Below are positions 1-64,000 of a stretch of 64,000 bases of DNA, piece by piece. The translations under genes and the position numbers were made by a program. The stretch covers positions 32,001 through 96,000 of the forward strand of contig CAVVXT010000005.1 of assembly GCA_963752255.1 (NCBI GenBank), read 5' to 3'. Source of the stretch: Nitrososphaeria archaeon. Its GTDB lineage: Archaea > Thermoproteota > Nitrososphaeria > JACIWG01. The notes under the pieces were generated by a model. That model was not told the origin of the DNA. It was given only the letters and a program-made list of their open reading frames with translations, and searched no databases. The first letter of the stretch is position 1; each line of letters opens with the position of its first letter.

Positions 1-137
1 GCTTGATAAGGCTTTTGATATCTATCAGAGAAGTAAGTGCAACACTCTACAGTCAAATATTTGGTTTGCGGTGAGACTACATAGACCACGGTGCAAAAAG
101 ATTTTAAACATGAAAAATAATTTGATTTAGAACAAGA

Positions 138-1088
138 TTGGAATACACTAATTTGGGTAAAAGTGGAATAAAAATTTCTAGGATAGGTTTAGGTGCTTGG
201 CAAGCGAACATAAAGCAATGGGGTCAAGACTTCACTGAAGAAGACATTATGAAGGCTATGAAGAAATCGTATGAGCTTGGTATCAACCTGATCGATACTG
301 CTGAGTCCTATGGTAATGGATATTCTGAGGAAATAGTTGGTAAAGTAGCAAAGGAAATAGGGCGTGACAATCTTGTCATCGCTACAAAGGTTCATGGAGA
401 GCATTGTCGATACGATGATGTTTTGAGAGCCGCAGAAAAGAGTCTTAAAAGACTAGATATAAAAGAAATAGACCTGTATCAGGTTCATTGGCCTGACCCG
501 TGGGAGCAAATCCCATTAAAAGAGACTATGGGTGCTTTAGAGAAACTTTTCAAGGAAGGAAAGATCAGAGCTGTAGGAGTAAGCAACTTTGCTGTAAGGG
601 ATTTAAAGGAAGCCCAAGGCTATCTTTCTACAACAGACATTGTTTCGAATCAGCTAAGATACAATATGATTCAAAGAGAAATAGAGCATGATGTTCTAAA
701 ATACTGTAAAAGGGAAAAAATAACAGTCATAGCATGGAGCCCTCTAGCGCAGGGTATCTTGACGGGAAAATATGATGTAAACAATAAACCTAAAGATTCT
801 GCGAGATCGGACAATAGGCTGTTCTACGATCACAACCTCAAAGAAATATCGAAACTGCTTAGGGTTCTCAAAGAGATAGCGGATTCCAGGGGCAAAACAA
901 TGGGACAGGTGGCTTTAAACTGGCTTATGAAGGAAAAAAACGTTGTTCCTATTCCGGGTGCAAAGAATACAGATCAAGCCGTAGAAAACGCGAACGCTTG
1001 TGGCTGGAACCTGAGCAGTCAAGATCTCAGGAACATAGATTCTGTTCTTAAGACCATCTCTTTAAGCTACTTCAAGTATTACGATTAG
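138..1088 (+). CDS. Aldo/keto reductase
   Basis: LGKSGIKISRIGLG, IDTAESYG, IATKV, IDLYQVHWP, VGVSNF, WSPLAQG, PIPG motifs. Confidence 0.95.
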   Translation: MEYTNLGKSGIKISRIGLGAWQANIKQWGQDFTEEDIMKAMKKSYELGINLIDTAESYGNGYSEEIVGKVAKEIGRDNLVIATKVHGEHCRYDDVLRAAEKSLKRLDIKEIDLYQVHWPDPWEQIPLKETMGALEKLFKEGKIRAVGVSNFAVRDLKEAQGYLSTTDIVSNQLRYNMIQREIEHDVLKYCKREKITVIAWSPLAQGILTGKYDVNNKPKDSARSDNRLFYDHNLKEISKLLRVLKEIADSRGKTMGQVALNWLMKEKNVVPIPGAKNTDQAVENANACGWNLSSQDLRNIDSVLKTISLSYFKYYD

Positions 1089-1222
1089 AGCTTTAACAGA
1101 TGACATGACCTGTTAGATACACTTTTCTATGCTAAAGTGGAAGAAGTAGAGTTTCTATCATCTGATCTAGGCTTTAAAACCTTAAATTTGATGACGTTAC
1201 TCCCATATATTAGAGGACTTGT

Positions 1223-2200
1223 TTGATGGTGGGTCTACTTGATCCCCTTAAAGTAGGGGAATATATTCTCTCAAATCGTATTGTCATGCCCCCTATGCTT
1301 ACCAATCTAGCTACTTCATACGGAAACGTGACCGACCGGCTGGTTGAGCACTACAGTAGACGCGCTGAAATGCTGGGTCTCTTGATAGTTGAAGCTTCAT
1401 ATGTGTCTAAGGGTGCCAATTTAGGTGAAAAACAGTTGGGAATATTTGATGAAAGTTTGGTCTCAGGTTTACGCAGACTTTCAGAAGCCATACACGGAAA
1501 GGGTACACCGGCTATTTTACAGATAATGCATTCCGGTGCAAAAGCTTACGTTGGTTCGGGAGGGCTTCAACCAGTTGCTCCTTCAGCTATCGAATGCGCA
1601 CGACAACTCAAAGTTAGTGAAATTGAACCGTTGCTTGACAGTTTTGCGGAGGCCACAGAAAGAGCAGTTAAATCAGGGTTTGATGGTGTTGAAGTTCATG
1701 GTGCACACGGCTTCTTGGTGAACCAGTTCTTTTCACCTCTAAGTAACAGACGAAACGACAAATATGGGGGGTCCCTTGAGAATAGGATGAGGTTTCCTTT
1801 AGAAGTTGTTGAAAGAGTTAAGGAGAAGGTCGGTAAAAAACTGGTGCTCTATCGAATAGGTGCTGAAGACCTTAACCCGAACGGCGCAAAAATAGAGGAT
1901 TCCGTCGAATTGGCTAAGAGATTAGAGGGATCGGGTGTTGACATAATTGACGTGTCAGGAGGCCTTTGCGGCAGCAGTCCTCCGGAATTACAAAATGTTC
2001 AAGGATACTTTATTCCACAAGCTCATAGGATCAAAAGTGCAGTTAAGGTTCCTGTCATCGGAGTTGGGAACATTAAGGACGCGAAATATGCCAATAAGCT
2101 AGTAGAAGAGGGGACAGTAGACCTTGTAGCAATAGGAAGGGGACTTATTAAAAACCCTCATTGGGCTGCTGAGGCGGTTAAGGCATTAAAAGATCAATAA
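1223..2200 (+). CDS. NADH:flavin oxidoreductase (Old Yellow Enzyme family)
   Basis: NRIVMPPM, GFDGVEVHGAHGFLVNQFFSP, NRRNDKYGGSLENR. Confidence 0.95.
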   Translation: MMVGLLDPLKVGEYILSNRIVMPPMLTNLATSYGNVTDRLVEHYSRRAEMLGLLIVEASYVSKGANLGEKQLGIFDESLVSGLRRLSEAIHGKGTPAILQIMHSGAKAYVGSGGLQPVAPSAIECARQLKVSEIEPLLDSFAEATERAVKSGFDGVEVHGAHGFLVNQFFSPLSNRRNDKYGGSLENRMRFPLEVVERVKEKVGKKLVLYRIGAEDLNPNGAKIEDSVELAKRLEGSGVDIIDVSGGLCGSSPPELQNVQGYFIPQAHRIKSAVKVPVIGVGNIKDAKYANKLVEEGTVDLVAIGRGLIKNPHWAAEAVKALKDQ

Positions 2201-2315
2201 TAGTTTACAGTATTAGCTTTAGAGAAGCAAACGGTGGCCAAGACCTAAATAAAAGATGCTTTAAATTCATTCTGCTACATAAAGGGTAGCCCGATTTCCA
2301 GACATTTGTAGGTTC

Positions 2316-2504
2316 CTACTTCGTTTCCGTGCAGGGTTCTCCTTCTTTACCCCAATTAATCTTTTCAACATCGTATATTATTACTGTGACAGCATCCGGT
2401 TTTAAATCTAAGGTTTTACAGAGCGCCTTTGTCACTTCTTCTATTATCCTCTTTTTCTGGGCCGCGGTTCTTCCCGCCCACATACTAATTTGAACTAGTG
2501 GCAT
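2316..2504 (-). CDS. 4-oxalocrotonate tautomerase family protein
   Basis: N-terminal MP, GRTAAQKKRII, NWGKEG; 62 aa. Confidence 0.9.
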   Translation of the reverse strand: MPLVQISMWAGRTAAQKKRIIEEVTKALCKTLDLKPDAVTVIIYDVEKINWGKEGEPCTETK

Positions 2505-2799
2505 TTAAATCGCCTGCCATATGTTTCCATGAACTGATATTAATTCTTATACTCCAAAAATCAATGAATATTCGGTCGGATACTTTCTCCACATCTAGGC
2601 AGTTTGGGAGAACATGTCTAAAAATTCCATATACAATGGATACAGAACCTTTAATTTTTCCTTTTCTTGGGTTTCATATCATATTTGTTCATGGTCCTTT
2701 GGGCTATGCCATGGATCCGAGTAATACCTGTAGCACTACATGTTCCTGCTTTTTCAATGTCACTAATTCGCATTCATATAATAACTGTCCTCGTGATCG

Positions 2800-2932
2800 T
2801 AATGGCTGTTTTCTGGTTCCATTTTACTTAGTTAATATGATTCCATATATAACTACACTCATTATTGTAGTATTAGCTATCGGAAAAAAGAGATTTCCTA
2901 AAGAAAGTGGTAAAACATACAAAAGAGAATAA
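2800..2932 (+). pseudogene. C-terminal relic of a nucleoside/sugar ABC permease
   Basis: VPFYLVNMIPYITTLIIVVL...PKESGKTYKRE resembles the end of BMP-type ABC permeases; upstream part absent; left boundary approximate. Confidence 0.55.
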
Positions 2933-3050
2933 CCAATTTAGTTGACCTTTAAAATTATCCCTTTTCCCACTAAACAGCAAAATTAATTATTATAGCATCT
3001 ATATTCCGATTCGCCCAAGTTCTTTATTTTATCTCCAGCTATCTCTGCGA

Positions 3051-3392
3051 TTATTTTGACTCGATCCTTATCTCAACCTTTTCATACCTTAACATCAAAG
3101 ACTTTTTGATCTCTTCGGCTTCAGCCAGGTTCTCCTTTCCATAGACTTCAAAGATCCATTTTGATGTCGAACCCGAATAGAAGTCTTTCGTTGATATCTT
3201 ACCTAAAAAGATGGGGGCTTGCTCCTTCTTCCCAAAAAATCCTTTTACAGGTGGCAATATCTTCAAAATACCTATAATATCACCCCGAGGTTCCTCTATT
3301 TTTTTACCAAAAGAATCTGTAATCTGATATCCCTTCTCCTTTAGAACTTTAGCTATCCCTACGACCAATGGTTCAGCATAGCCTACCACCAA
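3051..3392 (-). CDS. Hypothetical protein
   Basis: 113-aa ORF with protein-like composition, TATA-like AT tract upstream. Confidence 0.7.
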   Translation of the reverse strand: MVVGYAEPLVVGIAKVLKEKGYQITDSFGKKIEEPRGDIIGILKILPPVKGFFGKKEQAPIFLGKISTKDFYSGSTSKWIFEVYGKENLAEAEEIKKSLMLRYEKVEIRIESK

Positions 3393-3633
3393 TACCTTCC
3401 TTTAATTATAAAGTCAAGAACATACTTATAAATCTACTCTTATTTCAAAGAGAACACTTAGAAAAACATCCGCTCTAATAAGAGCTTCCTAATATTAAAA
3501 TTGCACTATGCCTTTTATTGTAGATTGGCTGCTTACATTATCTAGTTTCGGAATAATGAACTTTCCTTTGACGAATGATCCCTTTCTATTTTACTTGTGT
3601 GACACGATTCTTTTGCGGAGGTTTTTTTCCTGA

Positions 3634-5115
3634 TTAAAGGTTAGTTACGTAAACGTTCATTTCTTCTTCTTTAAGAGTGGTTTGTAGTCCAGCCATCTTT
3701 ATCTCTTCCATAGAGAGATTTATCCAAGTTGAAAAAATGCTTGGATTAGGTCTGTTAGGAACAAAATCGGGGTCTACTGAATACAATAGTCCGTAACCGC
3801 GAGCTTGAGCAACCTGCAGAAGCACATGTTTTGACGCCCAATAATCTAGAGCTATTGGGTCTTTGCTCGCCATGATGACATTTACTCTTGTGGCCGTATC
3901 ATAGTATGTTTGAGGACCTTTCCCGGGTCTCGCATTTATCCATATGGCATCGAGTATATTTAGTGTCGGTATCCTCGTTTCAGCCATCAATGTCCCCATT
4001 CCACCTTTTCCGATAGATAGATGGGTACCACCTAAAGTAACGCCAGAGCCACCTGTAAGCCTATCTGATGGTACGCCCATGTAATGTTTTGTACAACCTG
4101 TAACGCCATAGGCGGAGTGAGTCTTTAAAACTGGGACGTTGATCACTTTAAGCTTCTCGCTACTGTAAGATTTTGTTTGATTATCCCATAACCCATTTTT
4201 AAAGCTGATGTATGTTCCGAACTTGGTCTTGAATTTCGGGTAGGAAACCTGTATTCCAGTTTTTTCGTTAACATTCTCCTGCACGACATAACCATCTTCC
4301 AAATCTCCTTGAGAATACTCCTCTACTTTATTAAGTGTAATATTATCCCAAAGATATGTCGAAATCTTATAAGAACCTGTTGAAGAATCAACGACCTTCT
4401 GCACCGACTGAGAGATATCTTCAGCATTATTCTTCTCATAGTCAAGATGCCCACCGTCGCTCAAAGAGCCGCGTCCGGGACCGCCTTGTCCATTATCTGC
4501 CACAACAATTTCTCCTACGAACCCGTCAGGATGACCCTTTATAGCTTCGATTATGGCCTTTATTAGGTCAGTGTTTGTTCCTCCCCTTTCATTCCATTGC
4601 GAATTTACTTTAATGAGGAGAACATCATCTTTAGCAATTAGTCCTTCCTGTCCCTGATTGCTTCCTTCTTTACCTGAATTATAGAACAAGAGATTATTGT
4701 GGCCCATAAGGTCTATGAGCGTTTCAAAGCCGTTATCCTGTCCCGTTGCGCCGTTTACTACGAAAATATCTGATGAAGGTTGGGTTTTTGCCAAACTACT
4801 CTCAAATGCAAGTTCCATATAGTCTCCTTGAGCCGTTGTCGTGGTTGAGATAGTTGAAGAAGATGAAGTGCTTGTAGTAGTTGAGGGAATAGTACTTGTA
4901 GTACTGATAGCGCTCGAGCTGTAAGAAGTTGAGCTAGATAGTGAAGTTGTGGTAACAGGTGTAGAAGTTGTAATAGTAGTTGGAGGAGATGTTGTGCTAG
5001 TGTGGCCTGGTAAGTAACCAAAATAAAAATACGCTCCCACAGCAGCAACGGCAGCAGCAGAAAGCCCTATCATACTCCTTCTTGAGACGGAATGCTTCTT
5101 TGCTTTATTAACCAT
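3634..5115 (-). CDS. Exported DUF362-like protein with twin-arginine-like signal and Ser/Thr linker
   Basis: SRRSMI + hydrophobic segment, long S/T-rich linker, VLLIKVN, INVPVLKTH..GVTGCTKHYMG, DPIALDY. Confidence 0.8.
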   Translation of the reverse strand: MVNKAKKHSVSRRSMIGLSAAAVAAVGAYFYFGYLPGHTSTTSPPTTITTSTPVTTTSLSSSTSYSSSAISTTSTIPSTTTSTSSSSTISTTTTAQGDYMELAFESSLAKTQPSSDIFVVNGATGQDNGFETLIDLMGHNNLLFYNSGKEGSNQGQEGLIAKDDVLLIKVNSQWNERGGTNTDLIKAIIEAIKGHPDGFVGEIVVADNGQGGPGRGSLSDGGHLDYEKNNAEDISQSVQKVVDSSTGSYKISTYLWDNITLNKVEEYSQGDLEDGYVVQENVNEKTGIQVSYPKFKTKFGTYISFKNGLWDNQTKSYSSEKLKVINVPVLKTHSAYGVTGCTKHYMGVPSDRLTGGSGVTLGGTHLSIGKGGMGTLMAETRIPTLNILDAIWINARPGKGPQTYYDTATRVNVIMASKDPIALDYWASKHVLLQVAQARGYGLLYSVDPDFVPNRPNPSIFSTWINLSMEEIKMAGLQTTLKEEEMNVYVTNL

Positions 5116-5237
5116 TTTTAAATAACTCTCTTTTAAAGTTAGAGCCCGTATAAATATATTAGCTTTTTCATCGGAAAAATTGGTTTACCTTTAAAGCCAA
5201 GGTACAAAAGTAAAACCATCTTTCAGAAAGAAGGGTA

Positions 5238-6125
5238 TTACAAAAATTTCCTTATCGCATCTGCTATAATAGGTGCAGCGCTGACTAAACCGACAGGGCT
5301 TGGAACCGTATCTGATCCTATAATGACTTCAGCACCTGCATCCAAGATCTTTGCGTAGGAATCTCCGATGAGCAAGGGATGAGCGCACATTACGATTACT
5401 CTGTTTGCTCCGTAGTTTTGAAGGACCTTAACCGTTTCAACCATCGTGCCTCCTGTGCTAATGATATCATCGATGACCACGACATTACGATCGTTGACGC
5501 TTCGGAGCCTCGTCTTTATCTCAACTTTATCAGGCCCCAGTCGAACCTTTTCAAGCGTATCGTATTCGCAGTTCAGAATTTCGGATGAAATCTTAGCCCA
5601 TTGTTCTGCCTCCTCATCGGGCGCTATAACGATAGGTTTATCTAATGTGAAGTTCTGTTTAACATACTGAGTCAAAAGGGGAACCACTGACAAGTTGTGA
5701 GCTGGAATATTGAACACTTTGGAAATATCGTTAACTCTATGAAGATGTGTATCGATCGTGAAGAGCTCATCCGTCCCCACATTTTCTATCAACCTGGTCA
5801 CCGTCTGGAAGCTTATAGCCTCCCCGGGGTTAAATCGCCTATCCTGTCTTGCGTATGCAAAATATGGTATAACACCAATGACTCTCTTAGCCCCAAGATC
5901 TTTCAGGGCTTTGACGAGTAGAAAATATTCGAATAAGTGTTCATCAGGTACATGATACATGGACTGTATAACTACTATGGTATCCCCTTTTACATCATCC
6001 ATTATTCTAACATATTTTTCTCCATCTGGAAACTTTTTGGCCTGAAGCTTAGAAACCGCTATGCCAAGCTCTCGACCTACCTTCAGAGCAAGCACGTCTG
6101 AGGCTGAACCTCCTATTAACAGCAT
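5238..6125 (-). CDS. prs: Ribose-phosphate pyrophosphokinase
   Basis: KFPDGEKYVRI, PYFAYARQDR, VVVIDDIISTGGT. Confidence 0.95.
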   Translation of the reverse strand: MLLIGGSASDVLALKVGRELGIAVSKLQAKKFPDGEKYVRIMDDVKGDTIVVIQSMYHVPDEHLFEYFLLVKALKDLGAKRVIGVIPYFAYARQDRRFNPGEAISFQTVTRLIENVGTDELFTIDTHLHRVNDISKVFNIPAHNLSVVPLLTQYVKQNFTLDKPIVIAPDEEAEQWAKISSEILNCEYDTLEKVRLGPDKVEIKTRLRSVNDRNVVVIDDIISTGGTMVETVKVLQNYGANRVIVMCAHPLLIGDSYAKILDAGAEVIIGSDTVPSPVGLVSAAPIIADAIRKFL

Positions 6126-6286
6126 TAACCAATCGTAAGGTATTTACTTCTATTAAAATATTAATTTTAGGTCGTTTCAATTAACTCCTGCAGAGTAAAA
6201 TTTATGGTTATGGGAACAAAAAAAATATGTATGTTAGCCATAATGATCCAAGAAGATATAAAAGAATAGGCATGTAAACACTTTAG

Positions 6287-6859
6287 ATGAAAAAGTTAGA
6301 AGTTCGTATGGCTGCTGAAGAAAAAATCTATCTAATTAAAGGAGACATAACCGATCAAGACACCGATGCTATAGTTAACGCTGCAAATCCCAGTCTTATG
6401 GGGGGAGGAGGTGTCGATGGGGCCATACATCGGTCGGGAGGCCCGAAAATATTGGAGGAATGTAAACGAATAAGGGCTAAAGACTGGCCTAATGGTCTTC
6501 CAACGGGGAAGGCTGTAATCACTTCAGGAGGAAACTTGAAGGCTAAGTACGTAATTCACACCGTAGGCCCTATATGGTTTGGGGGGAATAGAGGTGAGCA
6601 AGAGCTCCTAGCAGACTCGTATAGAAACTCGCTTATGTTGGCTGTAAATAAGGGACTGAAAACGATATCTTTTCCCTCGATAAGTACAGGAGCGTACGGT
6701 TATCCCATTGAAAAAGCAAGTGAAGTTGCTCTAACTGTCGTAAAGGAGTTTCTTGACGAGCAAGAAGATCTTGGCAAAGTGGCCTTTGTTCTTTTTAGTC
6801 AGCATGATTTCCAAGCCTATAAAGAGACATCTAAAAGGATTCTAGAAAAAAATCCTTAA
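6287..6859 (+). CDS. Macrodomain O-acetyl-ADP-ribose deacetylase
   Basis: GDIT..DAIVNAAN..LMGGGGVDGAIH, VIHTVGP, FPSISTGAYGYP. Confidence 0.95.
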   Translation: MKKLEVRMAAEEKIYLIKGDITDQDTDAIVNAANPSLMGGGGVDGAIHRSGGPKILEECKRIRAKDWPNGLPTGKAVITSGGNLKAKYVIHTVGPIWFGGNRGEQELLADSYRNSLMLAVNKGLKTISFPSISTGAYGYPIEKASEVALTVVKEFLDEQEDLGKVAFVLFSQHDFQAYKETSKRILEKNP

Positions 6860-6937
6860 CGCCGATCATTACCGATTCTCTAAAACAGTCTTGAAATAAT
6901 ATTTTGAACACTTTCTAAGGCTTTGTTGACTTGACTT

Positions 6938-7495
6938 TTACACATTTTTTAGAGAAACCAATATCAACCAAATAGAAGCCATGATTATTGTCGCCGTCTC
7001 TTGTATTGCTAGGCCGTGCCAGGGCCACTGTTCAAACCAAATAATCGCGCACGTGATTCCAAAGACTAGGGATAAGGCTCCTATCTTTGGAGTACCAAGA
7101 GGCCACGAGAGAAAGCTGTAGACAAGCATCGTAACAACCGCCGCTAGAAAGAAAATCACCGATACCGTTCCATGAATTCCTCCAGCATCCTCGTTGAACA
7201 CTCCTATCAAGAAGAGACTGATAGAGGATACAGTAAAAAGCGGTGTCCATAACAAGAATTTCCAAGAACGTTTAACATATGACAGAAGTAGGTTAAACGA
7301 AATCGAGAGTAAGCCAGCCATCATAACTCCTAAGTCGAATATGTATGCGGCATAACCATTACGCGATATGCTGCCAAGGTCGCTCAAAGCGTTATCGTAA
7401 ATGCTAAACCATGGTGAGAGAACAATGGAAGCTACAATAAATAAGTATGGAAAAGTGGCCCCTATGATTCCTATAGTCTTAATCAGTTTAATCAT
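6938..7495 (-). CDS. DUF998-like membrane protein
   Basis: PWFSIYDNALSDLG, LIGVFNE..IH; multiple TM helices. Confidence 0.8.
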   Translation of the reverse strand: MIKLIKTIGIIGATFPYLFIVASIVLSPWFSIYDNALSDLGSISRNGYAAYIFDLGVMMAGLLSISFNLLLSYVKRSWKFLLWTPLFTVSSISLFLIGVFNEDAGGIHGTVSVIFFLAAVVTMLVYSFLSWPLGTPKIGALSLVFGITCAIIWFEQWPWHGLAIQETATIIMASIWLILVSLKNV

Positions 7496-7671
7496 ACAAC
7501 ATGTAAATGGAAAGACTGATAATTAACTATTATAGTGCCCCTCTTAGAAATTGATGATTTAGACTTATTTTAAATTCTTTATTATTCATATGGATTAGAA
7601 ATGTTATTAGTACCCAAATTTGTAAGCCTATACCAAGAAGATAGTACGATGACAGTTTACGTAACTGTAGT

Positions 7672-7986
7672 TTATGTTTGCTCGGATTTTTGTCCTTTAT
7701 TTCTGAACAAATAAATTGATAGAATGACTTCTACAATGATATTTCCAACTGCAAAAAGTGTAGCAGAAACTAAGTTTATGGAAACGATATATAGAATCAG
7801 AAGGCTTATCAAGATCCACACAAATACAAACTCTATTATAATTTGAGATGCCCCTGTTCTCTTTTGTACGCCTTCTCTACGCTTTTTCCTACTATCAAAA
7901 AAAAGATAGATGCTAATTAAGATTATGAATATGATACTAAAGGTAATGGTTATTACCCACCAAGTGAATAGATTAAATTCTATCAT
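7672..7986 (-). CDS. Small membrane protein (3 TM)
   Basis: Hydrophobic 104-aa ORF directly downstream of the P-type ATPase. Confidence 0.7.
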   Translation of the reverse strand: MIEFNLFTWWVITITFSIIFIILISIYLFFDSRKKRREGVQKRTGASQIIIEFVFVWILISLLILYIVSINLVSATLFAVGNIIVEVILSIYLFRNKGQKSEQT

Positions 7987-7999
7987 TTTCTATACACCA

Positions 8000-10574
8000 T
8001 TAGAACTTGCATATCTTATAAAAGAACACCTTTCCAGCGTCCACTAACAAAAGATAGGTGAGAACCATGAGAATTAGGAGAACCCAATAATATGCTGGAA
8101 GTGCTACAAACCCAAGGAAACTTCCTAGGAATGTGAATGGAAGTATAGTTCCAAAAGCTACCAAGGATAGTGTAAATATCGTTAGCCATTTTCCAGGACG
8201 ACTAGTTGACAAATGGTATACGTCTTGTTCTGATTACGAATATTACCAGGACTTCTGTCCAGAATGATTCTACGAACCATCCACTTTGGAATAGGGGTGC
8301 CTTGTCTACAGTTACAGCTCCAAATATGAAAAGCATAATGCCGAATGTTAGAAAATCGTAAAGTGAACTAAAGGGTCCAAAGAAGAGTGTGAACTTCCTT
8401 ACGAAGCTGATATCCCATTTCTTAGGCCATTTGGTGTATTCTTCATCGACATTATCTGTTGGGAGAGTCATGTTCGACATGTCGTAAAGTAGGTTCATGA
8501 AGAGTATCTGCATAGGTAGCATCGGAAGGAACGGGAGAAACACTGCTGCTGCAGCTACACTAAACATGTTTCCAAAGTTTGAACTTGTCCCCATCAAAAT
8601 GTATTTAGTAGTATTGCCAAAGATCTTGCGCCCCTCTTCTATTCCATTAGCAAGTGTGCCTAAATCCTTCTCAAGGAGCACTATGTCTGCTGCGTCCTTT
8701 GAGACGTCAACCGCAGTGTCTACAGAAATGCCCACATCTGCCTCATAGAGAGCTGGAGCGTCGTTAACTCCATCCCCCATAAAACCAACGACGTGACCGT
8801 TTTTCTTTAAGGCTTTAATAACATCGAGCTTCTGTTCAGGAGTGATCCTCGCAAATATCGTGGTCTCTTCTACTAACTCTTGAAATTCGACAGTACTCAT
8901 CTGTGCTAGCTCTGAACCATTAACTACTTTATTGACAGAGATCTTAAGATCTTCACAGACCTTTCTTGCAACAAGTTCGTTGTCTCCAGTTAATATTTTG
9001 ACCGTAACCCCCATCTCTTTTAATTTTTCAATAGATTGATGTGCACTCTCCTTAGGTGGGTCAGTAAATATCAGAAATCCCAAAAAAGTCAGATCATTTT
9101 CATCCTCAACTGAATACAGTTTTTTTTCTTCTATTTGGCGATAAGCGATAGCGAGAATACGATATCCCTGTTGTGAAAGATTGAGGAATTTTGCGTTAAT
9201 AGAATCGATTGTATCACTTATAAATACGTTCTTTTCAATTATGTCAACGCTTTTGCATTTTGGAATGATCGATTCTGGGGCCCCTTTTGTTATGAGCATT
9301 AAGCCCCCTTCCTTTCTAACTATAACCGACATCATTCGTCTTTGATAATCGAAAGGAATTTCTTCCACTTTAGAGTATGTCTCCAAACCTTTCTGATTGT
9401 TGTTCTTTATCGCGTATTCCCAAATTGAAGCGTCGATAGGATTTCCAGTAACTTTCGCTCCAATGATAGCTGTGTTACAAAGTAAGGCGTATGTTAAAAT
9501 TCTAGGATCCTTATCTTCTTCAAGACTATAATAGTCTTTTAGACCGATCTTCCCATCTGTAAGTGTGCCAGTCTTATCTGTATAAAGAATGTCCATGTTT
9601 CCAAAATCTTCAATGGACACTAAGCGTTTTACAATGACCTTTAACTTAGCCATATTTCTGGCTCCTTGTGAAAGGCTTATGGTTACTATGGCGGGCATAA
9701 GTTCAGGAACTAGCCCAACTGCAACCGCAAGAGAGAAGAGAAGCGCGTCTACCATCGGACGACCAACGATTATTAGAGCAGCGAAAATTCCGATGGCCAG
9801 GGCAAGGGTTAGAGTCATAAGCAGGGTTCCATATCTCTTAACTCCTCTCTGGAATTCAGTTTCCGGGTGAGATCTTGTTAAACTCTTAGATATGGACCCT
9901 AGTTCTGTGTTTTTTCCAGTTGAGAAGACAACTCCTAGTCCGCTACCGTGTTCAACTGTGGTGCCCATGAATAGGTAGTTTTTTAATTGCTGTGGTGTAG
10001 GATTTTTGATATCGATTGGATCCTTTGTTTTTTCGACTGGAAACGATTCTCCAGTAAAGGTTGCTTCGTTAACTTCGAGGCTATTGTATTCAACTATCCT
10101 CATGTCTGCTGGAACAATATCGCCCACATAGACTGTGACGATGTCCCCTGGAACCAAAAAACTTGAATCGATTTCAGAATTTTTTCCATCCCTCTTAACA
10201 ACTGCTTTCAGAGATACACTTTTCCTGAGGTCGTCAACGATCTTTTCCGCTTTATTTTCATTGTAGAAACCTAAAATAACGCTTATAACAATCATTGAAA
10301 GTATAACTATAGACTGATCGAACTCACCAAAGAAGCCCGCTATAACGGCAGCCGCGATCAGAATTGTAAATATTGGATTCTTTAATTGCCTTAAGAACAC
10401 TTGGATTCCACTAAAGGCTTGTCTTGGCAGTAGGTTTTGACCGTATGTTTTAAGCCGTTGCTGAGCTTCCCGTTGTGATAAACCTTCCAAATTTGTCTCA
10501 AGAGCCTTGTAAACGTCTATCGGAGGAGGTGACCAGTAATCAGTGCGTTTAAGAATAGTTTGGTCTTTCGACAT
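8000..10574 (-). CDS. mgtA: Mg2+-translocating P-type ATPase (frameshift near 8205)
   Basis: TGES, VPELMP, DKTGTLT, KGAPE, TGDN, GDGVNDAP, SSNFGNMFS, FQSGWFVES; last TM helices continue in ORF 8000..8212. Confidence 0.9.
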
Positions 10575-10659
10575 TTTTATACCTCCAAAAAGCTGCTCTA
10601 AAGCCCTAAAAAATATGGAGATAAAGGTGTTTAGAAAACTTTAATTCGTGGAATTCAGC

Positions 10660-11430
10660 TTATTCAGGCTCTTCGTGTATATCTATCCTTGAGACGTTTG
10701 GATATTCGTTTCTAACAGCTTTCTCGATTTCATTAGATATCTCATGAGCTTTTTCCAAACTGATCTCTGGATCGAAATGGCAGTGTAGGACTAAATGTAA
10801 ATTGCCACCTATTCTGCGGACTTCAATATCGTGCACTTTCTTGACTTCCGGAAAACGTTTTGCTACATGTTCAATATACAATTCCAGTTCCGCGTCGACC
10901 CCTATCATTTCCCTAGATATTCTATCCGATGCTGATTCGATGTGGACAGTAACATCTTCAAAACCTAGGTTTAATGCTCTTATCCTTCTCTCAACCTCTT
11001 CTGATATGTCGTGAGCTTGTTTGATGGTAATGTTAGCGCTCACTTCAAGGTGAAAGTCTACGAGCAATTTTCCATTTATCTTTTGAATATGAATATTATG
11101 CACTCCTCTCGAACCGGGAACTCCTTCTGCTGTTTCTTTTATGACCATCCATATATTTTCGTGACCAATTTTTAGCGGCTGTGTGTTGACCGTAACTCTT
11201 GAATTAGGAATAATATTTTTTACTTCTCTTTCAACATTTAATGCAATTCGATGAGCCTCGTCGAGCTCTAAATTGCTGTCAAGCCAAACATTTATCGAAA
11301 TGTCATACCTTTTTCCTGTAATTCGAACTCTTGGTTGGTCACAGCCTCTAACCTCCTTTATTGACTCAACCCTTTTCTTAACTATTTTTGATATCTCTTC
11401 GCTAGAGCGTTCTATTAAAGGGAGTGGCAA
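10660..11430 (-). CDS. Soluble protein of three tandem cation-efflux (CDF) C-terminal dimerisation domains
   Basis: Three repeats of V..VH.I.(V/I)R...(D/H).(E/H)...AH.I...(V/I)E......V..H.EP; no TM segment. Confidence 0.8.
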   Translation of the reverse strand: MPLPLIERSSEEISKIVKKRVESIKEVRGCDQPRVRITGKRYDISINVWLDSNLELDEAHRIALNVEREVKNIIPNSRVTVNTQPLKIGHENIWMVIKETAEGVPGSRGVHNIHIQKINGKLLVDFHLEVSANITIKQAHDISEEVERRIRALNLGFEDVTVHIESASDRISREMIGVDAELELYIEHVAKRFPEVKKVHDIEVRRIGGNLHLVLHCHFDPEISLEKAHEISNEIEKAVRNEYPNVSRIDIHEEPE

Positions 11431-11667
11431 TATTTATTCTCCGTATAATATATATCTTATAGTGTATATTTAATGATATTATAAAAAAGGTCTGTTATCC
11501 TATTGAAAAATATCTTCAACATGTTACTTAATTTATTGGAGTGGTCTTATCTAAAGAAAGCAATCTAATGACACTCTTATATGATGTTACGTTAGTAACA
11601 GTTATGATAATAGTTGAAAAACTTATTTTATGGTTATAATCACAAATTTTAAACAGATAACCAAATT

Positions 11668-11868
11668 TTAGACTATCTTTGATCTAAGATTATGCTTATA
11701 AATTTCTGGACTATCTAGCCATGAAAATATAACATCAGCCTTGTATTCATCGTATACGTCGAATAAGCGTTTTTTTGTTTGGTCCAGTAGTTCTTGATTT
11801 TCTTGGCTTGGATTTTTTCGATAGATATTCAAAGCGACCCTGAATTCTCTCCTTGCTGCTTCAATCAT
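11668..11868 (-). CDS. Hypothetical protein
   Basis: 66-aa helical-looking ORF; may be a fragment. Confidence 0.45.
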   Translation of the reverse strand: MIEAARREFRVALNIYRKNPSQENQELLDQTKKRLFDVYDEYKADVIFSWLDSPEIYKHNLRSKIV

Positions 11869-12098
11869 TATTCTTTGCTTTTTCTAGCTTTGCAAGCCCG
11901 CTCAATGTTGGCGCATTATTAAACTGTGACCTTCCGTTCATATCCAATCAGGCCTTTTTTGCCACATAAATGATATGTAGTAGAATATAATATACTTTTC
12001 GCTAATATTCAATATTTCTTTAAGCTCCGTTAAAATTTAGCTTGCTATTAACCTGAAGATTCTTTATCGTGTACTTGATGTGACATCGTTTCCGCCTC

Positions 12099-12443
12099 TC
12101 ATTTAGGCTGCCCCTTCTCTAGAAGCTCCCGAATACGTTTTAACTCAGCCAAAATTTGGAGATCAACATTTTCTGGAGCCAGTGAAGGTCTTCTCTGACG
12201 GTCTTCTCTGGGATATTCTCCTCGATGGCGGTCTTCCGTTCTTGGCGGTCTTCTCTTAGCCCAGCACTCTTGGCAGTAGACAGGGCGATCTCCTGTTGGC
12301 CGGAATGGAACTTCACATTCCTTACCACAGTCAGCGCAAACACTTTTATGCATCTCTCTGGAACTGCGATCAAAACCTTGCCTACCTCTAGGACTGCGCG
12401 CGCGGTTAGAACTTCGTCTATCTCTAAAACCCATTTCGTTCAC
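12099..12443 (-). CDS. CxxC-x17-CxxC zinc-ribbon domain protein
   Basis: REMHKSVCADCGKECEVPFRPTGDRPVYCQECW. Confidence 0.9.
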   Translation of the reverse strand: MNEMGFRDRRSSNRARSPRGRQGFDRSSREMHKSVCADCGKECEVPFRPTGDRPVYCQECWAKRRPPRTEDRHRGEYPREDRQRRPSLAPENVDLQILAELKRIRELLEKGQPK

Positions 12444-12590
12444 TCCTTTTTTCTTAAGTATACCTACAAAATAGCTTGCTTTAAGTCTTTGTTGGAGGCG
12501 ATGAATTGTTTTTCCTTGAGCATATGACTTGGGCTTATATTTGGAATATTCCTTTTGAAGGAGACATCAATTTTATCAAAATCAAGTTTT

Positions 12591-13160
12591 TCAAGGAAGG
12601 TTAATTGTTTCTTTGAATGTATCACGTATTTTTTCTACTGTCTTAATGAGGCTGTCTCCCCTTTTTCTGTCGAACAAGATAAAGAGTATATTCAGATAAT
12701 TGCAGTCATCACTGTACTCTTGCCGGTCGTCCACTAAAACGAAATTGTTCTTATCTGATTCTTTGTCGATTATATACTTTAACTGGCGTCTTTTAGCCCC
12801 GAAGTTATCTCTTGGGAGAACTTCTCTTAAATAAGGTCTTAAATTATATTTATCTATGAAGATATTTAGAGCTTTCTCAGACTGCATTGAGGCTATGTAA
12901 ACTGGGCCTTTAAAAGATTTGATCGCGGGTTTAACGTCATCGAATAATTGGGCTTTATGGATCACTTTTAATTCTTGTTCCTCTATTATTTTGCTGTACA
13001 GATCGAACATTACTGTTCCGTAACAGTCTTCCAAAAAGGTGATTATATCCTCAATATCATGTCCTGCGATCTCAGAAGTCCTTTTATATACAATCCTCCA
13101 GTCAATGTCTAAATCTGTTATTACGCCGTCCAGGTCCAATATTAAAATCGTCTTCTTCAT
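12591..13160 (-). CDS. HAD-superfamily hydrolase
   Basis: LDLDGVI motif I, VLVDD motif IV. Confidence 0.85.
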   Translation of the reverse strand: MKKTILILDLDGVITDLDIDWRIVYKRTSEIAGHDIEDIITFLEDCYGTVMFDLYSKIIEEQELKVIHKAQLFDDVKPAIKSFKGPVYIASMQSEKALNIFIDKYNLRPYLREVLPRDNFGAKRRQLKYIIDKESDKNNFVLVDDRQEYSDDCNYLNILFILFDRKRGDSLIKTVEKIRDTFKETINLP

Positions 13161-13393
13161 TCGGAAGCTCTCCTAGTTCAAGTTTGTACAACCCCACTAC
13201 CTTATGAAAGAGTCATAAATGTTTTGCTACAAAAAACAAAACGATTGCACCGAATTCTTCGAGTATGCATAGATGTGACTTGACAAATGCTCGTTTCAAG
13301 ATAACAAAACAATGTCGTGTACACTGTTACAAGCCTGACATGAAAGAAAAAGTGAAGATGGATTGTGTCGGCTTTTCTTAATCATCTTCACTG

Positions 13394-13840
13394 CTATTGT
13401 CCTTTTACTAAACTCCTCAAGATATCTAGTCTTTTCTTAGCCTTTTTATTTGAGTTTAAAAGTATCTGGTTTGCTTCTCCTGATATATGCGCAATCTTCC
13501 CTGTAACATCAGCATATAATTGGGATATCTGTTCTTCTATAATTGTCGCCTTATCAATTGCTGTGATTTGTCTGTTTAAAATCGTGTCATCTATTCCTTT
13601 TAAACACTTTTCAATTTCCACTCCCGATATCGGTTCAAGTGTGAACTCCACTATTGTTTCCCGTTTTGTCGTCTCAATCTTTTTCGCAATGTCTTGATGC
13701 TCCTTTGAAAAAATTTGAAAATAGTTCGATAGCTCCCCATCCGCTCCTATTCTCGAGCTAGTGTAAAAATTCCCAGCCCTTACTTCAATATCTATGAGCC
13801 TACTCAATAAAGAGCTCATAGTGTACCTTTCTTCATCCAT
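13394..13840 (-). CDS. Ferritin-like/rubrerythrin-like protein
   Basis: IE...FY, KEHQ, IEE...LY four-helix pattern; co-oriented with MSDH. Confidence 0.6.
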   Translation of the reverse strand: MDEERYTMSSLLSRLIDIEVRAGNFYTSSRIGADGELSNYFQIFSKEHQDIAKKIETTKRETIVEFTLEPISGVEIEKCLKGIDDTILNRQITAIDKATIIEEQISQLYADVTGKIAHISGEANQILLNSNKKAKKRLDILRSLVKGQ

Positions 13841-13841
13841 C

Positions 13842-15320
13842 CTACCATCTTTCGATGACTACCTTCTTATCAGTGAAGAAATCTACACAATCAATCTGTC
13901 CGTGTAATGTTCCAAAGAAGGAGTCTCTTCTTCCACCAAAGGGAAAGAACGCCATTGCCGCAGCTATACCTATGTTTATTCCGATGTTTCCTGCGTTTGC
14001 CTGTCTCCTGAACTCCCTTGCGTTCTTACCATTCTTCGTGAAGAGACATGCTGCGTTACCGTAGTTTGTCTTACGGTTTATCATGTCGAGCGCCTCACGT
14101 AGATTTTGGGCTCTGATTATTGATGCTACTGGACCAAATATTTCTTCTCTTGCAATCGTCATATCAGGTGTCACATCATCGAACACGCTGCCCCCTAGAA
14201 AGTATCCATTAGGGTAATCCGGAACTCTTGGATTTCTCCCATCAAGTGTCAGTTTAGCACCTTCGTCGACACCTTTTTGTATGTAACCCACTATTCGTTC
14301 CTTAGACTTTTTAGTGACTACAGGACCCATCTCGATGGATTCGTCAAGTCCGTATCCAAGCCTCATCTTCGCAATCGCCTGTACAAAACGATCCCGAAGT
14401 TTTTCGTGCATGCCTCCTATCAGAACTAGGTTCGATCCAGATCGACACCTTTGACCCGTATTGCCAAAGAATGATGGCATTAGAGCTTGGATTGTCCTAT
14501 CTATATCAGTATCCTCATCGACCACAACATAGTTCTTCGCACCCGCTTGACATATGGCCCTTTTACCATATTCCCCTGCAAGCTTGTAGACCTGTTTTGC
14601 GACAGGTGTTGAGCCAACAAAGCAGACTCCTTTAGTATGCGGACTCGTTACGATGGCTTCGCTTACATCTTTCCCTCCATGAACGATGTTCACAACACCC
14701 TCAGGGAACCCTACTTCATCAAAGGCATTCAGAGCCCATTGCATAGGTAACGGAGTAATTTCACTTGGCTTTACAACCAATGTGCAACCAACTGTTAACG
14801 CTATAGGAATAAACCAGAAGGGAGCAAGAGAAGGAAAGTTGAATGGACCTAAGATGCCAAACACACCTAACGGTTCCTTAACAAGTGTCTCGTCAATTCC
14901 TGTGGCGACCTGATCCAGATGCTCACCCTTAGCAAGTGTATAAGAAATCGAACAAGCGGTTTCAATATTCTCCGTGAGCCTTCTGGTTTCTCCCCTTGCC
15001 TCATCGATTATCTTTCCATGATTCTGAGTTGTTATCCTTGCAATATCTTCTATTCGCTCATCTATCCTCTGCTTTAGCTTATAGATGTAACCTACTCTTG
15101 TAGTAATGGGTAATTCTCTCCACTTTTCAAACGCGTCCTCTGCGATCTTGATTGCATCATCAACCTCTTCTTTTTTGGAGAAGGGTACTTCAGCAATCGC
15201 TGTGTCAAATGCTGGATTCATAACCTTTTGATACTGCGACGTTTTAGATTCTATATATTCACCGTTTACATAAAGAGGCAGTTTTCCATATTCATTTTTA
15301 ATTTCCTGTAATATGGCCAT
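13842..15320 (-). CDS. CoA-acylating (methyl)malonate-semialdehyde dehydrogenase
   Basis: PFNFP, KPSE, FVGST, GAKNYVVV (no catalytic Glu, typical of MSDH), GQRC, EEIFGPV, YGNAACLFT. Confidence 0.9.
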   Translation of the reverse strand: MAILQEIKNEYGKLPLYVNGEYIESKTSQYQKVMNPAFDTAIAEVPFSKKEEVDDAIKIAEDAFEKWRELPITTRVGYIYKLKQRIDERIEDIARITTQNHGKIIDEARGETRRLTENIETACSISYTLAKGEHLDQVATGIDETLVKEPLGVFGILGPFNFPSLAPFWFIPIALTVGCTLVVKPSEITPLPMQWALNAFDEVGFPEGVVNIVHGGKDVSEAIVTSPHTKGVCFVGSTPVAKQVYKLAGEYGKRAICQAGAKNYVVVDEDTDIDRTIQALMPSFFGNTGQRCRSGSNLVLIGGMHEKLRDRFVQAIAKMRLGYGLDESIEMGPVVTKKSKERIVGYIQKGVDEGAKLTLDGRNPRVPDYPNGYFLGGSVFDDVTPDMTIAREEIFGPVASIIRAQNLREALDMINRKTNYGNAACLFTKNGKNAREFRRQANAGNIGINIGIAAAMAFFPFGGRRDSFFGTLHGQIDCVDFFTDKKVVIERW

Positions 15321-15408
15321 TTTTTATCCTACTTTCAGCTCGACACTCTAAAGTTAAAAACATACCTATCCGGGAATAAAAAAAGGGTAATCTACAATAT
15401 CAGATAGA

Positions 15409-16547
15409 CTATAGTGTTTCGCCGACTATTTCTAAGAGATCTTTTTCATCGAGTTCCACAATGTTGTTCTCTAGATTTCTTTTAAACGAAAGCCCTTCTT
15501 GTACGATGGCATTTTTCTCTTCCTCCTTGATTCCGAGGTCACCCAGCTTCTTAGCGATGCCGATTTGATCCAACGTCCCACGTATTTTCTTGACGAAATA
15601 TTCTGCATCCTTTTGTTGGAAGCCACTAAGAAGGGATAATTCTTCTAATCTTTTCCGGATATCTTCAATTTCATAAGATAAGATATTTGGAAGAAACATG
15701 ATAGTCGCAACCCCATGAGGAATATGGTATTTTGAAGATAGGTAGTATCCTAGAGCGTGGGCCACCGTTGTTCCAGTAGTGTTTATTGCAGCACCTCCTA
15801 GACATGCAGCGTAAAGCATATGTTCCTTGGCATCTTCTTCACCACCGTAGGCTTTGACGATGTTTTCGAAGGCGACCTTTGAAGCTTCTGCAGAATAGAG
15901 GTCGGAGATGGGTGAATGTTTTTTGCCTAAAAAGGATTCGACCGCGTGACAAAGGGCATCCGATCCTGTTGAAGCAATCAAACTCGGAGGCAAAGGTTTT
16001 AATGTGTCCGCGTCCAATAGCGCAAACCTTGGGATAAGTGGATCACCAGTATTGTCTTCTTCTTTTTAGAACTGTCTTCTGTTATAATTGCATATTTTGT
16101 TACTTCACTGCCTGTACCGCACGTTGTAGGAACAGCTATTACTGGATACAGTTCTTTTTCAACAACGTTTGGATAATAGTAATCTCTTATATTTCCTCCA
16201 AGCTTCGCTGCAAGGGAAACAGCTTTAGCTGAATCGATGACGCTCCCACCTCCGAAAGCTAAGATTTGATCACATCCGCTATCCAGAAAGATATCTAATA
16301 TCTTCTTCAGACCTTTTTCTGTTGGGCTTACTTCAACTTCATCGTACATGTATAACGGAATTTCTTTTTCACTTATCTTCTCTAATATATATTCCGTAAA
16401 GCCATATTTTGTGGCAAAATCACTCATAGTAATCAAGAAGACCTTTTTCCCATACTGAGAGACTACTTCACCTATTTTTGATAGACCTCCTCTTCCGAAG
16501 ATGATCTTCGTTGGTAAATGATACTGAAAGCTTTCCAAGAATATCAC
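15409..16547 (-). CDS. Iron-containing alcohol dehydrogenase (frameshift near 16040)
   Basis: GGGSVID, VPTTCGTGSEVT in 15999..16547; DALCHAVE, AHALGY, HIPHG in 15409..16017. Confidence 0.9.
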
Positions 16548-16634
16548 ACAGTCAAGTCTTTAAATTATTTAGTTAAAAATGTTATTAAGACCAACTAGAA
16601 GATCAGCTTCTGCTTGACATTAACATATGTTTAA

Positions 16635-17324
16635 TTATATCTTAAATAATAGACCTGAATACTTATCCATTCTTATTTTTTCCCCTTCTGGTTGTACCAT
16701 CCAAGTCATCCAGCAAAGTTCTATGGGCCTATATCCTGTCTTTGAGGCGATTTCCTCCATCTTTTTTACAAATTGGATATTGTCTTCAACAGGTTTTTCC
16801 CCGGCTTTTCGCAGGATACCGTTTATTACCCTCTTTACTATCTTGTCAGGCATGACGGTGTCAACTCCACCCATCATTCTCAGATATTGGAAGGTGACTA
16901 TTCCAACGCCCTGTATTGCACCAATAGGATCTTTGTCCCATGTTTCTAGGCTAGCTTGTCCTGCCCATTTCCTAAGATTGGATCTATCTTCATCACCTAG
17001 AAGTGATAGATAGGATGAAATACCGTTTGCGATCGCCCAAGACCTCCTGTTACTCCATACAGTTCTTAATTCTTCTAAATCTGCTTTAACAAGATCCCTA
17101 AGGCTAATTATTCTCCCGTTCTCAACGAACCTGTTATCGAACTCTTTAACCTTAGGAACTACTGCAGTAAAATAATTCAAGCCTATTGACGTGAACGCTG
17201 CGTCGACGACCATCAGAATTACGTGACCACCCCATCTTTCAGTCCTAAGACATCTATCGCAATATCCTTCTATCCCAGAAACCTTATCCATGTGACTATC
17301 AATCAACTTTTTTAATAGGTCCAT
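16635..17324 (-). CDS. HhH-GPD-like (DNA glycosylase fold) conserved archaeal protein
   Basis: IQGVGIVTFQYLRM..VMPDKIVKR resembles HhH + Asp motif. Confidence 0.6.
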   Translation of the reverse strand: MDLLKKLIDSHMDKVSGIEGYCDRCLRTERWGGHVILMVVDAAFTSIGLNYFTAVVPKVKEFDNRFVENGRIISLRDLVKADLEELRTVWSNRRSWAIANGISSYLSLLGDEDRSNLRKWAGQASLETWDKDPIGAIQGVGIVTFQYLRMMGGVDTVMPDKIVKRVINGILRKAGEKPVEDNIQFVKKMEEIASKTGYRPIELCWMTWMVQPEGEKIRMDKYSGLLFKI

Positions 17325-17460
17325 TTGGAGTACGCCGATTGTCTATTTACAAGATAAAATGCAACCTTGTATATATTATTGTTTCGTTCCTGTAGTCCGA
17401 TTTTGCAAAAAACGCTTATCTACGTCTAAGGTTATTTATTGCAACGTGAATTTATAGGGA

Positions 17461-17595
17461 AAGATACTGGAAAGCTTCAAAGAGAGAACTAGAGAATCTT
17501 ATGAGAAATTCTCGGAGGCGAAGAAGTATCTTCCGGGGGGAGATACACGCGACTCAATCTTCTACACTTCATGCCCTGTATTTATGTCAAGATAG
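17461..17595 (+). pseudogene. N-terminal relic of class III aminotransferase (GSA-like)
   Basis: Manual translation KILESFKERTRESYEKFSEAKKYLPGGDTRDSIFYTSCPVFMSR*; no start codon, stop after 44 codons. Confidence 0.7.
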
Positions 17596-17644
17596 ATGTA
17601 ATTACATTTTTTTAAATATCCTCTTTGACTTAATGTTTATCTAA

Positions 17645-18463
17645 TTGGCCCTAAAATTTATCTTTATGCCCCATTCCATGGATGTTGAATTCATTTGCAA
17701 GGGTGGTTTTGGTAGTGAAGCAGACATAGATGTTGAACTGAGAAGGTTTTTTCCAGGTATAGGAGGCGGCATCCGCACTTATCAGGCTTTACTTGTGGCC
17801 TTCAGAAAGGAGTTTAGCAGAACATTTAATGTCGGCCATAGGCTGTTCCTTAGGCACACTATAATAAAGAAGCTTGAAGACTACTTTTTTAAAAAAGGTT
17901 TTTACCAGTACGCTCATATAACAAGACCATTAGGTTCAAGCCAAGAAGGGTACATTTATGAATGGGCCTTTGGGAGCGATGTTTTCCCATGGTACGTAGT
18001 CAACGAATCCTACGAAAATGTTTCCGTGGAATTGGAGGATTGGGGAAATTTCATTGTCGCCTTCAATGAGGCAGGTATCAATTTGCAGAAGGATTGCACG
18101 AATCCGGATGATGGACGTGTTTCCCAGAACATCATACACCAATTTCCCTACGGGGTGGATTCCCACAGATCCAAATTAAACCGTTTGTGGAAGAGAATAG
18201 ATTTTGGCGATAAGAGCATTAACTTCGATTACAGCAGACTAGTTGAGTATTTAGAAAAAAATGAAGTTGACATGAAGGAGAATCTTAGAGTAGGAAGATA
18301 CGATATGATCGTGCTATCGTGCAAGTACTTGATGAATGGCGAACATATGGACCCCGAAGATTTGGGCGAACTCAATATTTTAGTGAGAGATTATAGACTT
18401 TCCACATTAGCCCATCTGAACACGAGGGGAGTCGAAAGTTCACAGGATGTAAGGTTGCTCTAA
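17645..18463 (+). CDS. Hypothetical protein, possible divergent protein-kinase-like fold
   Basis: KGGFGS, VAFRK, YIYEW, D...SQNII, KRIDFG in kinase order. Confidence 0.55.
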   Translation: MALKFIFMPHSMDVEFICKGGFGSEADIDVELRRFFPGIGGGIRTYQALLVAFRKEFSRTFNVGHRLFLRHTIIKKLEDYFFKKGFYQYAHITRPLGSSQEGYIYEWAFGSDVFPWYVVNESYENVSVELEDWGNFIVAFNEAGINLQKDCTNPDDGRVSQNIIHQFPYGVDSHRSKLNRLWKRIDFGDKSINFDYSRLVEYLEKNEVDMKENLRVGRYDMIVLSCKYLMNGEHMDPEDLGELNILVRDYRLSTLAHLNTRGVESSQDVRLL

Positions 18464-18661
18464 TTCTTTTTAAGGAAAAATAAGGAATAATCATAGTTCT
18501 CGGTTAAGCTGAATCGATTTCATTTAAAACTTGTTTTATCCTTTTCAATAGTTCTTTTTTAATTTGTTAACCCCATAAATCATTTCAATAGGAATTTGTT
18601 CAACCTTTAATATTGTTAAAACTATTAAGGTTTTCGCTTTAATAACTTCTAATATAATAAT

Positions 18662-19474
18662 TCAGGTTCTATTTGACTCGAGAAACTGTAATATTGCTTC
18701 TTCTAATTCTTTAGGCTTCTCTAAAGCGTAGCCATGTCCACATTCTTTGATAATAGTCAACTTCGAACCCTTGATTTCTCCAGCAAGTGTCTTAGAGAAT
18801 CTTGGAGGTGTCAAAATATCTTCATCCCCCACAATTATATGTGTTGGAATTTTGATCTGGTTCAGTCTTGACGATGTATTATGGTGTATGCATGCATCTG
18901 CTTGTCTTAAGAACGCGAAAGTTGGCTGAGGATGCGGGTTTTCGGCTATAAGTTTTAGAACTTCTTCCATTGCACCCTTTTTCTCATAGAATCTGAATGT
19001 TAAACACCATCTTAGTATGTGCCTCATGAATTGTGTTCTATTATTCTTGAGCTCTTTGCATTCTATAATAAATTTTAATCCTTCAATTATATCTTGCATT
19101 AGTGCATCTGTTTTTGGCCAAGTAGCTAGTAAAGTTATAGTTTTAAGAAGCTTAGGATAACCTATAGCTAATTCTTGTGTAATGGCACCACCCATGGAAT
19201 GGCCTATAACATGTACGTGGTCTAAACCCAATTCTTCAATTAAGGCGGCTGTGTCATCAGCCATCATCTTAATACTGTATGGGAAATCAGGTTTATTAGA
19301 CTGTCCAACACCCCTATTGTCAAATACTATACAGCGAAAATTTTTACTCAAATCTTTAGCAAAAGGCAGCCAACTTTGATAATCATCACCAAGTCCACTG
19401 ACCCATATAACTGGCTCACCTGAACCCATAACTTCATAATACATTTGGATTCCATTTGCTATAATTTTTGGCAA
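18662..19474 (-). CDS. Alpha/beta hydrolase
   Basis: FDNRGVGQS, GHSMGG nucleophile elbow, GDED, CGH. Confidence 0.95.
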   Translation of the reverse strand: MPKIIANGIQMYYEVMGSGEPVIWVSGLGDDYQSWLPFAKDLSKNFRCIVFDNRGVGQSNKPDFPYSIKMMADDTAALIEELGLDHVHVIGHSMGGAITQELAIGYPKLLKTITLLATWPKTDALMQDIIEGLKFIIECKELKNNRTQFMRHILRWCLTFRFYEKKGAMEEVLKLIAENPHPQPTFAFLRQADACIHHNTSSRLNQIKIPTHIIVGDEDILTPPRFSKTLAGEIKGSKLTIIKECGHGYALEKPKELEEAILQFLESNRT

Positions 19475-19818
19475 GCTTTTTCACAACGCCTATCGTTAAG
19501 TAGAATTTATATTTTATAAATAGATATTTCCACACTTTAAAAGACTTATGTAACTATAAGATTTCTTGAAATGATCAATAACACCCAAAAGCAATTCGAA
19601 TCAGACTTTGGAACAAATTTGAATCCTGAATTGGGAGCAAGTCCCTAATATATATGTAAAAAAATATGGAAACTACAAATAAAAGTTCTGAACAGATATG
19701 CTGTGTAATCATGAGTATTAGTTCTTATTTCAGTCGTAATAAAAGATTCCTAAACACTTAACTTACTTGGGTTTTACTTAGGAAGATTAAAATAAAAGGT
19801 GAGGAAATCGGTTAGTAA

Positions 19819-20567
19819 ATGCCTAAGGTTACTCTTAAGAATGTATCAAAAAGATTTGGTAAAGTGCTAGCAGTCGATAAATTGAGCTTGGATGTTGAAG
19901 ACGGTGAATTGTTTGCAATTGTCGGCCCCAACGGTTGTGGAAAGACCACAGTTCTTAGGATTATCGCAGGTCTAATTGAGCCTGATGAAGGTGATATCTA
20001 TATAGATGATACTAGGGTAAATAACCTTTCCCCTGTTGAAAGGGGTGTTAGGATGGTCTTCCAAGATTATGCTCTATACCCCCACATGAAGGTGTATAAT
20101 GAGGACAAAAATTCAAACCTATCATTTGCGTTAAGGATTAGGAAATATCTTCCTGAAAATATTAAGAAAAGTGTTGAACAAGTAAGTGCCAAAATAGGGA
20201 TCAACAAGGAACTTTATTCTAGACGACCGAAGGAACTGTCTGCCGGTCAGCAACAAAGGTGGCCATCGGAAGAGCCATTACCTTACCGCCTAAAGTTTTT
20301 TTACTTGATGAACCACTAGCTCATTTAGACCCGCCAGCTCGACTTAAAATCAGAGACGAAATAAAATCCCTCCATAAGGAAATGAAGGTTACAACGATCT
20401 ACGTTACAAATGATCTTCCTGAAGCTTTTGCAGTAGCAGAAAGGCTTGCCGTACTGAGGGAGGGAAAGGTCATTCAAGTGGGTAGACCCCGTGAAGTTTA
20501 CGAGCATCCCGCTGACGATTTTGTTTCAGACTTCCTTAAAGCTTACGAAATATTTCGCAGAGTATAG
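19819..20567 (+). CDS. MalK-like ABC transporter ATPase (frameshift near 20258)
   Basis: GPNGCGKT, LSAGQQQR, then FLLDEPLAHLD in ORF 20259..20567. Confidence 0.9.
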
Positions 20568-20612
20568 TATACTTTAAGCCCACTGGAAAACAATACACAT
20601 AAATAACGTAAT

Positions 20613-21008
20613 GTGACATTTGATTACATGGATCAAAATTCAATTGAAGTCGTTATTGAACCATACCATAAGATAATTGTACACGAATTAGTAGAATATA
20701 GGCTCAGCGACTGGGTTAACATCATCATTACTGGAATAAAGTCACTTGGCGGAAGTATGCCAACCCTCTTCTGGTGTAACGGAGTTGTGTTCCAGTCAGC
20801 GCAGTTCAATACAAACAGCGAGACGGTGATAAAGCAGCAATTGAATGGCATCATTCATTATAGTTCGGTGACATTTGCGCTTAAAGAAAAGTTCCAGAAC
20901 GAAATTAGGACGGATAAGGGAACGATACTTCTTGTAGATGTAAGTGCCAATATAAATTTGGTTAAACTCGCTGAAGTCTTGAAAGGTTATTCCAAGATTA
21001 AAGAGTAA
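20613..21008 (+). CDS. Hypothetical protein
   Basis: 131-aa ORF with globular composition. Confidence 0.75.
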   Translation: MTFDYMDQNSIEVVIEPYHKIIVHELVEYRLSDWVNIIITGIKSLGGSMPTLFWCNGVVFQSAQFNTNSETVIKQQLNGIIHYSSVTFALKEKFQNEIRTDKGTILLVDVSANINLVKLAEVLKGYSKIKE

Positions 21009-21025
21009 AAAACTTGAGTTTGTAT

Positions 21026-21187
21026 CTACCTTCTTATAGGTAACTTGATTGTGAATGTTGTTCCCCTGTTCTCTTGACTTTCTACCAATATTGTCCAATT
21101 TTGAGATTCGATAAGCCTTTTAGATACTTTTAATCCTAATCCTTGACCCTTGGATTTAGTTGTGAAAAGTGGTTCAAAAATCTTCAT
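21026..21187 (-). pseudogene. Histidine kinase HATPase C-terminal fragment
   Basis: Manual translation MKIFEPLFTTKSKGQGLGLKVSKRLIESQNWTILVESQENRGTTFTIKLPIRR* = F, G2, G3 boxes only. Confidence 0.85.
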
Positions 21188-21196
21188 CTACTCTAA

Positions 21197-22135
21197 TCAT
21201 TTTAGTTCTTTTTGAACTTTTGTATGAAATTTTTTGAACCAGTTAAATCCGAACTTCTCCATTTGCATCAAATACTTATCGTTGCCCTTTGGCATAAGGT
21301 CTGCGCGATAATGGAGAGTAAAATAATACTGAGCTGCATTAATGTAACCCTGCTTTCCAATTAGATCAAGACACTTTTTAGCAAATTTATCATTTTGAAC
21401 TTTCCGACAGACTTTTTCAACGGTCTTAAGGCGCTCATCAGTTGTCTTTACCTTAATGTTCTCATACTTGTGAGCGAAGGCCTCTATAAGCTCTTTATCA
21501 GTCAATTCGACGTACTCTTCAGAGTGAACGATAACGTCAACATCAAGCTTTTTTTGTGGCAAAAGCTTGCTGTGGGGGTATCCGAGACAGACCATAACAA
21601 CGGGAAAGACCTTATCAGGTAACTTAATCATCTCTCTTATCTGGGAAAAACACTCTAATACAGAACCGATATAGACAGAACCTAGGCCCAATGAATCCGC
21701 AGCGGTACAGACGTTCTGAGCACATATTATAGTGTCTTGGAACGATACCCAGAAATGCCTAAAAGAGGACGCAGCAGTAAAGGGCGCAGCCTCAAGATCA
21801 GCCCATCTTTCAAGACGATGGAAATCAATACAAAAAATCAGCAAAACTGGTGCTTTGGCAATAAAAGCCTGTTCACATAACCTCGCCAATTCCTTCCTTT
21901 TTTCCCCCTCTATCTTTACAATAGAATAAGGTTGAAGATTGCCTGCAGAAGCAGAATGGGTTCCAGCTTTGAGAATAAGCCTCAAAATATCCTCAGGGAC
22001 TTTTTTGTCTAAGAAGTCACGGACACTAGCCCTCTCGGAGAGAATCTTCATGGTCCTGTTTGGATAATCATCAGCAAACTCATCCTTATTCTGGGACAAC
22101 TTTCCATCATAGCTTAAGAATGGTTTATCCGCCAT
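21197..22135 (-). CDS. Nitroreductase family protein
   Basis: RASVRDF, SAGNLQPY, AADSLGLGSVYIG, LGYP; start refined to MADKP. Confidence 0.9.
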   Translation of the reverse strand: MADKPFLSYDGKLSQNKDEFADDYPNRTMKILSERASVRDFLDKKVPEDILRLILKAGTHSASAGNLQPYSIVKIEGEKRKELARLCEQAFIAKAPVLLIFCIDFHRLERWADLEAAPFTAASSFRHFWVSFQDTIICAQNVCTAADSLGLGSVYIGSVLECFSQIREMIKLPDKVFPVVMVCLGYPHSKLLPQKKLDVDVIVHSEEYVELTDKELIEAFAHKYENIKVKTTDERLKTVEKVCRKVQNDKFAKKCLDLIGKQGYINAAQYYFTLHYRADLMPKGNDKYLMQMEKFGFNWFKKFHTKVQKELK

Positions 22136-22215
22136 TTTACCAAAATGAACGATATAATGACCGTATTTAAGGCTTGAAACCTTCAACCAATAGGGAAGAC
22201 CTGCAAAACATAATT

Positions 22216-23193
22216 TCATTTGTTTGCCTTAATATCATTTAATAAGTGCTTCACAGCGAAGTTCATCTTTCTTTCAACGTGTATATTGATGTCCTCATGC
22301 GCCATACCCGGGTACATCGCCAGTTCATTTCCTTCTGAACCCAAATGGTGGAATGCTGCGAAAACCGTTGAAGGCGGACACACGATATCTATTAGACCTA
22401 CAGACATTAGGACAGGTACCTTAACTTTTGGTGCGAAGTTCATGGCGTCAAAGTAAGAGAGTGTTTCCATAACTTTTTCTTCATCTTCTGGATGTGTCTT
22501 TAGGTAATTTAGAATTTCGATGTACGGACCTGTTTCAGCAACGTATACAGCTCGATCAAAATGGCAGAGGTATGGCACACTCGGTAACGCAAGTGAGACA
22601 TTATCGTGTAACGCTGCCGTCACTACAGTCAGTCCTCCACCCTGACTCACCCCTGAGACAGCGATCCTCTTCGTGTCAACATCCTCCCTTTTAGTGACAT
22701 AGTCGGAGGCTCTGTAGCAGTCCATGAAGACATACCTATAATAGTATTTGTTTTTGTCTTGGATTCCCTTTGTCATGTTACCGGTAATATTCCCTACGTC
22801 ATACATTGCGTGGTCCGGGGCTTCACCACCCTGTCCCCTAACATCTACCGTCAAAAAAGAGAAACCAAGGGTAATCCACCCTAAATAATCAGAAACCGTT
22901 CCTTTGCTGCCACTGTATCCGTGAATAAAAACCATCGCAGGCTTGGGTTCATTATCGTCTGCGGACTTTATGAAGTAACCAGTAATTGGAGTCCTATCTA
23001 TAAAACCATCAAATATCAACTTGAAGACCACCACTTTCTTTGAGAAGAAATCTACTTTCTTTATTTTAGCATTTAGGGGCTGATCTTTCGCCCTCCCTAT
23101 ATTATCCCTCCAGAACCTTTCAAAGTCCTTTGTTTTTGTTAGCTTTGGCTTGTAAACCTTAAGTTCATTTAACGGAAGATCAACTAATGGCAT
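22216..23193 (-). CDS. Acetyl xylan esterase / cephalosporin deacetylase (CE7)
   Basis: HGYSG, DVRGQGG, GVSQGG, SYFDAMNFA, D.VCPPST, H; start refined to MPLVDLPL. Confidence 0.92.
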   Translation of the reverse strand: MPLVDLPLNELKVYKPKLTKTKDFERFWRDNIGRAKDQPLNAKIKKVDFFSKKVVVFKLIFDGFIDRTPITGYFIKSADDNEPKPAMVFIHGYSGSKGTVSDYLGWITLGFSFLTVDVRGQGGEAPDHAMYDVGNITGNMTKGIQDKNKYYYRYVFMDCYRASDYVTKREDVDTKRIAVSGVSQGGGLTVVTAALHDNVSLALPSVPYLCHFDRAVYVAETGPYIEILNYLKTHPEDEEKVMETLSYFDAMNFAPKVKVPVLMSVGLIDIVCPPSTVFAAFHHLGSEGNELAMYPGMAHEDINIHVERKMNFAVKHLLNDIKANK

Positions 23194-23508
23194 GAATTTT
23201 TCAGACGAGATTAAGTAGATAAGCTTTTTCATCTAACCATAACTCCATAAAAAAGATTGTTTATAACAAAAAATAAGTTAACATATGGAGGAAGTTATCT
23301 AAATGGAAATTTGACGAAATACTTTACGTTTTCCTTTTCATTCGTAATTAGTAGTTTATTTTCTAATGTAGATTTTTTAGTGTTATTATTGATTTTATAC
23401 CGCTATTAAACCAGGTACGATTTGAGTCTTTCTTCATTTATGTTAAGGCCTAACCCAGCTCTGTTGTAGACGTCTACATACCCTTTGGAGAACTTCTCGA
23501 TTTGTGTA

Positions 23509-24555
23509 TCACAAATATCTTTCAGCTAGCGGGTTGGGGCTTTCCTTTATATCGTAAATCTCGTAGGTTGCGAATGTTTCTTTTGGCAACGATGCGGAGA
23601 GATGAATGCTTGCAGCCCTGCACCCTACACCGGACAAGCCGATATGAGGGGTGTACTGAACATTGAAGGTTCTGGCCAAGTTAGCTATCTTAACACATTC
23701 TGTAATTCCTCCCGCTCGGGCTATGTCTGGCTGTATTATGTCCAGGGCTTCGCCGACGATCAGATCCCTAAAGTCATATCTAAGATAATGAGACTCTCCT
23801 CCACAAATTGGAATATCAAGTTTTCTCTTCAGCTGTCTGTACCCTTCTATATCGTATGGCGGCATCGGTTCCTCGAACCATGAGATGTCAAGACTTTTAA
23901 GAATCTTGCCAAGCTTCAATGCCTTACTATAGTTATAGGCTGAATTTGCATCCACCATTATTTCGATATCGTTCCCAACCTCCTTTCTAATCGCTTTCAG
24001 GTTTTCTCTATCTCTTTCAACGCCCATACCAACTTTGACTTTTATCTGATCGTGCCCTTCATCCGCCCACTCTTTAGCCCTTTTAGCCATCGTTTCAGGC
24101 TTTCCGAAGACTATTGATGACGCATACGCCTTTAGCCTGTCTTGGAACTTTCCTCCTAAAAGGCTATAGACAGGCTGCTTGAGTATCTTCCCTTTTAGAT
24201 CCCACAGCGCTATATCGATGCCTGACAGAGCTTCCACGAAATAGCCCTTAAGATGCCCCCTTGTTTTAAGGGTGGAGAACATTTCCTCCCATATGACCTC
24301 AATATCCATAGGGTCTTTACCAACGACGATTCCTTTGAGCAGTTTATCAATTATCTGTGCTGTGGCCTGGGGTACTTCTCTGACGAGACTTTCACCGAAA
24401 CCTGTTTCCCCTTCGTCTGAACTTACCTTTACGAAGCATGATGCGTATCCTTTCCTAACCTTTTTCGCTAGGTCGTCTTCGTATGGCAGGTATCCGCTGA
24501 TCGCTGTCTTTGCTTCAGCATACACCGGATATGATTGTACATCAACTATCTTCAT
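23509..24555 (-). CDS. Mandelate racemase/muconate lactonising enzyme family dehydratase (C-terminus possibly frameshifted)
   Basis: GIDIALWDLKGK, KVKVG, MVDAN, WFEEP, GGE, QPD, PH. Confidence 0.92.
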   Translation of the reverse strand: MKIVDVQSYPVYAEAKTAISGYLPYEDDLAKKVRKGYASCFVKVSSDEGETGFGESLVREVPQATAQIIDKLLKGIVVGKDPMDIEVIWEEMFSTLKTRGHLKGYFVEALSGIDIALWDLKGKILKQPVYSLLGGKFQDRLKAYASSIVFGKPETMAKRAKEWADEGHDQIKVKVGMGVERDRENLKAIRKEVGNDIEIMVDANSAYNYSKALKLGKILKSLDISWFEEPMPPYDIEGYRQLKRKLDIPICGGESHYLRYDFRDLIVGEALDIIQPDIARAGGITECVKIANLARTFNVQYTPHIGLSGVGCRAASIHLSASLPKETFATYEIYDIKESPNPLAERYL

Positions 24556-24647
24556 ATCTCGCTAACTCAGTCTGCTGTTAAACGACGAATTCTTTAATCT
24601 TTCTTAAGCGACTTATAAGCCGCCGAAATAAAGAGATTCTTGGTTGT

Positions 24648-25556
24648 TTATATTTTGTTTGCCGAACCTTCGATATGATACACATCACATATTATTTCCC
24701 TAATCTTCTCTGAAACCTGACTTCTAGCATTCTCAATATTGTCAGGATGAGTTTTTATAGCCCTCTCGTAGGCCTGCCTAATATCTGTGCCGATATTTAT
24801 TTTGGTTATACCATTTTTTATAGCCTCAAGGACGTATTCGGTTTTTATTCCAGACCCCCCATGCAGCACTAGAGGGATCTTAGTCTTCTGGCTTAACTTT
24901 TTTAGGTGGTCGATGTTCAATCTTGCCTGAACTTTATCCTTGTCCTTTGCTGCCCCGCTTATGGCCCCATGAATGTTGCCGATTGCCACCGACAGCCAGT
25001 CTATCTTTGTTTCATTCACGAATTGAACTGCCTCGTCTATGCTAGTAAATCCTATTCCCTTTGCGTAAATTTCGTCGTAGGACATCGAAAGCTGTTTTTC
25101 ATGCCCCATTACGGCACCAAGTTCAGCCTCAGCCGGCTTTTTCGCGTCATGTGCCATAACAGCTACCTGTCTGGCAACATCAAGATTCTCGTTAAATGAC
25201 AGACGTGAACCGTCTATCATTACAGAATCGTACCCTGCATCTATTCCTTTCTGAATCAGACTCTTCCAGTCAACTGCTGCTCCATCTTCATCTATTACTG
25301 GGATGTGGTCTTGGTGCAATCTAGTAAATTTTGGATTTTTATAGACATCATATTCTTTCGCCACCGCTTCAAAGCTTTTAGCCTGAAATTTTTCAACTTC
25401 AAGTCTTGCTACTTCAACTAGACCGAAGGTCTGGTGCTTAACTAGGGTTTCAACTATTGGCTTAACCATTGGAAGATAGGCTACATTAAACGCCGGAACG
25501 AGTATTTTCTTGTAGTAGGCTCTTTTCATTATTTCGGAAACGTTAAGAGATTCCAT
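24648..25556 (-). CDS. Class II fructose/tagatose-bisphosphate aldolase family
   Basis: LHQDH, SVMIDGS, EAELG, AIGNIHG, LVLHGGSG, KINIGT. Confidence 0.92.
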   Translation of the reverse strand: MESLNVSEIMKRAYYKKILVPAFNVAYLPMVKPIVETLVKHQTFGLVEVARLEVEKFQAKSFEAVAKEYDVYKNPKFTRLHQDHIPVIDEDGAAVDWKSLIQKGIDAGYDSVMIDGSRLSFNENLDVARQVAVMAHDAKKPAEAELGAVMGHEKQLSMSYDEIYAKGIGFTSIDEAVQFVNETKIDWLSVAIGNIHGAISGAAKDKDKVQARLNIDHLKKLSQKTKIPLVLHGGSGIKTEYVLEAIKNGITKINIGTDIRQAYERAIKTHPDNIENARSQVSEKIREIICDVYHIEGSANKI

Positions 25557-25644
25557 AATATATTCATTATATATCCGCGCAGCTAGGATATTAGTTTAAC
25601 TCAAAAATGATAACCAATCTCTTGAATCATACAGATATGATAGC

Positions 25645-26823
25645 TTATTTTTCCAATTCTTTTATTGCTCTTTCAATTCTCGTCAAAGCCTTTGTAAGGA
25701 TTGATCTTGGGCACGCGATATTCATTCTTTGGAAACCTTCTCCTCCAGGGCCGAATATTTGCCCATCATCTAAACCAACCTTCGCATTCCTAATCATAAA
25801 ATCATTCAGTGCTTTCGGATTCATCTTCAAATTTTTGCAATCGAGCCACATAAGATAAGTTCCTTCCAGTTTGACGGGCCTTATTTCTGGAACCCTTTCC
25901 TTAAGATATTCTGTTAGATAATCAACGTTCCCTTGTATGTATTCTAGCATTTGTTCAAGCCACTCTTCGCCATACATATATGCTGCTTCAGATGCAACCA
26001 CTCCGAACACATTAGCAAATTCTAGGCCAACGTTCTCCACGGCGATTTTAAACTGTGAGAGAAGTTTTGGATTCGATGCTATTACAGTCGAATTAGCTAG
26101 CCCCGCCAGATTAAAAGTCTTGCTTGGAGCCTCAAAGGTTAGAGTGATATCAGCTATATCGCTAGAGGTACTCGCTGTTGGAATATGTTTGTAGCCCTTT
26201 AAAATAAGATCGGAGTGTATCTCATCAGAAAGAATTATAACGTCGTTCTCGAGACAAAGTTTACCAAGTTTAGATAGTTCTTCACGTGTCCACACTCTAC
26301 CAACCGGATTATGGGGGCTACATAAAATAAGCATCTTCACCCTCTCATCGAACCTACCTTTAAGATCGCCAAAGTCCATCTCATATTTCCCATTTTCGTA
26401 CTTAAGTTCATTTATGACAATTTGACGACCATTGTTCCTTATGGCCTTAAAGAATGGGTGGTACACCGGAGGTTGTATAATGATTTTATCACCTGGATGA
26501 GTAAATGCTCGGATAGCTAGGTTGACAGAAGGTACAACACCAGGTGAATACTCAATCCATTCAGGTTTAATTTTCCACTGATGCCTTTTCTCCATCCAGC
26601 CTACGATGCTTTTATAGAATGAGGGAGATCTTATCGTATAGCCGTAGATTCCGTGTTCGGCACGCTTCTTTAACGCGTCGATGACAGGCGCAGGTGAAAG
26701 AAAGTCCATGTCAGCGACCCACATCGGTATGATATCTTTTGTACCAAACCTCAACTCTAAGCAGTCCCATTTATAGGAATCCGTCCCCTCTCTCGTAATG
26801 TAACGGCTAAAGTCGTATTTCAT
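25645..26823 (-). CDS. MalY/PatB PLP-dependent C-S lyase
   Basis: KWD, PMWVADMDF, LCSPHNPVGRVW, SDEIH, PSKTFNLAGL, RMNIAC; start refined to MKYDF. Confidence 0.93.
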   Translation of the reverse strand: MKYDFSRYITREGTDSYKWDCLELRFGTKDIIPMWVADMDFLSPAPVIDALKKRAEHGIYGYTIRSPSFYKSIVGWMEKRHQWKIKPEWIEYSPGVVPSVNLAIRAFTHPGDKIIIQPPVYHPFFKAIRNNGRQIVINELKYENGKYEMDFGDLKGRFDERVKMLILCSPHNPVGRVWTREELSKLGKLCLENDVIILSDEIHSDLILKGYKHIPTASTSSDIADITLTFEAPSKTFNLAGLANSTVIASNPKLLSQFKIAVENVGLEFANVFGVVASEAAYMYGEEWLEQMLEYIQGNVDYLTEYLKERVPEIRPVKLEGTYLMWLDCKNLKMNPKALNDFMIRNAKVGLDDGQIFGPGGEGFQRMNIACPRSILTKALTRIERAIKELEK

Positions 26824-26995
26824 ATAGGGAATTGCCTTTTGCTTCCAATAATTAAAGTTTTTATTCTCATAGACGTTTTTCACAGCTTCGATTAAATAAT
26901 TTAATATTATACCATTATTAAACGATTTAAAGCTGCAATAGATTAAAAAAAACGTACTTAAAGAAATCATTATAAATTATGGAGTATTATAATAA

Positions 26996-27505
26996 TTGGT
27001 TAATATGACAGCTCTAAAAGTTGAGAAAAGGAAGCCTCTTCCACGCAGTTTTCTGAAAGCGGGTGTTAAAGCACCAGACTTCAGTCTAAAGAGCACTTCC
27101 GACAAAAACGTTAGCCTGAAAGATTACCGTGGCCACACGTTGATTCTGCTCTTCTATCCGGCCGATTTTAGCCCGGTATGCAGTGATGAACTGCCACTCT
27201 ATAGCGAGCTCATACCCGAATTTCGTCGATTTAATGCGGAGGTGGCGGCGATATCTGTTGATAATACATGGAGCCATCTCGCCTTTGCACGAGATAGAAA
27301 CCTATCCTTCCCTCTGCTTTCCGACTTTGAGCCAAAAGGTAAGGTATCCAGAGAATACGGTGTATACCAGAAAGAAAGTGGCCACAGCGGACGAGCAATA
27401 TTTGTGATCGACAGCGAGGGGATCATAAGGTGGAGTTATGTAGTGCCAAATAACGTCAATCCGGGTGCTGACGGCGTGTTGAAGGCTCTAGAGGAAATGG
27501 AATAG
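26996..27505 (+). CDS. Peroxiredoxin (AhpE-like AhpC/TSA)
   Basis: APDFSL, FYPADFSPVC, LLSDFEPKG. Confidence 0.9.
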   Translation: MVNMTALKVEKRKPLPRSFLKAGVKAPDFSLKSTSDKNVSLKDYRGHTLILLFYPADFSPVCSDELPLYSELIPEFRRFNAEVAAISVDNTWSHLAFARDRNLSFPLLSDFEPKGKVSREYGVYQKESGHSGRAIFVIDSEGIIRWSYVVPNNVNPGADGVLKALEEME

Positions 27506-27527
27506 GTTAGAAGGTAGGTTCTGACTT

Positions 27528-28079
27528 ATGGAAGTAAAAATAACCAGGCTTACAATACCTGTCGGAGAACGTGACCATGTAAATGGACCACTGAACGCTC
27601 CTGTAACACTGGTGGAATATGGTGACTTCGAATGCCCGCACTGTGGGAGGGCTTACCCCATAGTTAAGCAGTTGCAGGAGCATCTGGACGGGAAACTGAG
27701 GTTCGTATTTCGTCACTCACCGATCTCAACCGTACATTCCCACGCTAAGAAAGCGGCTGAAGCAGCTGAAGCGGCCGGCTCTCAGGGAAAATTTTGGGAA
27801 ATGCATGATCAGCTCTTTGAACACCAAGATGCGCTTGATGATGAAAACCTGAGACGATATGCTATAGCTGTAGGCCTTAACATCAAAAGATTCGATCAGG
27901 AGATGTATTATCATCTTTACGAGCCAAAAGTGCATGAAGATTTCATCAATGGCGTGAAGAGTGGTGTGAACGGCACTCCTACGTTCTTCATAAACGGGCT
28001 AAGGTATAATGGCCCTCCATCCTTTGAAGCTCTTCTGGAAGCAATAATGAAAGAAATTAACACAGAAGAGAAAAAATAA
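27528..28079 (+). CDS. DsbA-family thioredoxin-fold protein
   Basis: EYGDFECPHC, GKFWEMHD, GVNGTPTFFING. Confidence 0.92.
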   Translation: MEVKITRLTIPVGERDHVNGPLNAPVTLVEYGDFECPHCGRAYPIVKQLQEHLDGKLRFVFRHSPISTVHSHAKKAAEAAEAAGSQGKFWEMHDQLFEHQDALDDENLRRYAIAVGLNIKRFDQEMYYHLYEPKVHEDFINGVKSGVNGTPTFFINGLRYNGPPSFEALLEAIMKEINTEEKK

Positions 28080-28091
28080 TGCTTAGATGTT

Positions 28092-28334
28092 CTAATCGAC
28101 TTTTTCGACCGTTATCGCTTGTACCGGACAGACGTCAGCTCCTTCCTTGGTGCACTGGTAGAGTTCGTCGGGTATGATTCCTGTCGATAGATCGTCGGTT
28201 GTTTCCTTAGAGTACTGTTCTATAACCCTATTTTTACCGTTATCGTCCGCTAGGTAGAAGAGTTGGGGACACGCTGTTGTAGCTGCCCCACAGGCGATAC
28301 ATAGATTTCTATCTATAGTTATCTTATATGGCAT
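28092..28334 (-). CDS. Monocluster ferredoxin
   Basis: MPYKITIDRNLCIACGA...CP...CPVQAI; start refined from longer ORF. Confidence 0.85.
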   Translation of the reverse strand: MPYKITIDRNLCIACGAATTACPQLFYLADDNGKNRVIEQYSKETTDDLSTGIIPDELYQCTKEGADVCPVQAITVEKVD

Positions 28335-28854
28335 AAATAAAAAGAAAGCATCCTCGTTAATATATTTTATCTTGTTAATCGGCTCACTATGCGACTTGTT
28401 TTCTAACATAACCCTTCTCGGCGACATCTGTAAACTGGTTAGGATGTAGGTTACGAAGAATGCTGCTGTTTTTACCATACACCTGAGTGATAAAATCGAG
28501 CAGGATATTCCATTCAGCTATTTCATCATAGAGACCTGAACTTATTCAATAGATTGGGATAGGTTTCTAAGGAAAGGTGAACATCTTTAAGCCTAACAGA
28601 TGCTAAGGCAAAAAAAGACCTAAGTTTGCATTAGGTAAAGCCCTTCTGACTTGTAATCCTCTGAATTCCTTTATAGATACACTGTACATAATTTTGAACA
28701 AATAGGAGGATACTAAAAGAAATGTCCGAAAAGTAAAGGTAGTTGAGGTTGCATTATTGTTAGTGGCTCTGTTACCATGCCAACTGATGGTGAACCAATC
28801 GTATTGGTTTAGTTGATGAAAACATATATAACAGAAACTTAGAAGACGATTACA

Positions 28855-30075
28855 TTGAAGCAACGTAGAATACTGGCTATGTTAAGCATTTTTGGACCAG
28901 CCATTTTGGTTTCAGTTGAACTGTTCAATCCAGCTAGTATTGTTGCCGCTACAGCTGCTGGCGCTTCAGTTGGTCTCGTAGTGTTATGGGCTGCCTTCTA
29001 TTCAGGCATTATGCTCATAGTAATACAGGAAATAAGTGCGAGACTAGGAGTTGTCACGGGAAAGACTTTAGCAGAGAATATTCGCGAGAGATATGGTGCT
29101 AACTTCTCCCACATACTTTTTATTCCCTCTATATTTTTAGACATGTCAACTTTGACTGCCGAGGTTATGGGTTTAAGTTTGGCAATTTCTTTTTTCTTTA
29201 AAGCACCATATTCGATAGCGATGATCGTTTCTGTTCTATTAACCACAATATTATTTAATATAGGCTCCTACAGCAAGTTAGAAAAAATAATAATGTTCCT
29301 TGTAACAACCATTTTCCTTATCTACTTCTATTTTCTTTTGTACGTTAACCTACCTTTATCGAACATTGTCATCGATTCTATAATACCTTCTTTCAAAAGT
29401 AACTCATTCTATTATGCCGAAGCCATAATTGGTGCGTCAATCATGCCAACCTACGTTATATTACACAGTGGGTTGGTTTATGAAAAAGGATGGGTTCATC
29501 ACCACCAGCTCCCATTGGAGAGCTTGGAGGAGGATAGAAAAAATATTAGAAGCGAAAGAGTGGATTCCGTTTTTGGTTTACTGATGGGTACAGTTTTGAA
29601 TATTGTGATAATAGCGTGCGCAACAGCGTTTTTAAGCGGAAGTGGAGTAAACAATTTTTCAGATTTAGCTCAACCATTTGGCGACAAACTTGGAAGCTTT
29701 GGCCTAACTCTATTTACCATAGCATTTGCTTCTGCAGGTGTCTCAGCAATTATAACAGTTGGTTTAGCTAGTGTCTACAATACTTTCGGATTTTTGGGCT
29801 TTCAAGAACGTATGACCAAAAAGAAGTTTAAAATGACATACGTAATTTGGGTTATAATTGCAGGTATCGCATCCCTTCTACCCAACAAAATAGAGTTCAT
29901 CGTGTTAACCCAATATCTTAACGGCGCCATGCTGCCATTTGTGCTGATACCTCTGGTACTTATCACTAGGAATGAGAAGGTCATGGGTAAGAACAAAATT
30001 GGCGTATTGATAAGTGCTTTTGCTTTGGCTACGGTCTCGATCACAACCCTTCTTTTTTTGATGACAATCATCTAG
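28855..30075 (+). CDS. NRAMP-family divalent metal transporter
   Basis: GPAIL, NPAS (DPGN-like), QEISARLGVVTG, GASIMP. Confidence 0.88.
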   Translation: MKQRRILAMLSIFGPAILVSVELFNPASIVAATAAGASVGLVVLWAAFYSGIMLIVIQEISARLGVVTGKTLAENIRERYGANFSHILFIPSIFLDMSTLTAEVMGLSLAISFFFKAPYSIAMIVSVLLTTILFNIGSYSKLEKIIMFLVTTIFLIYFYFLLYVNLPLSNIVIDSIIPSFKSNSFYYAEAIIGASIMPTYVILHSGLVYEKGWVHHHQLPLESLEEDRKNIRSERVDSVFGLLMGTVLNIVIIACATAFLSGSGVNNFSDLAQPFGDKLGSFGLTLFTIAFASAGVSAIITVGLASVYNTFGFLGFQERMTKKKFKMTYVIWVIIAGIASLLPNKIEFIVLTQYLNGAMLPFVLIPLVLITRNEKVMGKNKIGVLISAFALATVSITTLLFLMTII

Positions 30076-30296
30076 GACAATTATATTTGTATATGAATCT
30101 GAATAGATGCCCTCCAACTTATACGCTGACCCATAAATCAGTTTTACCGTATTGACAATAATCTTTGCAGGGACTTACAAAGAAGAAAGATCATAGTCCT
30201 CAACATCAGTCTTATAGGATTGTTTGAAAAAGAAATTTAAACTTGGCTCTTAGATATCCTAACATATAAGATTAAACTAAATATAGCGGTGAGAAG

Positions 30297-31286
30297 TTGG
30301 GAGACAAACATTTCACTTACGTTACGAACAACCTTGAAGAAGTTTGTTTCAAACTTCGATTTTTGTTAGAAAATGCTGTGAGGAAGGATTTGGCCGAAGG
30401 AATTCTTCTATCCGGAGGGTTGGACACGAGTATTCTTGCAGTCATAGCATCAAAGTTCATTCCTTTGAAAGCTGTTACCGTTGCTTTTCAAAATGCACCA
30501 GCACCAGATGTTAAATACGCAACCTTAATAGCTAATAAATTAGGACTTAAACATAACATTCATACCTTTAGCGTAGAAGAATTATATGATACCATTCCAA
30601 TTGTTGTAAAGTCGTTAAGGTCTTTCGATCCGATGGAAATACGCAACAGCATAACAATCTATGTCGGCTTGAGGGTGGCAAAAGAGTATGGAGTATCCAC
30701 GGTTATGACAGGAGATGGATGTGATGAGCTCTTAGCTGGATACAGCTTTCTTTTCAGTCTGGAGAAAGAGCAACTTGATTTAGAATTGGAAAAATTGTGG
30801 AGTGTGATGGCTTTTTCATCCATCCCGCTTGCAAAAGTTCTTGGGATGGAGGCGAAGCTTCCCTATCTCGATCCCGACTTCAAAAATTTTGCCATAAAAA
30901 TAGATTCACGATATAAGATTGGAGTAAAGAATGGGCAGGTTTATGGCAAGTGGATTTTGCGTAAAGCATTCGAAGGGTCCTTGCCAAAAAAAATCGCGTG
31001 GAGAATCAAAACTCCAATAGAGTACGGTTCTGGAACAACCATGCTTACAAACTTCTTCAATCAGAAAATTACTGATTTAGAGTTTGAGAGTAAGAGAAAG
31101 AAGTATCTTACCGAGGATAGGGTAACGATCCGTGATAAGGAGCAACTTTTCTACTATGAGGCCTATAAGTTAGTAGTAGGTATACCGCACACAACCAGTA
31201 TAGAAGGAAAGATATGCCCCCAATGCCACTCTAATATTCCTGAAAAAGCCACCTACTGCCGGACATGTGGAGCATACCCCATATAG
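30297..31286 (+). CDS. Asparagine synthase C-terminal domain protein with zinc ribbon
   Basis: LLSGGLDTS, TGDGCDEL..GY, PYLD, KWILRKAF, C-terminal CxxC..CxxC. Confidence 0.85.
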   Translation: MGDKHFTYVTNNLEEVCFKLRFLLENAVRKDLAEGILLSGGLDTSILAVIASKFIPLKAVTVAFQNAPAPDVKYATLIANKLGLKHNIHTFSVEELYDTIPIVVKSLRSFDPMEIRNSITIYVGLRVAKEYGVSTVMTGDGCDELLAGYSFLFSLEKEQLDLELEKLWSVMAFSSIPLAKVLGMEAKLPYLDPDFKNFAIKIDSRYKIGVKNGQVYGKWILRKAFEGSLPKKIAWRIKTPIEYGSGTTMLTNFFNQKITDLEFESKRKKYLTEDRVTIRDKEQLFYYEAYKLVVGIPHTTSIEGKICPQCHSNIPEKATYCRTCGAYPI

Positions 31287-32125
31287 CGAAAGTTGTTCGA
31301 CCTTCTCCCGCCCAATATAATCTTACAACTCTTTATGATTATATTAGTATCTAAAAAATGCTTTAAGCGAAAGAATTCTTCCGTTCTTATAGTGTCAATA
31401 ACGCCTTTGGCATTAGGCCATCACTTTTCAGACGGACTATATGATACTATATCTAATCGTTTTGTTAACTATATCTTTTTATTATATACTTATTTATGCT
31501 CTAAAACACATGAAACGATTTTTAAAGCCTTCTAAAATACTCTATAGGATATTTACTTATCACGGTTAAAACAGCATTCTATCAAGGCACCTTATTCGAT
31601 TAAAAAAGGGTGGTTTTCTAATTGGAATTTCTTTAATTCATATAGGAAAATAGCAGACATGAAGGAAGTTATTAGAAGGGTTTCTATTAGACTAGGATCC
31701 ATTAAATTAATTTTATTGACTATTAAGTTATTTAGAAATAGACTATAAGATAGAGAAACTAATGTGGAAGTTCCGCCATACTAATCAATTATTATTACAA
31801 ATCTATATCATAAAAACCTATCCAAACGTCCATTTTCTTATCATTTCAAGCCAAAAACAGGGCATTTCCTAGACCATTTCAGACAGTAGAACTTCGTAGG
31901 TTGCCGAGAGTTTCCAGGTGTTATATCTACTAAATTAGTGTCTAAATTGAGTGTAAACCCGCTATTAGCTGCAATAACTAAAGCAACTTCTGCTATCCTA
32001 AGCTCGCTTAGTATTTCAAAAAAGAAGAAATCATAAAATATCAAATGAAGTATCTTTTAGTGATTTGGTTAAAGAAAATAGGCGTAGATGTATAATTACG
32101 TAAACGTATAATTGCATTTATATTT

Positions 32126-33430
32126 ATGTTTAAGTTTACATTAAGTATGAACATAGAGAAACTTACGTGTTTTATTCCTGTTGGCGGTCAGGCTAAAAGA
32201 TTAATGCCTCTGACACATGACGTATCGAAGCCTTGTGTCAGGTTCTTGAATAGGCCGTTAATTGAATTCTCGATAGCAACGTTAGCTGAGCAGGGTGTGA
32301 AGGGCTTTATTTTCGGGGAGTATGGTTATACCAACTATTCGAACCTTTTCGATCAATATGGGGAAGGAGTAGGGTTCTCAGCAAAGTATAAGATTGAGCC
32401 GAGGATACACATCAGACACCAACCAAACCTAGACGACTTGGGAAGCGCCGATTCTTTTAGGCTGAACATGGGATATTATAATATTCGCAATCCAGTTATT
32501 GTTGTACAGGGGGATAATCTTTTCAACATCAATCTAAATGACTTGATTAAAAATCATGAAGAAAGGAAGGCATTAATGACCATTGCCTTAACAAAGGTGG
32601 GAAAAACTGAAGAATATGGTATAGCTGATGTAGACAAAGATCTGAAGATTAAGAGTTTTATCGAAAAACCTCAAGCAGGAAGAGCACCAGGCAACCTTGC
32701 AAACGCAGGCATCTACCTACTTTCACCAGAGATCAGAAAGATAGTTGAAGGTGAAGAAGTAAAAAAGATTAGGGATGAGAGAGGAAGGCTCGATTTCGGT
32801 TTTGATTTGATTCCTTACATGATTGATAAAGGTTTTCCAGTCTACGGATATGAACTGAAAGTATGGTACGATGTGGGGAGCCCAGAAAAATATCTAGAAG
32901 CTATGCATGACATCCTCTATGGAAAGCTGAACATTAGAGTCTCAGAAGAAAAGATACTACCTAAAAGAAACGTCTGGGTACAGGGATACAGCGAAGAATC
33001 CGTTGGAAGACGAAACGAAATAATTAGAAAATATAATGAAAACAAATTGTCAATAGAAGGCGCTGCCCTAATAGGCAGACACACTGAAATAGGTAATTAT
33101 TCTAGAATTTCTGATTCAAATATTGACAATTTCTGTACACTCGGTGAACATGTGGATGTAGAGAGATCGGCGATCTTGGACGCTGTGAGGATTGGAGATT
33201 ATGCACGTGTATCAGACAGCATTGTAGGCAGGAAGGTAATTATAGAATCAACCAGTGAAAACCCAACATATATAGAATCAAATTCAGTGATAGGCAACAC
33301 TGTCCGAATTAGGAAGGGCTGTAAACTTATAGGAACCAAAGTGAACCCTGGTTTAATAATTCCACCCAAGATGACATACGTCAATAATTTCCTGCAGGAC
33401 TACCAAGACGTCGCTAAATTAGCGTCTTAA
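32126..33430 (+). CDS. NDP-sugar pyrophosphorylase (nucleotidyltransferase + left-handed beta-helix)
   Basis: PVGGQAKRLMPLT..SKP, GDN, YGIA, FIEKP, NAGIY, WYDVG, hexapeptide tail. Confidence 0.9.
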   Translation: MFKFTLSMNIEKLTCFIPVGGQAKRLMPLTHDVSKPCVRFLNRPLIEFSIATLAEQGVKGFIFGEYGYTNYSNLFDQYGEGVGFSAKYKIEPRIHIRHQPNLDDLGSADSFRLNMGYYNIRNPVIVVQGDNLFNINLNDLIKNHEERKALMTIALTKVGKTEEYGIADVDKDLKIKSFIEKPQAGRAPGNLANAGIYLLSPEIRKIVEGEEVKKIRDERGRLDFGFDLIPYMIDKGFPVYGYELKVWYDVGSPEKYLEAMHDILYGKLNIRVSEEKILPKRNVWVQGYSEESVGRRNEIIRKYNENKLSIEGAALIGRHTEIGNYSRISDSNIDNFCTLGEHVDVERSAILDAVRIGDYARVSDSIVGRKVIIESTSENPTYIESNSVIGNTVRIRKGCKLIGTKVNPGLIIPPKMTYVNNFLQDYQDVAKLAS

Positions 33431-33699
33431 ACTGGAGGTTTACTGTGAATAACCGAGGAATATATCCCATTTATCGGACCTGAATGACGGTTATTTGTTA
33501 GTCGGTCTGTGACAGCTTCTATTCTATACGGTCGGACTGGAACCTTTTTGGTTAGGTATTATTGGAATTGTTCTATCTGCTAACCGTCATATCTAGTAAA
33601 ATTAAGAGGACTCCGTCAAAACCCTTTTATGTAGCGAATTGAAGAATTTAAATCTAAAATAAGATATAATTGGGGCTTTTAAAATTTTGTGCTATAAGA

Positions 33700-34271
33700 C
33701 TACTTCAGTAGTTTTATCGACATAAAAGTCGTCCAAGCTGAAATTATTAACGCTTCAATTAGTTCAGGAACGGCAAAGCCAACCCTTGCAGATAGGACGA
33801 AAAAAACTATTGGCAGTACGAAGATGGCCATGATCGCCGCTATTCCGGCGACAATGCTTACTTTTCTAGTCAAACCTGGTCTTATGCCATAACCTATCAA
33901 AATGAAACCTATAGGAGCTAAGATAAAGTAACCTATAGCAACAGTCGCATGTAGAGCAAGATATTTTTCTGTTAATATGCTAACTAAGCTAGACATATGC
34001 TACTTAGCATTATTGAGACGACTCCTATTTTGATCTGTCTACCCTTATCTAGGTATTGACCGATCCCTAGTGCAAACAGGAAATCTAGTGTGCCCCCAAT
34101 CAAAACGGCGCTATTAAAGATAGTTGATTCTTTGCTAATCCCCAAATCGCTCAAAGCATTCGTATCCCATCTAAACCAGCCTGATATGAAAGTGGCGGTT
34201 AAAATCATAATTAAAGGCAGAACAGAGCCTATAATTCCGAATAACCCTGCAAACTTCAGACTTATAGACAT
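33700..34271 (-). CDS. DUF998-like membrane protein (frameshift near 33985)
   Basis: WFRWDTNALSDLG in 33984..34352, continues in 33700..33996; paralogue of 6938..7495. Confidence 0.75.
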
Positions 34272-34385
34272 GTTTCCTTTTGGTTTTGCGCTCACTTTGG
34301 CTCCTCGATAAACTGTTTTCCTAATAGCAATATAATCTTTAGCTAGTCTCACTACTGATTCTCTTATAGTAGTTTGAAATTAACC

Positions 34386-34850
34386 CTACGTACCGATACG
34401 TAGACTTAAGGTCCTAGCAAATTCTTCTGCTTTCTTTAAGTCACTTTCATTTGGTCTTCCTCTACTTATTCCACCAATGAATTTTAGAAAGCCGTTCGTG
34501 TCGAACCCTCTACAACAGAATTCGCCTATAATGTTAAAACCTTTATCCTCTAAGCTCTTTCTAAGAGCTTTATGCCCGCTAGGGCAAGATAAAGCTTCCT
34601 CTTGTAGAAAAAATGAATACGTTTTTCCCTACAGGCTGCATCTTCTCAATGAGCTCAAACAATGTTATGTCATGTTTACCGTAATAGATCCCAGAACCAA
34701 AGCCTATGAAATCATATTCCAAAAGAGAATTTACATCTACTCCGTCTGGTTTCTAGTTCTCCGCCCATAATCCTTGCTATAACGTCAGCAACACTTCTTT
34801 GTGTTACCATGGTGGTATGAACTGCAGATCACTAGAGTCTTCAAAATCAC
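34386..34850 (-). pseudogene. Flavodoxin family protein, multiple frameshifts
   Basis: Manual reading: KTLVICSSYHHGNTKK / FGSGIYYGKH / GEFCCRGFDT..GRPNESDLKKAEEFA. Confidence 0.75.
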
Positions 34851-34914
34851 TTTCTACTTACGATATCTTACTGTAGTCATAGTTAAATATAAATTATAAA
34901 GTTGTAAGCGAAAA

Positions 34915-35448
34915 TCAACGTTGTTGTTTGTTTACGACTAAGAGATCACCCAAATTTTCCCCTATCTTCTGGAATTTCTCCTCTTCTCCTTCTCTTAGAT
35001 GGGCCGATGATCTTCTTGCTTCCTTATCACTTTCTTCCCTTTTTGAGGAAGTATAGATAATTCCTGACGAATAAGGCATAATTATGTTCAACCCTAATTT
35101 CCTCAGTTCCTTTTCGATGTATTTCGCAGCGCTTCCAGCAAAGAAACTGTCTTTTCTAGTATCGAATGCAAAGCCATATTTGTACCTGAGGTTAAGGCTC
35201 TCCAAAGTCTTAAGGAACTCCTTCGTTAGCTCAGAAGAGGTTTGGTAATGTGTTGGTGCACCTAGCGCAATCAGATCATATGATGCTAGGTCCTGATTCC
35301 TAACTTCCCTTATACTGTAGCATATAGTTTCTATCTCATGCTTCCTTATCCCCGCTGCTAACGACTCCGCTATCTTCCGAGTGTTGCCGTATAGTGATTC
35401 ATAGATTATGATTACTTTTACTCTAGGAATCTTCTTTTCTTGAGCCAA
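34915..35448 (-). CDS. Flavodoxin-like protein
   Basis: IYESLYGNTRKIAE, LGAPTH, AFDTR..GSAAK. Confidence 0.9.
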   Translation of the reverse strand: MAQEKKIPRVKVIIIYESLYGNTRKIAESLAAGIRKHEIETICYSIREVRNQDLASYDLIALGAPTHYQTSSELTKEFLKTLESLNLRYKYGFAFDTRKDSFFAGSAAKYIEKELRKLGLNIIMPYSSGIIYTSSKREESDKEARRSSAHLREGEEEKFQKIGENLGDLLVVNKQQR

Positions 35449-35696
35449 CTTTCATCATAGGAAAACATACAATTTAGTATTTAATAATTCACTTTGTATA
35501 CTCCAATCTGCGACCTACTATTTTCTTTGCTATTCCAAATCCGATCCAAGTCTCTCTATTCTAAAAGGGTTATCTAAAATAAAAAAAAGCCCTCCACAAA
35601 AGCAGCATTATAAAACGATAAAAGGTAGGAATAAGCATATTTTACATTTTTTATTACTTAGGTTTTACAGATTACAATACGATTTTATACGTTAGT

Positions 35697-35972
35697 CTAT
35701 TCTAATCTTTTTATTATATGCCAGCCAAATTTGGTTTTGACAGGTTGCGAAATCTGCCCCTTATTTAAAGAGAATGCGGCTACCTCAAACTCTCTAACCA
35801 TCTGTCCTCTACCAAAGGTTCCTAAATCGCCTCCTCTCTTCTTCGATGGGCACATTGACTTCTCTGTTGCAAGCTTTGAAAAGCTCGCACCCTTACTTAA
35901 CTGCTCAGATACTCCCTTCGCTTCCTGTTCCGTCCTCACCAAAATGTGTGCGCAGTGCACTCTATCGGCCAT
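35697..35972 (-). CDS. Parvulin-type peptidyl-prolyl isomerase
   Basis: CAHILV, SMCPSKKRGGDLGTFGRGQMV, VKTKFGWHII. Confidence 0.95.
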   Translation of the reverse strand: MADRVHCAHILVRTEQEAKGVSEQLSKGASFSKLATEKSMCPSKKRGGDLGTFGRGQMVREFEVAAFSLNKGQISQPVKTKFGWHIIKRLE

Positions 35973-36021
35973 ATCTTGATAGTTAGATGTTTATCTTATA
36001 AATCTTAATTTTGTGGCAGAT

Positions 36022-36400
36022 CTATTTTGGTTCGACGGTAAATCCGATCTTTTCTAGAACCTTGATTGCAGAAGGTAGATCTTCTTCTTTGACGAGTATA
36101 TGGTCTGTAGAGTAGGCGGAAACTGTAAAGATACTGGTATTTTGGTCTGCTAGAGTTTTGGAAATTCTTGCCAGGAATCCGACTAATTCAAAGTGCAATG
36201 TCATGTCGAATGATATTATCCTAGAAGTTTCTTTTCATCTCAATCACATCCTCTACGTTAACCTTGGATTGTTCTATGATAACTGTGATTTCATTTCTAT
36301 CTTTAATAGTTGCAAAAGCGTCTCGAAGAATTCCCTTCGACTTTATGATAGCAAACTTCTCCTTCCAAAATTAGCTTCTTAAGCTAATTTTCTTCTACAA
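36022..36400 (-). CDS. ACT-domain protein (frameshifted; start approximate)
   Basis: LVGFLARISKTLA..SIFTVSAYSTDHILVK; upstream frame EKFAIIKSK..AFATIKDRNEITVII. Confidence 0.75.
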
Positions 36401-36511
36401 CATTATAAAGATTGTATTTTATGTTATAATATCTATCGTTTGATTAGTCCTATTTGTTGAACGTTGAACTAAACCTATATAAATGACGTAGCCGATATTC
36501 AATCGTTCTTT

Positions 36512-36961
36512 ATGCCTATACTAAAGGTAGGTTCCAAGTTGCCTGCATTGGAAGGGGTTGACCAGAACGGTAACAAGGTTAACTTTAAGGATCTATATGG
36601 GAAACCCACTATAATCTACTTCTATCCTATGGATAACACGCCAGGATGCACTAAGGAGGCTTGCTCGTTCAGAGACAACAAGAGCATGTTTGAGGGAATA
36701 AACGTCATTGGTGTAAGCGTTCAGAGCGCTGAATCCCATCAAAGGTTCTTCATAAAATATTCTCTGAACTTCACTCTTGTAGCTGATACTGATAAGAAGA
36801 TATCGAAGGCCTTCGGTGTTCTCAAGCTTACCGGACTTGATAGTAGGGTTACGTTCATCTTTGGTAAAGACGGTGTACTAAAATATGTCTATGATAAGGT
36901 TGATCCTGAAGGCCATGCTGAGGAAGTTCTTGTAAAGATAAAGGAACTGGGTCTTATCTAG
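36512..36961 (+). CDS. bcp: Peroxiredoxin BCP/PrxQ
   Basis: YFYPMDNTPGCTKEACSFRD. Confidence 0.92.
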   Translation: MPILKVGSKLPALEGVDQNGNKVNFKDLYGKPTIIYFYPMDNTPGCTKEACSFRDNKSMFEGINVIGVSVQSAESHQRFFIKYSLNFTLVADTDKKISKAFGVLKLTGLDSRVTFIFGKDGVLKYVYDKVDPEGHAEEVLVKIKELGLI

Positions 36962-37098
36962 TAACTTTTATGTGAAATAAAAAGTCTAGAACCTTCGAAA
37001 TAATTGACTATGCTTCTAATGAATTTGTTGATATTCTATCGAAATACGATATGTATAAATTTGTGTGACCATTTTTATTTATACATAGTCTAAACTAG

Positions 37099-37515
37099 AT
37101 GGTGAAACGCCTTTCCGTCATTGATTCCAACAGATGCACGGGTTGTCAGAGCTGTATGTTCGCATGTTCTAGAAGGTTTGGTTCTGGAGGACTAGCTAAT
37201 GCTGCATTACATGTCAAATCAGTTGGTGGCATGGAACATGGTTTTGTGGTTGTTGTATGTAGGGCTTGTGCTAGTCCTCCATGTGCCAAGGTTTGTCCTG
37301 TTGACGCATTATCTGTGAGAACTGGTGGAGGCGTTAGGTTGGACAATTCAAAATGCATAGGTTGTGGCCTTTGCGCAAAATCCTGTCCATATGGTGCAAT
37401 ATTATGGAATGAGGAAGAAAATAAGCCCATAATATGTGTGTATTGTGGATACTGTGCCAACTATTGCCCTCATGACGTTATAGCCCTTGAAGAATTGGAG
37501 GCAAAGACGCTATGA
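37099..37515 (+). CDS. 4Fe-4S dicluster protein (AOR partner)
   Basis: Four Cys clusters CxxCxxCxxxC; overlaps AOR start. Confidence 0.92.
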   Translation: MVKRLSVIDSNRCTGCQSCMFACSRRFGSGGLANAALHVKSVGGMEHGFVVVVCRACASPPCAKVCPVDALSVRTGGGVRLDNSKCIGCGLCAKSCPYGAILWNEEENKPIICVYCGYCANYCPHDVIALEELEAKTL

Positions 37516-39274
37516 TCGAAAAAAATTCCCTCAACAATATATTATATCTGGATCTTACTAGGAAGCGCTTCTGGATCGACGAGCGAAGGGATCTTTTCGA
37601 AGAATATCTGGGCGGTATAGGTGTGGCTTCAAAGCTTCTCATTGGAGAATGCGCCCAAGGGGTGGACCCACTTTCTCCAGAAAAATGTCATAGTGTTTGC
37701 TGTAGGTCCCCTTAATGGTTTGTTCCCCCTCGACATCGAAGACTGTCAGCTGCTTTAAATCTCCTCTTACAAAAAATTATGGAGAAAGTCATGCTGGAGG
37801 AAGGAGCTCCATAGCCATCAGACTCGCGGGCTATGGTGCTATTGTGATAAAAGGTGCAAGTGACTATCCTATCTATATCTCTATTCATGGAAAGAATGTG
37901 AACTTCAGGGATGCTTCGGCGTTGTGGGGTGTTAGAAGTAGCATAACTGTTGGGAGAGTTTTAAGGAATGTTGAAGAAGGTGCGGGCATCCGCACTATTA
38001 TGCGAATAGGTGGAGCTGGAGAAAATCTTGTATCCTATGCTTCTGTTAATACCGAAACCTATCGCCATTTTGGGCGATTAGGTTTAGGAGCTGTGTTTGG
38101 TAGCAAGAAGTTGAAGGCACTCGTGATTTCTGGGAAGACTACGGTTCCTGTATCTGACAAGAGACTTTACAGGGAAGTCTATGATAAGATTTATGATGCT
38201 GCGACAAAATCTCCTGTTATGAAAAAGTATCATGATTTAGGAACTGCTTCGAATATTAATCCATTGAATGTTATGAAGGCTCTACCAACAAAAAATCTTA
38301 AGGAATCTTACTTTGATTCTGCTGAAAGAATTTCTGGCGAATATTTGGCTGAAAAATATCTTGGGCGTCGCACCGCTTGTGCACACTGTCCTGTTGCATG
38401 TATACATCTTGCTGCCTTAAGGGAGCCTTATGCTAATGAACCATACTTTTATAAGACAACCATGACATCATATGATTACGAACTTCTTTATTCGCTTGGA
38501 TCTATGTTAGGTGTTGACGATACAGAGGCTGTCCTTAAGCTCATTAATGAAGTTGAAATATGGGGGCTTGATGCCATGATGGTTGGAACTGTTCTTTCTT
38601 GGATAACCGAAGCCTTCGAAAGAGGAATCATCAACGAAGATCAGACGATGGGACTTAAGGTAAAATGGGGTGTCGACGACGAATATGCTAAGGCAATAAG
38701 GTACATCGTCACACAGCCGAACGACTTCTACAAGATAGCGGCAAAGGGTCTACAGAGTCTAGTGGAACAATATGGTGGAGATAATTTTGCTTTGACTTAT
38801 GGTGGAAATGGAATGCCAGGATACCATACTGGGCCAGCTGCACACCTAACATACATTACTGGTGCCAGACATAGTCATCTTGACAGTGCAGGTTATAGTC
38901 TAGACCAAGAAGGCTTGAAGAAAGGCCTGCCTTCAGTCAAAGAACTGGTAACAGATCTGTATCTTGAAGAATCCTGGAGACAGATCCTATCAAGTCTTGT
39001 TGTTTGCTTTTTTTCACGAGGACTTTACACTCCTCAACTGGTTTCGGAAGCGCTAAAGGTTGCAGGATCAAGCCTATCTGAAGAGGACCTAAACAAGCTC
39101 GGCAAGAAGATTCTCGGGAACAAGAACCATTTCAAGGAACAAGAGGGCTTTAACATGTTAGCCTTAAAGTTTCCGAGAAGGATATTTGATCTACCAACAC
39201 CACATGGTACACTAGATGAACAGCAACTCAAAGAAGCCGTAGCACTCTATTACTCCCTCCTTTATAATACGTGA
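37512..39274 (+). CDS. Tungsten aldehyde:ferredoxin oxidoreductase family (two frameshifts at about 37685-37730)
   Basis: YLGGIG, KSPLT..GESHAGG, GRLGLGAVFGSKKLKA, CAHCPVAC, DYE, GARH. Confidence 0.9.
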
Positions 39275-39440
39275 ACCTTTAGAGAATTAAGCAGCATCAG
39301 ACGATATATTTAGCATGCTTTGATGAAGTAGTCGTGTTGCTGAAAGCGTTGTGTGGATGTAATTACGTACGCCGAAGGAAGTAAGATGTGAGTTTAGAAT
39401 CTTAAATATATGTTGTTATTAACTAATATTGGTGAAGTGA

Positions 39441-39908
39441 ATGTCAACGATATCAAACAGGCCAACGACCGCCTTTATTCTCTCTCTCATAGGTGGTATT
39501 TTTGTTCTACTGGTAGGTCTAGCCTTGGCTGTAATCGGAGCTGCTGTGACTTTCTTTATAGCAGGCATTGGAGGAATATTCGGCTTATGGGGTGTAGTTT
39601 GTGGAATCATAATGATTGTAGGTGGTACTATGATGAATGGCCATCCAAATCAGCATGCTATGTGGGGTACAATCGTGTTGATTTTTTCCATTCTCAGCCT
39701 TGCATCATCAGGAGGGCTAATAATAGGTTTCATCCTTGGTCTAATCGGAGGTGCTTCAGGTATCGCTTGGAGACCACAAATGGTTGAACCCCTGCAAAGG
39801 GTTACGCCCACCCAAACCATGAATCTTCGTATATGCACTAACTGCGGGAACGCTGTCGATACGAATGCACATTTTTGCCCTACCTGTGGTAAAGAATTGC
39901 CTGCATAA
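39441..39908 (+). CDS. Membrane protein with C-terminal zinc ribbon
   Basis: PTTAFILSLIGG, GGLIIGFILGLIGG, CTNCG..FCPTCG. Confidence 0.85.
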   Translation: MSTISNRPTTAFILSLIGGIFVLLVGLALAVIGAAVTFFIAGIGGIFGLWGVVCGIIMIVGGTMMNGHPNQHAMWGTIVLIFSILSLASSGGLIIGFILGLIGGASGIAWRPQMVEPLQRVTPTQTMNLRICTNCGNAVDTNAHFCPTCGKELPA

Positions 39909-40044
39909 TCCTCGATTAAAAGGGATCGCGATCTGTCAGTTTATGGAACATATGTAGCAACCATTTGATTCGTCCTCTTTATCGCATTCTTCTACGACAA
40001 AATTCAAGTTAAACGTGCTTATATATCAAAAAGTTAAATAGAGA

Positions 40045-40815
40045 ATGCGTGATGATATGCTATCATTTTATGCATTCATTTCTTCTTTCGGACTTTATAG
40101 TCTACTAAGGCTGATGGATGTCTGGTCAACCAAACTTTGTGTTGCTCGACTTGATCCTGAACTTCATGAAGTTAATCCGATTGCAGCACCACTGATCAAA
40201 AAAATCGGTTTTAATAAAACTATGATATTAACCTGGATACCTTTTGCTTTAGTCATAGGATTTATCGACGCATTTTTTCTTTACCCAGTGCTTGGAATCA
40301 TAGTATTATGGCTTTTCTTTGGTTTATTCCATCTGATAGCTGCTGCAAACAATATGCAAATCTACTATCAGGTTAAAATCTTTGGTCAAAAAGCAATAGA
40401 AGAAAGTATGAGACGAGTGATAGCTTTGTTGAAACCAATGTCAACTTATCAGAAGGTAATCTTCGTAATAAAGACGAATTTTCTAAATCTTTTCCTTGCT
40501 ATTTACGGAATTACAACTCTAGTTTTATTTTCGTTTTTAATTCCTTCACTGAGCATTTTTATCAGAACCTCTATTCCTGCATTGTTAGTAATTGCGCCTC
40601 CCATAATGGTGCTGGATCTTATCATATTTTTTCCTACACTAGTATTTGGTTCCCTAATTATTTCTATGCGAAGGGTTAGAAAAATCAAAGAACAGGTCAC
40701 AACTAAAAACGAAGGCAATAGTATAACAATTTCATTAGAATTCGCAGAACAAATAATTCAAGAAGCCAGAGAAAAAGGGGCTAATTATGTCCAGCTTCCC
40801 GTTCCTAGTGAGTGA
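40045..40815 (+). CDS. Membrane protein (DUF5658-like N-terminus)
   Basis: DVWST...EVNP motif, several TM helices. Confidence 0.7.
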   Translation: MRDDMLSFYAFISSFGLYSLLRLMDVWSTKLCVARLDPELHEVNPIAAPLIKKIGFNKTMILTWIPFALVIGFIDAFFLYPVLGIIVLWLFFGLFHLIAAANNMQIYYQVKIFGQKAIEESMRRVIALLKPMSTYQKVIFVIKTNFLNLFLAIYGITTLVLFSFLIPSLSIFIRTSIPALLVIAPPIMVLDLIIFFPTLVFGSLIISMRRVRKIKEQVTTKNEGNSITISLEFAEQIIQEAREKGANYVQLPVPSE

Positions 40816-41093
40816 AGGACAAGTTAAGAAAAGAACAACTTATCATCAATCATAACATTGGAAAGTACATCCCTTTTCCCAATTAGTCCTCTTTTTCTTC
40901 GACTACTCCCTCAGCCCTAATTTTAGCATTCAAGAGAATTATACGTAATCTGCAATCTTTAATTTTCGACTAGAATGCGTCAGCAATGATAAGGACAGCC
41001 ATCCTTGTTCTGTTCAAATTAATCTCCCTTAAGTCTTATCAGAACCTAGAATAGAAAAGGATAATTAATGGACATTTCAGCACTTTAACTATA

Positions 41094-41167
41094 GGGCCTG
41101 TAGCTCAGCCAGGTAGAGCATCGGACTTTTAATCCGAGGGTCGAGGGTCCGAATCCCCCCAGGCCCG
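41094..41167 (+). tRNA. tRNA-Lys(UUU), intron-less
   Basis: GGGCCTG/CAGGCCC acceptor, GCTC/GAGC D-stem, TCGGA-CTTTTAA-TCCGA anticodon arm; T-arm has A50.C64 mismatch and C55. Confidence 0.95.
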
Positions 41168-41170
41168 CCT
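41150..41170 (+). repeat. attL core, 21 bp CGAATCCCCCCAGGCCCGCCT
   Basis: Identical to 63686-63706; overlaps tRNA 3' end. Confidence 0.95.
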
Positions 41171-41225
41171 TAATTATTAAGGGTTTATTAACACGATTTG
41201 GTATCCAATATGGTGGTGTGGGGAG

Positions 41226-42626
41226 TTGGTTAGGAGGAGTCCCTATCTGGGGCTTTTTGATGATGTGGAAGTGAGGAGGTGGTTTGAGAATCTGGAACGG
41301 GGCAGTCCCATAACTTCACGAGTGTATAGGAGGAGGCTGGGCTTTTTCTGCGGGCATTATGGTGTTACGCCGAAGGAGCTGGCATCGAAGGATGTTAGGG
41401 AGATTGAGAATATGATCCAGGACTTCTTTTCCTTCTTGGAAGGGAAGGGTAGGGCCCCGGGTCTCCTGTTGAGCTATAAGAAGGCTGTTAGGTCGTGGTG
41501 TGAGTGGAGCGGTAAGCTTCTTCAGAGGAGGATCAAGGTCAAGGATTCGGGCAGGACACCCACATTAGAGGGTGAAGTAATACCTACACAGGAGCAGCTA
41601 CGCCAGACACTTTATTCGGATAGGACGCCGATCAGGACGAGGGTTGTAATCGCGCTCATGGCTTTTTCGGGGCTAAGGTTTCAGAGCATGGGCAACTTTG
41701 ACGGCTCTGACGGTCTAAAGGTTGGCGATATGCCTGAACTTGTTGTCGAGGACGGTAGGGTGACGCTTAAAAGAATCCCAGCCGAGATAATAGTGAGACC
41801 TAACCTGAACAAGGCTAGGCACAGATATGTAACCTTCTTGAACGAAGAAGGCTGTAGGCTCGTCGAGGAGTATCTGAATAGGCGCTTAAATTCTGGTGAG
41901 AAGATAGATCAGGACACGCCAGTGATAGCTACATCGAAGTTTTATGACGCAAGAGGTAAGCCTAGCAGCAAACCGAGTAACGGGAGTGTGAAGTCTATGA
42001 CGAGCGACAAGATAAGGGATAATGTTAGAGAAGCTTTAAGAGACTTAGGATTCAGGTGGCGGCCCTACATATTCAGAAGCTTCTTCGACACACAGCTCAT
42101 GCTCGCTGATAGCAGGGGGAAGATCAGCCACGCCTACCAGCAGTTCTGGATGGGACATAAAGGTGACATGGAGGCGGTATACACTACAAATAAGGGTAGA
42201 TTGTCTGAGGACGTTGTCAAGGATATGAGAGACGCGTACATGAGATGTGATGAATACCTCTCCATAAAGCCAAGTGCAAGACAGGAGGATCCTGAGCTTA
42301 CAACCATAAGAACTATGGTGGAAAGCGGCGTTTTGGACCTATCTAAGTCTACTGTAAGAAACTATCTGATTCAGAAGCTGGGTATACAGGACATGGAGGT
42401 TAAGGTTGCTAGTATGAAGGAGTCAGGATATGCCGAAGATGACGCCAACGTTAGAGTGATCTGTGGTGAGCTGGGCATCGAGCCGATGAAGATCGAAGCA
42501 TTCAAACCCAAGAATAACGACGATCCAAAGAAGGTCGTATGCGAAGATGAACTGGAGCGTTATCTTGCGGAGGGATGGGACGTCCAAACTATGCTGCCGA
42601 GCGGGAAGATATTGATCAGAAAGTAA
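41226..42626 (+). CDS. Tyrosine recombinase/integrase
   Basis: SGLR, NKARH, YIFRSFF (HxxR variant), FWMGH, AVY catalytic pattern; next to attL. Confidence 0.92.
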   Translation: MVRRSPYLGLFDDVEVRRWFENLERGSPITSRVYRRRLGFFCGHYGVTPKELASKDVREIENMIQDFFSFLEGKGRAPGLLLSYKKAVRSWCEWSGKLLQRRIKVKDSGRTPTLEGEVIPTQEQLRQTLYSDRTPIRTRVVIALMAFSGLRFQSMGNFDGSDGLKVGDMPELVVEDGRVTLKRIPAEIIVRPNLNKARHRYVTFLNEEGCRLVEEYLNRRLNSGEKIDQDTPVIATSKFYDARGKPSSKPSNGSVKSMTSDKIRDNVREALRDLGFRWRPYIFRSFFDTQLMLADSRGKISHAYQQFWMGHKGDMEAVYTTNKGRLSEDVVKDMRDAYMRCDEYLSIKPSARQEDPELTTIRTMVESGVLDLSKSTVRNYLIQKLGIQDMEVKVASMKESGYAEDDANVRVICGELGIEPMKIEAFKPKNNDDPKKVVCEDELERYLAEGWDVQTMLPSGKILIRK

Positions 42627-42650
42627 GTTGAGTGAACACTTGAGTTCTAA

Positions 42651-43031
42651 TTAGAGAAGCTTCGAGAGCCTATCAACCAGCGATTCTTTGCGTCTATACA
42701 GTAGAGATTCTATCAGGCTCTTTTGCATATTTATATATTGAACAGCTGGCTCAAGTACCTCCTTCGTAATATTATAATCGATGAACTCGTGCCTTAATGT
42801 TTGAAGCGCGTCCTCCAGCTCCTCGTCATAGATCAGTATTACGTTACCTCTTACTTCACCGTGTTTGTCTGAAGCTAGACTTGGAGCCCACTTCAGCTTC
42901 AGATCGTGGCCCATGCCAACCTTAGCTTTGATCCGCTCAAGCTCCTCCATCAACTTAGACTCCACAGAATTTTTGTCATCGACACTCTTTCGATTTCGTT
43001 TCTGAAGGGCTTGGGAGGACATAGTAATCAT
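42651..43031 (-). CDS. Hypothetical protein, zincin-like (HEFID)
   Basis: HGEV...ILIY...TLRHEFIDY resembles a minimal metallopeptidase fold. Confidence 0.55.
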   Translation of the reverse strand: MITMSSQALQKRNRKSVDDKNSVESKLMEELERIKAKVGMGHDLKLKWAPSLASDKHGEVRGNVILIYDEELEDALQTLRHEFIDYNITKEVLEPAVQYINMQKSLIESLLYRRKESLVDRLSKLL

Positions 43032-43495
43032 CTATCTCGCAAACTAGTATTTTCTAGGGCTGTTGGATCATTCCTTTGATCTGTTGATGGTTCGATGTTT
43101 TTTTTCCAATACCTGCAAGGTGTGAACGATCCTGTTATAGAATAAATTGCTTCCTTGGTTTGTTCTTCATCATGGATGCCGGATAAATGTATTAATTCAT
43201 GTATGGTGGTTTTGTTTATTTCGTCTATGTAGATATCTATTACATTGTCATGATCCAAAGAGCAATCGTAAACGTGACCATCCCCATCTGCCGTTTTTAT
43301 TATAGTCTCTTTAGCGTTTTTACAATGCCAGCAACATTCACAAAGGTCTATGTCAGAGATGTTTCTATAACTAATCAAGCTTTCCAAAAAAACAAAGGCT
43401 TCCCCTGTCTCTCCAATTGCACAACCACTACAATACCTAATATCATGGATTTTGCCATGTGGAAATTCCGATTTAAGAGTAAACTCTAGAGTCAT
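43028..43495 (-). CDS. Cys-rich HExxH protein
   Basis: CSGC, CECCWHC, TTIHELIH..G..DE. Confidence 0.6.
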   Translation of the reverse strand: MTLEFTLKSEFPHGKIHDIRYCSGCAIGETGEAFVFLESLISYRNISDIDLCECCWHCKNAKETIIKTADGDGHVYDCSLDHDNVIDIYIDEINKTTIHELIHLSGIHDEEQTKEAIYSITGSFTPCRYWKKNIEPSTDQRNDPTALENTSLRDR

Positions 43496-45174
43496 TGGCC
43501 GTCATCCTTTTTTTTATCGTCGCCCTTGCTTGTCGGTGGATTCGGTGGTCCGGTGGATATTTCTATGGGTTCGGATTCCAAGCATAACATATGTGTGGGG
43601 ACTATTGCTTGATCTGGGTGCTTGGTGCAAGTGTTATCTTTATAGAACTTGCAACTATTAGAGCAACATTTATCGGTTTTGGGTAAAGTATGGGACACGG
43701 TATCGGACACCACAATGTCCGATGTCCCATGCACTTGTTTCGTATCATCGGAAAGTATGGGACAAACTGGCTTTGCGGTATATGTACCTGCTTGATTTTG
43801 TTTATCGTTTGGCATATATACCAGAAAACCGTTTTGTCCCATACTTTTGTTAAAGTCGGAAATCATTTCATTTTGCAAATTTTGAGTATCGGACACGGGA
43901 CAAAGCGGTGTCCCATCCGGTGTCCCAAACTTTTTGGAATCTAACTTTAAACTGCTAACCTTAGATAGTATGTCAGTAATTGCATATTGCAACTTGTGGA
44001 ATTTTGCTTTACCCTTCTCCTCTGGGTATTCGATGACGTAACCTCTTTCTCTCATCAAGTCGAGATGTCTTAGAATAGTTTTTTCTGAAGTTTTAAGGTC
44101 CTTCGCTATATCAACCCTTTCCTTCTTGTGAATCTCTGCACCCTCATTTTCTATCTTCTTGCTCTGAAGACATGCTAGCAGGTTCCTTATTCTGCAGTCT
44201 ATATCAAGTGTCATTGTCGTTAAAGGTTCTAGTGCGATCTCCAGAGCCTTGTTGAACATTTCTGGGGTTGCCATGAGAACCTTCTTTTCTCCGATCATTT
44301 TGTAAGGAAGCTTTCTTTGATACAGCAGGGAAGTAAGCTTTATGAGTGCAAGGATTTTATCAAAGTCTCCCCGTGTTCTTAAGTGTGAAGTATTAAGGAT
44401 CTTCGTTATTGCATTTGGATATGGAACTATCACATAGCAGGGTTCTACCTTTTCGATAACTTGCTCCATAACTTTGAATGCAAAATCGTAGTCCGTAATT
44501 TTTCTCTTACCAAGATAAACCTCTGAACGCTGTTTTTCTTTCTCCTCTTTAAATGCCAAAATATTTTTTGTCTGCGCTTCACTCTCATCCGGGTTAACTG
44601 CCCACGCTCTCCTATCAAACTGGGAATCAACCATAAACCTTGTTGTTGTAGTGATAACGGTCATTGGGGGGATCTTGTTCTGCTCGGTTGTGAAGTGTCT
44701 GCTTTCTTTATCTCTTATGGTGTATTCAACTAAATATCCACCGTCTTCGGTGCTGAGAAACTTTATAGTTGAAACCCCCTGCTTCTCTTCGTCAACATAA
44801 CCCATTTCTTTAATATAAAGAATGTCATAACCGCTTAAGTCGGTGTAGTCTAAGGCATGTTCTGAGAATCGACCGACTTCCTTTGTTTTGAAAGCCTTAC
44901 TTAGTCTTGCCAAAAGACTTTTACCTGCACCTGGTTGACCCATTAAAAGAAGAATCTGGTACAGTTGAGGGTCAATTTTTCCGCTCTTTCCTGACAATAA
45001 GAGAACAAAAATTAACTGTTTGTTCTGATCTTCCCCAGTAATAACTTTATCAAGACATTCTTTTTTCAAAGAATCAAGTGGGTCATTTGAGTTTAAGATT
45101 TCATCTGCTTTTTTAGTAGCTTCTTCTAATATCTGACTTACATCGTCGATTTCTTCAATGTCTTTGTCAGTCAA
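43492..45174 (-). CDS. Mobile-element replication ATPase/helicase (AAA+/MCM-like) with C-terminal wHTH
   Basis: GQPGAGKS Walker A, ILYIKE Walker B, ITTTT sensor, FDRR Arg finger, IAKDLKTSEKTILRHL..GYV HTH. Confidence 0.8.
   Translation of the reverse strand: MTDKDIEEIDDVSQILEEATKKADEILNSNDPLDSLKKECLDKVITGEDQNKQLIFVLLLSGKSGKIDPQLYQILLLMGQPGAGKSLLARLSKAFKTKEVGRFSEHALDYTDLSGYDILYIKEMGYVDEEKQGVSTIKFLSTEDGGYLVEYTIRDKESRHFTTEQNKIPPMTVITTTTRFMVDSQFDRRAWAVNPDESEAQTKNILAFKEEKEKQRSEVYLGKRKITDYDFAFKVMEQVIEKVEPCYVIVPYPNAITKILNTSHLRTRGDFDKILALIKLTSLLYQRKLPYKMIGEKKVLMATPEMFNKALEIALEPLTTMTLDIDCRIRNLLACLQSKKIENEGAEIHKKERVDIAKDLKTSEKTILRHLDLMRERGYVIEYPEEKGKAKFHKLQYAITDILSKVSSLKLDSKKFGTPDGTPLCPVSDTQNLQNEMISDFNKSMGQNGFLVYMPNDKQNQAGTYTAKPVCPILSDDTKQVHGTSDIVVSDTVSHTLPKTDKCCSNSCKFYKDNTCTKHPDQAIVPTHMLCLESEPIEISTGPPNPPTSKGDDKKKDDGQ
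43685..43933. repeat. Iteron-like array inside ATPase gene
   Basis: AAAGTATGGGACA at 43685-43697 and 43752-43764, inverted at 43835-43847 and 43921-43933 (1 mismatch); GTATCGGACAC at 43700-43710 and 43886-43896. Confidence 0.85.
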
Positions 45175-45607
45175 GGTTTCGCAACCTCCAAAGAATATAT
45201 GCTTTCATCTCTCCTTCATTCATAGCTGAGTTTGAGTAGTAGCACCCTGAATGTTCAAAAATATAATACATAAGATTCTTGATTTGCTTATTCGTGAAGT
45301 TTGCTTGAAATTTCGATATTAAGTCCTTCATAGGGGTCATCACGAAGTATGCGTAACTTCCCTTCATACGAATAAGACATATTACAACTTCACGTTTCAG
45401 ACCTAAGTAGTTATACCCAGAAAGGTGCAGTGCATTTTTTAGGGGCAATTGCCGAGCTTCCTTAACGATTGGGCAAGCTATCGAAATCTCCTTATCCTTC
45501 AGAGCTTCCTTTATGACGGGGCAACCTATAGGAGAATCATTACCAAAAATGTTACTCAAGTTCACTTCACTCTTTTTCTTCCTATTACATTGTCTTTGAA
45601 AAGCCAT
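45167..45607 (-). CDS. Hypothetical protein, weak resemblance to primase large-subunit C-terminal domain
   Basis: Overlaps ATPase start; duplicated CP(V/I)(I/V)KEA motif. Confidence 0.5.
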   Translation of the reverse strand: MAFQRQCNRKKKSEVNLSNIFGNDSPIGCPVIKEALKDKEISIACPIVKEARQLPLKNALHLSGYNYLGLKREVVICLIRMKGSYAYFVMTPMKDLISKFQANFTNKQIKNLMYYIFEHSGCYYSNSAMNEGEMKAYILWRLRNLD

Positions 45608-45936
45608 AGAAAAAATTCTTGTCTCCTCATTTTTCCGTTATGATCTTGGAGTTCTTTGAGAAGTACTAGGTATTCAGGGTTAGAACTTGGATGGCATAGT
45701 TCATAAACTCCATGTGGGCCAGTGGCAAAAATCCAAACTAAGCTTTCCTTTTTTTGCTCGACTTTCTCTATGAGAGATAGTGCATCTTGGAAGTTTTTAA
45801 TGCGATCATCAATGAGCTTGATGAGGTTATAGTTCTCAATAAGAATGTTTTTGATGGCATAAAGCTCAGTGATTCTATGTTTAAGTTCCTCTGGAGAAGG
45901 CAAATCTTTATTAGAAACTTTGTTAGAACTACTCAT
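45562..45936 (-). CDS. Hypothetical protein
   Basis: Part of overlapping minus-strand operon; coiled N-terminus. Confidence 0.7.
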   Translation of the reverse strand: MSSSNKVSNKDLPSPEELKHRITELYAIKNILIENYNLIKLIDDRIKNFQDALSLIEKVEQKKESLVWIFATGPHGVYELCHPSSNPEYLVLLKELQDHNGKMRRQEFFLWLFKDNVIGRKRVK

Positions 45937-46097
45937 GAGCCTTCATTTCCAACATCACTTCCTGCATCCGTAGGCTTGGGCGTTCCAGCGCCCTCTTTCC
46001 CTTTTCCTAAAATATTTTGAATTTTGTCAGAAAATTCTTTGGCTTCTCTCACTTTTGTCTCAAGCTCATCCAAGAATTTCGTTTCATTGTTTTTCAA
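45933..46097 (-). CDS. Small hypothetical protein (54 aa, not in ORF track)
   Basis: TTG start, MKNNETKFLDELETKVREAKEFSDKIQNILG...GS*; stop overlaps next ATG (ATGA). Confidence 0.6.
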   Translation of the reverse strand: MKNNETKFLDELETKVREAKEFSDKIQNILGKGKEGAGTPKPTDAGSDVGNEGS

Positions 46098-46224
46098 TGA
46101 CCGCACCTTTTTTAAAGTCCAAGAGTTTCAGGAGAAATGAATCGTAGGACTCATCTTTCCTCATAAACTCTTTCAATTTTCTATGAGTTTCTTTCTTGAG
46201 GATTATAGTGGTGTATTCTCCCAA
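46084..46224 (-). CDS. Ribbon-helix-helix/antitoxin-like DNA-binding protein (46 aa, not in ORF track)
   Basis: MGEYTTIILKKETHRKLKEFMRKDESYDSFLLKLLD.. matches TTI.....L......ESYD...LL pattern; first gene of replication operon. Confidence 0.75.
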   Translation of the reverse strand: MGEYTTIILKKETHRKLKEFMRKDESYDSFLLKLLDFKKGAVIEKQ

Positions 46225-46297
46225 ATTAATCAATCAGCTTGATTATATATTCCCTATAAAGTTATATACTCAAGTTGAGTAAAGTAGTAGAGTAAGA

Positions 46298-47107
46298 GTG
46301 CAATCCCCAAAATATGATTCAAAAATTTGGAAGGTATTAGAGCTATGTTCAACTCCTAAACGGTTTTCTGAATTAAAGAAAAACCTCGATATAACCGATG
46401 AGGGTTTAAGCAAAAACCTTCAAAGTCTAATTAAGCAAGGTTTAATCAGAAAAACTTTAGAAGGATTGTATGAAGCTACAGATAAAGGAAAGGAAGTTGT
46501 TGAGAAAGAAGATAATGCTGAGACTGCTAGAAGGGATACAACCGTAAATTTGAAGCTGAGAAGGTTAGAAAAGACGGGGATAATGTTGGAATTGTTGAAA
46601 GGTTTTATATCTCAATACATATATAGTACTTTTGAACCTCCTGATTCTTGTGAAACGTTTGGGTTAGAAGGAAAGAAGCTGTCAGAAGCTCAAGAACGTA
46701 ATGAGAAAGAAGGCCATAGAATTGAAGCTCTCAGAAATTTAGCTCCTCAGATAACGGATAAGATTAGGCTTTTGCACATGATAATTAATGAATATGATTA
46801 TAGTTATAGGGAAATTTATCCCGATATATATGAGGCAGTTAGCATGATTTTAAAGTATGGTGAACTTGATCCTAGCAAGGTCTATATTGGTGAGATAGAA
46901 AAATGGTGGAAGAAAAAAGATGATATGAAAGAATATTGTCGTATAATACTTTCACATATAATACCTTCAGATATTTGGCCAGATGGGACTAAACAATTCT
47001 TTGATAAAACGGAAGCGTTTGTTCAATCAAAGAGCTATCAGATATTACCTGATGAGCTAAAAGAACCTTTTTGGCGTCCTGCATCTCTAACTTCATCAAC
47101 TATGTAA
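46298..47107 (+). CDS. Winged-helix (HxlR/ArsR-like) regulator with unknown C-terminal domain
   Basis: PKRFSELKKNLDITDEGLSKNLQSLIKQGLI...YEATDKG; divergent from the RHH gene. Confidence 0.8.
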   Translation: MQSPKYDSKIWKVLELCSTPKRFSELKKNLDITDEGLSKNLQSLIKQGLIRKTLEGLYEATDKGKEVVEKEDNAETARRDTTVNLKLRRLEKTGIMLELLKGFISQYIYSTFEPPDSCETFGLEGKKLSEAQERNEKEGHRIEALRNLAPQITDKIRLLHMIINEYDYSYREIYPDIYEAVSMILKYGELDPSKVYIGEIEKWWKKKDDMKEYCRIILSHIIPSDIWPDGTKQFFDKTEAFVQSKSYQILPDELKEPFWRPASLTSSTM

Positions 47108-47350
47108 ATACCATATTGAGCATTTTTCACTCTTATCAGAATATAATCCCAGATTGTCCCAAATTTGGTCAATTTTATCAGGATTCTTTCTTATCCATTC
47201 GTAAACATCCCATTCTAAAAGCTGTTGATTATGACCATTTTCTAATTTACAATTAGTGCAGGTGTACTTGATTCGTGGTTGAATAGGATAATTTTTAATC
47301 GTCTTAGGTTAAAGAGAGGGGAAGGCAGGTTTACGAATGGCAAAGGATGG

Positions 47351-47839
47351 ATGGAGATAGAGAGACCTTTGGCGGTTGATGTTATAACTAAGAAAAGTGC
47401 CGTGCAGGAGACTAAGGAGGAAGTTAAGGCCGTACAGGGCGAGGTATGCGACATGGTTAACGGTGAGGATAAGAAGCAGCTTTGTAAGATCGTCCTTGAA
47501 AAGCACTCTAACATGGAGATCTCAACGAAGGAGGCTGAGGAACAGTTGAGCGACCTAACGGGGGAGGACATCAAGCTGGTGGAGGAACCGGACTGGAAGC
47601 TCCTTGGACAGGACCGGGATAAGTTAGAGTCGTGGGCGACAGCCGTATGCATGACCTACGAAGTAGAGGATGAAAGCAAGATCAATGCCTGCGTCGACGT
47701 GATCGATAACATCGTCAAAGGGCAGGAGACCGTCGATAGTGGTTCGCAGAAGATTGGGAAACTTATGAGGGAGGATCCTGAGGAGGTCGCTAAAACCCTC
47801 ATGGTCACGGCCCCTAATGCTGAAACAGAAAATAAATAA
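47351..47839 (+). CDS. Acidic hypothetical protein with two Cys-pair repeats
   Basis: VCDMV..EDKKQLC..V and VCMTY..EDESKINAC..VI; start refined to MEIERP. Confidence 0.7.
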   Translation: MEIERPLAVDVITKKSAVQETKEEVKAVQGEVCDMVNGEDKKQLCKIVLEKHSNMEISTKEAEEQLSDLTGEDIKLVEEPDWKLLGQDRDKLESWATAVCMTYEVEDESKINACVDVIDNIVKGQETVDSGSQKIGKLMREDPEEVAKTLMVTAPNAETENK

Positions 47840-48008
47840 TGGCATGCAATCTTGGCAGTGCATTACACCGCCAAGACCCTTTCATGGATGATTTTTTTGT
47901 TTACTAGATTTGGTAAACAAACCCAAATTACTTCATAAATCTCGCCGTAATATCAAGCTTGATATGAGTGTTGGGTAAATATGGTGTCCTATACTATAAC
48001 ATAAGCCA

Positions 48009-48227
48009 TTAAAGAGCGCCTTTCCTGTACAGGTCTGACTTTAAGTTCTTTATTTCCGTTAAGGTAGCGTTTATGTTCTGCTGTATCTTATCCTGGTTGT
48101 CGCACACCACCTTAAACTTGTCGTCCTGGCTGTCTTTAAAGGACCTGAGCATGTTCTTTTCCTCGTTCAACGCCGCTATGATCAGGTACTGCGCTTCCCT
48201 ATTGGACAGCTTCCCCTTTGCGATCAT
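48009..48227 (-). CDS. Small coiled-coil hypothetical protein
   Basis: 72-aa ORF with heptad-like C-terminus. Confidence 0.55.
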   Translation of the reverse strand: MIAKGKLSNREAQYLIIAALNEEKNMLRSFKDSQDDKFKVVCDNQDKIQQNINATLTEIKNLKSDLYRKGAL

Positions 48228-48598
48228 CTTCTTTATCAGTTAACGGATTCGGGTGCAACTTTACCGGATTGGTAAACAACACGGATCCAAAATTGATTGA
48301 ACAGAAAAATAATATAAAAAGTTGGTTCTGTTCAATGCGTTTTTTTGCAAATCGAATATTCCAACATGTTGGCGATCGTTCAACTTGATATCGGTTTGCA
48401 TGAGAGCGTTATGATAGTCGATTGAACACAGGGGCATCTGTCTGAGCCGTTGTGCGGAATGATCTGGAATTTGCGATTTTGTTTTTTGTTGATTGAACAA
48501 CGCTTGGCTCAACGCAGTCTAACATTTTCTAAAACGTTTTTTTATCAAGACCTCTACTTTACCAGTTTGGTGAACACTTATATAACCAAATCAGTTAA

Positions 48599-48781
48599 GT
48601 ACCAAAAAAGAGTACACATCCTACCGTAAAGCTGTTGAAACTGATGAGCTGCCTTGTGATGTTAGGCAGCGGGGAAGGGGACATCGCATCGGATTCATTT
48701 GTAGGATCTGGAACCTCGGCGTTGGCGTGTAAGATTTTGAACAGGCACTACTGCAACCAAGATTTAAACTTCCTACTTTGA
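48599..48781 (+). pseudogene. Relic of beta-class N4/N6 DNA methyltransferase C-terminus
   Basis: Manual translation HPTVKLLKLMSCLVMLGSGEGDIASDSFVGSGTSALACKILNRHY; in-frame stop upstream. Confidence 0.85.
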
Positions 48782-49068
48782 CACCCTCTCATAGCTAGAA
48801 AGCCTCACCTTCCTCTATTAATATACGTATGTTATTATCCATTAAATTTTGGTACATATCAACCCTACCCAAAATGTTTAAGATTACATTAGGAATAATA
48901 CCTGCAAAGGCAAAACTTCTAGATAACCAAAAGGGAAGTATAAGGTAACTTCACCAGTAACCTAAATGGCTAACAAATAGGACATAGCCCAGAAAGTCAA
49001 ATTTTATGTAAAAGTCTGCAGGGCGAACGTGGAGGCCGTCTGAAGTTTCAGCTACGAGCGTACGCTTT

Positions 49069-49266
49069 TTATTCCTGTCTTACGATTTTCGCTCTTTCGT
49101 GGAGGTTGCGCTGGATTTCTTCTATTCTCAGCCTGACCGCTTCTTTGACGAACTCGCTTCTTGAAGTGTAGCCTAGTTCAGCGTGTTTTATGATCTCGTC
49201 TGCCATGTTAAGTAGATCCTCTGGCAGCTGTACTGTTTTCCAGCCGCGTTTTTGAGCATGTTCCAT
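49069..49266 (-). CDS. RHH/CopG-family regulator
   Basis: KTVQLPEDLL..ADE.....GYTSRSEFVKEAVR. Confidence 0.88.
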   Translation of the reverse strand: MEHAQKRGWKTVQLPEDLLNMADEIIKHAELGYTSRSEFVKEAVRLRIEEIQRNLHERAKIVRQE

Positions 49267-49350
49267 GGTTCTTCCCTTGATTCTTATGATATGTATGCGA
49301 TAAGCTTATATATGTTTTTAGGTTAACCATAACATTATCATGTGATATGA

Positions 49351-49662
49351 ATGAGATATAGGGGTGTACAACTTCCAGAAGGTTTAGCGGAAAGGGTTAG
49401 ACATCTTATTACCGAGCATAAGGAGCTCGGATACGCGAGCGTGAAGGAATTTGTCCAAGATTCCGTGAGAAGAAGGGTTGAGCAGACAGAAAAACTCATG
49501 GAATATGAAATGCATGATATAGGAGAGGCTGCCAAAAATTTTGGCCACCAGTCACTTCAGCAGCGTGATAAGGCTTCTCAAGCGGCTTCTAACAGCACTG
49601 ATGTCCCAAATAATGACAGGCAGGCCAGCTCCTTAAGCCCCACAGAACATTGTGAAATGTGA
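49351..49662 (+). CDS. RHH/CopG-family regulator
   Basis: RGVQLPEGL..V...LGYASVKEFVQDSVRR; paralogue of the divergent gene. Confidence 0.82.
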   Translation: MRYRGVQLPEGLAERVRHLITEHKELGYASVKEFVQDSVRRRVEQTEKLMEYEMHDIGEAAKNFGHQSLQQRDKASQAASNSTDVPNNDRQASSLSPTEHCEM

Positions 49663-50441
49663 GGGAGAAGGTCATGTTGACACAAGTGATTGGGCTAGGA
49701 GTAGTAGGAAAGGCTCAAGCGTTTCTACTAAGCAAACTAGGACATAAGGTCTACGGCTACGACATACGAGCAGTTCAACCAGAACAGTACTTCACATTAT
49801 GCAATGACCCCATCCAAGACGTTGACATTTCATTTATTTGCACACCTGAAAATGCCGCTAATGAGGTTATTGAGAAGTTGAAACATTATGGCGTGAAAGG
49901 TTTAATTGTCATAAAGAGTACGGTTCCAGTTGGCACAATTAACTGTTTAATGAAAGATTTTGATATTCATATTTGTTATAATCCTGAGTTTCTAAGAGGG
50001 AAGTGTTCTTTTGAGGATGTGCTCAACCCTAGGAGAATAGTTATTGGTGAATGTTGCAGTGAACACGGAAACATTCTTAAACAAATCTACAAGCCTCTGG
50101 GTCAACCGATATATCGGACAGATCCAACGACAGGTGAATTAATCAAACTTGTTTCAAACAGCTTACGGGCGGTTAACATAAGTTTTTGGAATCAACTCTA
50201 CCTTTTATGCAGACAAGTTGATGCCGATATAAAAATTGTTGCTGAAGCTGCTGATTCTGGCAAAGTGTTAGGAGAATGGGAAGGCGGGAAATGGGGCACA
50301 AAACGGTTTGGTGAGCCTTACGATGGTAAGTGTCTGGATAAAGATTTAGACCATTTATTTAAAGCATTTTGTGAGTGCGGTGTTGATCCTTCAATCTTAG
50401 AAGCTACTAAAAAGTTTAATGAGCAGTTGAAGGAGATGTAG
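49659..50441 (+). CDS. UDP-glucose/GDP-mannose dehydrogenase family, short form (HasB-like)
   Basis: GLGVVG, KSTVPVGT, NPEFLR, ELIKLVSN, GKCLDKD catalytic Cys; lacks C-terminal domain. Confidence 0.88.
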   Translation: MREKVMLTQVIGLGVVGKAQAFLLSKLGHKVYGYDIRAVQPEQYFTLCNDPIQDVDISFICTPENAANEVIEKLKHYGVKGLIVIKSTVPVGTINCLMKDFDIHICYNPEFLRGKCSFEDVLNPRRIVIGECCSEHGNILKQIYKPLGQPIYRTDPTTGELIKLVSNSLRAVNISFWNQLYLLCRQVDADIKIVAEAADSGKVLGEWEGGKWGTKRFGEPYDGKCLDKDLDHLFKAFCECGVDPSILEATKKFNEQLKEM

Positions 50442-50443
50442 AA

Positions 50444-51637
50444 ATGATAGTAGAAATACTTGAATTTTTGAGGATGCTTGAAACAGGGGAGATATATTGG
50501 CTCCCCTTTCACCTCCTAATATTCATAGTCCTATCCCTTAGCCTTAGAGACTTCCTCGCAAATAGGCATAAACCTTCTATCTACGCAGATGAAGATCCTC
50601 CTGTGAGCGTGATAATTCCAACATACAAGGAAAATCCAGATATACTTAGGAACTGTGTTAGAGCCGCCGCCAACGACAAACCGGAGGAAATAATAATCAT
50701 ACATGATGATGGACTGGATTCAGTGGAGCGGATAGGTAGAGAGTTCGGTGCGACTGTAATTTCATTTCCTAAAAGGGTTGGAAAGAGGAAAGCAATGGTT
50801 GAAGGGTGGAAACGAGCCAAATATGATATAATTGTGCACCTTGATGGGGACGAAATCGTTGAGAATGGATGTTTAGGAGAGCTGGTTAAACCCCTTCAAG
50901 ACGCCAAAGTTGTAGGGGTAGGGGGTAGAAGTGTTGCCTATCTAAATACCCACCCCAACGGGCTCGGTAGTTGGATAGCTTGGAGGCTGAGCATATTACA
51001 GGAAATTAACAGAGGTTTCACGTGTAAAGCACTTAGACCGCATTTGGTAAATATAGATGGAAGGGTTAACGCGTGGAGAAGGAGCTTTCTGCTGAAGCAC
51101 GAAAAAGATTTTCTTAACGATATGTTCATGGGAAAACGTTCAGATATAGGAGATGACAGGTACCTTACGCAGGCGGCTAATCTCGAAGGCTGGAATACCA
51201 CATATCAGGAATCGGCAATAGCGGGAACAGCCAGTCCAGCAAGTTTCAAAGACTATGTTAAACAACAGCTCCGCTGGACGAGAAGCGGATACAAGTTTTT
51301 CTATCTAGACATTAAAAGAGGATTGAGGAATGTGACATGGTTTTATTACCTATCTCAAGTGTTCTTTTATGGGGCGGCTGTCAGTTTCCTCTTTGCCATC
51401 ATACATGACACCTTCTTGATTCCTCCGGTGTATGGGCTCTCATTGGGGACCTTACCTGTTGTAATGTTTCTTGGTTCCTCGCTAGTTGCGGTTATAGGAA
51501 TGCTTTTCGCTGGGCGTAGGCAGGTTAAGTTAAGAGAGTTCCTATGCTTTGGTCTAATTGGGGTTTTGGTGATGTTTCCCACCACACTCTATGCGATGTT
51601 TACTGTGCGGAAACAGTCAACTTGGGGAACAAGATGA
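50444..51637 (+). CDS. Processive GT2, hyaluronan-synthase (HasA/NodC)-like
   Basis: VSVIIPTYKE, DDG, GKR.A, LDGD, IGDDRYLT, QQLRWTRS, C-terminal TMs, WGTR. Confidence 0.85.
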   Translation: MIVEILEFLRMLETGEIYWLPFHLLIFIVLSLSLRDFLANRHKPSIYADEDPPVSVIIPTYKENPDILRNCVRAAANDKPEEIIIIHDDGLDSVERIGREFGATVISFPKRVGKRKAMVEGWKRAKYDIIVHLDGDEIVENGCLGELVKPLQDAKVVGVGGRSVAYLNTHPNGLGSWIAWRLSILQEINRGFTCKALRPHLVNIDGRVNAWRRSFLLKHEKDFLNDMFMGKRSDIGDDRYLTQAANLEGWNTTYQESAIAGTASPASFKDYVKQQLRWTRSGYKFFYLDIKRGLRNVTWFYYLSQVFFYGAAVSFLFAIIHDTFLIPPVYGLSLGTLPVVMFLGSSLVAVIGMLFAGRRQVKLREFLCFGLIGVLVMFPTTLYAMFTVRKQSTWGTR

Positions 51638-52209
51638 AAGTAAAAAGAATCTTAGGTGCAACAATTTTCTCAATAGGTCTTGTATTAGCAGCATTCGTCT
51701 TTATCGTCGTCCAAGTCTTGACCTCTTACCCATTCCACATTTATTTACTGCCTGCCATATCTTTTTCTCTGCCCATGGGAACTGACAAAGTATTCGGAGC
51801 CCTCGCATACGATCAATTGCTGGAAATTGGGGTTGGGTTAGCGTTTATCGGACTATTCATTTGGGGAGTTTCAAAGTTTGGAAAGATCAATCGAAACGCG
51901 ATCACCTACGCTTTAGGGTTTACATCGTTTGTTACGGGAAGTATAGGGGCAGTTGTCGTTTATGCAGACGCTATCCTTCCTTGGTCTGTTTTTCCGTGGT
52001 TTGGAGTTACAGATGGTGGAGGCTATCCTTGGATCACAGAGCGAGTGACGTCTAACACCGGTTTCATGAAAATGCCAAGCTATACGCCGAGAGACCCAAA
52101 TGTTTACTTCCTGAATTACGCCGAAGTGTTGGTTATTTCTGTTTTGCTGGCAATTTTAGGTTTCGTTCTATATAAAAAGGTAGATCGTGAACACGATGAA
52201 GTGGTATAA
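51634..52209 (+). CDS. Membrane protein (4 TM), third gene of polysaccharide cassette
   Basis: ATG overlaps GT2 stop (ATGA); hydrophobic segments. Confidence 0.75.
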   Translation: MKVKRILGATIFSIGLVLAAFVFIVVQVLTSYPFHIYLLPAISFSLPMGTDKVFGALAYDQLLEIGVGLAFIGLFIWGVSKFGKINRNAITYALGFTSFVTGSIGAVVVYADAILPWSVFPWFGVTDGGGYPWITERVTSNTGFMKMPSYTPRDPNVYFLNYAEVLVISVLLAILGFVLYKKVDREHDEVV

Positions 52210-52651
52210 ATTAATCTGTGGACACGGATGACTTGTCATAAACTTTGCCTCAAAATAAGGCCCTCTAACTACACCCAATTAATCTATGATCTTTGATCTA
52301 TGTGGGAAATTAATCTATTATTCATTCATCGAGGAGGAGCTCCATTTTAGGGAGGCTGCAAACTCTATATAGGCTTATTACCTAAATTCTAACAAGTAGA
52401 AAATATGTCGAATGCTCCACCCGACTTTCAGAAGTGGCTTGAGGAATATTTGGTTGATGTGTAGCGTGCGAATTCGGAGGCGAGTAGAGCATTCTTGTTT
52501 CTTGAATTTACAAGCATGAGCGACTATACCCTTTCCACTTTGTTTATCATATAAATGAGAGAAATAAGATACTTCCAACATCCTAAATATCATCATCCTT
52601 TAAATTATTTTATAGTAGGATATGTTATACGTTTTATTGTAGAATAGATAT

Positions 52652-55535
52652 ATGTCCACGAGATTGGTTTCTGAACCTGATTTTGTTGCGAATCGTCTTT
52701 TACCTAAGTTTAAGGAAGCAGCAGGCGTTCTCAATGTTCTAAGCCAGATTGACTATCATGTTGAGAAACGCATTAATGGTGACCGGGCTGACCTGGTTGC
52801 AGAGAGGGCTGGTAAGGGCCTTTTTGTGTTAGAGGCCAAGTATAAGAAGAAAGTGGGTAATATAGAAAGGGATATAGAACCAAGGGATCCAGAAGTCGTC
52901 AAACAAGCAGCAAACTATGCGACACTTGGCGGCTATCTGTATTATGGAACATGTAATCTGAAAAGAATAGTTCTTTTTCAAATGAAGCCTGGTGTCAAAG
53001 CATTTGAAAGTGAAGTAGCCTCCTTCGATTTTGATGAAAACCCAAAGTGGGCAGAGGATGTTCTAAAAATTGCCTTAGGTCTTGTTCCTGTCAAGGCTAA
53101 AGCGTTAGACGATTCGCTTGTAAGTGCTCTGCATGAAGCTTTCACAGACCTTTACATAGAATTTCTATCTTCGTTAAGAGAAAGATTAAAGAATGAAGTG
53201 TTCAAATCCAGATTTGAAGATTGGTTTGGAAATCAAGGAATTGAATATGGCGAGGAAAATGTTAGGAAGGTTGCAGAAGAAACTACATATCTACAGATAA
53301 ACAAATTACTTTTTTATTATGTCGTAAAGACAATTTATCCTGAAAGACTAAAGACCCTTGTTATAAATGAGAATGATGATGTCTACGAAGTTCTTAATGG
53401 GTACTATGATGATGTGAAGAAAATAGATTATGCCCCTATATATCAAAATGATGTTATAAGTGAAATACCTTTCACAGTAAGGACAAAAGAAAGGTTTAGA
53501 ACTCTTGTAGATACTCTAAGTGAATACGATTTTACAAAGATGGAAAGTGACTTTCTTGGGCGAGTTTATGAAAAACTGATTCCTCCACAGGAAAGGAAAA
53601 GGTTGGGCCAATTTTATACACCTCCTGAAATAGTTGATCTTATAGCAAAACTAACTATAATGGATAAAGAGGCAAAAGTTCTTGATCCAGCATGTGGTTC
53701 AGGCTCGTTTCTCGTTAGAGCATATCATAGATTAAGAGAACTAAATGGAATGCCAAGAGAAATATCTGGTCCTCTAACAGAAGAATTTCACAAAAGACTC
53801 ATTGATCAAGTCTATGGTATAGACATAAACCAATTTCCAGCACACTTATCAGTTATAAATCTGGTTATACAAAATCCAAAGGCCAAGATAGATACCGTAA
53901 ATGTAGTTGTTAAAGATTTCTTTGATGTCAGGCCACGCCAGGTAACTTTCACAGGCTTCGACAGTATGACAGCTGAAGGTGAAAAGACTATTATAAAAAT
54001 GCCTTATACATTTGATGTTATAGTTGCTAATCCCCCGTATATACGCCAAGAACTGCTTGGGGATAAAGAGAAGGAGAAAATATTTAGTTTGATAGAGAAG
54101 GAATTTAAGGACAAAGTTTTCATAGGCAAGGCAGGAAGATCAGGGGCTATCTCATTAGATAGAACAAGTGATATCTACATCTTTTTCTATATTCATTCTA
54201 TAAACTTCCTCAACAAAGGAGGAAAGCTCGGTTTCATATCTTCAAACAAATGGCTTGAAGTGGGATACGGCGAATCATTTCAGGAATTTCTACTCCAAAA
54301 CGTGAAAATATCCTTTATAATCGAATTTGACAGAGCCGTTTTCCCTGACGCTGAAGTAAATACGACGGTGACCATCCTTCAAAAGGAACCAGATTCCACG
54401 CAAAGGAACAACAACGTTGTTAGATTTGTTAGATTAAAGAAAAGAATGGACGTAACAGAATTGCAGGAACTATTAGAATTAGAGAAAGACATCGAGAACA
54501 GAAATGTGAGGCTTACAACCATTCAACAAAGATACCTTAATCCTGGCAAGTGGAATACATATCTCCGAGCACCTGTAGTATTCAAGAAGATCATTGAAAA
54601 TACTAAAGTGCAATCTCTATCGGTAATCGCAGACGTTTTTAGGGGACCAACTACAGGCTACAATGACTACTTTATTCTGTCAAAGGAAAAGGTAAAAGAA
54701 TGGAATATAGAGCCAGAATTTTTGGTTCCTTGCATTTCATCACCTAAAAAAGTTAAAGGTTTAATCATAGATCTTAAAGACATTACAGAATATTTTTTTG
54801 TATGTAGCAAACCGAAAGATGAACTTAAAGAAACAAATGCACTAAAATATGTAGAATTTGGCGAGCATTTTGAAGTAGATGTAACACGTGGTTCGAAAAA
54901 AGGGAGAAAAAGACTACCTCAACTTGAAACTATTAAATCTCGCCAAATCTGGTATAATCTAAACAAGCCAAAGAATACACCAATACTTTTCCAATACATG
55001 ATAGATGAAAAATCAAGAGCCTTCTTGGAATAAAGGAGGAGTGCATGCCCCAAACATCATGCATTATGTGATACCTAAAAACTTGGGAGATGTTTTACCA
55101 CTATTAGGCTATTTCAATTCATGCGTAGGCTCACTAATGGTCGAGTTATATGGCCGTTCATATGGCGGAGGAGTTCTTAAAATAGAAGTTTACGAACTCA
55201 AGGGCCTTCCAACAATAGATCCTACCTGCCTTAAAAAAGAAGAAAAAGCAAAAATAGGTAACGCCTTTTTAAAATTAGCAGAAGCGATAAATAAAAGGAT
55301 TAAAGTAGAGAAAGAGTTAGAATCAGCAAAGTCAAAAACTGGAAAAGAGAAAGGCCTATTTGAAGGCGAAGCCAAACAAAGACTTGAATTAGCAATTGGA
55401 ATTGAAAAGAAAAGTCAAAAGGAACTTGATAACCTTGTTTATAATGTCCTTGGGCTCTCAGAAAAGGAAAGATTACAGGTAGAAGAAGGGCTTACAGAAT
55501 TGCAGGAACTACGAAAGTCACGAACTCAAGTATAA
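52652..55535 (+). CDS. Type IIG restriction-modification enzyme (REase-N6 MTase-TRD; frameshift near 55026)
   Basis: RADLV..VLEAK nuclease, GQFYTP, LDPACGSGSF, NPPYIRQE, YGRSYGGG.LKIE in ORF 55005..55535. Confidence 0.88.
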
Positions 55536-55561
55536 ATCTAACTTCTCCCATTGCCTTTTTT

Positions 55562-56428
55562 GTGGCTTTTCCTATGATCTCAGAAATTGGACATGTTGTG
55601 TTTGCCCACGTAATAGCTAATCCTCCCTCATTGCAAAGGCATAGCAGTATAGATCTGACTCTTACTAATTCAAAGGGACGTGTAAGGCTGGTTAAGGTGG
55701 GAGAAGGTTTACAGACTAAATATTCTTTGACCGTTACCGATCCATCGTCATTAGGTCTACCTTCCTTTGGACGGCGTAATGTTGAACTGTTTATAGGCGA
55801 CGTTGTCCTCGCCTGTAATCTTGCCCTGAGGCAGACGGCTCTGTCAACAATTAAATATGCTCCGAGCCAAGCTGACGTCAAATATCAGCGGCCAAGAAAA
55901 GTTACAGTAGAAAATAGACCAGAAGGACAGCATATTACATTTACTGATACACATCACCGGAACGAGTCGGTCTATTTTGCGCAACCATTTTCTGAGGCGA
56001 TAGATGAGGATCAAATACTGTCAAATTTAATGTTGGTAAACAAGACGGACAGGCACAGGTTATCGACAGACCATAAAATGGAATTAGTTAATCTTGTGAA
56101 GTCACTTGGAGAATTTGAAAATGCTATGTCCGTCTTTGATAGGTTAGCGATTTTCAAGCATCTCTTTAACTCCCTTGAATTAGCAACCAACTGGGATGGA
56201 AAGGATCGTAGGGGTAAAACTTTTGACGTTGAAGCGGCAAATCTCTCGAGCGTTCCAGAGTCGGATATATCTGTTTGGAGAGATTTCTATAATAGGACAA
56301 AGCACGTTGACAGTACATCAGACGATACAACAAAATTTGTGAAAGGTATAGAAAACTTGCCCGATATTCTTATGCCTCTGAGGTCAGCCACAGAAGCAGG
56401 TATAATAAAACGGTTAAACTCTATATGA
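55562..56428 (+). CDS. Hypothetical protein, ApeA/MauJ-like HEPN candidate
   Basis: Beta-rich N-terminus; FKHLFNSLELA followed by WRDFYNRTKH. Confidence 0.5.
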   Translation: MAFPMISEIGHVVFAHVIANPPSLQRHSSIDLTLTNSKGRVRLVKVGEGLQTKYSLTVTDPSSLGLPSFGRRNVELFIGDVVLACNLALRQTALSTIKYAPSQADVKYQRPRKVTVENRPEGQHITFTDTHHRNESVYFAQPFSEAIDEDQILSNLMLVNKTDRHRLSTDHKMELVNLVKSLGEFENAMSVFDRLAIFKHLFNSLELATNWDGKDRRGKTFDVEAANLSSVPESDISVWRDFYNRTKHVDSTSDDTTKFVKGIENLPDILMPLRSATEAGIIKRLNSI

Positions 56429-56635
56429 GAGAAAGAGTACATGAGGATATGTTAAGACTGAGAGTATGAAGCATGAGCTGGATGATATAAAAGATTTATT
56501 GTTTAGACTGCTTGCAGACAAGAGCTCTTAACTTTTTTTATACATAAGATCTTTCTCAAAACTCTTGAATAATCTATGATTTATGATACAATATCTCTTT
56601 AATATGAACAAAAGAGTTAATACACAGACTTTGAT

Positions 56636-56911
56636 ATGAAAATTATAGAGGAAACATTAGGTGGTACCATGTCATTTGAGAACTATTCTCTGGTAAAAGA
56701 GGGTGAACTACCTTTTAGGGTTCGCAAAGATGTAATAAAACATCTAAGCATTGGTTTATATAGTAATTTTGCACGTGCTATAAAAGAACTTGTTAAGTAT
56801 CCAACGTCGCTACTAATACTTTTTAGTTACATTGTTTTTTTCATTAGTATTTATGATTTTTTTATATCTATATTATCAGGTGGTCCAACAGCTAGGTTTA
56901 GAAGGGAATAA
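56636..56911 (+). pseudogene. Truncated N-terminus of a GHKL/MORC ATPase
   Basis: VIKHLSIGLYSNFARAIKELV matches VLESLGINLYSNVPAVLSEVV of 61575; homology ends abruptly. Confidence 0.75.
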
Positions 56912-56944
56912 ATGGATTGTATTGATCAAGAAGGGTAGCAAAGA

Positions 56945-57490
56945 ATGTCGTCGAATTTAATTGACCTTTCAACTGTTCTGAGCATTGTCGCAGTTATCCT
57001 TGGTCTACTAGTCATATTGCCCTACTTCATAAACAGATTATGCTATAAACCCAATTTGAGTATCTGTGTTCACTGTTGGGATGGTTCACAAGATACAATT
57101 CCAAGGAGTGGAGGAGACATCCAGATTTCGATACATGCAAAGAACAAGCAAAGAGTAGTAGTGGAAAGCGCGTCGGTCAGTATTCCACAGGCATTCAAGT
57201 CTCAAAATCTCCTGCCATTTTTAGTTGGAGGAGATAAAATCCCTCCACACACAAGTGGTGCCCCAACACACCTGATTGCGTCACCATGGCCGCAGACCAT
57301 AGGAGGTCCAGACAGGCTTGTTGGATCCGCTACGTTCTGGTGCTGCGTAAAGGACGAAAATGCATCTGAATTGGTAATGAACGTCACAATCCGTGCTCAT
57401 ATCTATCAAGGCGACTTACCCACTCTCATAGATATGCACACCCCACAGACTAGAGAATACCCCTTTTCACAAACCTTTCGGATTCAATAA
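56945..57490 (+). CDS. Single-pass membrane-anchored hypothetical protein
   Basis: N-terminal TM followed by beta-rich domain. Confidence 0.7.
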   Translation: MSSNLIDLSTVLSIVAVILGLLVILPYFINRLCYKPNLSICVHCWDGSQDTIPRSGGDIQISIHAKNKQRVVVESASVSIPQAFKSQNLLPFLVGGDKIPPHTSGAPTHLIASPWPQTIGGPDRLVGSATFWCCVKDENASELVMNVTIRAHIYQGDLPTLIDMHTPQTREYPFSQTFRIQ

Positions 57491-57678
57491 GTTAAGAAGT
57501 GATTTGTCCATCCCGACATTTGCAACAGGGAGAATTTTGTTAGGCTATCCCCCCAAGATGCAACAGCCCTGAATCCTAGATACAAAAATTGACAGGAATT
57601 ATCCATAAAAATTTGACAGAGCCGAACAGGTTGTTAAACTTTAAGAAAAAGTTCAGATAAGTAACGGAACAGAATTGC

Positions 57679-58062
57679 ATGAATGTACAATCAGGTGGAT
57701 TAGTCGCACAATTTATTGCAGGTCTGATAGCTGGAATTTTGGTACTTGTAGGTGAGTTAGAAGTTTTTGCTGCTTCTTTAATAGCATATGCCTTTTCAAA
57801 AGCTATGCAAACATTGCCAACTACTACATTCTCAATATATATTTTTCTATTCATAATTGTGGACATCATGCAAAACTTTCTTGTCGGATTTGCGTCTCCA
57901 ACAGCGTTCGCAATCGGTTTTCTCTTTGGTGATTTATTGCTCTTACTATTTATTGCTGTTCCATTATGGGCAATAGTGCCATCGATAGTTATAGGTATGA
58001 TAGGTGCGCTCATTACCGTTGTAGCTGGATTAATCTTCAGAAGAATTGGCACGCGTACTTAA
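57679..58062 (+). CDS. Small multi-TM membrane protein
   Basis: Almost entirely hydrophobic 127-aa ORF. Confidence 0.7.
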   Translation: MNVQSGGLVAQFIAGLIAGILVLVGELEVFAASLIAYAFSKAMQTLPTTTFSIYIFLFIIVDIMQNFLVGFASPTAFAIGFLFGDLLLLLFIAVPLWAIVPSIVIGMIGALITVVAGLIFRRIGTRT

Positions 58063-58632
58063 TAACTCCTAAAGCAGGAGCGTCTTTTCAAAGTTGATAG
58101 GTTTTTTAAATCTTGCTTTAGAGGGAAGATCCCCCTCCAGTTTAAGGCCTCGACAGCAGGGTGTAAACTGCGAAATAGTGCAGGTTAAGGGTTTAAAGAG
58201 GGTTTAAACCGCTTGTCTGCCTGAGCTTGGAGTTATTTTAACAGGATTTCCACCTTAATTAATCGGGGAATCGAACAAGGTAAACTTGATCCACTAGTTA
58301 ACTATCAATGCCTTTCCTTCAACTCCTTATACTAATGAGGTAATATCGATTGTTGTTGGTGGGTTATTGGGAAAGTTCGATATATAGCCATATTAATTTT
58401 CTATGTATTATGCAATGTTTTAATCAAAGTGCGTTTACTCATCAAATGCTAAAGGGTGAACCGTTCCTCAAAGACTATTTACTACAGTATTCGTGGGTAA
58501 CACAGATTTATGTCTACTATTATAGAGATGTATACCGCAAAAATATGAACGAGCTTGAGATAGATAGGCTTTCGAAGAAAACCATTCATCTATAATCTTA
58601 TAAACCAGCATAGAGCAAGAATCTTTAGGCGT

Positions 58633-59691
58633 GTGCATCACCAATTGGTGAATCCAGAACATCTCAAGGTCGTGCTCGGAGGATGCAGTTCTATTGCAGA
58701 ATGGAAGAAAATCCATCCAGACGAGAAACTAGATCTTGCTAACGTCAAACTTCCCTCAGCTGACCTTTATGAAGCTGATCTTTCTTATGCTGATCTTTCT
58801 TACGCTTATCTTTCTCTTGCTGATCTTTCTGTTGCTAATCTTACCGATGCTAATCTTTCCCACGCTGATCTTTCTGTTGCTAATCTTACCGATGCTAATC
58901 TTTCCCACGCTGATCTTACCGATGCTGACCTTTCTGTTGCTAATCTTTCTTATGCTAATCTTTCGCAAGCTGTCCTTAAAGGAGCATCACTTTCAGAAAC
59001 TAGTCTTGTTAGGACCAGTCTGGACGACGCGAATTTTTCTGAGGCAGTAATGGATGGTGCAATCTTGGCAGGTATCAATCTAGCCAAAGCTGATGGGCTT
59101 AAGGCAATTATTCACGGTGGGCCAAGTAGTGTAGGAGTAGACACAATGATAGAGTCTTTCCGCTCCGCAGGTAATCGTTTTACACCTGAATTGGAAGCCT
59201 TCTTTCTTGGTACGGGCGTGCCGAAAGAGCTTCTTGATAGTATTCCCAAAATCATAGGCGAAGTAAAGTATTGCCCTACTTATATTGCGTATGGGCAACC
59301 AGATGTTAATTTTGCAAGGAGATTGAAGTCTGACTTAACAACGAATGATGTCTCTTGCTGGCTATATGACACCGACAAAACAGCTGGTGAGAGAACTTGG
59401 AAGGAAATTAGACATGAAATGCAAAGGGCTGAAAAGGTGATCGTACTCTGTTCTGCTAAAGCGTTAGTTAGAGATGGTTTGCTTAAAGAGATAGAGGAGC
59501 AGATAGACAGAGATCGGGACAAGCTAATTGCTGTTTCTTTAGACGACTTGTGGAAACAAGATGGGTTCCATGTAACGAGGGGAAGCAGGAACCTGAAGCC
59601 TGACCTTATGAATAAGAACTGGGTTGACTTTATTCACAACTCGACTTATGACCATTCCCTAAATGAATTATTAAAGGGACTAAGAAGATAA
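58633..59691 (+). CDS. Pentapeptide-repeat + TIR domain protein
   Basis: A(D/N)L(S/T)x repeats; TYIAYGQPD..FARRL, CWLYD, VIVLCS, LLKEIE, LIAVSLDD. Confidence 0.88.
   Translation: MHHQLVNPEHLKVVLGGCSSIAEWKKIHPDEKLDLANVKLPSADLYEADLSYADLSYAYLSLADLSVANLTDANLSHADLSVANLTDANLSHADLTDADLSVANLSYANLSQAVLKGASLSETSLVRTSLDDANFSEAVMDGAILAGINLAKADGLKAIIHGGPSSVGVDTMIESFRSAGNRFTPELEAFFLGTGVPKELLDSIPKIIGEVKYCPTYIAYGQPDVNFARRLKSDLTTNDVSCWLYDTDKTAGERTWKEIRHEMQRAEKVIVLCSAKALVRDGLLKEIEEQIDRDRDKLIAVSLDDLWKQDGFHVTRGSRNLKPDLMNKNWVDFIHNSTYDHSLNELLKGLRR
58819..58908 (+). repeat. Perfect 45-bp tandem duplication within pentapeptide repeats
   Basis: GCTGATCTTTCTGTTGCTAATCTTACCGATGCTAATCTTTCCCAC x2. Confidence 0.9.
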
Positions 59692-60087
59692 ATAGTGAAC
59701 AGAGATGTTTGCATATCAGGGACTCGAACCCATTTAAGTATTAGGATTAAGAAGTTTGAATACATCATAAATCATAATATATTTTCAAATTGTTATTTTT
59801 TAGAATGTTTTGGAATGTCGTCAGATTAAAAGAAAGAATTCGGTCATAAAGCAAACATCGTAAACTTCTCCTCGTGCATAAATTCTGAGTTTTTCTCTGT
59901 CCATAAACGATAGATTTCTTTTCCTTTTTCTTCTTGGTCCTTTGGAACCAGTCCTTTTGTGTTTTTAACAAGCAGTAAATTGGGTGTGACAACCAACGAA
60001 GTTGTTGCGCTTGAACGATAAATGATAACCAAATAAAAACATATTTAAACTATGTTAGTTGATTAAATCATAACGTGGTAGAATTTA

Positions 60088-61591
60088 ATGAATGATAGTA
60101 GAGGATTTTCTTCCGCTAACCCACTTATAATGACGGAAAAACCCTCAAAAGAGATTTCAGACAGAATGAGGAAGGTCAGAAGCAAGGGAACTAAGATCGA
60201 AAAGACGACGGAACTTTTGCTAAAACAGATTTTCCTCGAATATGAAAAACAACCAAAAATGATCGGACACCCAGACTTCATATTAAAAACCGAAAAAATC
60301 GCTATTTTTTGTGACAGCGCTTTCTGGCATGGTCGGAGAACCAAGAAACAACATTTCAAACGTAATCGGCAATTTTGGGAACATAAGATCAAAGAAAACC
60401 GATTGAGAGACAGAAGGAACAACCAGACCCTATCGAAACTAGGTTGGAATGTATTGCGTTTTTGGGATGAGGATATTCTCAAAAAACCAAGTTACGTTAC
60501 TAGAACGATATTAAGACAAGTAAGTCCCCCTCCAGAAAAACGTCTAGCCGCAGTAGAATTGTTTTGTGGGGTTGGTGGAATGGCTCATGGTTTCTTCTTA
60601 GAAGGGATTGATGTAGTTGCAGGATTCGATGTAGACAAAACTTGCAAGTATGCTTTTGAGAAAAATAATTCTACCACATTCATAGAGAAAAACGTTAGCA
60701 TGTTAGGCGGCCAAGAAATCAAAAGGTTATACCCCAAAGAATCTGTTAAAATACTTGTGGGCTGTGCACCGTGCCAACCGTTTTCCACCTACACAAACGC
60801 GAAGAAAGGAAACTCCGATAAATGGAAACTCCTTTACGAGTTCTCTCGAATAGTAAACGAAGTCCATCCAGACATAGTTTCAATGGAAAATGTTCCCGGA
60901 CTAATCTCATACGGAAAAGGTAAATTCTTTCAGGATTTCTTAGAAAATCTTAGGCAACAAGGTTATCATGTATGGCATCACGTCATAAATTGCCCAGAAT
61001 ATGGAATTCCTCAAAGAAGACGGAGACTAGTTTTGCTGGCCTCTTTATTCGGTGACATAAACATAATCCAAAAAACACACCCTGCTGGGAAATACTCTGA
61101 CAGTACGTGATGCAATCGGAGATTTAGAGCCTATATCCGCAGGAAGCTCAAGCATCAAAGACCCATTACACAGAGCTCGAAATCTTACCCCTAAGAACAT
61201 GCTTAGAATAAGGTCAACTCCCCAAGGTGGAGACTGGAGTTCTTGGCCAAAAGAATTGATGCTTGAATGCCACAAAAAAGACAGTGGAAAATCCTTTGGC
61301 AGTGTATACGGAAGAATGAGTTGGGATGAGCTCAGTCCAACCATTACTACTGAATTTATCGGTCTTGGCAACGGCAGATTCGGTCATCCTGTGCAGGATC
61401 GTGCAATATCTCTAAGGGAAGCTGCGCTTTTACAAACTTTTCCAGTGTACTATGACTTTCTTGATCCTAATGCGGCATTCTGTTCAAGAAGAATCGCTCA
61501 GCATATAGGCAATGCAGTTCCGGTTAGGTTGGGACAAGTGATAGCGGAAAGCATTAAACAACATGTGAGGGGATTTGATGGAAAACAGTGA
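60088..61591 (+). CDS. Vsr endonuclease fused to C5-cytosine DNA methyltransferase (frameshift near 61096)
   Basis: RMRKVRSKGT, GHPDF, FCDSAFWHG, RFWD (Vsr); ELFCGVGG, APCQPFS, ENV, QRRRR, then REAALLQTFP, IGNAVP in 61199..61591. Confidence 0.88.
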
Positions 61592-63554
61592 AAAATACAC
61601 ACTTACGATTAGCTTGAACGTTCTTGAAAGCTTGGGTATAAACCTGTATAGTAACGTTCCAGCAGTTCTCTCAGAAGTCGTTGCAAATTCTTGGGATGCA
61701 GACGCAGAAGAAGTAAGAATAACGTTGAATACTCAACTTGGCGAAATTACCATCGAAGACAACGGAAAAGGTATGACCGCACGAGATATGAACGAAAAAT
61801 ATTTGAAAGTGGGTTATCACAGACGGGAATACGAAGAAACGCTTACTCCAAAACATATGCGTCACGTCTTTGGAAGAAAGGGAATAGGAAAACTTGCTTT
61901 ATTTTCTATTGCAAACAAAGTGGAGGTACAAAGCGTAAAAGAAAATAACGAAGTTTTGGAAAAAAGTGGTTTCATCATGGACGCTCACGATATAGAGGAG
62001 CATATCAAACGGGAAAGTGGCCAAAACCCTGACAAAAATCGATCATCTGATTATCATCCTATTGCAGTTGATCCAGAGAAGATCACCTTTGATAAGGGAA
62101 CTAAAATCATTCTGAAGGAATTGAAGAAAGAAATATTCAATCTCGGCAGCGCTTTGAAAAGAAGGTTGGCAAGACGCTTCAGTATAATAGGAGAAGAACA
62201 TGATTTCGCGGTTTTCGTTGATGGTCAACAAATCACGGTAGATGATAGAGATTATTTGAAAAAGCTTCAATACATCTGGTTAATAGGCGGAGAAAATGAG
62301 GATCTTCTCAAAGATTGTAAAAACTTGATACAACATGGAAAAATTGATGGGTTAATTGACGAAAAAGAAGATTACAAAGTAACTGGATGGGTTGGCACTT
62401 TAGACGAACAAAAAAGCGTAGAAGAAGGTAGCAATACCGTCGTTGTCTATGCTTGGGGAAAACTCATTCATGAGGATATTTTGAAAGACGTAAAAGAAGG
62501 AGGCGTGTTTTCTAAGTATCTCATTGGCGAACTTCGTGCAGACTTTCTTGATTACGATGGAAAACCAGACATCTCAACCACTGGTCGTCAAATGGTCAAG
62601 GAAGATGATGTTCGCTTTATTATACTCAAGAATTTCTTTAGGGAAAAAATTCTATCTGCAATCCATTCAAAATGGGAACCTTGGCGCAAAGAAATTGCTG
62701 TAAAAAAGGCGCTTGAAAATGAAAAAATCAAAGAATGGTTTGAAACTCTGTCGCCTGATAAGAAAAAGTTTGCTGAAACCCTTTTTGCCAAGATTGAGTC
62801 AATTCCAGTTTCTAATCCCGATAGCAAGAAGGAGCTTTACAAACACGGAATAATTGCGTTCGAAACGCTAGCTCTCAAAGATAGACTTAGCGTACTTAAT
62901 GAAATTAAATCAGATAAAGAGTTCCAAGTACTTCAAACAATAATGGGTCAAATTGATTCTCTAGAAGCGATTCTTTACTCAGATATCGTAAGAGGAAGAA
63001 TTACCGTTCTTACAAAATTTGCTAGTATCGCAACTAGCGAAAAAGAAAAGATAATTCAAAAATACCTATTTGAACATTTATGGTTACTTGATTCTTCATG
63101 GGAAAGAGCTAGTACAAACCAGCGGATGGAGGAAACTTTTAAAAAGGAGTTCAAGGCTGTAAAGTTTACAGAAGAAGAAAAGAAGGCACGGATCGATATT
63201 CGATACAAAACTGCGGCAGGAAAACATATAATAATAGAACTAAAGAAATATGATGCAAAAGTAAGTATTTCAGTTCTTTCTAGGCAGGTACAGAAGTATA
63301 AACTCATTCTTCAAAGATGTTTGAGAAAAGTATTTTTAAATACGCAGCAACCGCCATTCGAAATAATATGTGTTCTCGGATCTTGCCCAACCCCTCAAGA
63401 AGATGATGAAGCTAACCGGAGGTCACTAGGCGTACATAATGCTAGATATGTTACATATGATAGTCTGATTAATGATGCGATGGAAGGGTACAAAAGTTAC
63501 CTTGATAAGGAAAAGGAAGTCGAACGGATAAGAACGCTAATAAAAGATTTATGA
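61575..63554 (+). CDS. GHKL/MORC ATPase-containing restriction endonuclease (HgiDII/BbrUII-like)
   Basis: LYSN..LSEVVANSWDADA, EDNGKGM, GRKGIGK; C-terminal RIDI...IIIELKK PD-(D/E)xK. Confidence 0.85.
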   Translation: MMENSEKYTLTISLNVLESLGINLYSNVPAVLSEVVANSWDADAEEVRITLNTQLGEITIEDNGKGMTARDMNEKYLKVGYHRREYEETLTPKHMRHVFGRKGIGKLALFSIANKVEVQSVKENNEVLEKSGFIMDAHDIEEHIKRESGQNPDKNRSSDYHPIAVDPEKITFDKGTKIILKELKKEIFNLGSALKRRLARRFSIIGEEHDFAVFVDGQQITVDDRDYLKKLQYIWLIGGENEDLLKDCKNLIQHGKIDGLIDEKEDYKVTGWVGTLDEQKSVEEGSNTVVVYAWGKLIHEDILKDVKEGGVFSKYLIGELRADFLDYDGKPDISTTGRQMVKEDDVRFIILKNFFREKILSAIHSKWEPWRKEIAVKKALENEKIKEWFETLSPDKKKFAETLFAKIESIPVSNPDSKKELYKHGIIAFETLALKDRLSVLNEIKSDKEFQVLQTIMGQIDSLEAILYSDIVRGRITVLTKFASIATSEKEKIIQKYLFEHLWLLDSSWERASTNQRMEETFKKEFKAVKFTEEEKKARIDIRYKTAAGKHIIIELKKYDAKVSISVLSRQVQKYKLILQRCLRKVFLNTQQPPFEIICVLGSCPTPQEDDEANRRSLGVHNARYVTYDSLINDAMEGYKSYLDKEKEVERIRTLIKDL

Positions 63555-63685
63555 TCAATAGTGAACTATTTTAATTGGTCTTTTTGTGAGCCCTTTTATC
63601 ATGGTTCCATGCACAAACTTTTCTCGGCTATAGCGCGCGTAAATCTGAAATATTTACTGGATACTTTTCACCCAATTAATTAGGA

Positions 63686-63706
63686 CGAATCCCCCCAGGC
63701 CCGCCT
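63686..63706 (+). repeat. attR core, 21 bp (also left boundary of next element)
   Basis: CGAATCCCCCCAGGCCCGCCT identical to 41150-41170. Confidence 0.95.
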
Positions 63707-63760
63707 ACAATTAAGTGCGAATACTTTATTTAGCAGGTATTAGATAGTAGACTTGAGGAA

Positions 63761-64000
63761 ATGCCGCACGCTGAAAATTCAAAATACGATAGTATCTTAC
63801 CTGACGTGAAATGGTGGCTTGATAACATAGAGCGCGGAAGCCCGCTCACAGCCGAAGTTGCACTCAGAAGGCTTGGAAGGGCATGCGAACTGCTACAACT
63901 TACTCCAAAGGAAATGGTTGCGCGCGCAAGAGAAGATCTTAAAACATTCCAAGACAGCCTTGAAGACCTTGTAAGCAGACTCGAACGGGAGAATAAGGCA
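63761..64000 (+). CDS. Second tyrosine integrase, N-terminal part (runs off window)
   Basis: MPHAENSKYDSILPDVKWWLDNIERGSPLTAEVALRRLGRACELLQLTPKEM.. aligns with VRRWFENLERGSPITSRVYRRRLGFFCGHYGVTPKEL of 41226. Confidence 0.88.
   Translation, partial: MPHAENSKYDSILPDVKWWLDNIERGSPLTAEVALRRLGRACELLQLTPKEMVARAREDLKTFQDSLEDLVSRLERENKA

Follow-up and report, generated by a model that had tools for sequence, protein, structure and literature searches.

The window, by which we mean the whole stretch of 64,000 nucleotides that was analysed, carries a cassette in which two divergent genes for paralogous RHH proteins are followed by genes for a short nucleotide-sugar dehydrogenase, a GT2 synthase and a 4-TM protein (Table 1), in the order given by an earlier note made from the sequence alone. 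The genes are tightly coupled, in agreement with that note's description of an operon with overlapping or 2-nt junctions: the ATG of the GT2 gene lies 2 nt after the dehydrogenase stop codon, and the GT2 stop codon and the ATG of the 4-TM gene share four nucleotides (ATGA). The mechanically called 4-TM reading frame begins at 51544; we preferred the ATG at 51634. The RHH2 stop codon and the dehydrogenase ATG are separated by 11 nt containing GGGAGAAGG, and an alternative GTG start of the dehydrogenase at 49659 (span 49659-50441) would overlap RHH2 by 4 nt.

Table 1. Positions (in the window) of the cassette genes and of the borders of the element
Feature	Position	Strand	Description
tRNA-Lys (UUU)	41094-41169	+	Integration target (ARAGORN); attL 41150-41170 in its 3' end
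Integrase	41226-42626	+	466 aa; phrog_1 integrase, E 1.3e-8
RHH1	49069-49266	-	65 aa; divergent to the operon; Pfam RHH_1, E 2.9e-4; NikR N-terminus-like
Divergent intergenic region	49267-49350	.	Candidate promoter and operator; contains TTATATAT stretch
RHH2	49351-49662	+	103 aa; operon gene 1; RHH1 paralogue; phrog_38461, E 1.6e-9
Mini nucleotide-sugar 6-dehydrogenase	49674-50441	+	255 aa, ATG start 49674 (P0156); UGDH-like domains
GT2 synthase	50444-51637	+	397 aa; membrane-embedded, processive-type; DxD, GDDR, QQLRW, terminal WGTR
4-TM protein	51634-52209	+	191 aa; no known family; ATGA overlap with GT2
attR	63686-63706	+	Repeat of tRNA-Lys 3' end; far border of ~22.5-kb element

The divergent RHH1 is a paralogue of RHH2, as had been noted earlier (43% identity over 46 aa, E 2e-11), while RHH2 had no match in the Pfam search. 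A 21-nt direct repeat between the two genes (49282-49302 and 49338-49358, 81% identity) was found, and both RHH proteins may regulate the operon.

The placement of the operon on an archaeal integrative element was borne out. The integrase gene, which had no match in Pfam or NCBIfam searches, adjoins the tRNA-Lys gene, and an exact direct repeat of 21 nt, comprising the last 20 bases of the tRNA and one more, recurs at the far border. The host genome has archaeal SSU and LSU rRNA. The cassette GT2 was absent from all nine other genomes of the host's order that were examined. The host's only full-length nucleotide-sugar dehydrogenase resembles UDP-ManNAc dehydrogenase, which suggests that the supply enzyme comes with the element. 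Restriction and TIR genes are located near the cassette, and the element has been described as full of defence genes.

The translation of the GT2 gene contains IGDDRYLT, QQLRWTRS and a terminal WGTR, the three motifs read earlier. LDGDEI, IGDDRYLT and QQLRW align to the GT-A core motifs of CvHAS, and the terminal WGTR aligns to CvHAS 455-458, the role of the gating-loop motif WGT(S G)R being described in PMC11750622. One N-terminal and three C-terminal hydrophobic helices are present. The protein matches Pfam GT2 families and, over its full length, the NCBIfam model of NodC (TIGR04242), with a score of 129.5 bits where the cut-off is 550. The nearest solved sequence in a single-sequence search was CvHAS (E 5e-17); a profile of the GT2 clade gave 175 bits for CvHAS, 119 for XlHAS1 and 57 for the next chain. 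AF2 modelled the GT2 at high confidence (pLDDT 88.6, pTM 0.88); the 13 best Foldseek chains are all hyaluronan synthases (HAS), and the structural match, with a TMq of up to 0.76 (XlHAS1), includes the membrane region. The GT2 has a HAS-like fold and catalytic motifs; it is membrane-embedded and of the QxxRW type, with HAS as the closest solved structures.

The Chlorella virus and Xenopus HAS (PDB 7SP7, 8SMM, others) are the closest solved structures by both sequence (17-19% identity) and fold, and have the GT-A core, the interface helices and the gating loop in common with the cassette GT2, which, like the viral enzyme, is carried by a mobile genetic element. Unlike them, the cassette GT2 stops at the gating loop, lacks TMH5-6, and has one N-terminal TM helix instead of two. 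The residues of the HAS acceptor collar are also different: Y248, F252 and C267 of CvHAS align to L182, Q186 and N203. Among the collar residues of XlHAS1 (Y288, F292, C307, W382, S385, D342 and R343), which are given as invariant in PMC11750622, only those belonging to generic motifs have counterparts in the GT2 (W278, S281, D238 and R239). The aromatic/Cys collar is common to HAS, HasA and NodC, whereas throughout the window clade the RYxxAFxxER...C(C/S)GP of HasA, NodC and viral kin is replaced by LIELNRD...V(V/I)DGR. In CvHAS the GlcA carboxylate is recognised by K177 of GKR and R341 of QxxRW (PMC12987647); both residues are present in the GT2, but are generic to the whole family.

Pairwise comparison puts NodC (27.5% identity, E 6e-29) and HasA of Bacillus (26%, E 7e-25) at an equal distance from the GT2. 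Both trees, FastTree with 104 rows and IQ-TREE with 41 rows, placed it in a separate, mostly archaeal clade, with an SH-aLRT of 99 in the IQ-TREE tree, where the other clade with HasA and NodC is supported at 93; this sampling comprised one named bacterial HasA and PgaC as the outgroup, with viral and vertebrate HAS left out. Joining the window clade to the Bacillus HasA group, which was named after the tree had been seen, was rejected (AU p 0.001). Thus in neither tree nor in the AU test does the GT2 group with characterised HAS, nor does it branch with PNAG, cellulose or chitin synthases, a position that the earlier note had regarded as contrary to its hyaluronan proposal. That note had also taken GDDR, as opposed to GEDR, as a mark of class I hyaluronan synthases. 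None of the three motifs is diagnostic: GEDR occurs in five of the 18 members of the window clade and GDDR in the nearest kin of NodC, while WGTR is replaced by WLTR, WITR, WETR or WATR inside the clade and is found in kin other than HAS. A literature search retrieved no paper on this clade.

The upstream gene had been labelled hasB. A UGDH-like gene does lie directly upstream of the GT2, but it encodes a mini form without the UDP-binding domain, a point absent from the earlier note. The Pfam search found PF03721 (partial, N-terminal) and PF00984 (central) only; the C-terminal domain PF03720, which holds UDP in all solved UGDHs, was missing, the alignment stopping 113-139 residues before the end of full-length UGDHs. 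The score against the UDP-glucose/GDP-mannose 6-dehydrogenase family (TIGR03026) was 145.6 bits, below the cut-off of 189.8. The best NCBIfam equivalogs were UGDHs (TuaD, 86 bits; AglM, 85.5), compared with 57 for UDP-ManNAc dehydrogenase and 15 for TviB. The model (pLDDT 93.1) matches UGDH structures at TMq 0.83-0.88 and TMt ~0.5, so that the fold is UGDH-like.

The catalytic residues are conserved as well: GLGVVG, K-x3-N and GKCLDKD are all there. All 25 family members compared retain GxGxxG, the KST Thr, NPEF, both residues of K-x3-N and the catalytic Cys, and 22 retain the Asp of C-x3-D; the GxGxxG, the Lys/Asn pair, the Cys and the Asp we take to be the NAD-binding and catalytic residues known from UGDH. 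The Glu of NPEFLRE, present in 21 of the 25, is Gly in the cassette enzyme. Four further residues, C56, C127, C128 and H131, form a family-specific signature (Cys...Cys-Cys-x2-His) that is invariant in all 25 and not found in canonical UGDH. The homologues listed at 37% identity or more are all 148-309 aa long and all lack PF03720; the family is populous and mostly bathyarchaeal, and a literature search found no paper on it. A split C-terminal domain near the dehydrogenase was seen in one of 80 loci (the best 80 of 514), 3.7 kb away. Since the UDP-holding domain is missing and no split copy is nearby, the substrate and even the activity of the enzyme are uncertain. We consider it probably active, making a UDP-uronic acid, most likely UDP-GlcA; the closest equivalogs and the SDR partners in related loci (see below) are suggestive of UDP-glucose as the substrate.

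The arrangement of a mini-dehydrogenase followed by a membrane GT2 recurs in many archaeal loci. Among the best 80 of 514 confirmed metagenome loci, 72 were informative after setting aside eight with less than 300 nt downstream. In 51 of these 72 a membrane GT2 directly follows the dehydrogenase, mostly with a 4-nt overlap: 19 have a NodC/HAS-like GT2 and 32 a second membrane GT2 family of ~394 aa (PF13632 only). The downstream gene is SDR epimerase/decarboxylase-like in seven loci, and other or none in 14. SDR enzymes are paired with the nearest kin of the cassette dehydrogenase, in one case (L029) followed by a Dpm1/ArnC-like transferase, and this pairing is consistent with a soluble UDP-uronic acid as the product. 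The same dehydrogenase-GT2 pair is found in a Bathyarchaeia MAG (L002; dehydrogenase 43% identical), and one locus (L102) has all three cassette genes in identical order, followed by a Dpm1-like GT2 and a methyltransferase. No dehydrogenase adjoins the GT2 genes of L003-L005 or that of L001 (Desulfurococcaceae), whose GT2 is the nearest named relative of the cassette enzyme (40% identity), so the GT2 clade does not always need one locally.

The 4-TM protein contains four hydrophobic 19-mers, and its only homologue lies at the corresponding place in L102 (27% identity, E 7e-16). In the PgaC-PgaD and IcaA-IcaD systems a GT2 synthase has a small membrane partner encoded just downstream. The translational coupling of a small multi-TM protein of non-enzymatic family to the cassette synthase resembles this arrangement, and by analogy the 4-TM protein may be a partner comparable to PgaD/IcaD, that is, an accessory membrane subunit; its sequence resembles neither PgaD nor IcaD, and PgaC is only ~22% identical to the GT2.

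We propose, with a probability of about 0.55, that the three-gene operon integrated at tRNA-Lys encodes a synthase-dependent system for a glycan that likely contains uronic acid. The mini-dehydrogenase would likely supply UDP-uronic acid. The GT2, whose archaeal clade is sister to HasA/NodC, would join the uronic acid units into a chain, with or without a second sugar, and push it through the membrane, with the 4-TM protein as a predicted accessory subunit. That the GT2 uses this UDP-uronic acid and that its product is a polymer, not an oligomer or a glycolipid, are probable steps of this proposal; processive polymer synthesis is not certain, because NodC, which is equally close, makes short oligomers. 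The glycan may alter the host surface, affecting for example virus adsorption or aggregation.

The earlier note favoured a true hasB-hasA system, in which UDP-GlcA comes from the dehydrogenase and the GT2 adds GlcA and GlcNAc in turn, forming hyaluronan on the archaeal surface. The HAS-like structure, the UGDH-like gene upstream and the carboxylate-binding residues agree with this, and so does the comparison with hasA of a Bacillus tropicus pXO1-like plasmid (L107), another ~400-aa GT2 with DxD, GDDR and QxxRW that ends exactly at WGTR, is ~26% identical and has a dehydrogenase gene beside it. However, the L107 dehydrogenase has ~440 aa and the UDP-binding domain, and the cassette differs in its archaeal host and mobile element and, for the GT2, in clade and acceptor collar. 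A pair of UGDH and HasA-like synthase does not in itself imply hyaluronan, because in pneumococcal type 3 Cps3D (UGDH) and the single synthase Cps3S make an acidic Glc-GlcA polymer without GlcNAc (PMC12220298); this comparison with the cassette is one of gene content and published product. A Lactococcus plasmid pair (L111) has the same design, but with a full-length dehydrogenase and a GT2 of the HasA/NodC clade. With its separate clade, replaced collar, equidistance from NodC and HasA and truncated dehydrogenase, the cassette gives hyaluronan no specific support; it is one product among several, not favoured, and as a full account of the cassette we regard it as highly improbable. It is unlikely, though less so, that the product of the GT2 is a neutral beta-glycan or oligomer (chitin, NodC-like chito-oligosaccharide or glucan) and that the dehydrogenase serves another pathway or step. 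NodC (S. meliloti, R. leguminosarum, L108, L109) is of the same length class and topology, ~27% identical and the best NCBIfam match; some clade members have no dehydrogenase neighbour, and the dehydrogenase family pairs with other enzymes too. Yet the NodC score is far under the cut-off, NodC belongs to the other clade and has GEDR, WLSR and a CCCGP collar, and the GlcNAc-type collar that it has in common with HAS is not conserved in the GT2. No nodA/nodB-like, deacetylase or chitinase gene was found near the cassette (44-57 kb), whereas L108 shows nodB-nodC-nodI, and the 2-nt junction and the recurrence of the same pairing in 19 of 72 loci argue for a functional link.

The GT2 could also be a non-processive or few-step enzyme placing uronic acid or hexose onto a membrane lipid or carrier, as a glycolipid or primer, with no exported polymer. 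Pairing of short dehydrogenases with the second membrane GT2 family and with Dpm1/ArnC-like transferases, the genes that follow the cassette in L102, and the start of the type 3 synthase on a lipid (PMC12220298) would agree with this; we think it distinctly unlikely, given that the HAS fold match extends through the membrane part and that QxxRW and the gating-loop motif WGTR are those of processive synthases (PMC11750622). Finally, the mini-dehydrogenase might act as an oxidoreductase on a non-nucleotide substrate, or survive only as a remnant with a regulatory or scaffolding role. Its missing domain and the invariant Cys and His residues, which suggest a different site, point that way; this is very unlikely, since a large and evidently selected family keeps the complete UGDH catalytic set and the neighbouring genes encode sugar-nucleotide enzymes (SDRs, nucleotidyltransferases, GTs).

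For cellulose, chitin, hyaluronan and PNAG, synthase-dependent exopolysaccharide systems are well known from work on bacteria, eukaryotes and giant viruses; our literature search found no paper on an archaeal one. An extended form of the proposed uronic-acid pathway is tentative and on balance somewhat improbable: a so far undescribed archaeal route to acidic glycans, common in Bathyarchaeia and relatives, would combine a two-domain UDP-sugar 6-dehydrogenase, binding its nucleotide sugar unlike any solved UGDH, with a synthase of the HAS/Nod sister clade, and would have been captured here, along with RHH switches and a private 4-TM subunit, by a defence-rich element. The host would then bear a coat of a new uronic-acid polymer, with effects on virus adsorption or cell aggregation. 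The finding that hyaluronan synthesis is not marked by GDDR or WGTR is equally useful. If the module works as proposed, it would offer an archaeal pathway for an acidic surface polymer that can be put to the test, and a compact clade of ~400-aa synthases for mechanistic and engineering work, and its 255-aa UGDH-like enzyme would challenge the need for the C-terminal domain in nucleotide-sugar binding. Because restriction and TIR genes adjoin the cassette on its mobile element, a role in virus-host conflict can be tested; hyaluronan synthesis by chloroviruses and O-antigen modification encoded by phages would be parallels.

The ORFs and their spacing bear out the layout of five genes with tight junctions that the earlier note had placed at 49069-52209. 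Two nucleotides separate the stop codon of the dehydrogenase from the start of GT2, the ATG of the 4-TM gene overlaps the GT2 stop codon (ATGA), GGGAGAAGG lies 5' of the dehydrogenase ATG at 49674, and the divergent region between RHH1 and RHH2, 84 nt long, contains a TTATATAT stretch together with a direct repeat. The GT2 motifs IGDDRYLT, QQLRWTRS and terminal WGTR, which had been claimed for this protein, are all found in the translation. RHH2 had no match in the Pfam search, no PADLOC model fits the three cassette proteins, a word-index search with the 4-TM protein retrieved only itself, and the ESM Atlas search gave no score of at least 0.9 and no family.

Features of the cassette and of the surrounding element (window positions)
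Feature	Position	Strand	Remark
tRNA-Lys	41094-41169		integration site
21-nt stretch over tRNA-Lys 3' end	41150-41170		repeated exactly at 63686-63706
Integrase, 466-aa ORF			adjoins tRNA-Lys; phrog_1, E 1.3e-8
P-loop protein, 560 aa	43492-45174	-	GQPGAGKS P-loop; weak ArsR-type HTH
RHH1, 65 aa	49069-49266	-	Pfam RHH_1, E 2.9e-4
21-nt direct repeat, RHH1/RHH2 divergent region	49282-49358		81% identity
RHH2, 103 aa	49351-49662	+	43% identity to RHH1 over 46 residues, E 2e-11
Short dehydrogenase	49659-50441	+	from GTG; ATG 49674 gives the 255-aa form (P0156)
GT2, 397 aa	50444-51637	+	
4-TM protein, 191 aa	from 51634	+	likely start ATG; four hydrophobic segments
Type IIG-like restriction/methylase, two overlapping ORFs (793 aa and 176 aa)	52652-55033 and 55005-55535		element cargo
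Pentapeptide-repeat protein fused to TIR domain (ThsB-like)	58633-59691		element cargo
Vsr endonuclease domain fused to N-terminal half of Dcm methylase	60088-61110		element cargo
C-terminal methylase part, separate ORF	61199-61591		
Type II restriction enzyme with HATPase_c_3 domain	61575-63554		element cargo, just inside attR

The tRNA-Lys gene, the exact 21-nt repeat and the integrase match show that the cassette belongs to an integrated element some 22.5 kb long, so the proposed integrative setting holds. The 560-aa P-loop protein is probably the replication or primase-helicase protein of the element; beyond the HTH it had no match in Pfam and none in the phage collection, and tblastn searches with this protein and the integrase against plasmids and phages gave no match. 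In the type IIG-like gene, the 176-aa ORF matches type II methyltransferase models in their C-terminal portion, and the two-ORF reading may reflect a frameshift or a programmed split. The repeat region of the pentapeptide-TIR gene has a 15-nt periodicity (58718-59002).

The host is an archaeon: within their Rfam clans, the archaeal models for SSU and LSU score best. GT2 is absent at E 1e-10 or better from nine other genomes of the host's order (completeness 68-97%), and in 300 sampled other genomes of the class the top profile score was 237 bits, compared with 524 for the window GT2; the cassette is thus accessory. The only full-length nucleotide-sugar dehydrogenase of the host resembles UDP-ManNAc dehydrogenase (231 bits) more than UDP-glucose dehydrogenase (UGDH; 120 bits), so the element carries its own supply.

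The dehydrogenase is the most unusual part of the cassette. Of the domains of the UDP-glucose/GDP-mannose dehydrogenase family, Pfam finds the last part of the NAD-binding one and the central one; the C-terminal UDP-binding domain is missing. It scores 145.6 bits with TIGR03026 (cut-off 189.8); among the equivalogs, UGDHs score highest (TuaD, 86 bits; AglM, 85.5 bits), followed by UDP-ManNAc dehydrogenase (57 bits) and TviB (15 bits). The alignment to solved UGDHs runs to the end of the central domain, and the protein ends 113-139 residues before its full-length relatives; its predicted model (pLDDT 93.1) fits UGDHs with TMq 0.83-0.88 and TMt of about 0.5. An accidental truncation is ruled out by the roughly 100 listed homologue clusters with at least 37% identity, all of which have 148-309 aa and carry PF03721/PF00984 without PF03720, whereas full-length UGDHs among the listed homologues appear only at 34% identity or less. 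Organism-named short homologues are few among those listed and come mostly from Bathyarchaeia. An alignment of 25 family members shows no variation in the GxGxxG motif, the threonine of KST, NPEF, the K-x3-N pair or the catalytic Cys, and 22 of the members retain the C-x3-D Asp. Also invariant there, and absent from canonical UGDH, are C56, C127, C128 and H131 (GECCxxHG; P0156 numbering), which could form a metal or redox site compensating for the missing domain.

A metagenome scan with the alignment of the short dehydrogenase yielded 514 confirmed loci, of which the best 80 were retained; eight of these had less than 300 nt downstream, and the remaining 72 were classified by the gene directly downstream on the same strand. 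This gene encoded a NodC/HAS-like GT2 (at least 60 bits with the clade profile) at 19 loci, a different membrane GT2 of about 394 aa at 32 loci and an SDR epimerase/decarboxylase-like protein at seven loci, while 14 loci had something else or nothing. The dehydrogenase-GT2 linkage thus recurs, usually with a 4-nt overlap. A split enzyme with its C-terminal domain encoded nearby was rejected: a candidate ORF was present at only one of the 80 best loci, and it was a separate full-length dehydrogenase 3.7 kb away. Strict co-inheritance of dehydrogenase and GT2 was also dropped, since the partner type switches many times across the dehydrogenase tree. The nearest relatives of the window dehydrogenase are SDR-paired ones. 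Together with the partner switching, this fits a dehydrogenase that supplies soluble UDP-uronic acid to whichever consumer follows.

The GT2 of about 394 aa, the commonest partner among these best loci (L034, L038, L059, L060, L063, L067, L070, L071, L073 and L078 among others), represents a second, unrelated membrane GT2 family: it matches PF13632 only, has the motifs LDEDS (DED), SEDxRFG (SED) and KQRxRW (QRxRW), and found no match in a single-sequence PDB search and a weak one to BcsA (E 0.006) with a profile. An extended SDR resembling LegB, GalE, UXS or ArnA, under every curated cut-off, comes after the short dehydrogenase at L027, L029-L032, L052 and L093. At L029 the SDR is followed in turn by a Dpm1/ArnC-like polyprenyl-phosphate glycosyltransferase, a layout that recalls, by analogy, the Ugd-ArnA-ArnC logic.

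GT2 fits the general GT2 Pfam families. It matches the NCBIfam NodC model over its full length at 129.5 bits (cut-off 550) and the PgaC/IcaA model at 56 bits, and in tblastn against plasmids the identity was up to 27.5-28% for rhizobial NodC (E 6e-29), 26% for Bacillus HasA (E 7e-25) and 22% for PgaC. Among solved structures, the nearest to the single sequence by a wide margin were the hyaluronan synthases (HAS) of Chlorella virus (CvHAS, E 5e-17) and Xenopus (XlHAS1, 5e-16), with cellulose synthase at about 1e-3; the clade profile gave 175 bits for CvHAS, 119 for XlHAS1 and 57 for the next chain, and no chitin synthase at E 1e-5. The structure prediction that the earlier note had proposed as a check (AlphaFold, pLDDT 88.6, pTM 0.88) pointed the same way, as the 13 best Foldseek chains were all HAS (TMq 0.59-0.76), followed by BcsA. 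Given this closeness in sequence, profile and Foldseek searches, "HAS-like processive-type synthase" is a fair name for the fold. In the viral structure library the top matches were giant-virus GT2s of 570 aa. Searches for GT2 loci with the single protein found no match in genome contigs or viral contigs; alignment-based scans did recover loci.

For the phylogeny we used the window GT2, its database relatives (P0002-P0005 and those of P0007-P0069 with 340-480 aa) and the GT2s of fetched loci, with two NodC, one HasA, the Lactococcus GT2 and PgaC as references, leaving out S. pyogenes HasA, PBCV-1 A98R, vertebrate HAS, Cps3S, chlorovirus and fungal chitin synthases, and IcaA. In the FastTree tree of 104 rows, the window GT2 lies inside a clade of 56 rows (support 99), whose organism-named rows (L001-L005) are all archaeal and which holds nine of the ten included GT2s linked to a short dehydrogenase; HasA, NodC, the Lactococcus GT2 and giant-virus GT2s form a separate clade of 31 rows (support 96). 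IQ-TREE (LG+C20 PMSF, quick search), run on 41 rows hand-picked after the first tree was seen, repeated the split, with 18 rows on the window side (SH-aLRT 99) and 16 on the HasA/NodC side (SH-aLRT 93). Joining the window clade with the Bacillus HasA trio, a group named after the tree was seen, cost 26.3 log-likelihood units (AU p 0.001). In these trees the GT2 thus groups with none of HasA, the PNAG synthases and the cellulose synthases, and is sister to HasA and NodC taken together. In the other clade, the GT2s of bacterial and viral loci (L008, L012, L017, L021, the Bacillus tropicus hasA locus L107 and the Lactococcus plasmid locus L111) stand beside a full-length dehydrogenase.

Several relatives within the window clade have informative neighbourhoods. 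In L002, a Bathyarchaeia MAG, a short dehydrogenase (43% identity) lies directly upstream of a GT2 (35% identity), and the pair adjoins an SNF2 helicase and an Mrr-like nuclease. The closest named GT2 relative (40% identity), in the Desulfurococcaceae MAG L001 (5027-8576), stands alone between tRNA-Glu and tRNA-Pro inside a cluster of four tRNA genes, with neither dehydrogenase nor 4-TM gene at the locus. A clade GT2 lies 1 kb from a large terminase gene in the Methanoperedens contig L005 (2864-6907), and another adjoins a weak HK97-capsid-like ORF in the Terraquivivens MAG L004 (4518-7365), which points to archaeal head-tail viruses or proviruses as carriers. Mobile or variable regions are thus a frequent setting of the synthase clade. 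The three cassette genes recur in identical order, with 1-2 nt spacing, in the metagenome contig L102; its surroundings look chromosomal, with a Dpm1-like GT2 and a methyltransferase downstream. The L102 4-TM protein (27% identity, E 7e-16) is the only homologue of the window one, and this partner is confined to the nearest kin of the window GT2. The 4-TM protein may stand in for TMH5-6 of eukaryotic and viral HAS.

The GDDR/GEDR distinction, offered earlier as a marker of the product, fails and was dropped: NodC itself has GEDR, its nearest kin have GDDR, and five of the 18 window-clade members have GEDR (P0007, L002, L004, P0030, P0014). Near the C-terminus, members of the window clade have WGTR, WLTR, WITR, WETR or WATR, and NodC has WLSR; Bacillus tropicus HasA and the Lactococcus GT2 both terminate exactly at WGTR, as does the window GT2. 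According to PMC12987647, the GlcA carboxylate in CvHAS is held by K177 (GKR) and R341 (QxxRW); the equivalents are present in the window GT2, but both belong to motifs generic to the family, and a HAS-specific carboxylate-binding residue was therefore abandoned as a marker. The acceptor collar of HAS, as described for XlHAS1 in PMC11750622, comprises Y288, F292, C307, W382, S385, D342 and R343. Its W, S, D and R are kept in the window GT2, all in generic motifs, whereas the Y, F and C positions align with L182, Q186 and N203. The HasA/NodC/viral clade has the signature RYxxAFxxER...C(C/S)GPxxxYR in this stretch, and the window clade has LIELNRD...V(V/I)DGRxNAWR. To our knowledge, all characterised members of the HasA/NodC clade handle GlcNAc at the acceptor site, and the altered collar hints, without proving it, at another sugar for the window clade.

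We give a probability of roughly 0.55 to the reading that the short dehydrogenase, GT2 and the 4-TM protein make a surface glycan containing uronic acid. The gene layout, the folds, the motifs and the repeated linkage are shown directly; the steps that follow are the probable mechanism. The dehydrogenase would convert a UDP-hexose, most probably UDP-Glc, to the uronic acid; GT2, whose active site would lie at the membrane face, would use this to extend a beta-linked chain, either by itself or in alternation with another UDP-sugar; and the chain would exit via the pore of the four GT2 helices, the 4-TM protein helping. The co-transcribed RHH2 and the divergent RHH1 may control the level of expression by binding the repeats that lie between their genes, and the glycan would alter the cell surface. 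The pneumococcal type 3 locus likewise pairs a synthase with a UGDH (Cps3D). Its capsule, according to PMC12220298, is a Glc-GlcA polymer from a single synthase.

That the product is true hyaluronan, as the hasB-hasA-like interpretation had it, is very improbable: the HAS-like fold, the upstream dehydrogenase and the element stand, but the clade is separate, the collar altered and the motifs non-diagnostic. The earlier interpretation is supported in part: the cassette is a variant form of the synthase-dependent glycan systems, not an identified hyaluronan system. The remaining weight is shared by three alternatives: a neutral chitin- or NodC-like product, to be weighed with both the full-length NodC match and its score far below the cut-off; a lipid-linked product, to be considered beside the Dpm1-like gene of L102 and the processive-type fold; or a dehydrogenase that is inactive or different, where the missing UDP-binding domain is set against the invariant catalytic residues. 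Literature searches (hyaluronan synthase with archaea and NodC; archaeal UGDH lacking the C-domain; Bathyarchaeota chitin synthase or GT2) returned no paper describing the module, and a screen of 97 archaeal proteomes for chitin synthases has HAS and NodC, as presented in PMC5122149, only as outgroups. The minimal dehydrogenase, the archaeal synthase clade and the mobile setting are what make the cassette notable.

GT2 also has a His-Asp pair (residues 321-322) where the first C-terminal TM helix reaches the outer side, and the Asp hardly varies within the clade; acidic residues would not be expected to be conserved close to the exit of an acidic-polymer channel.
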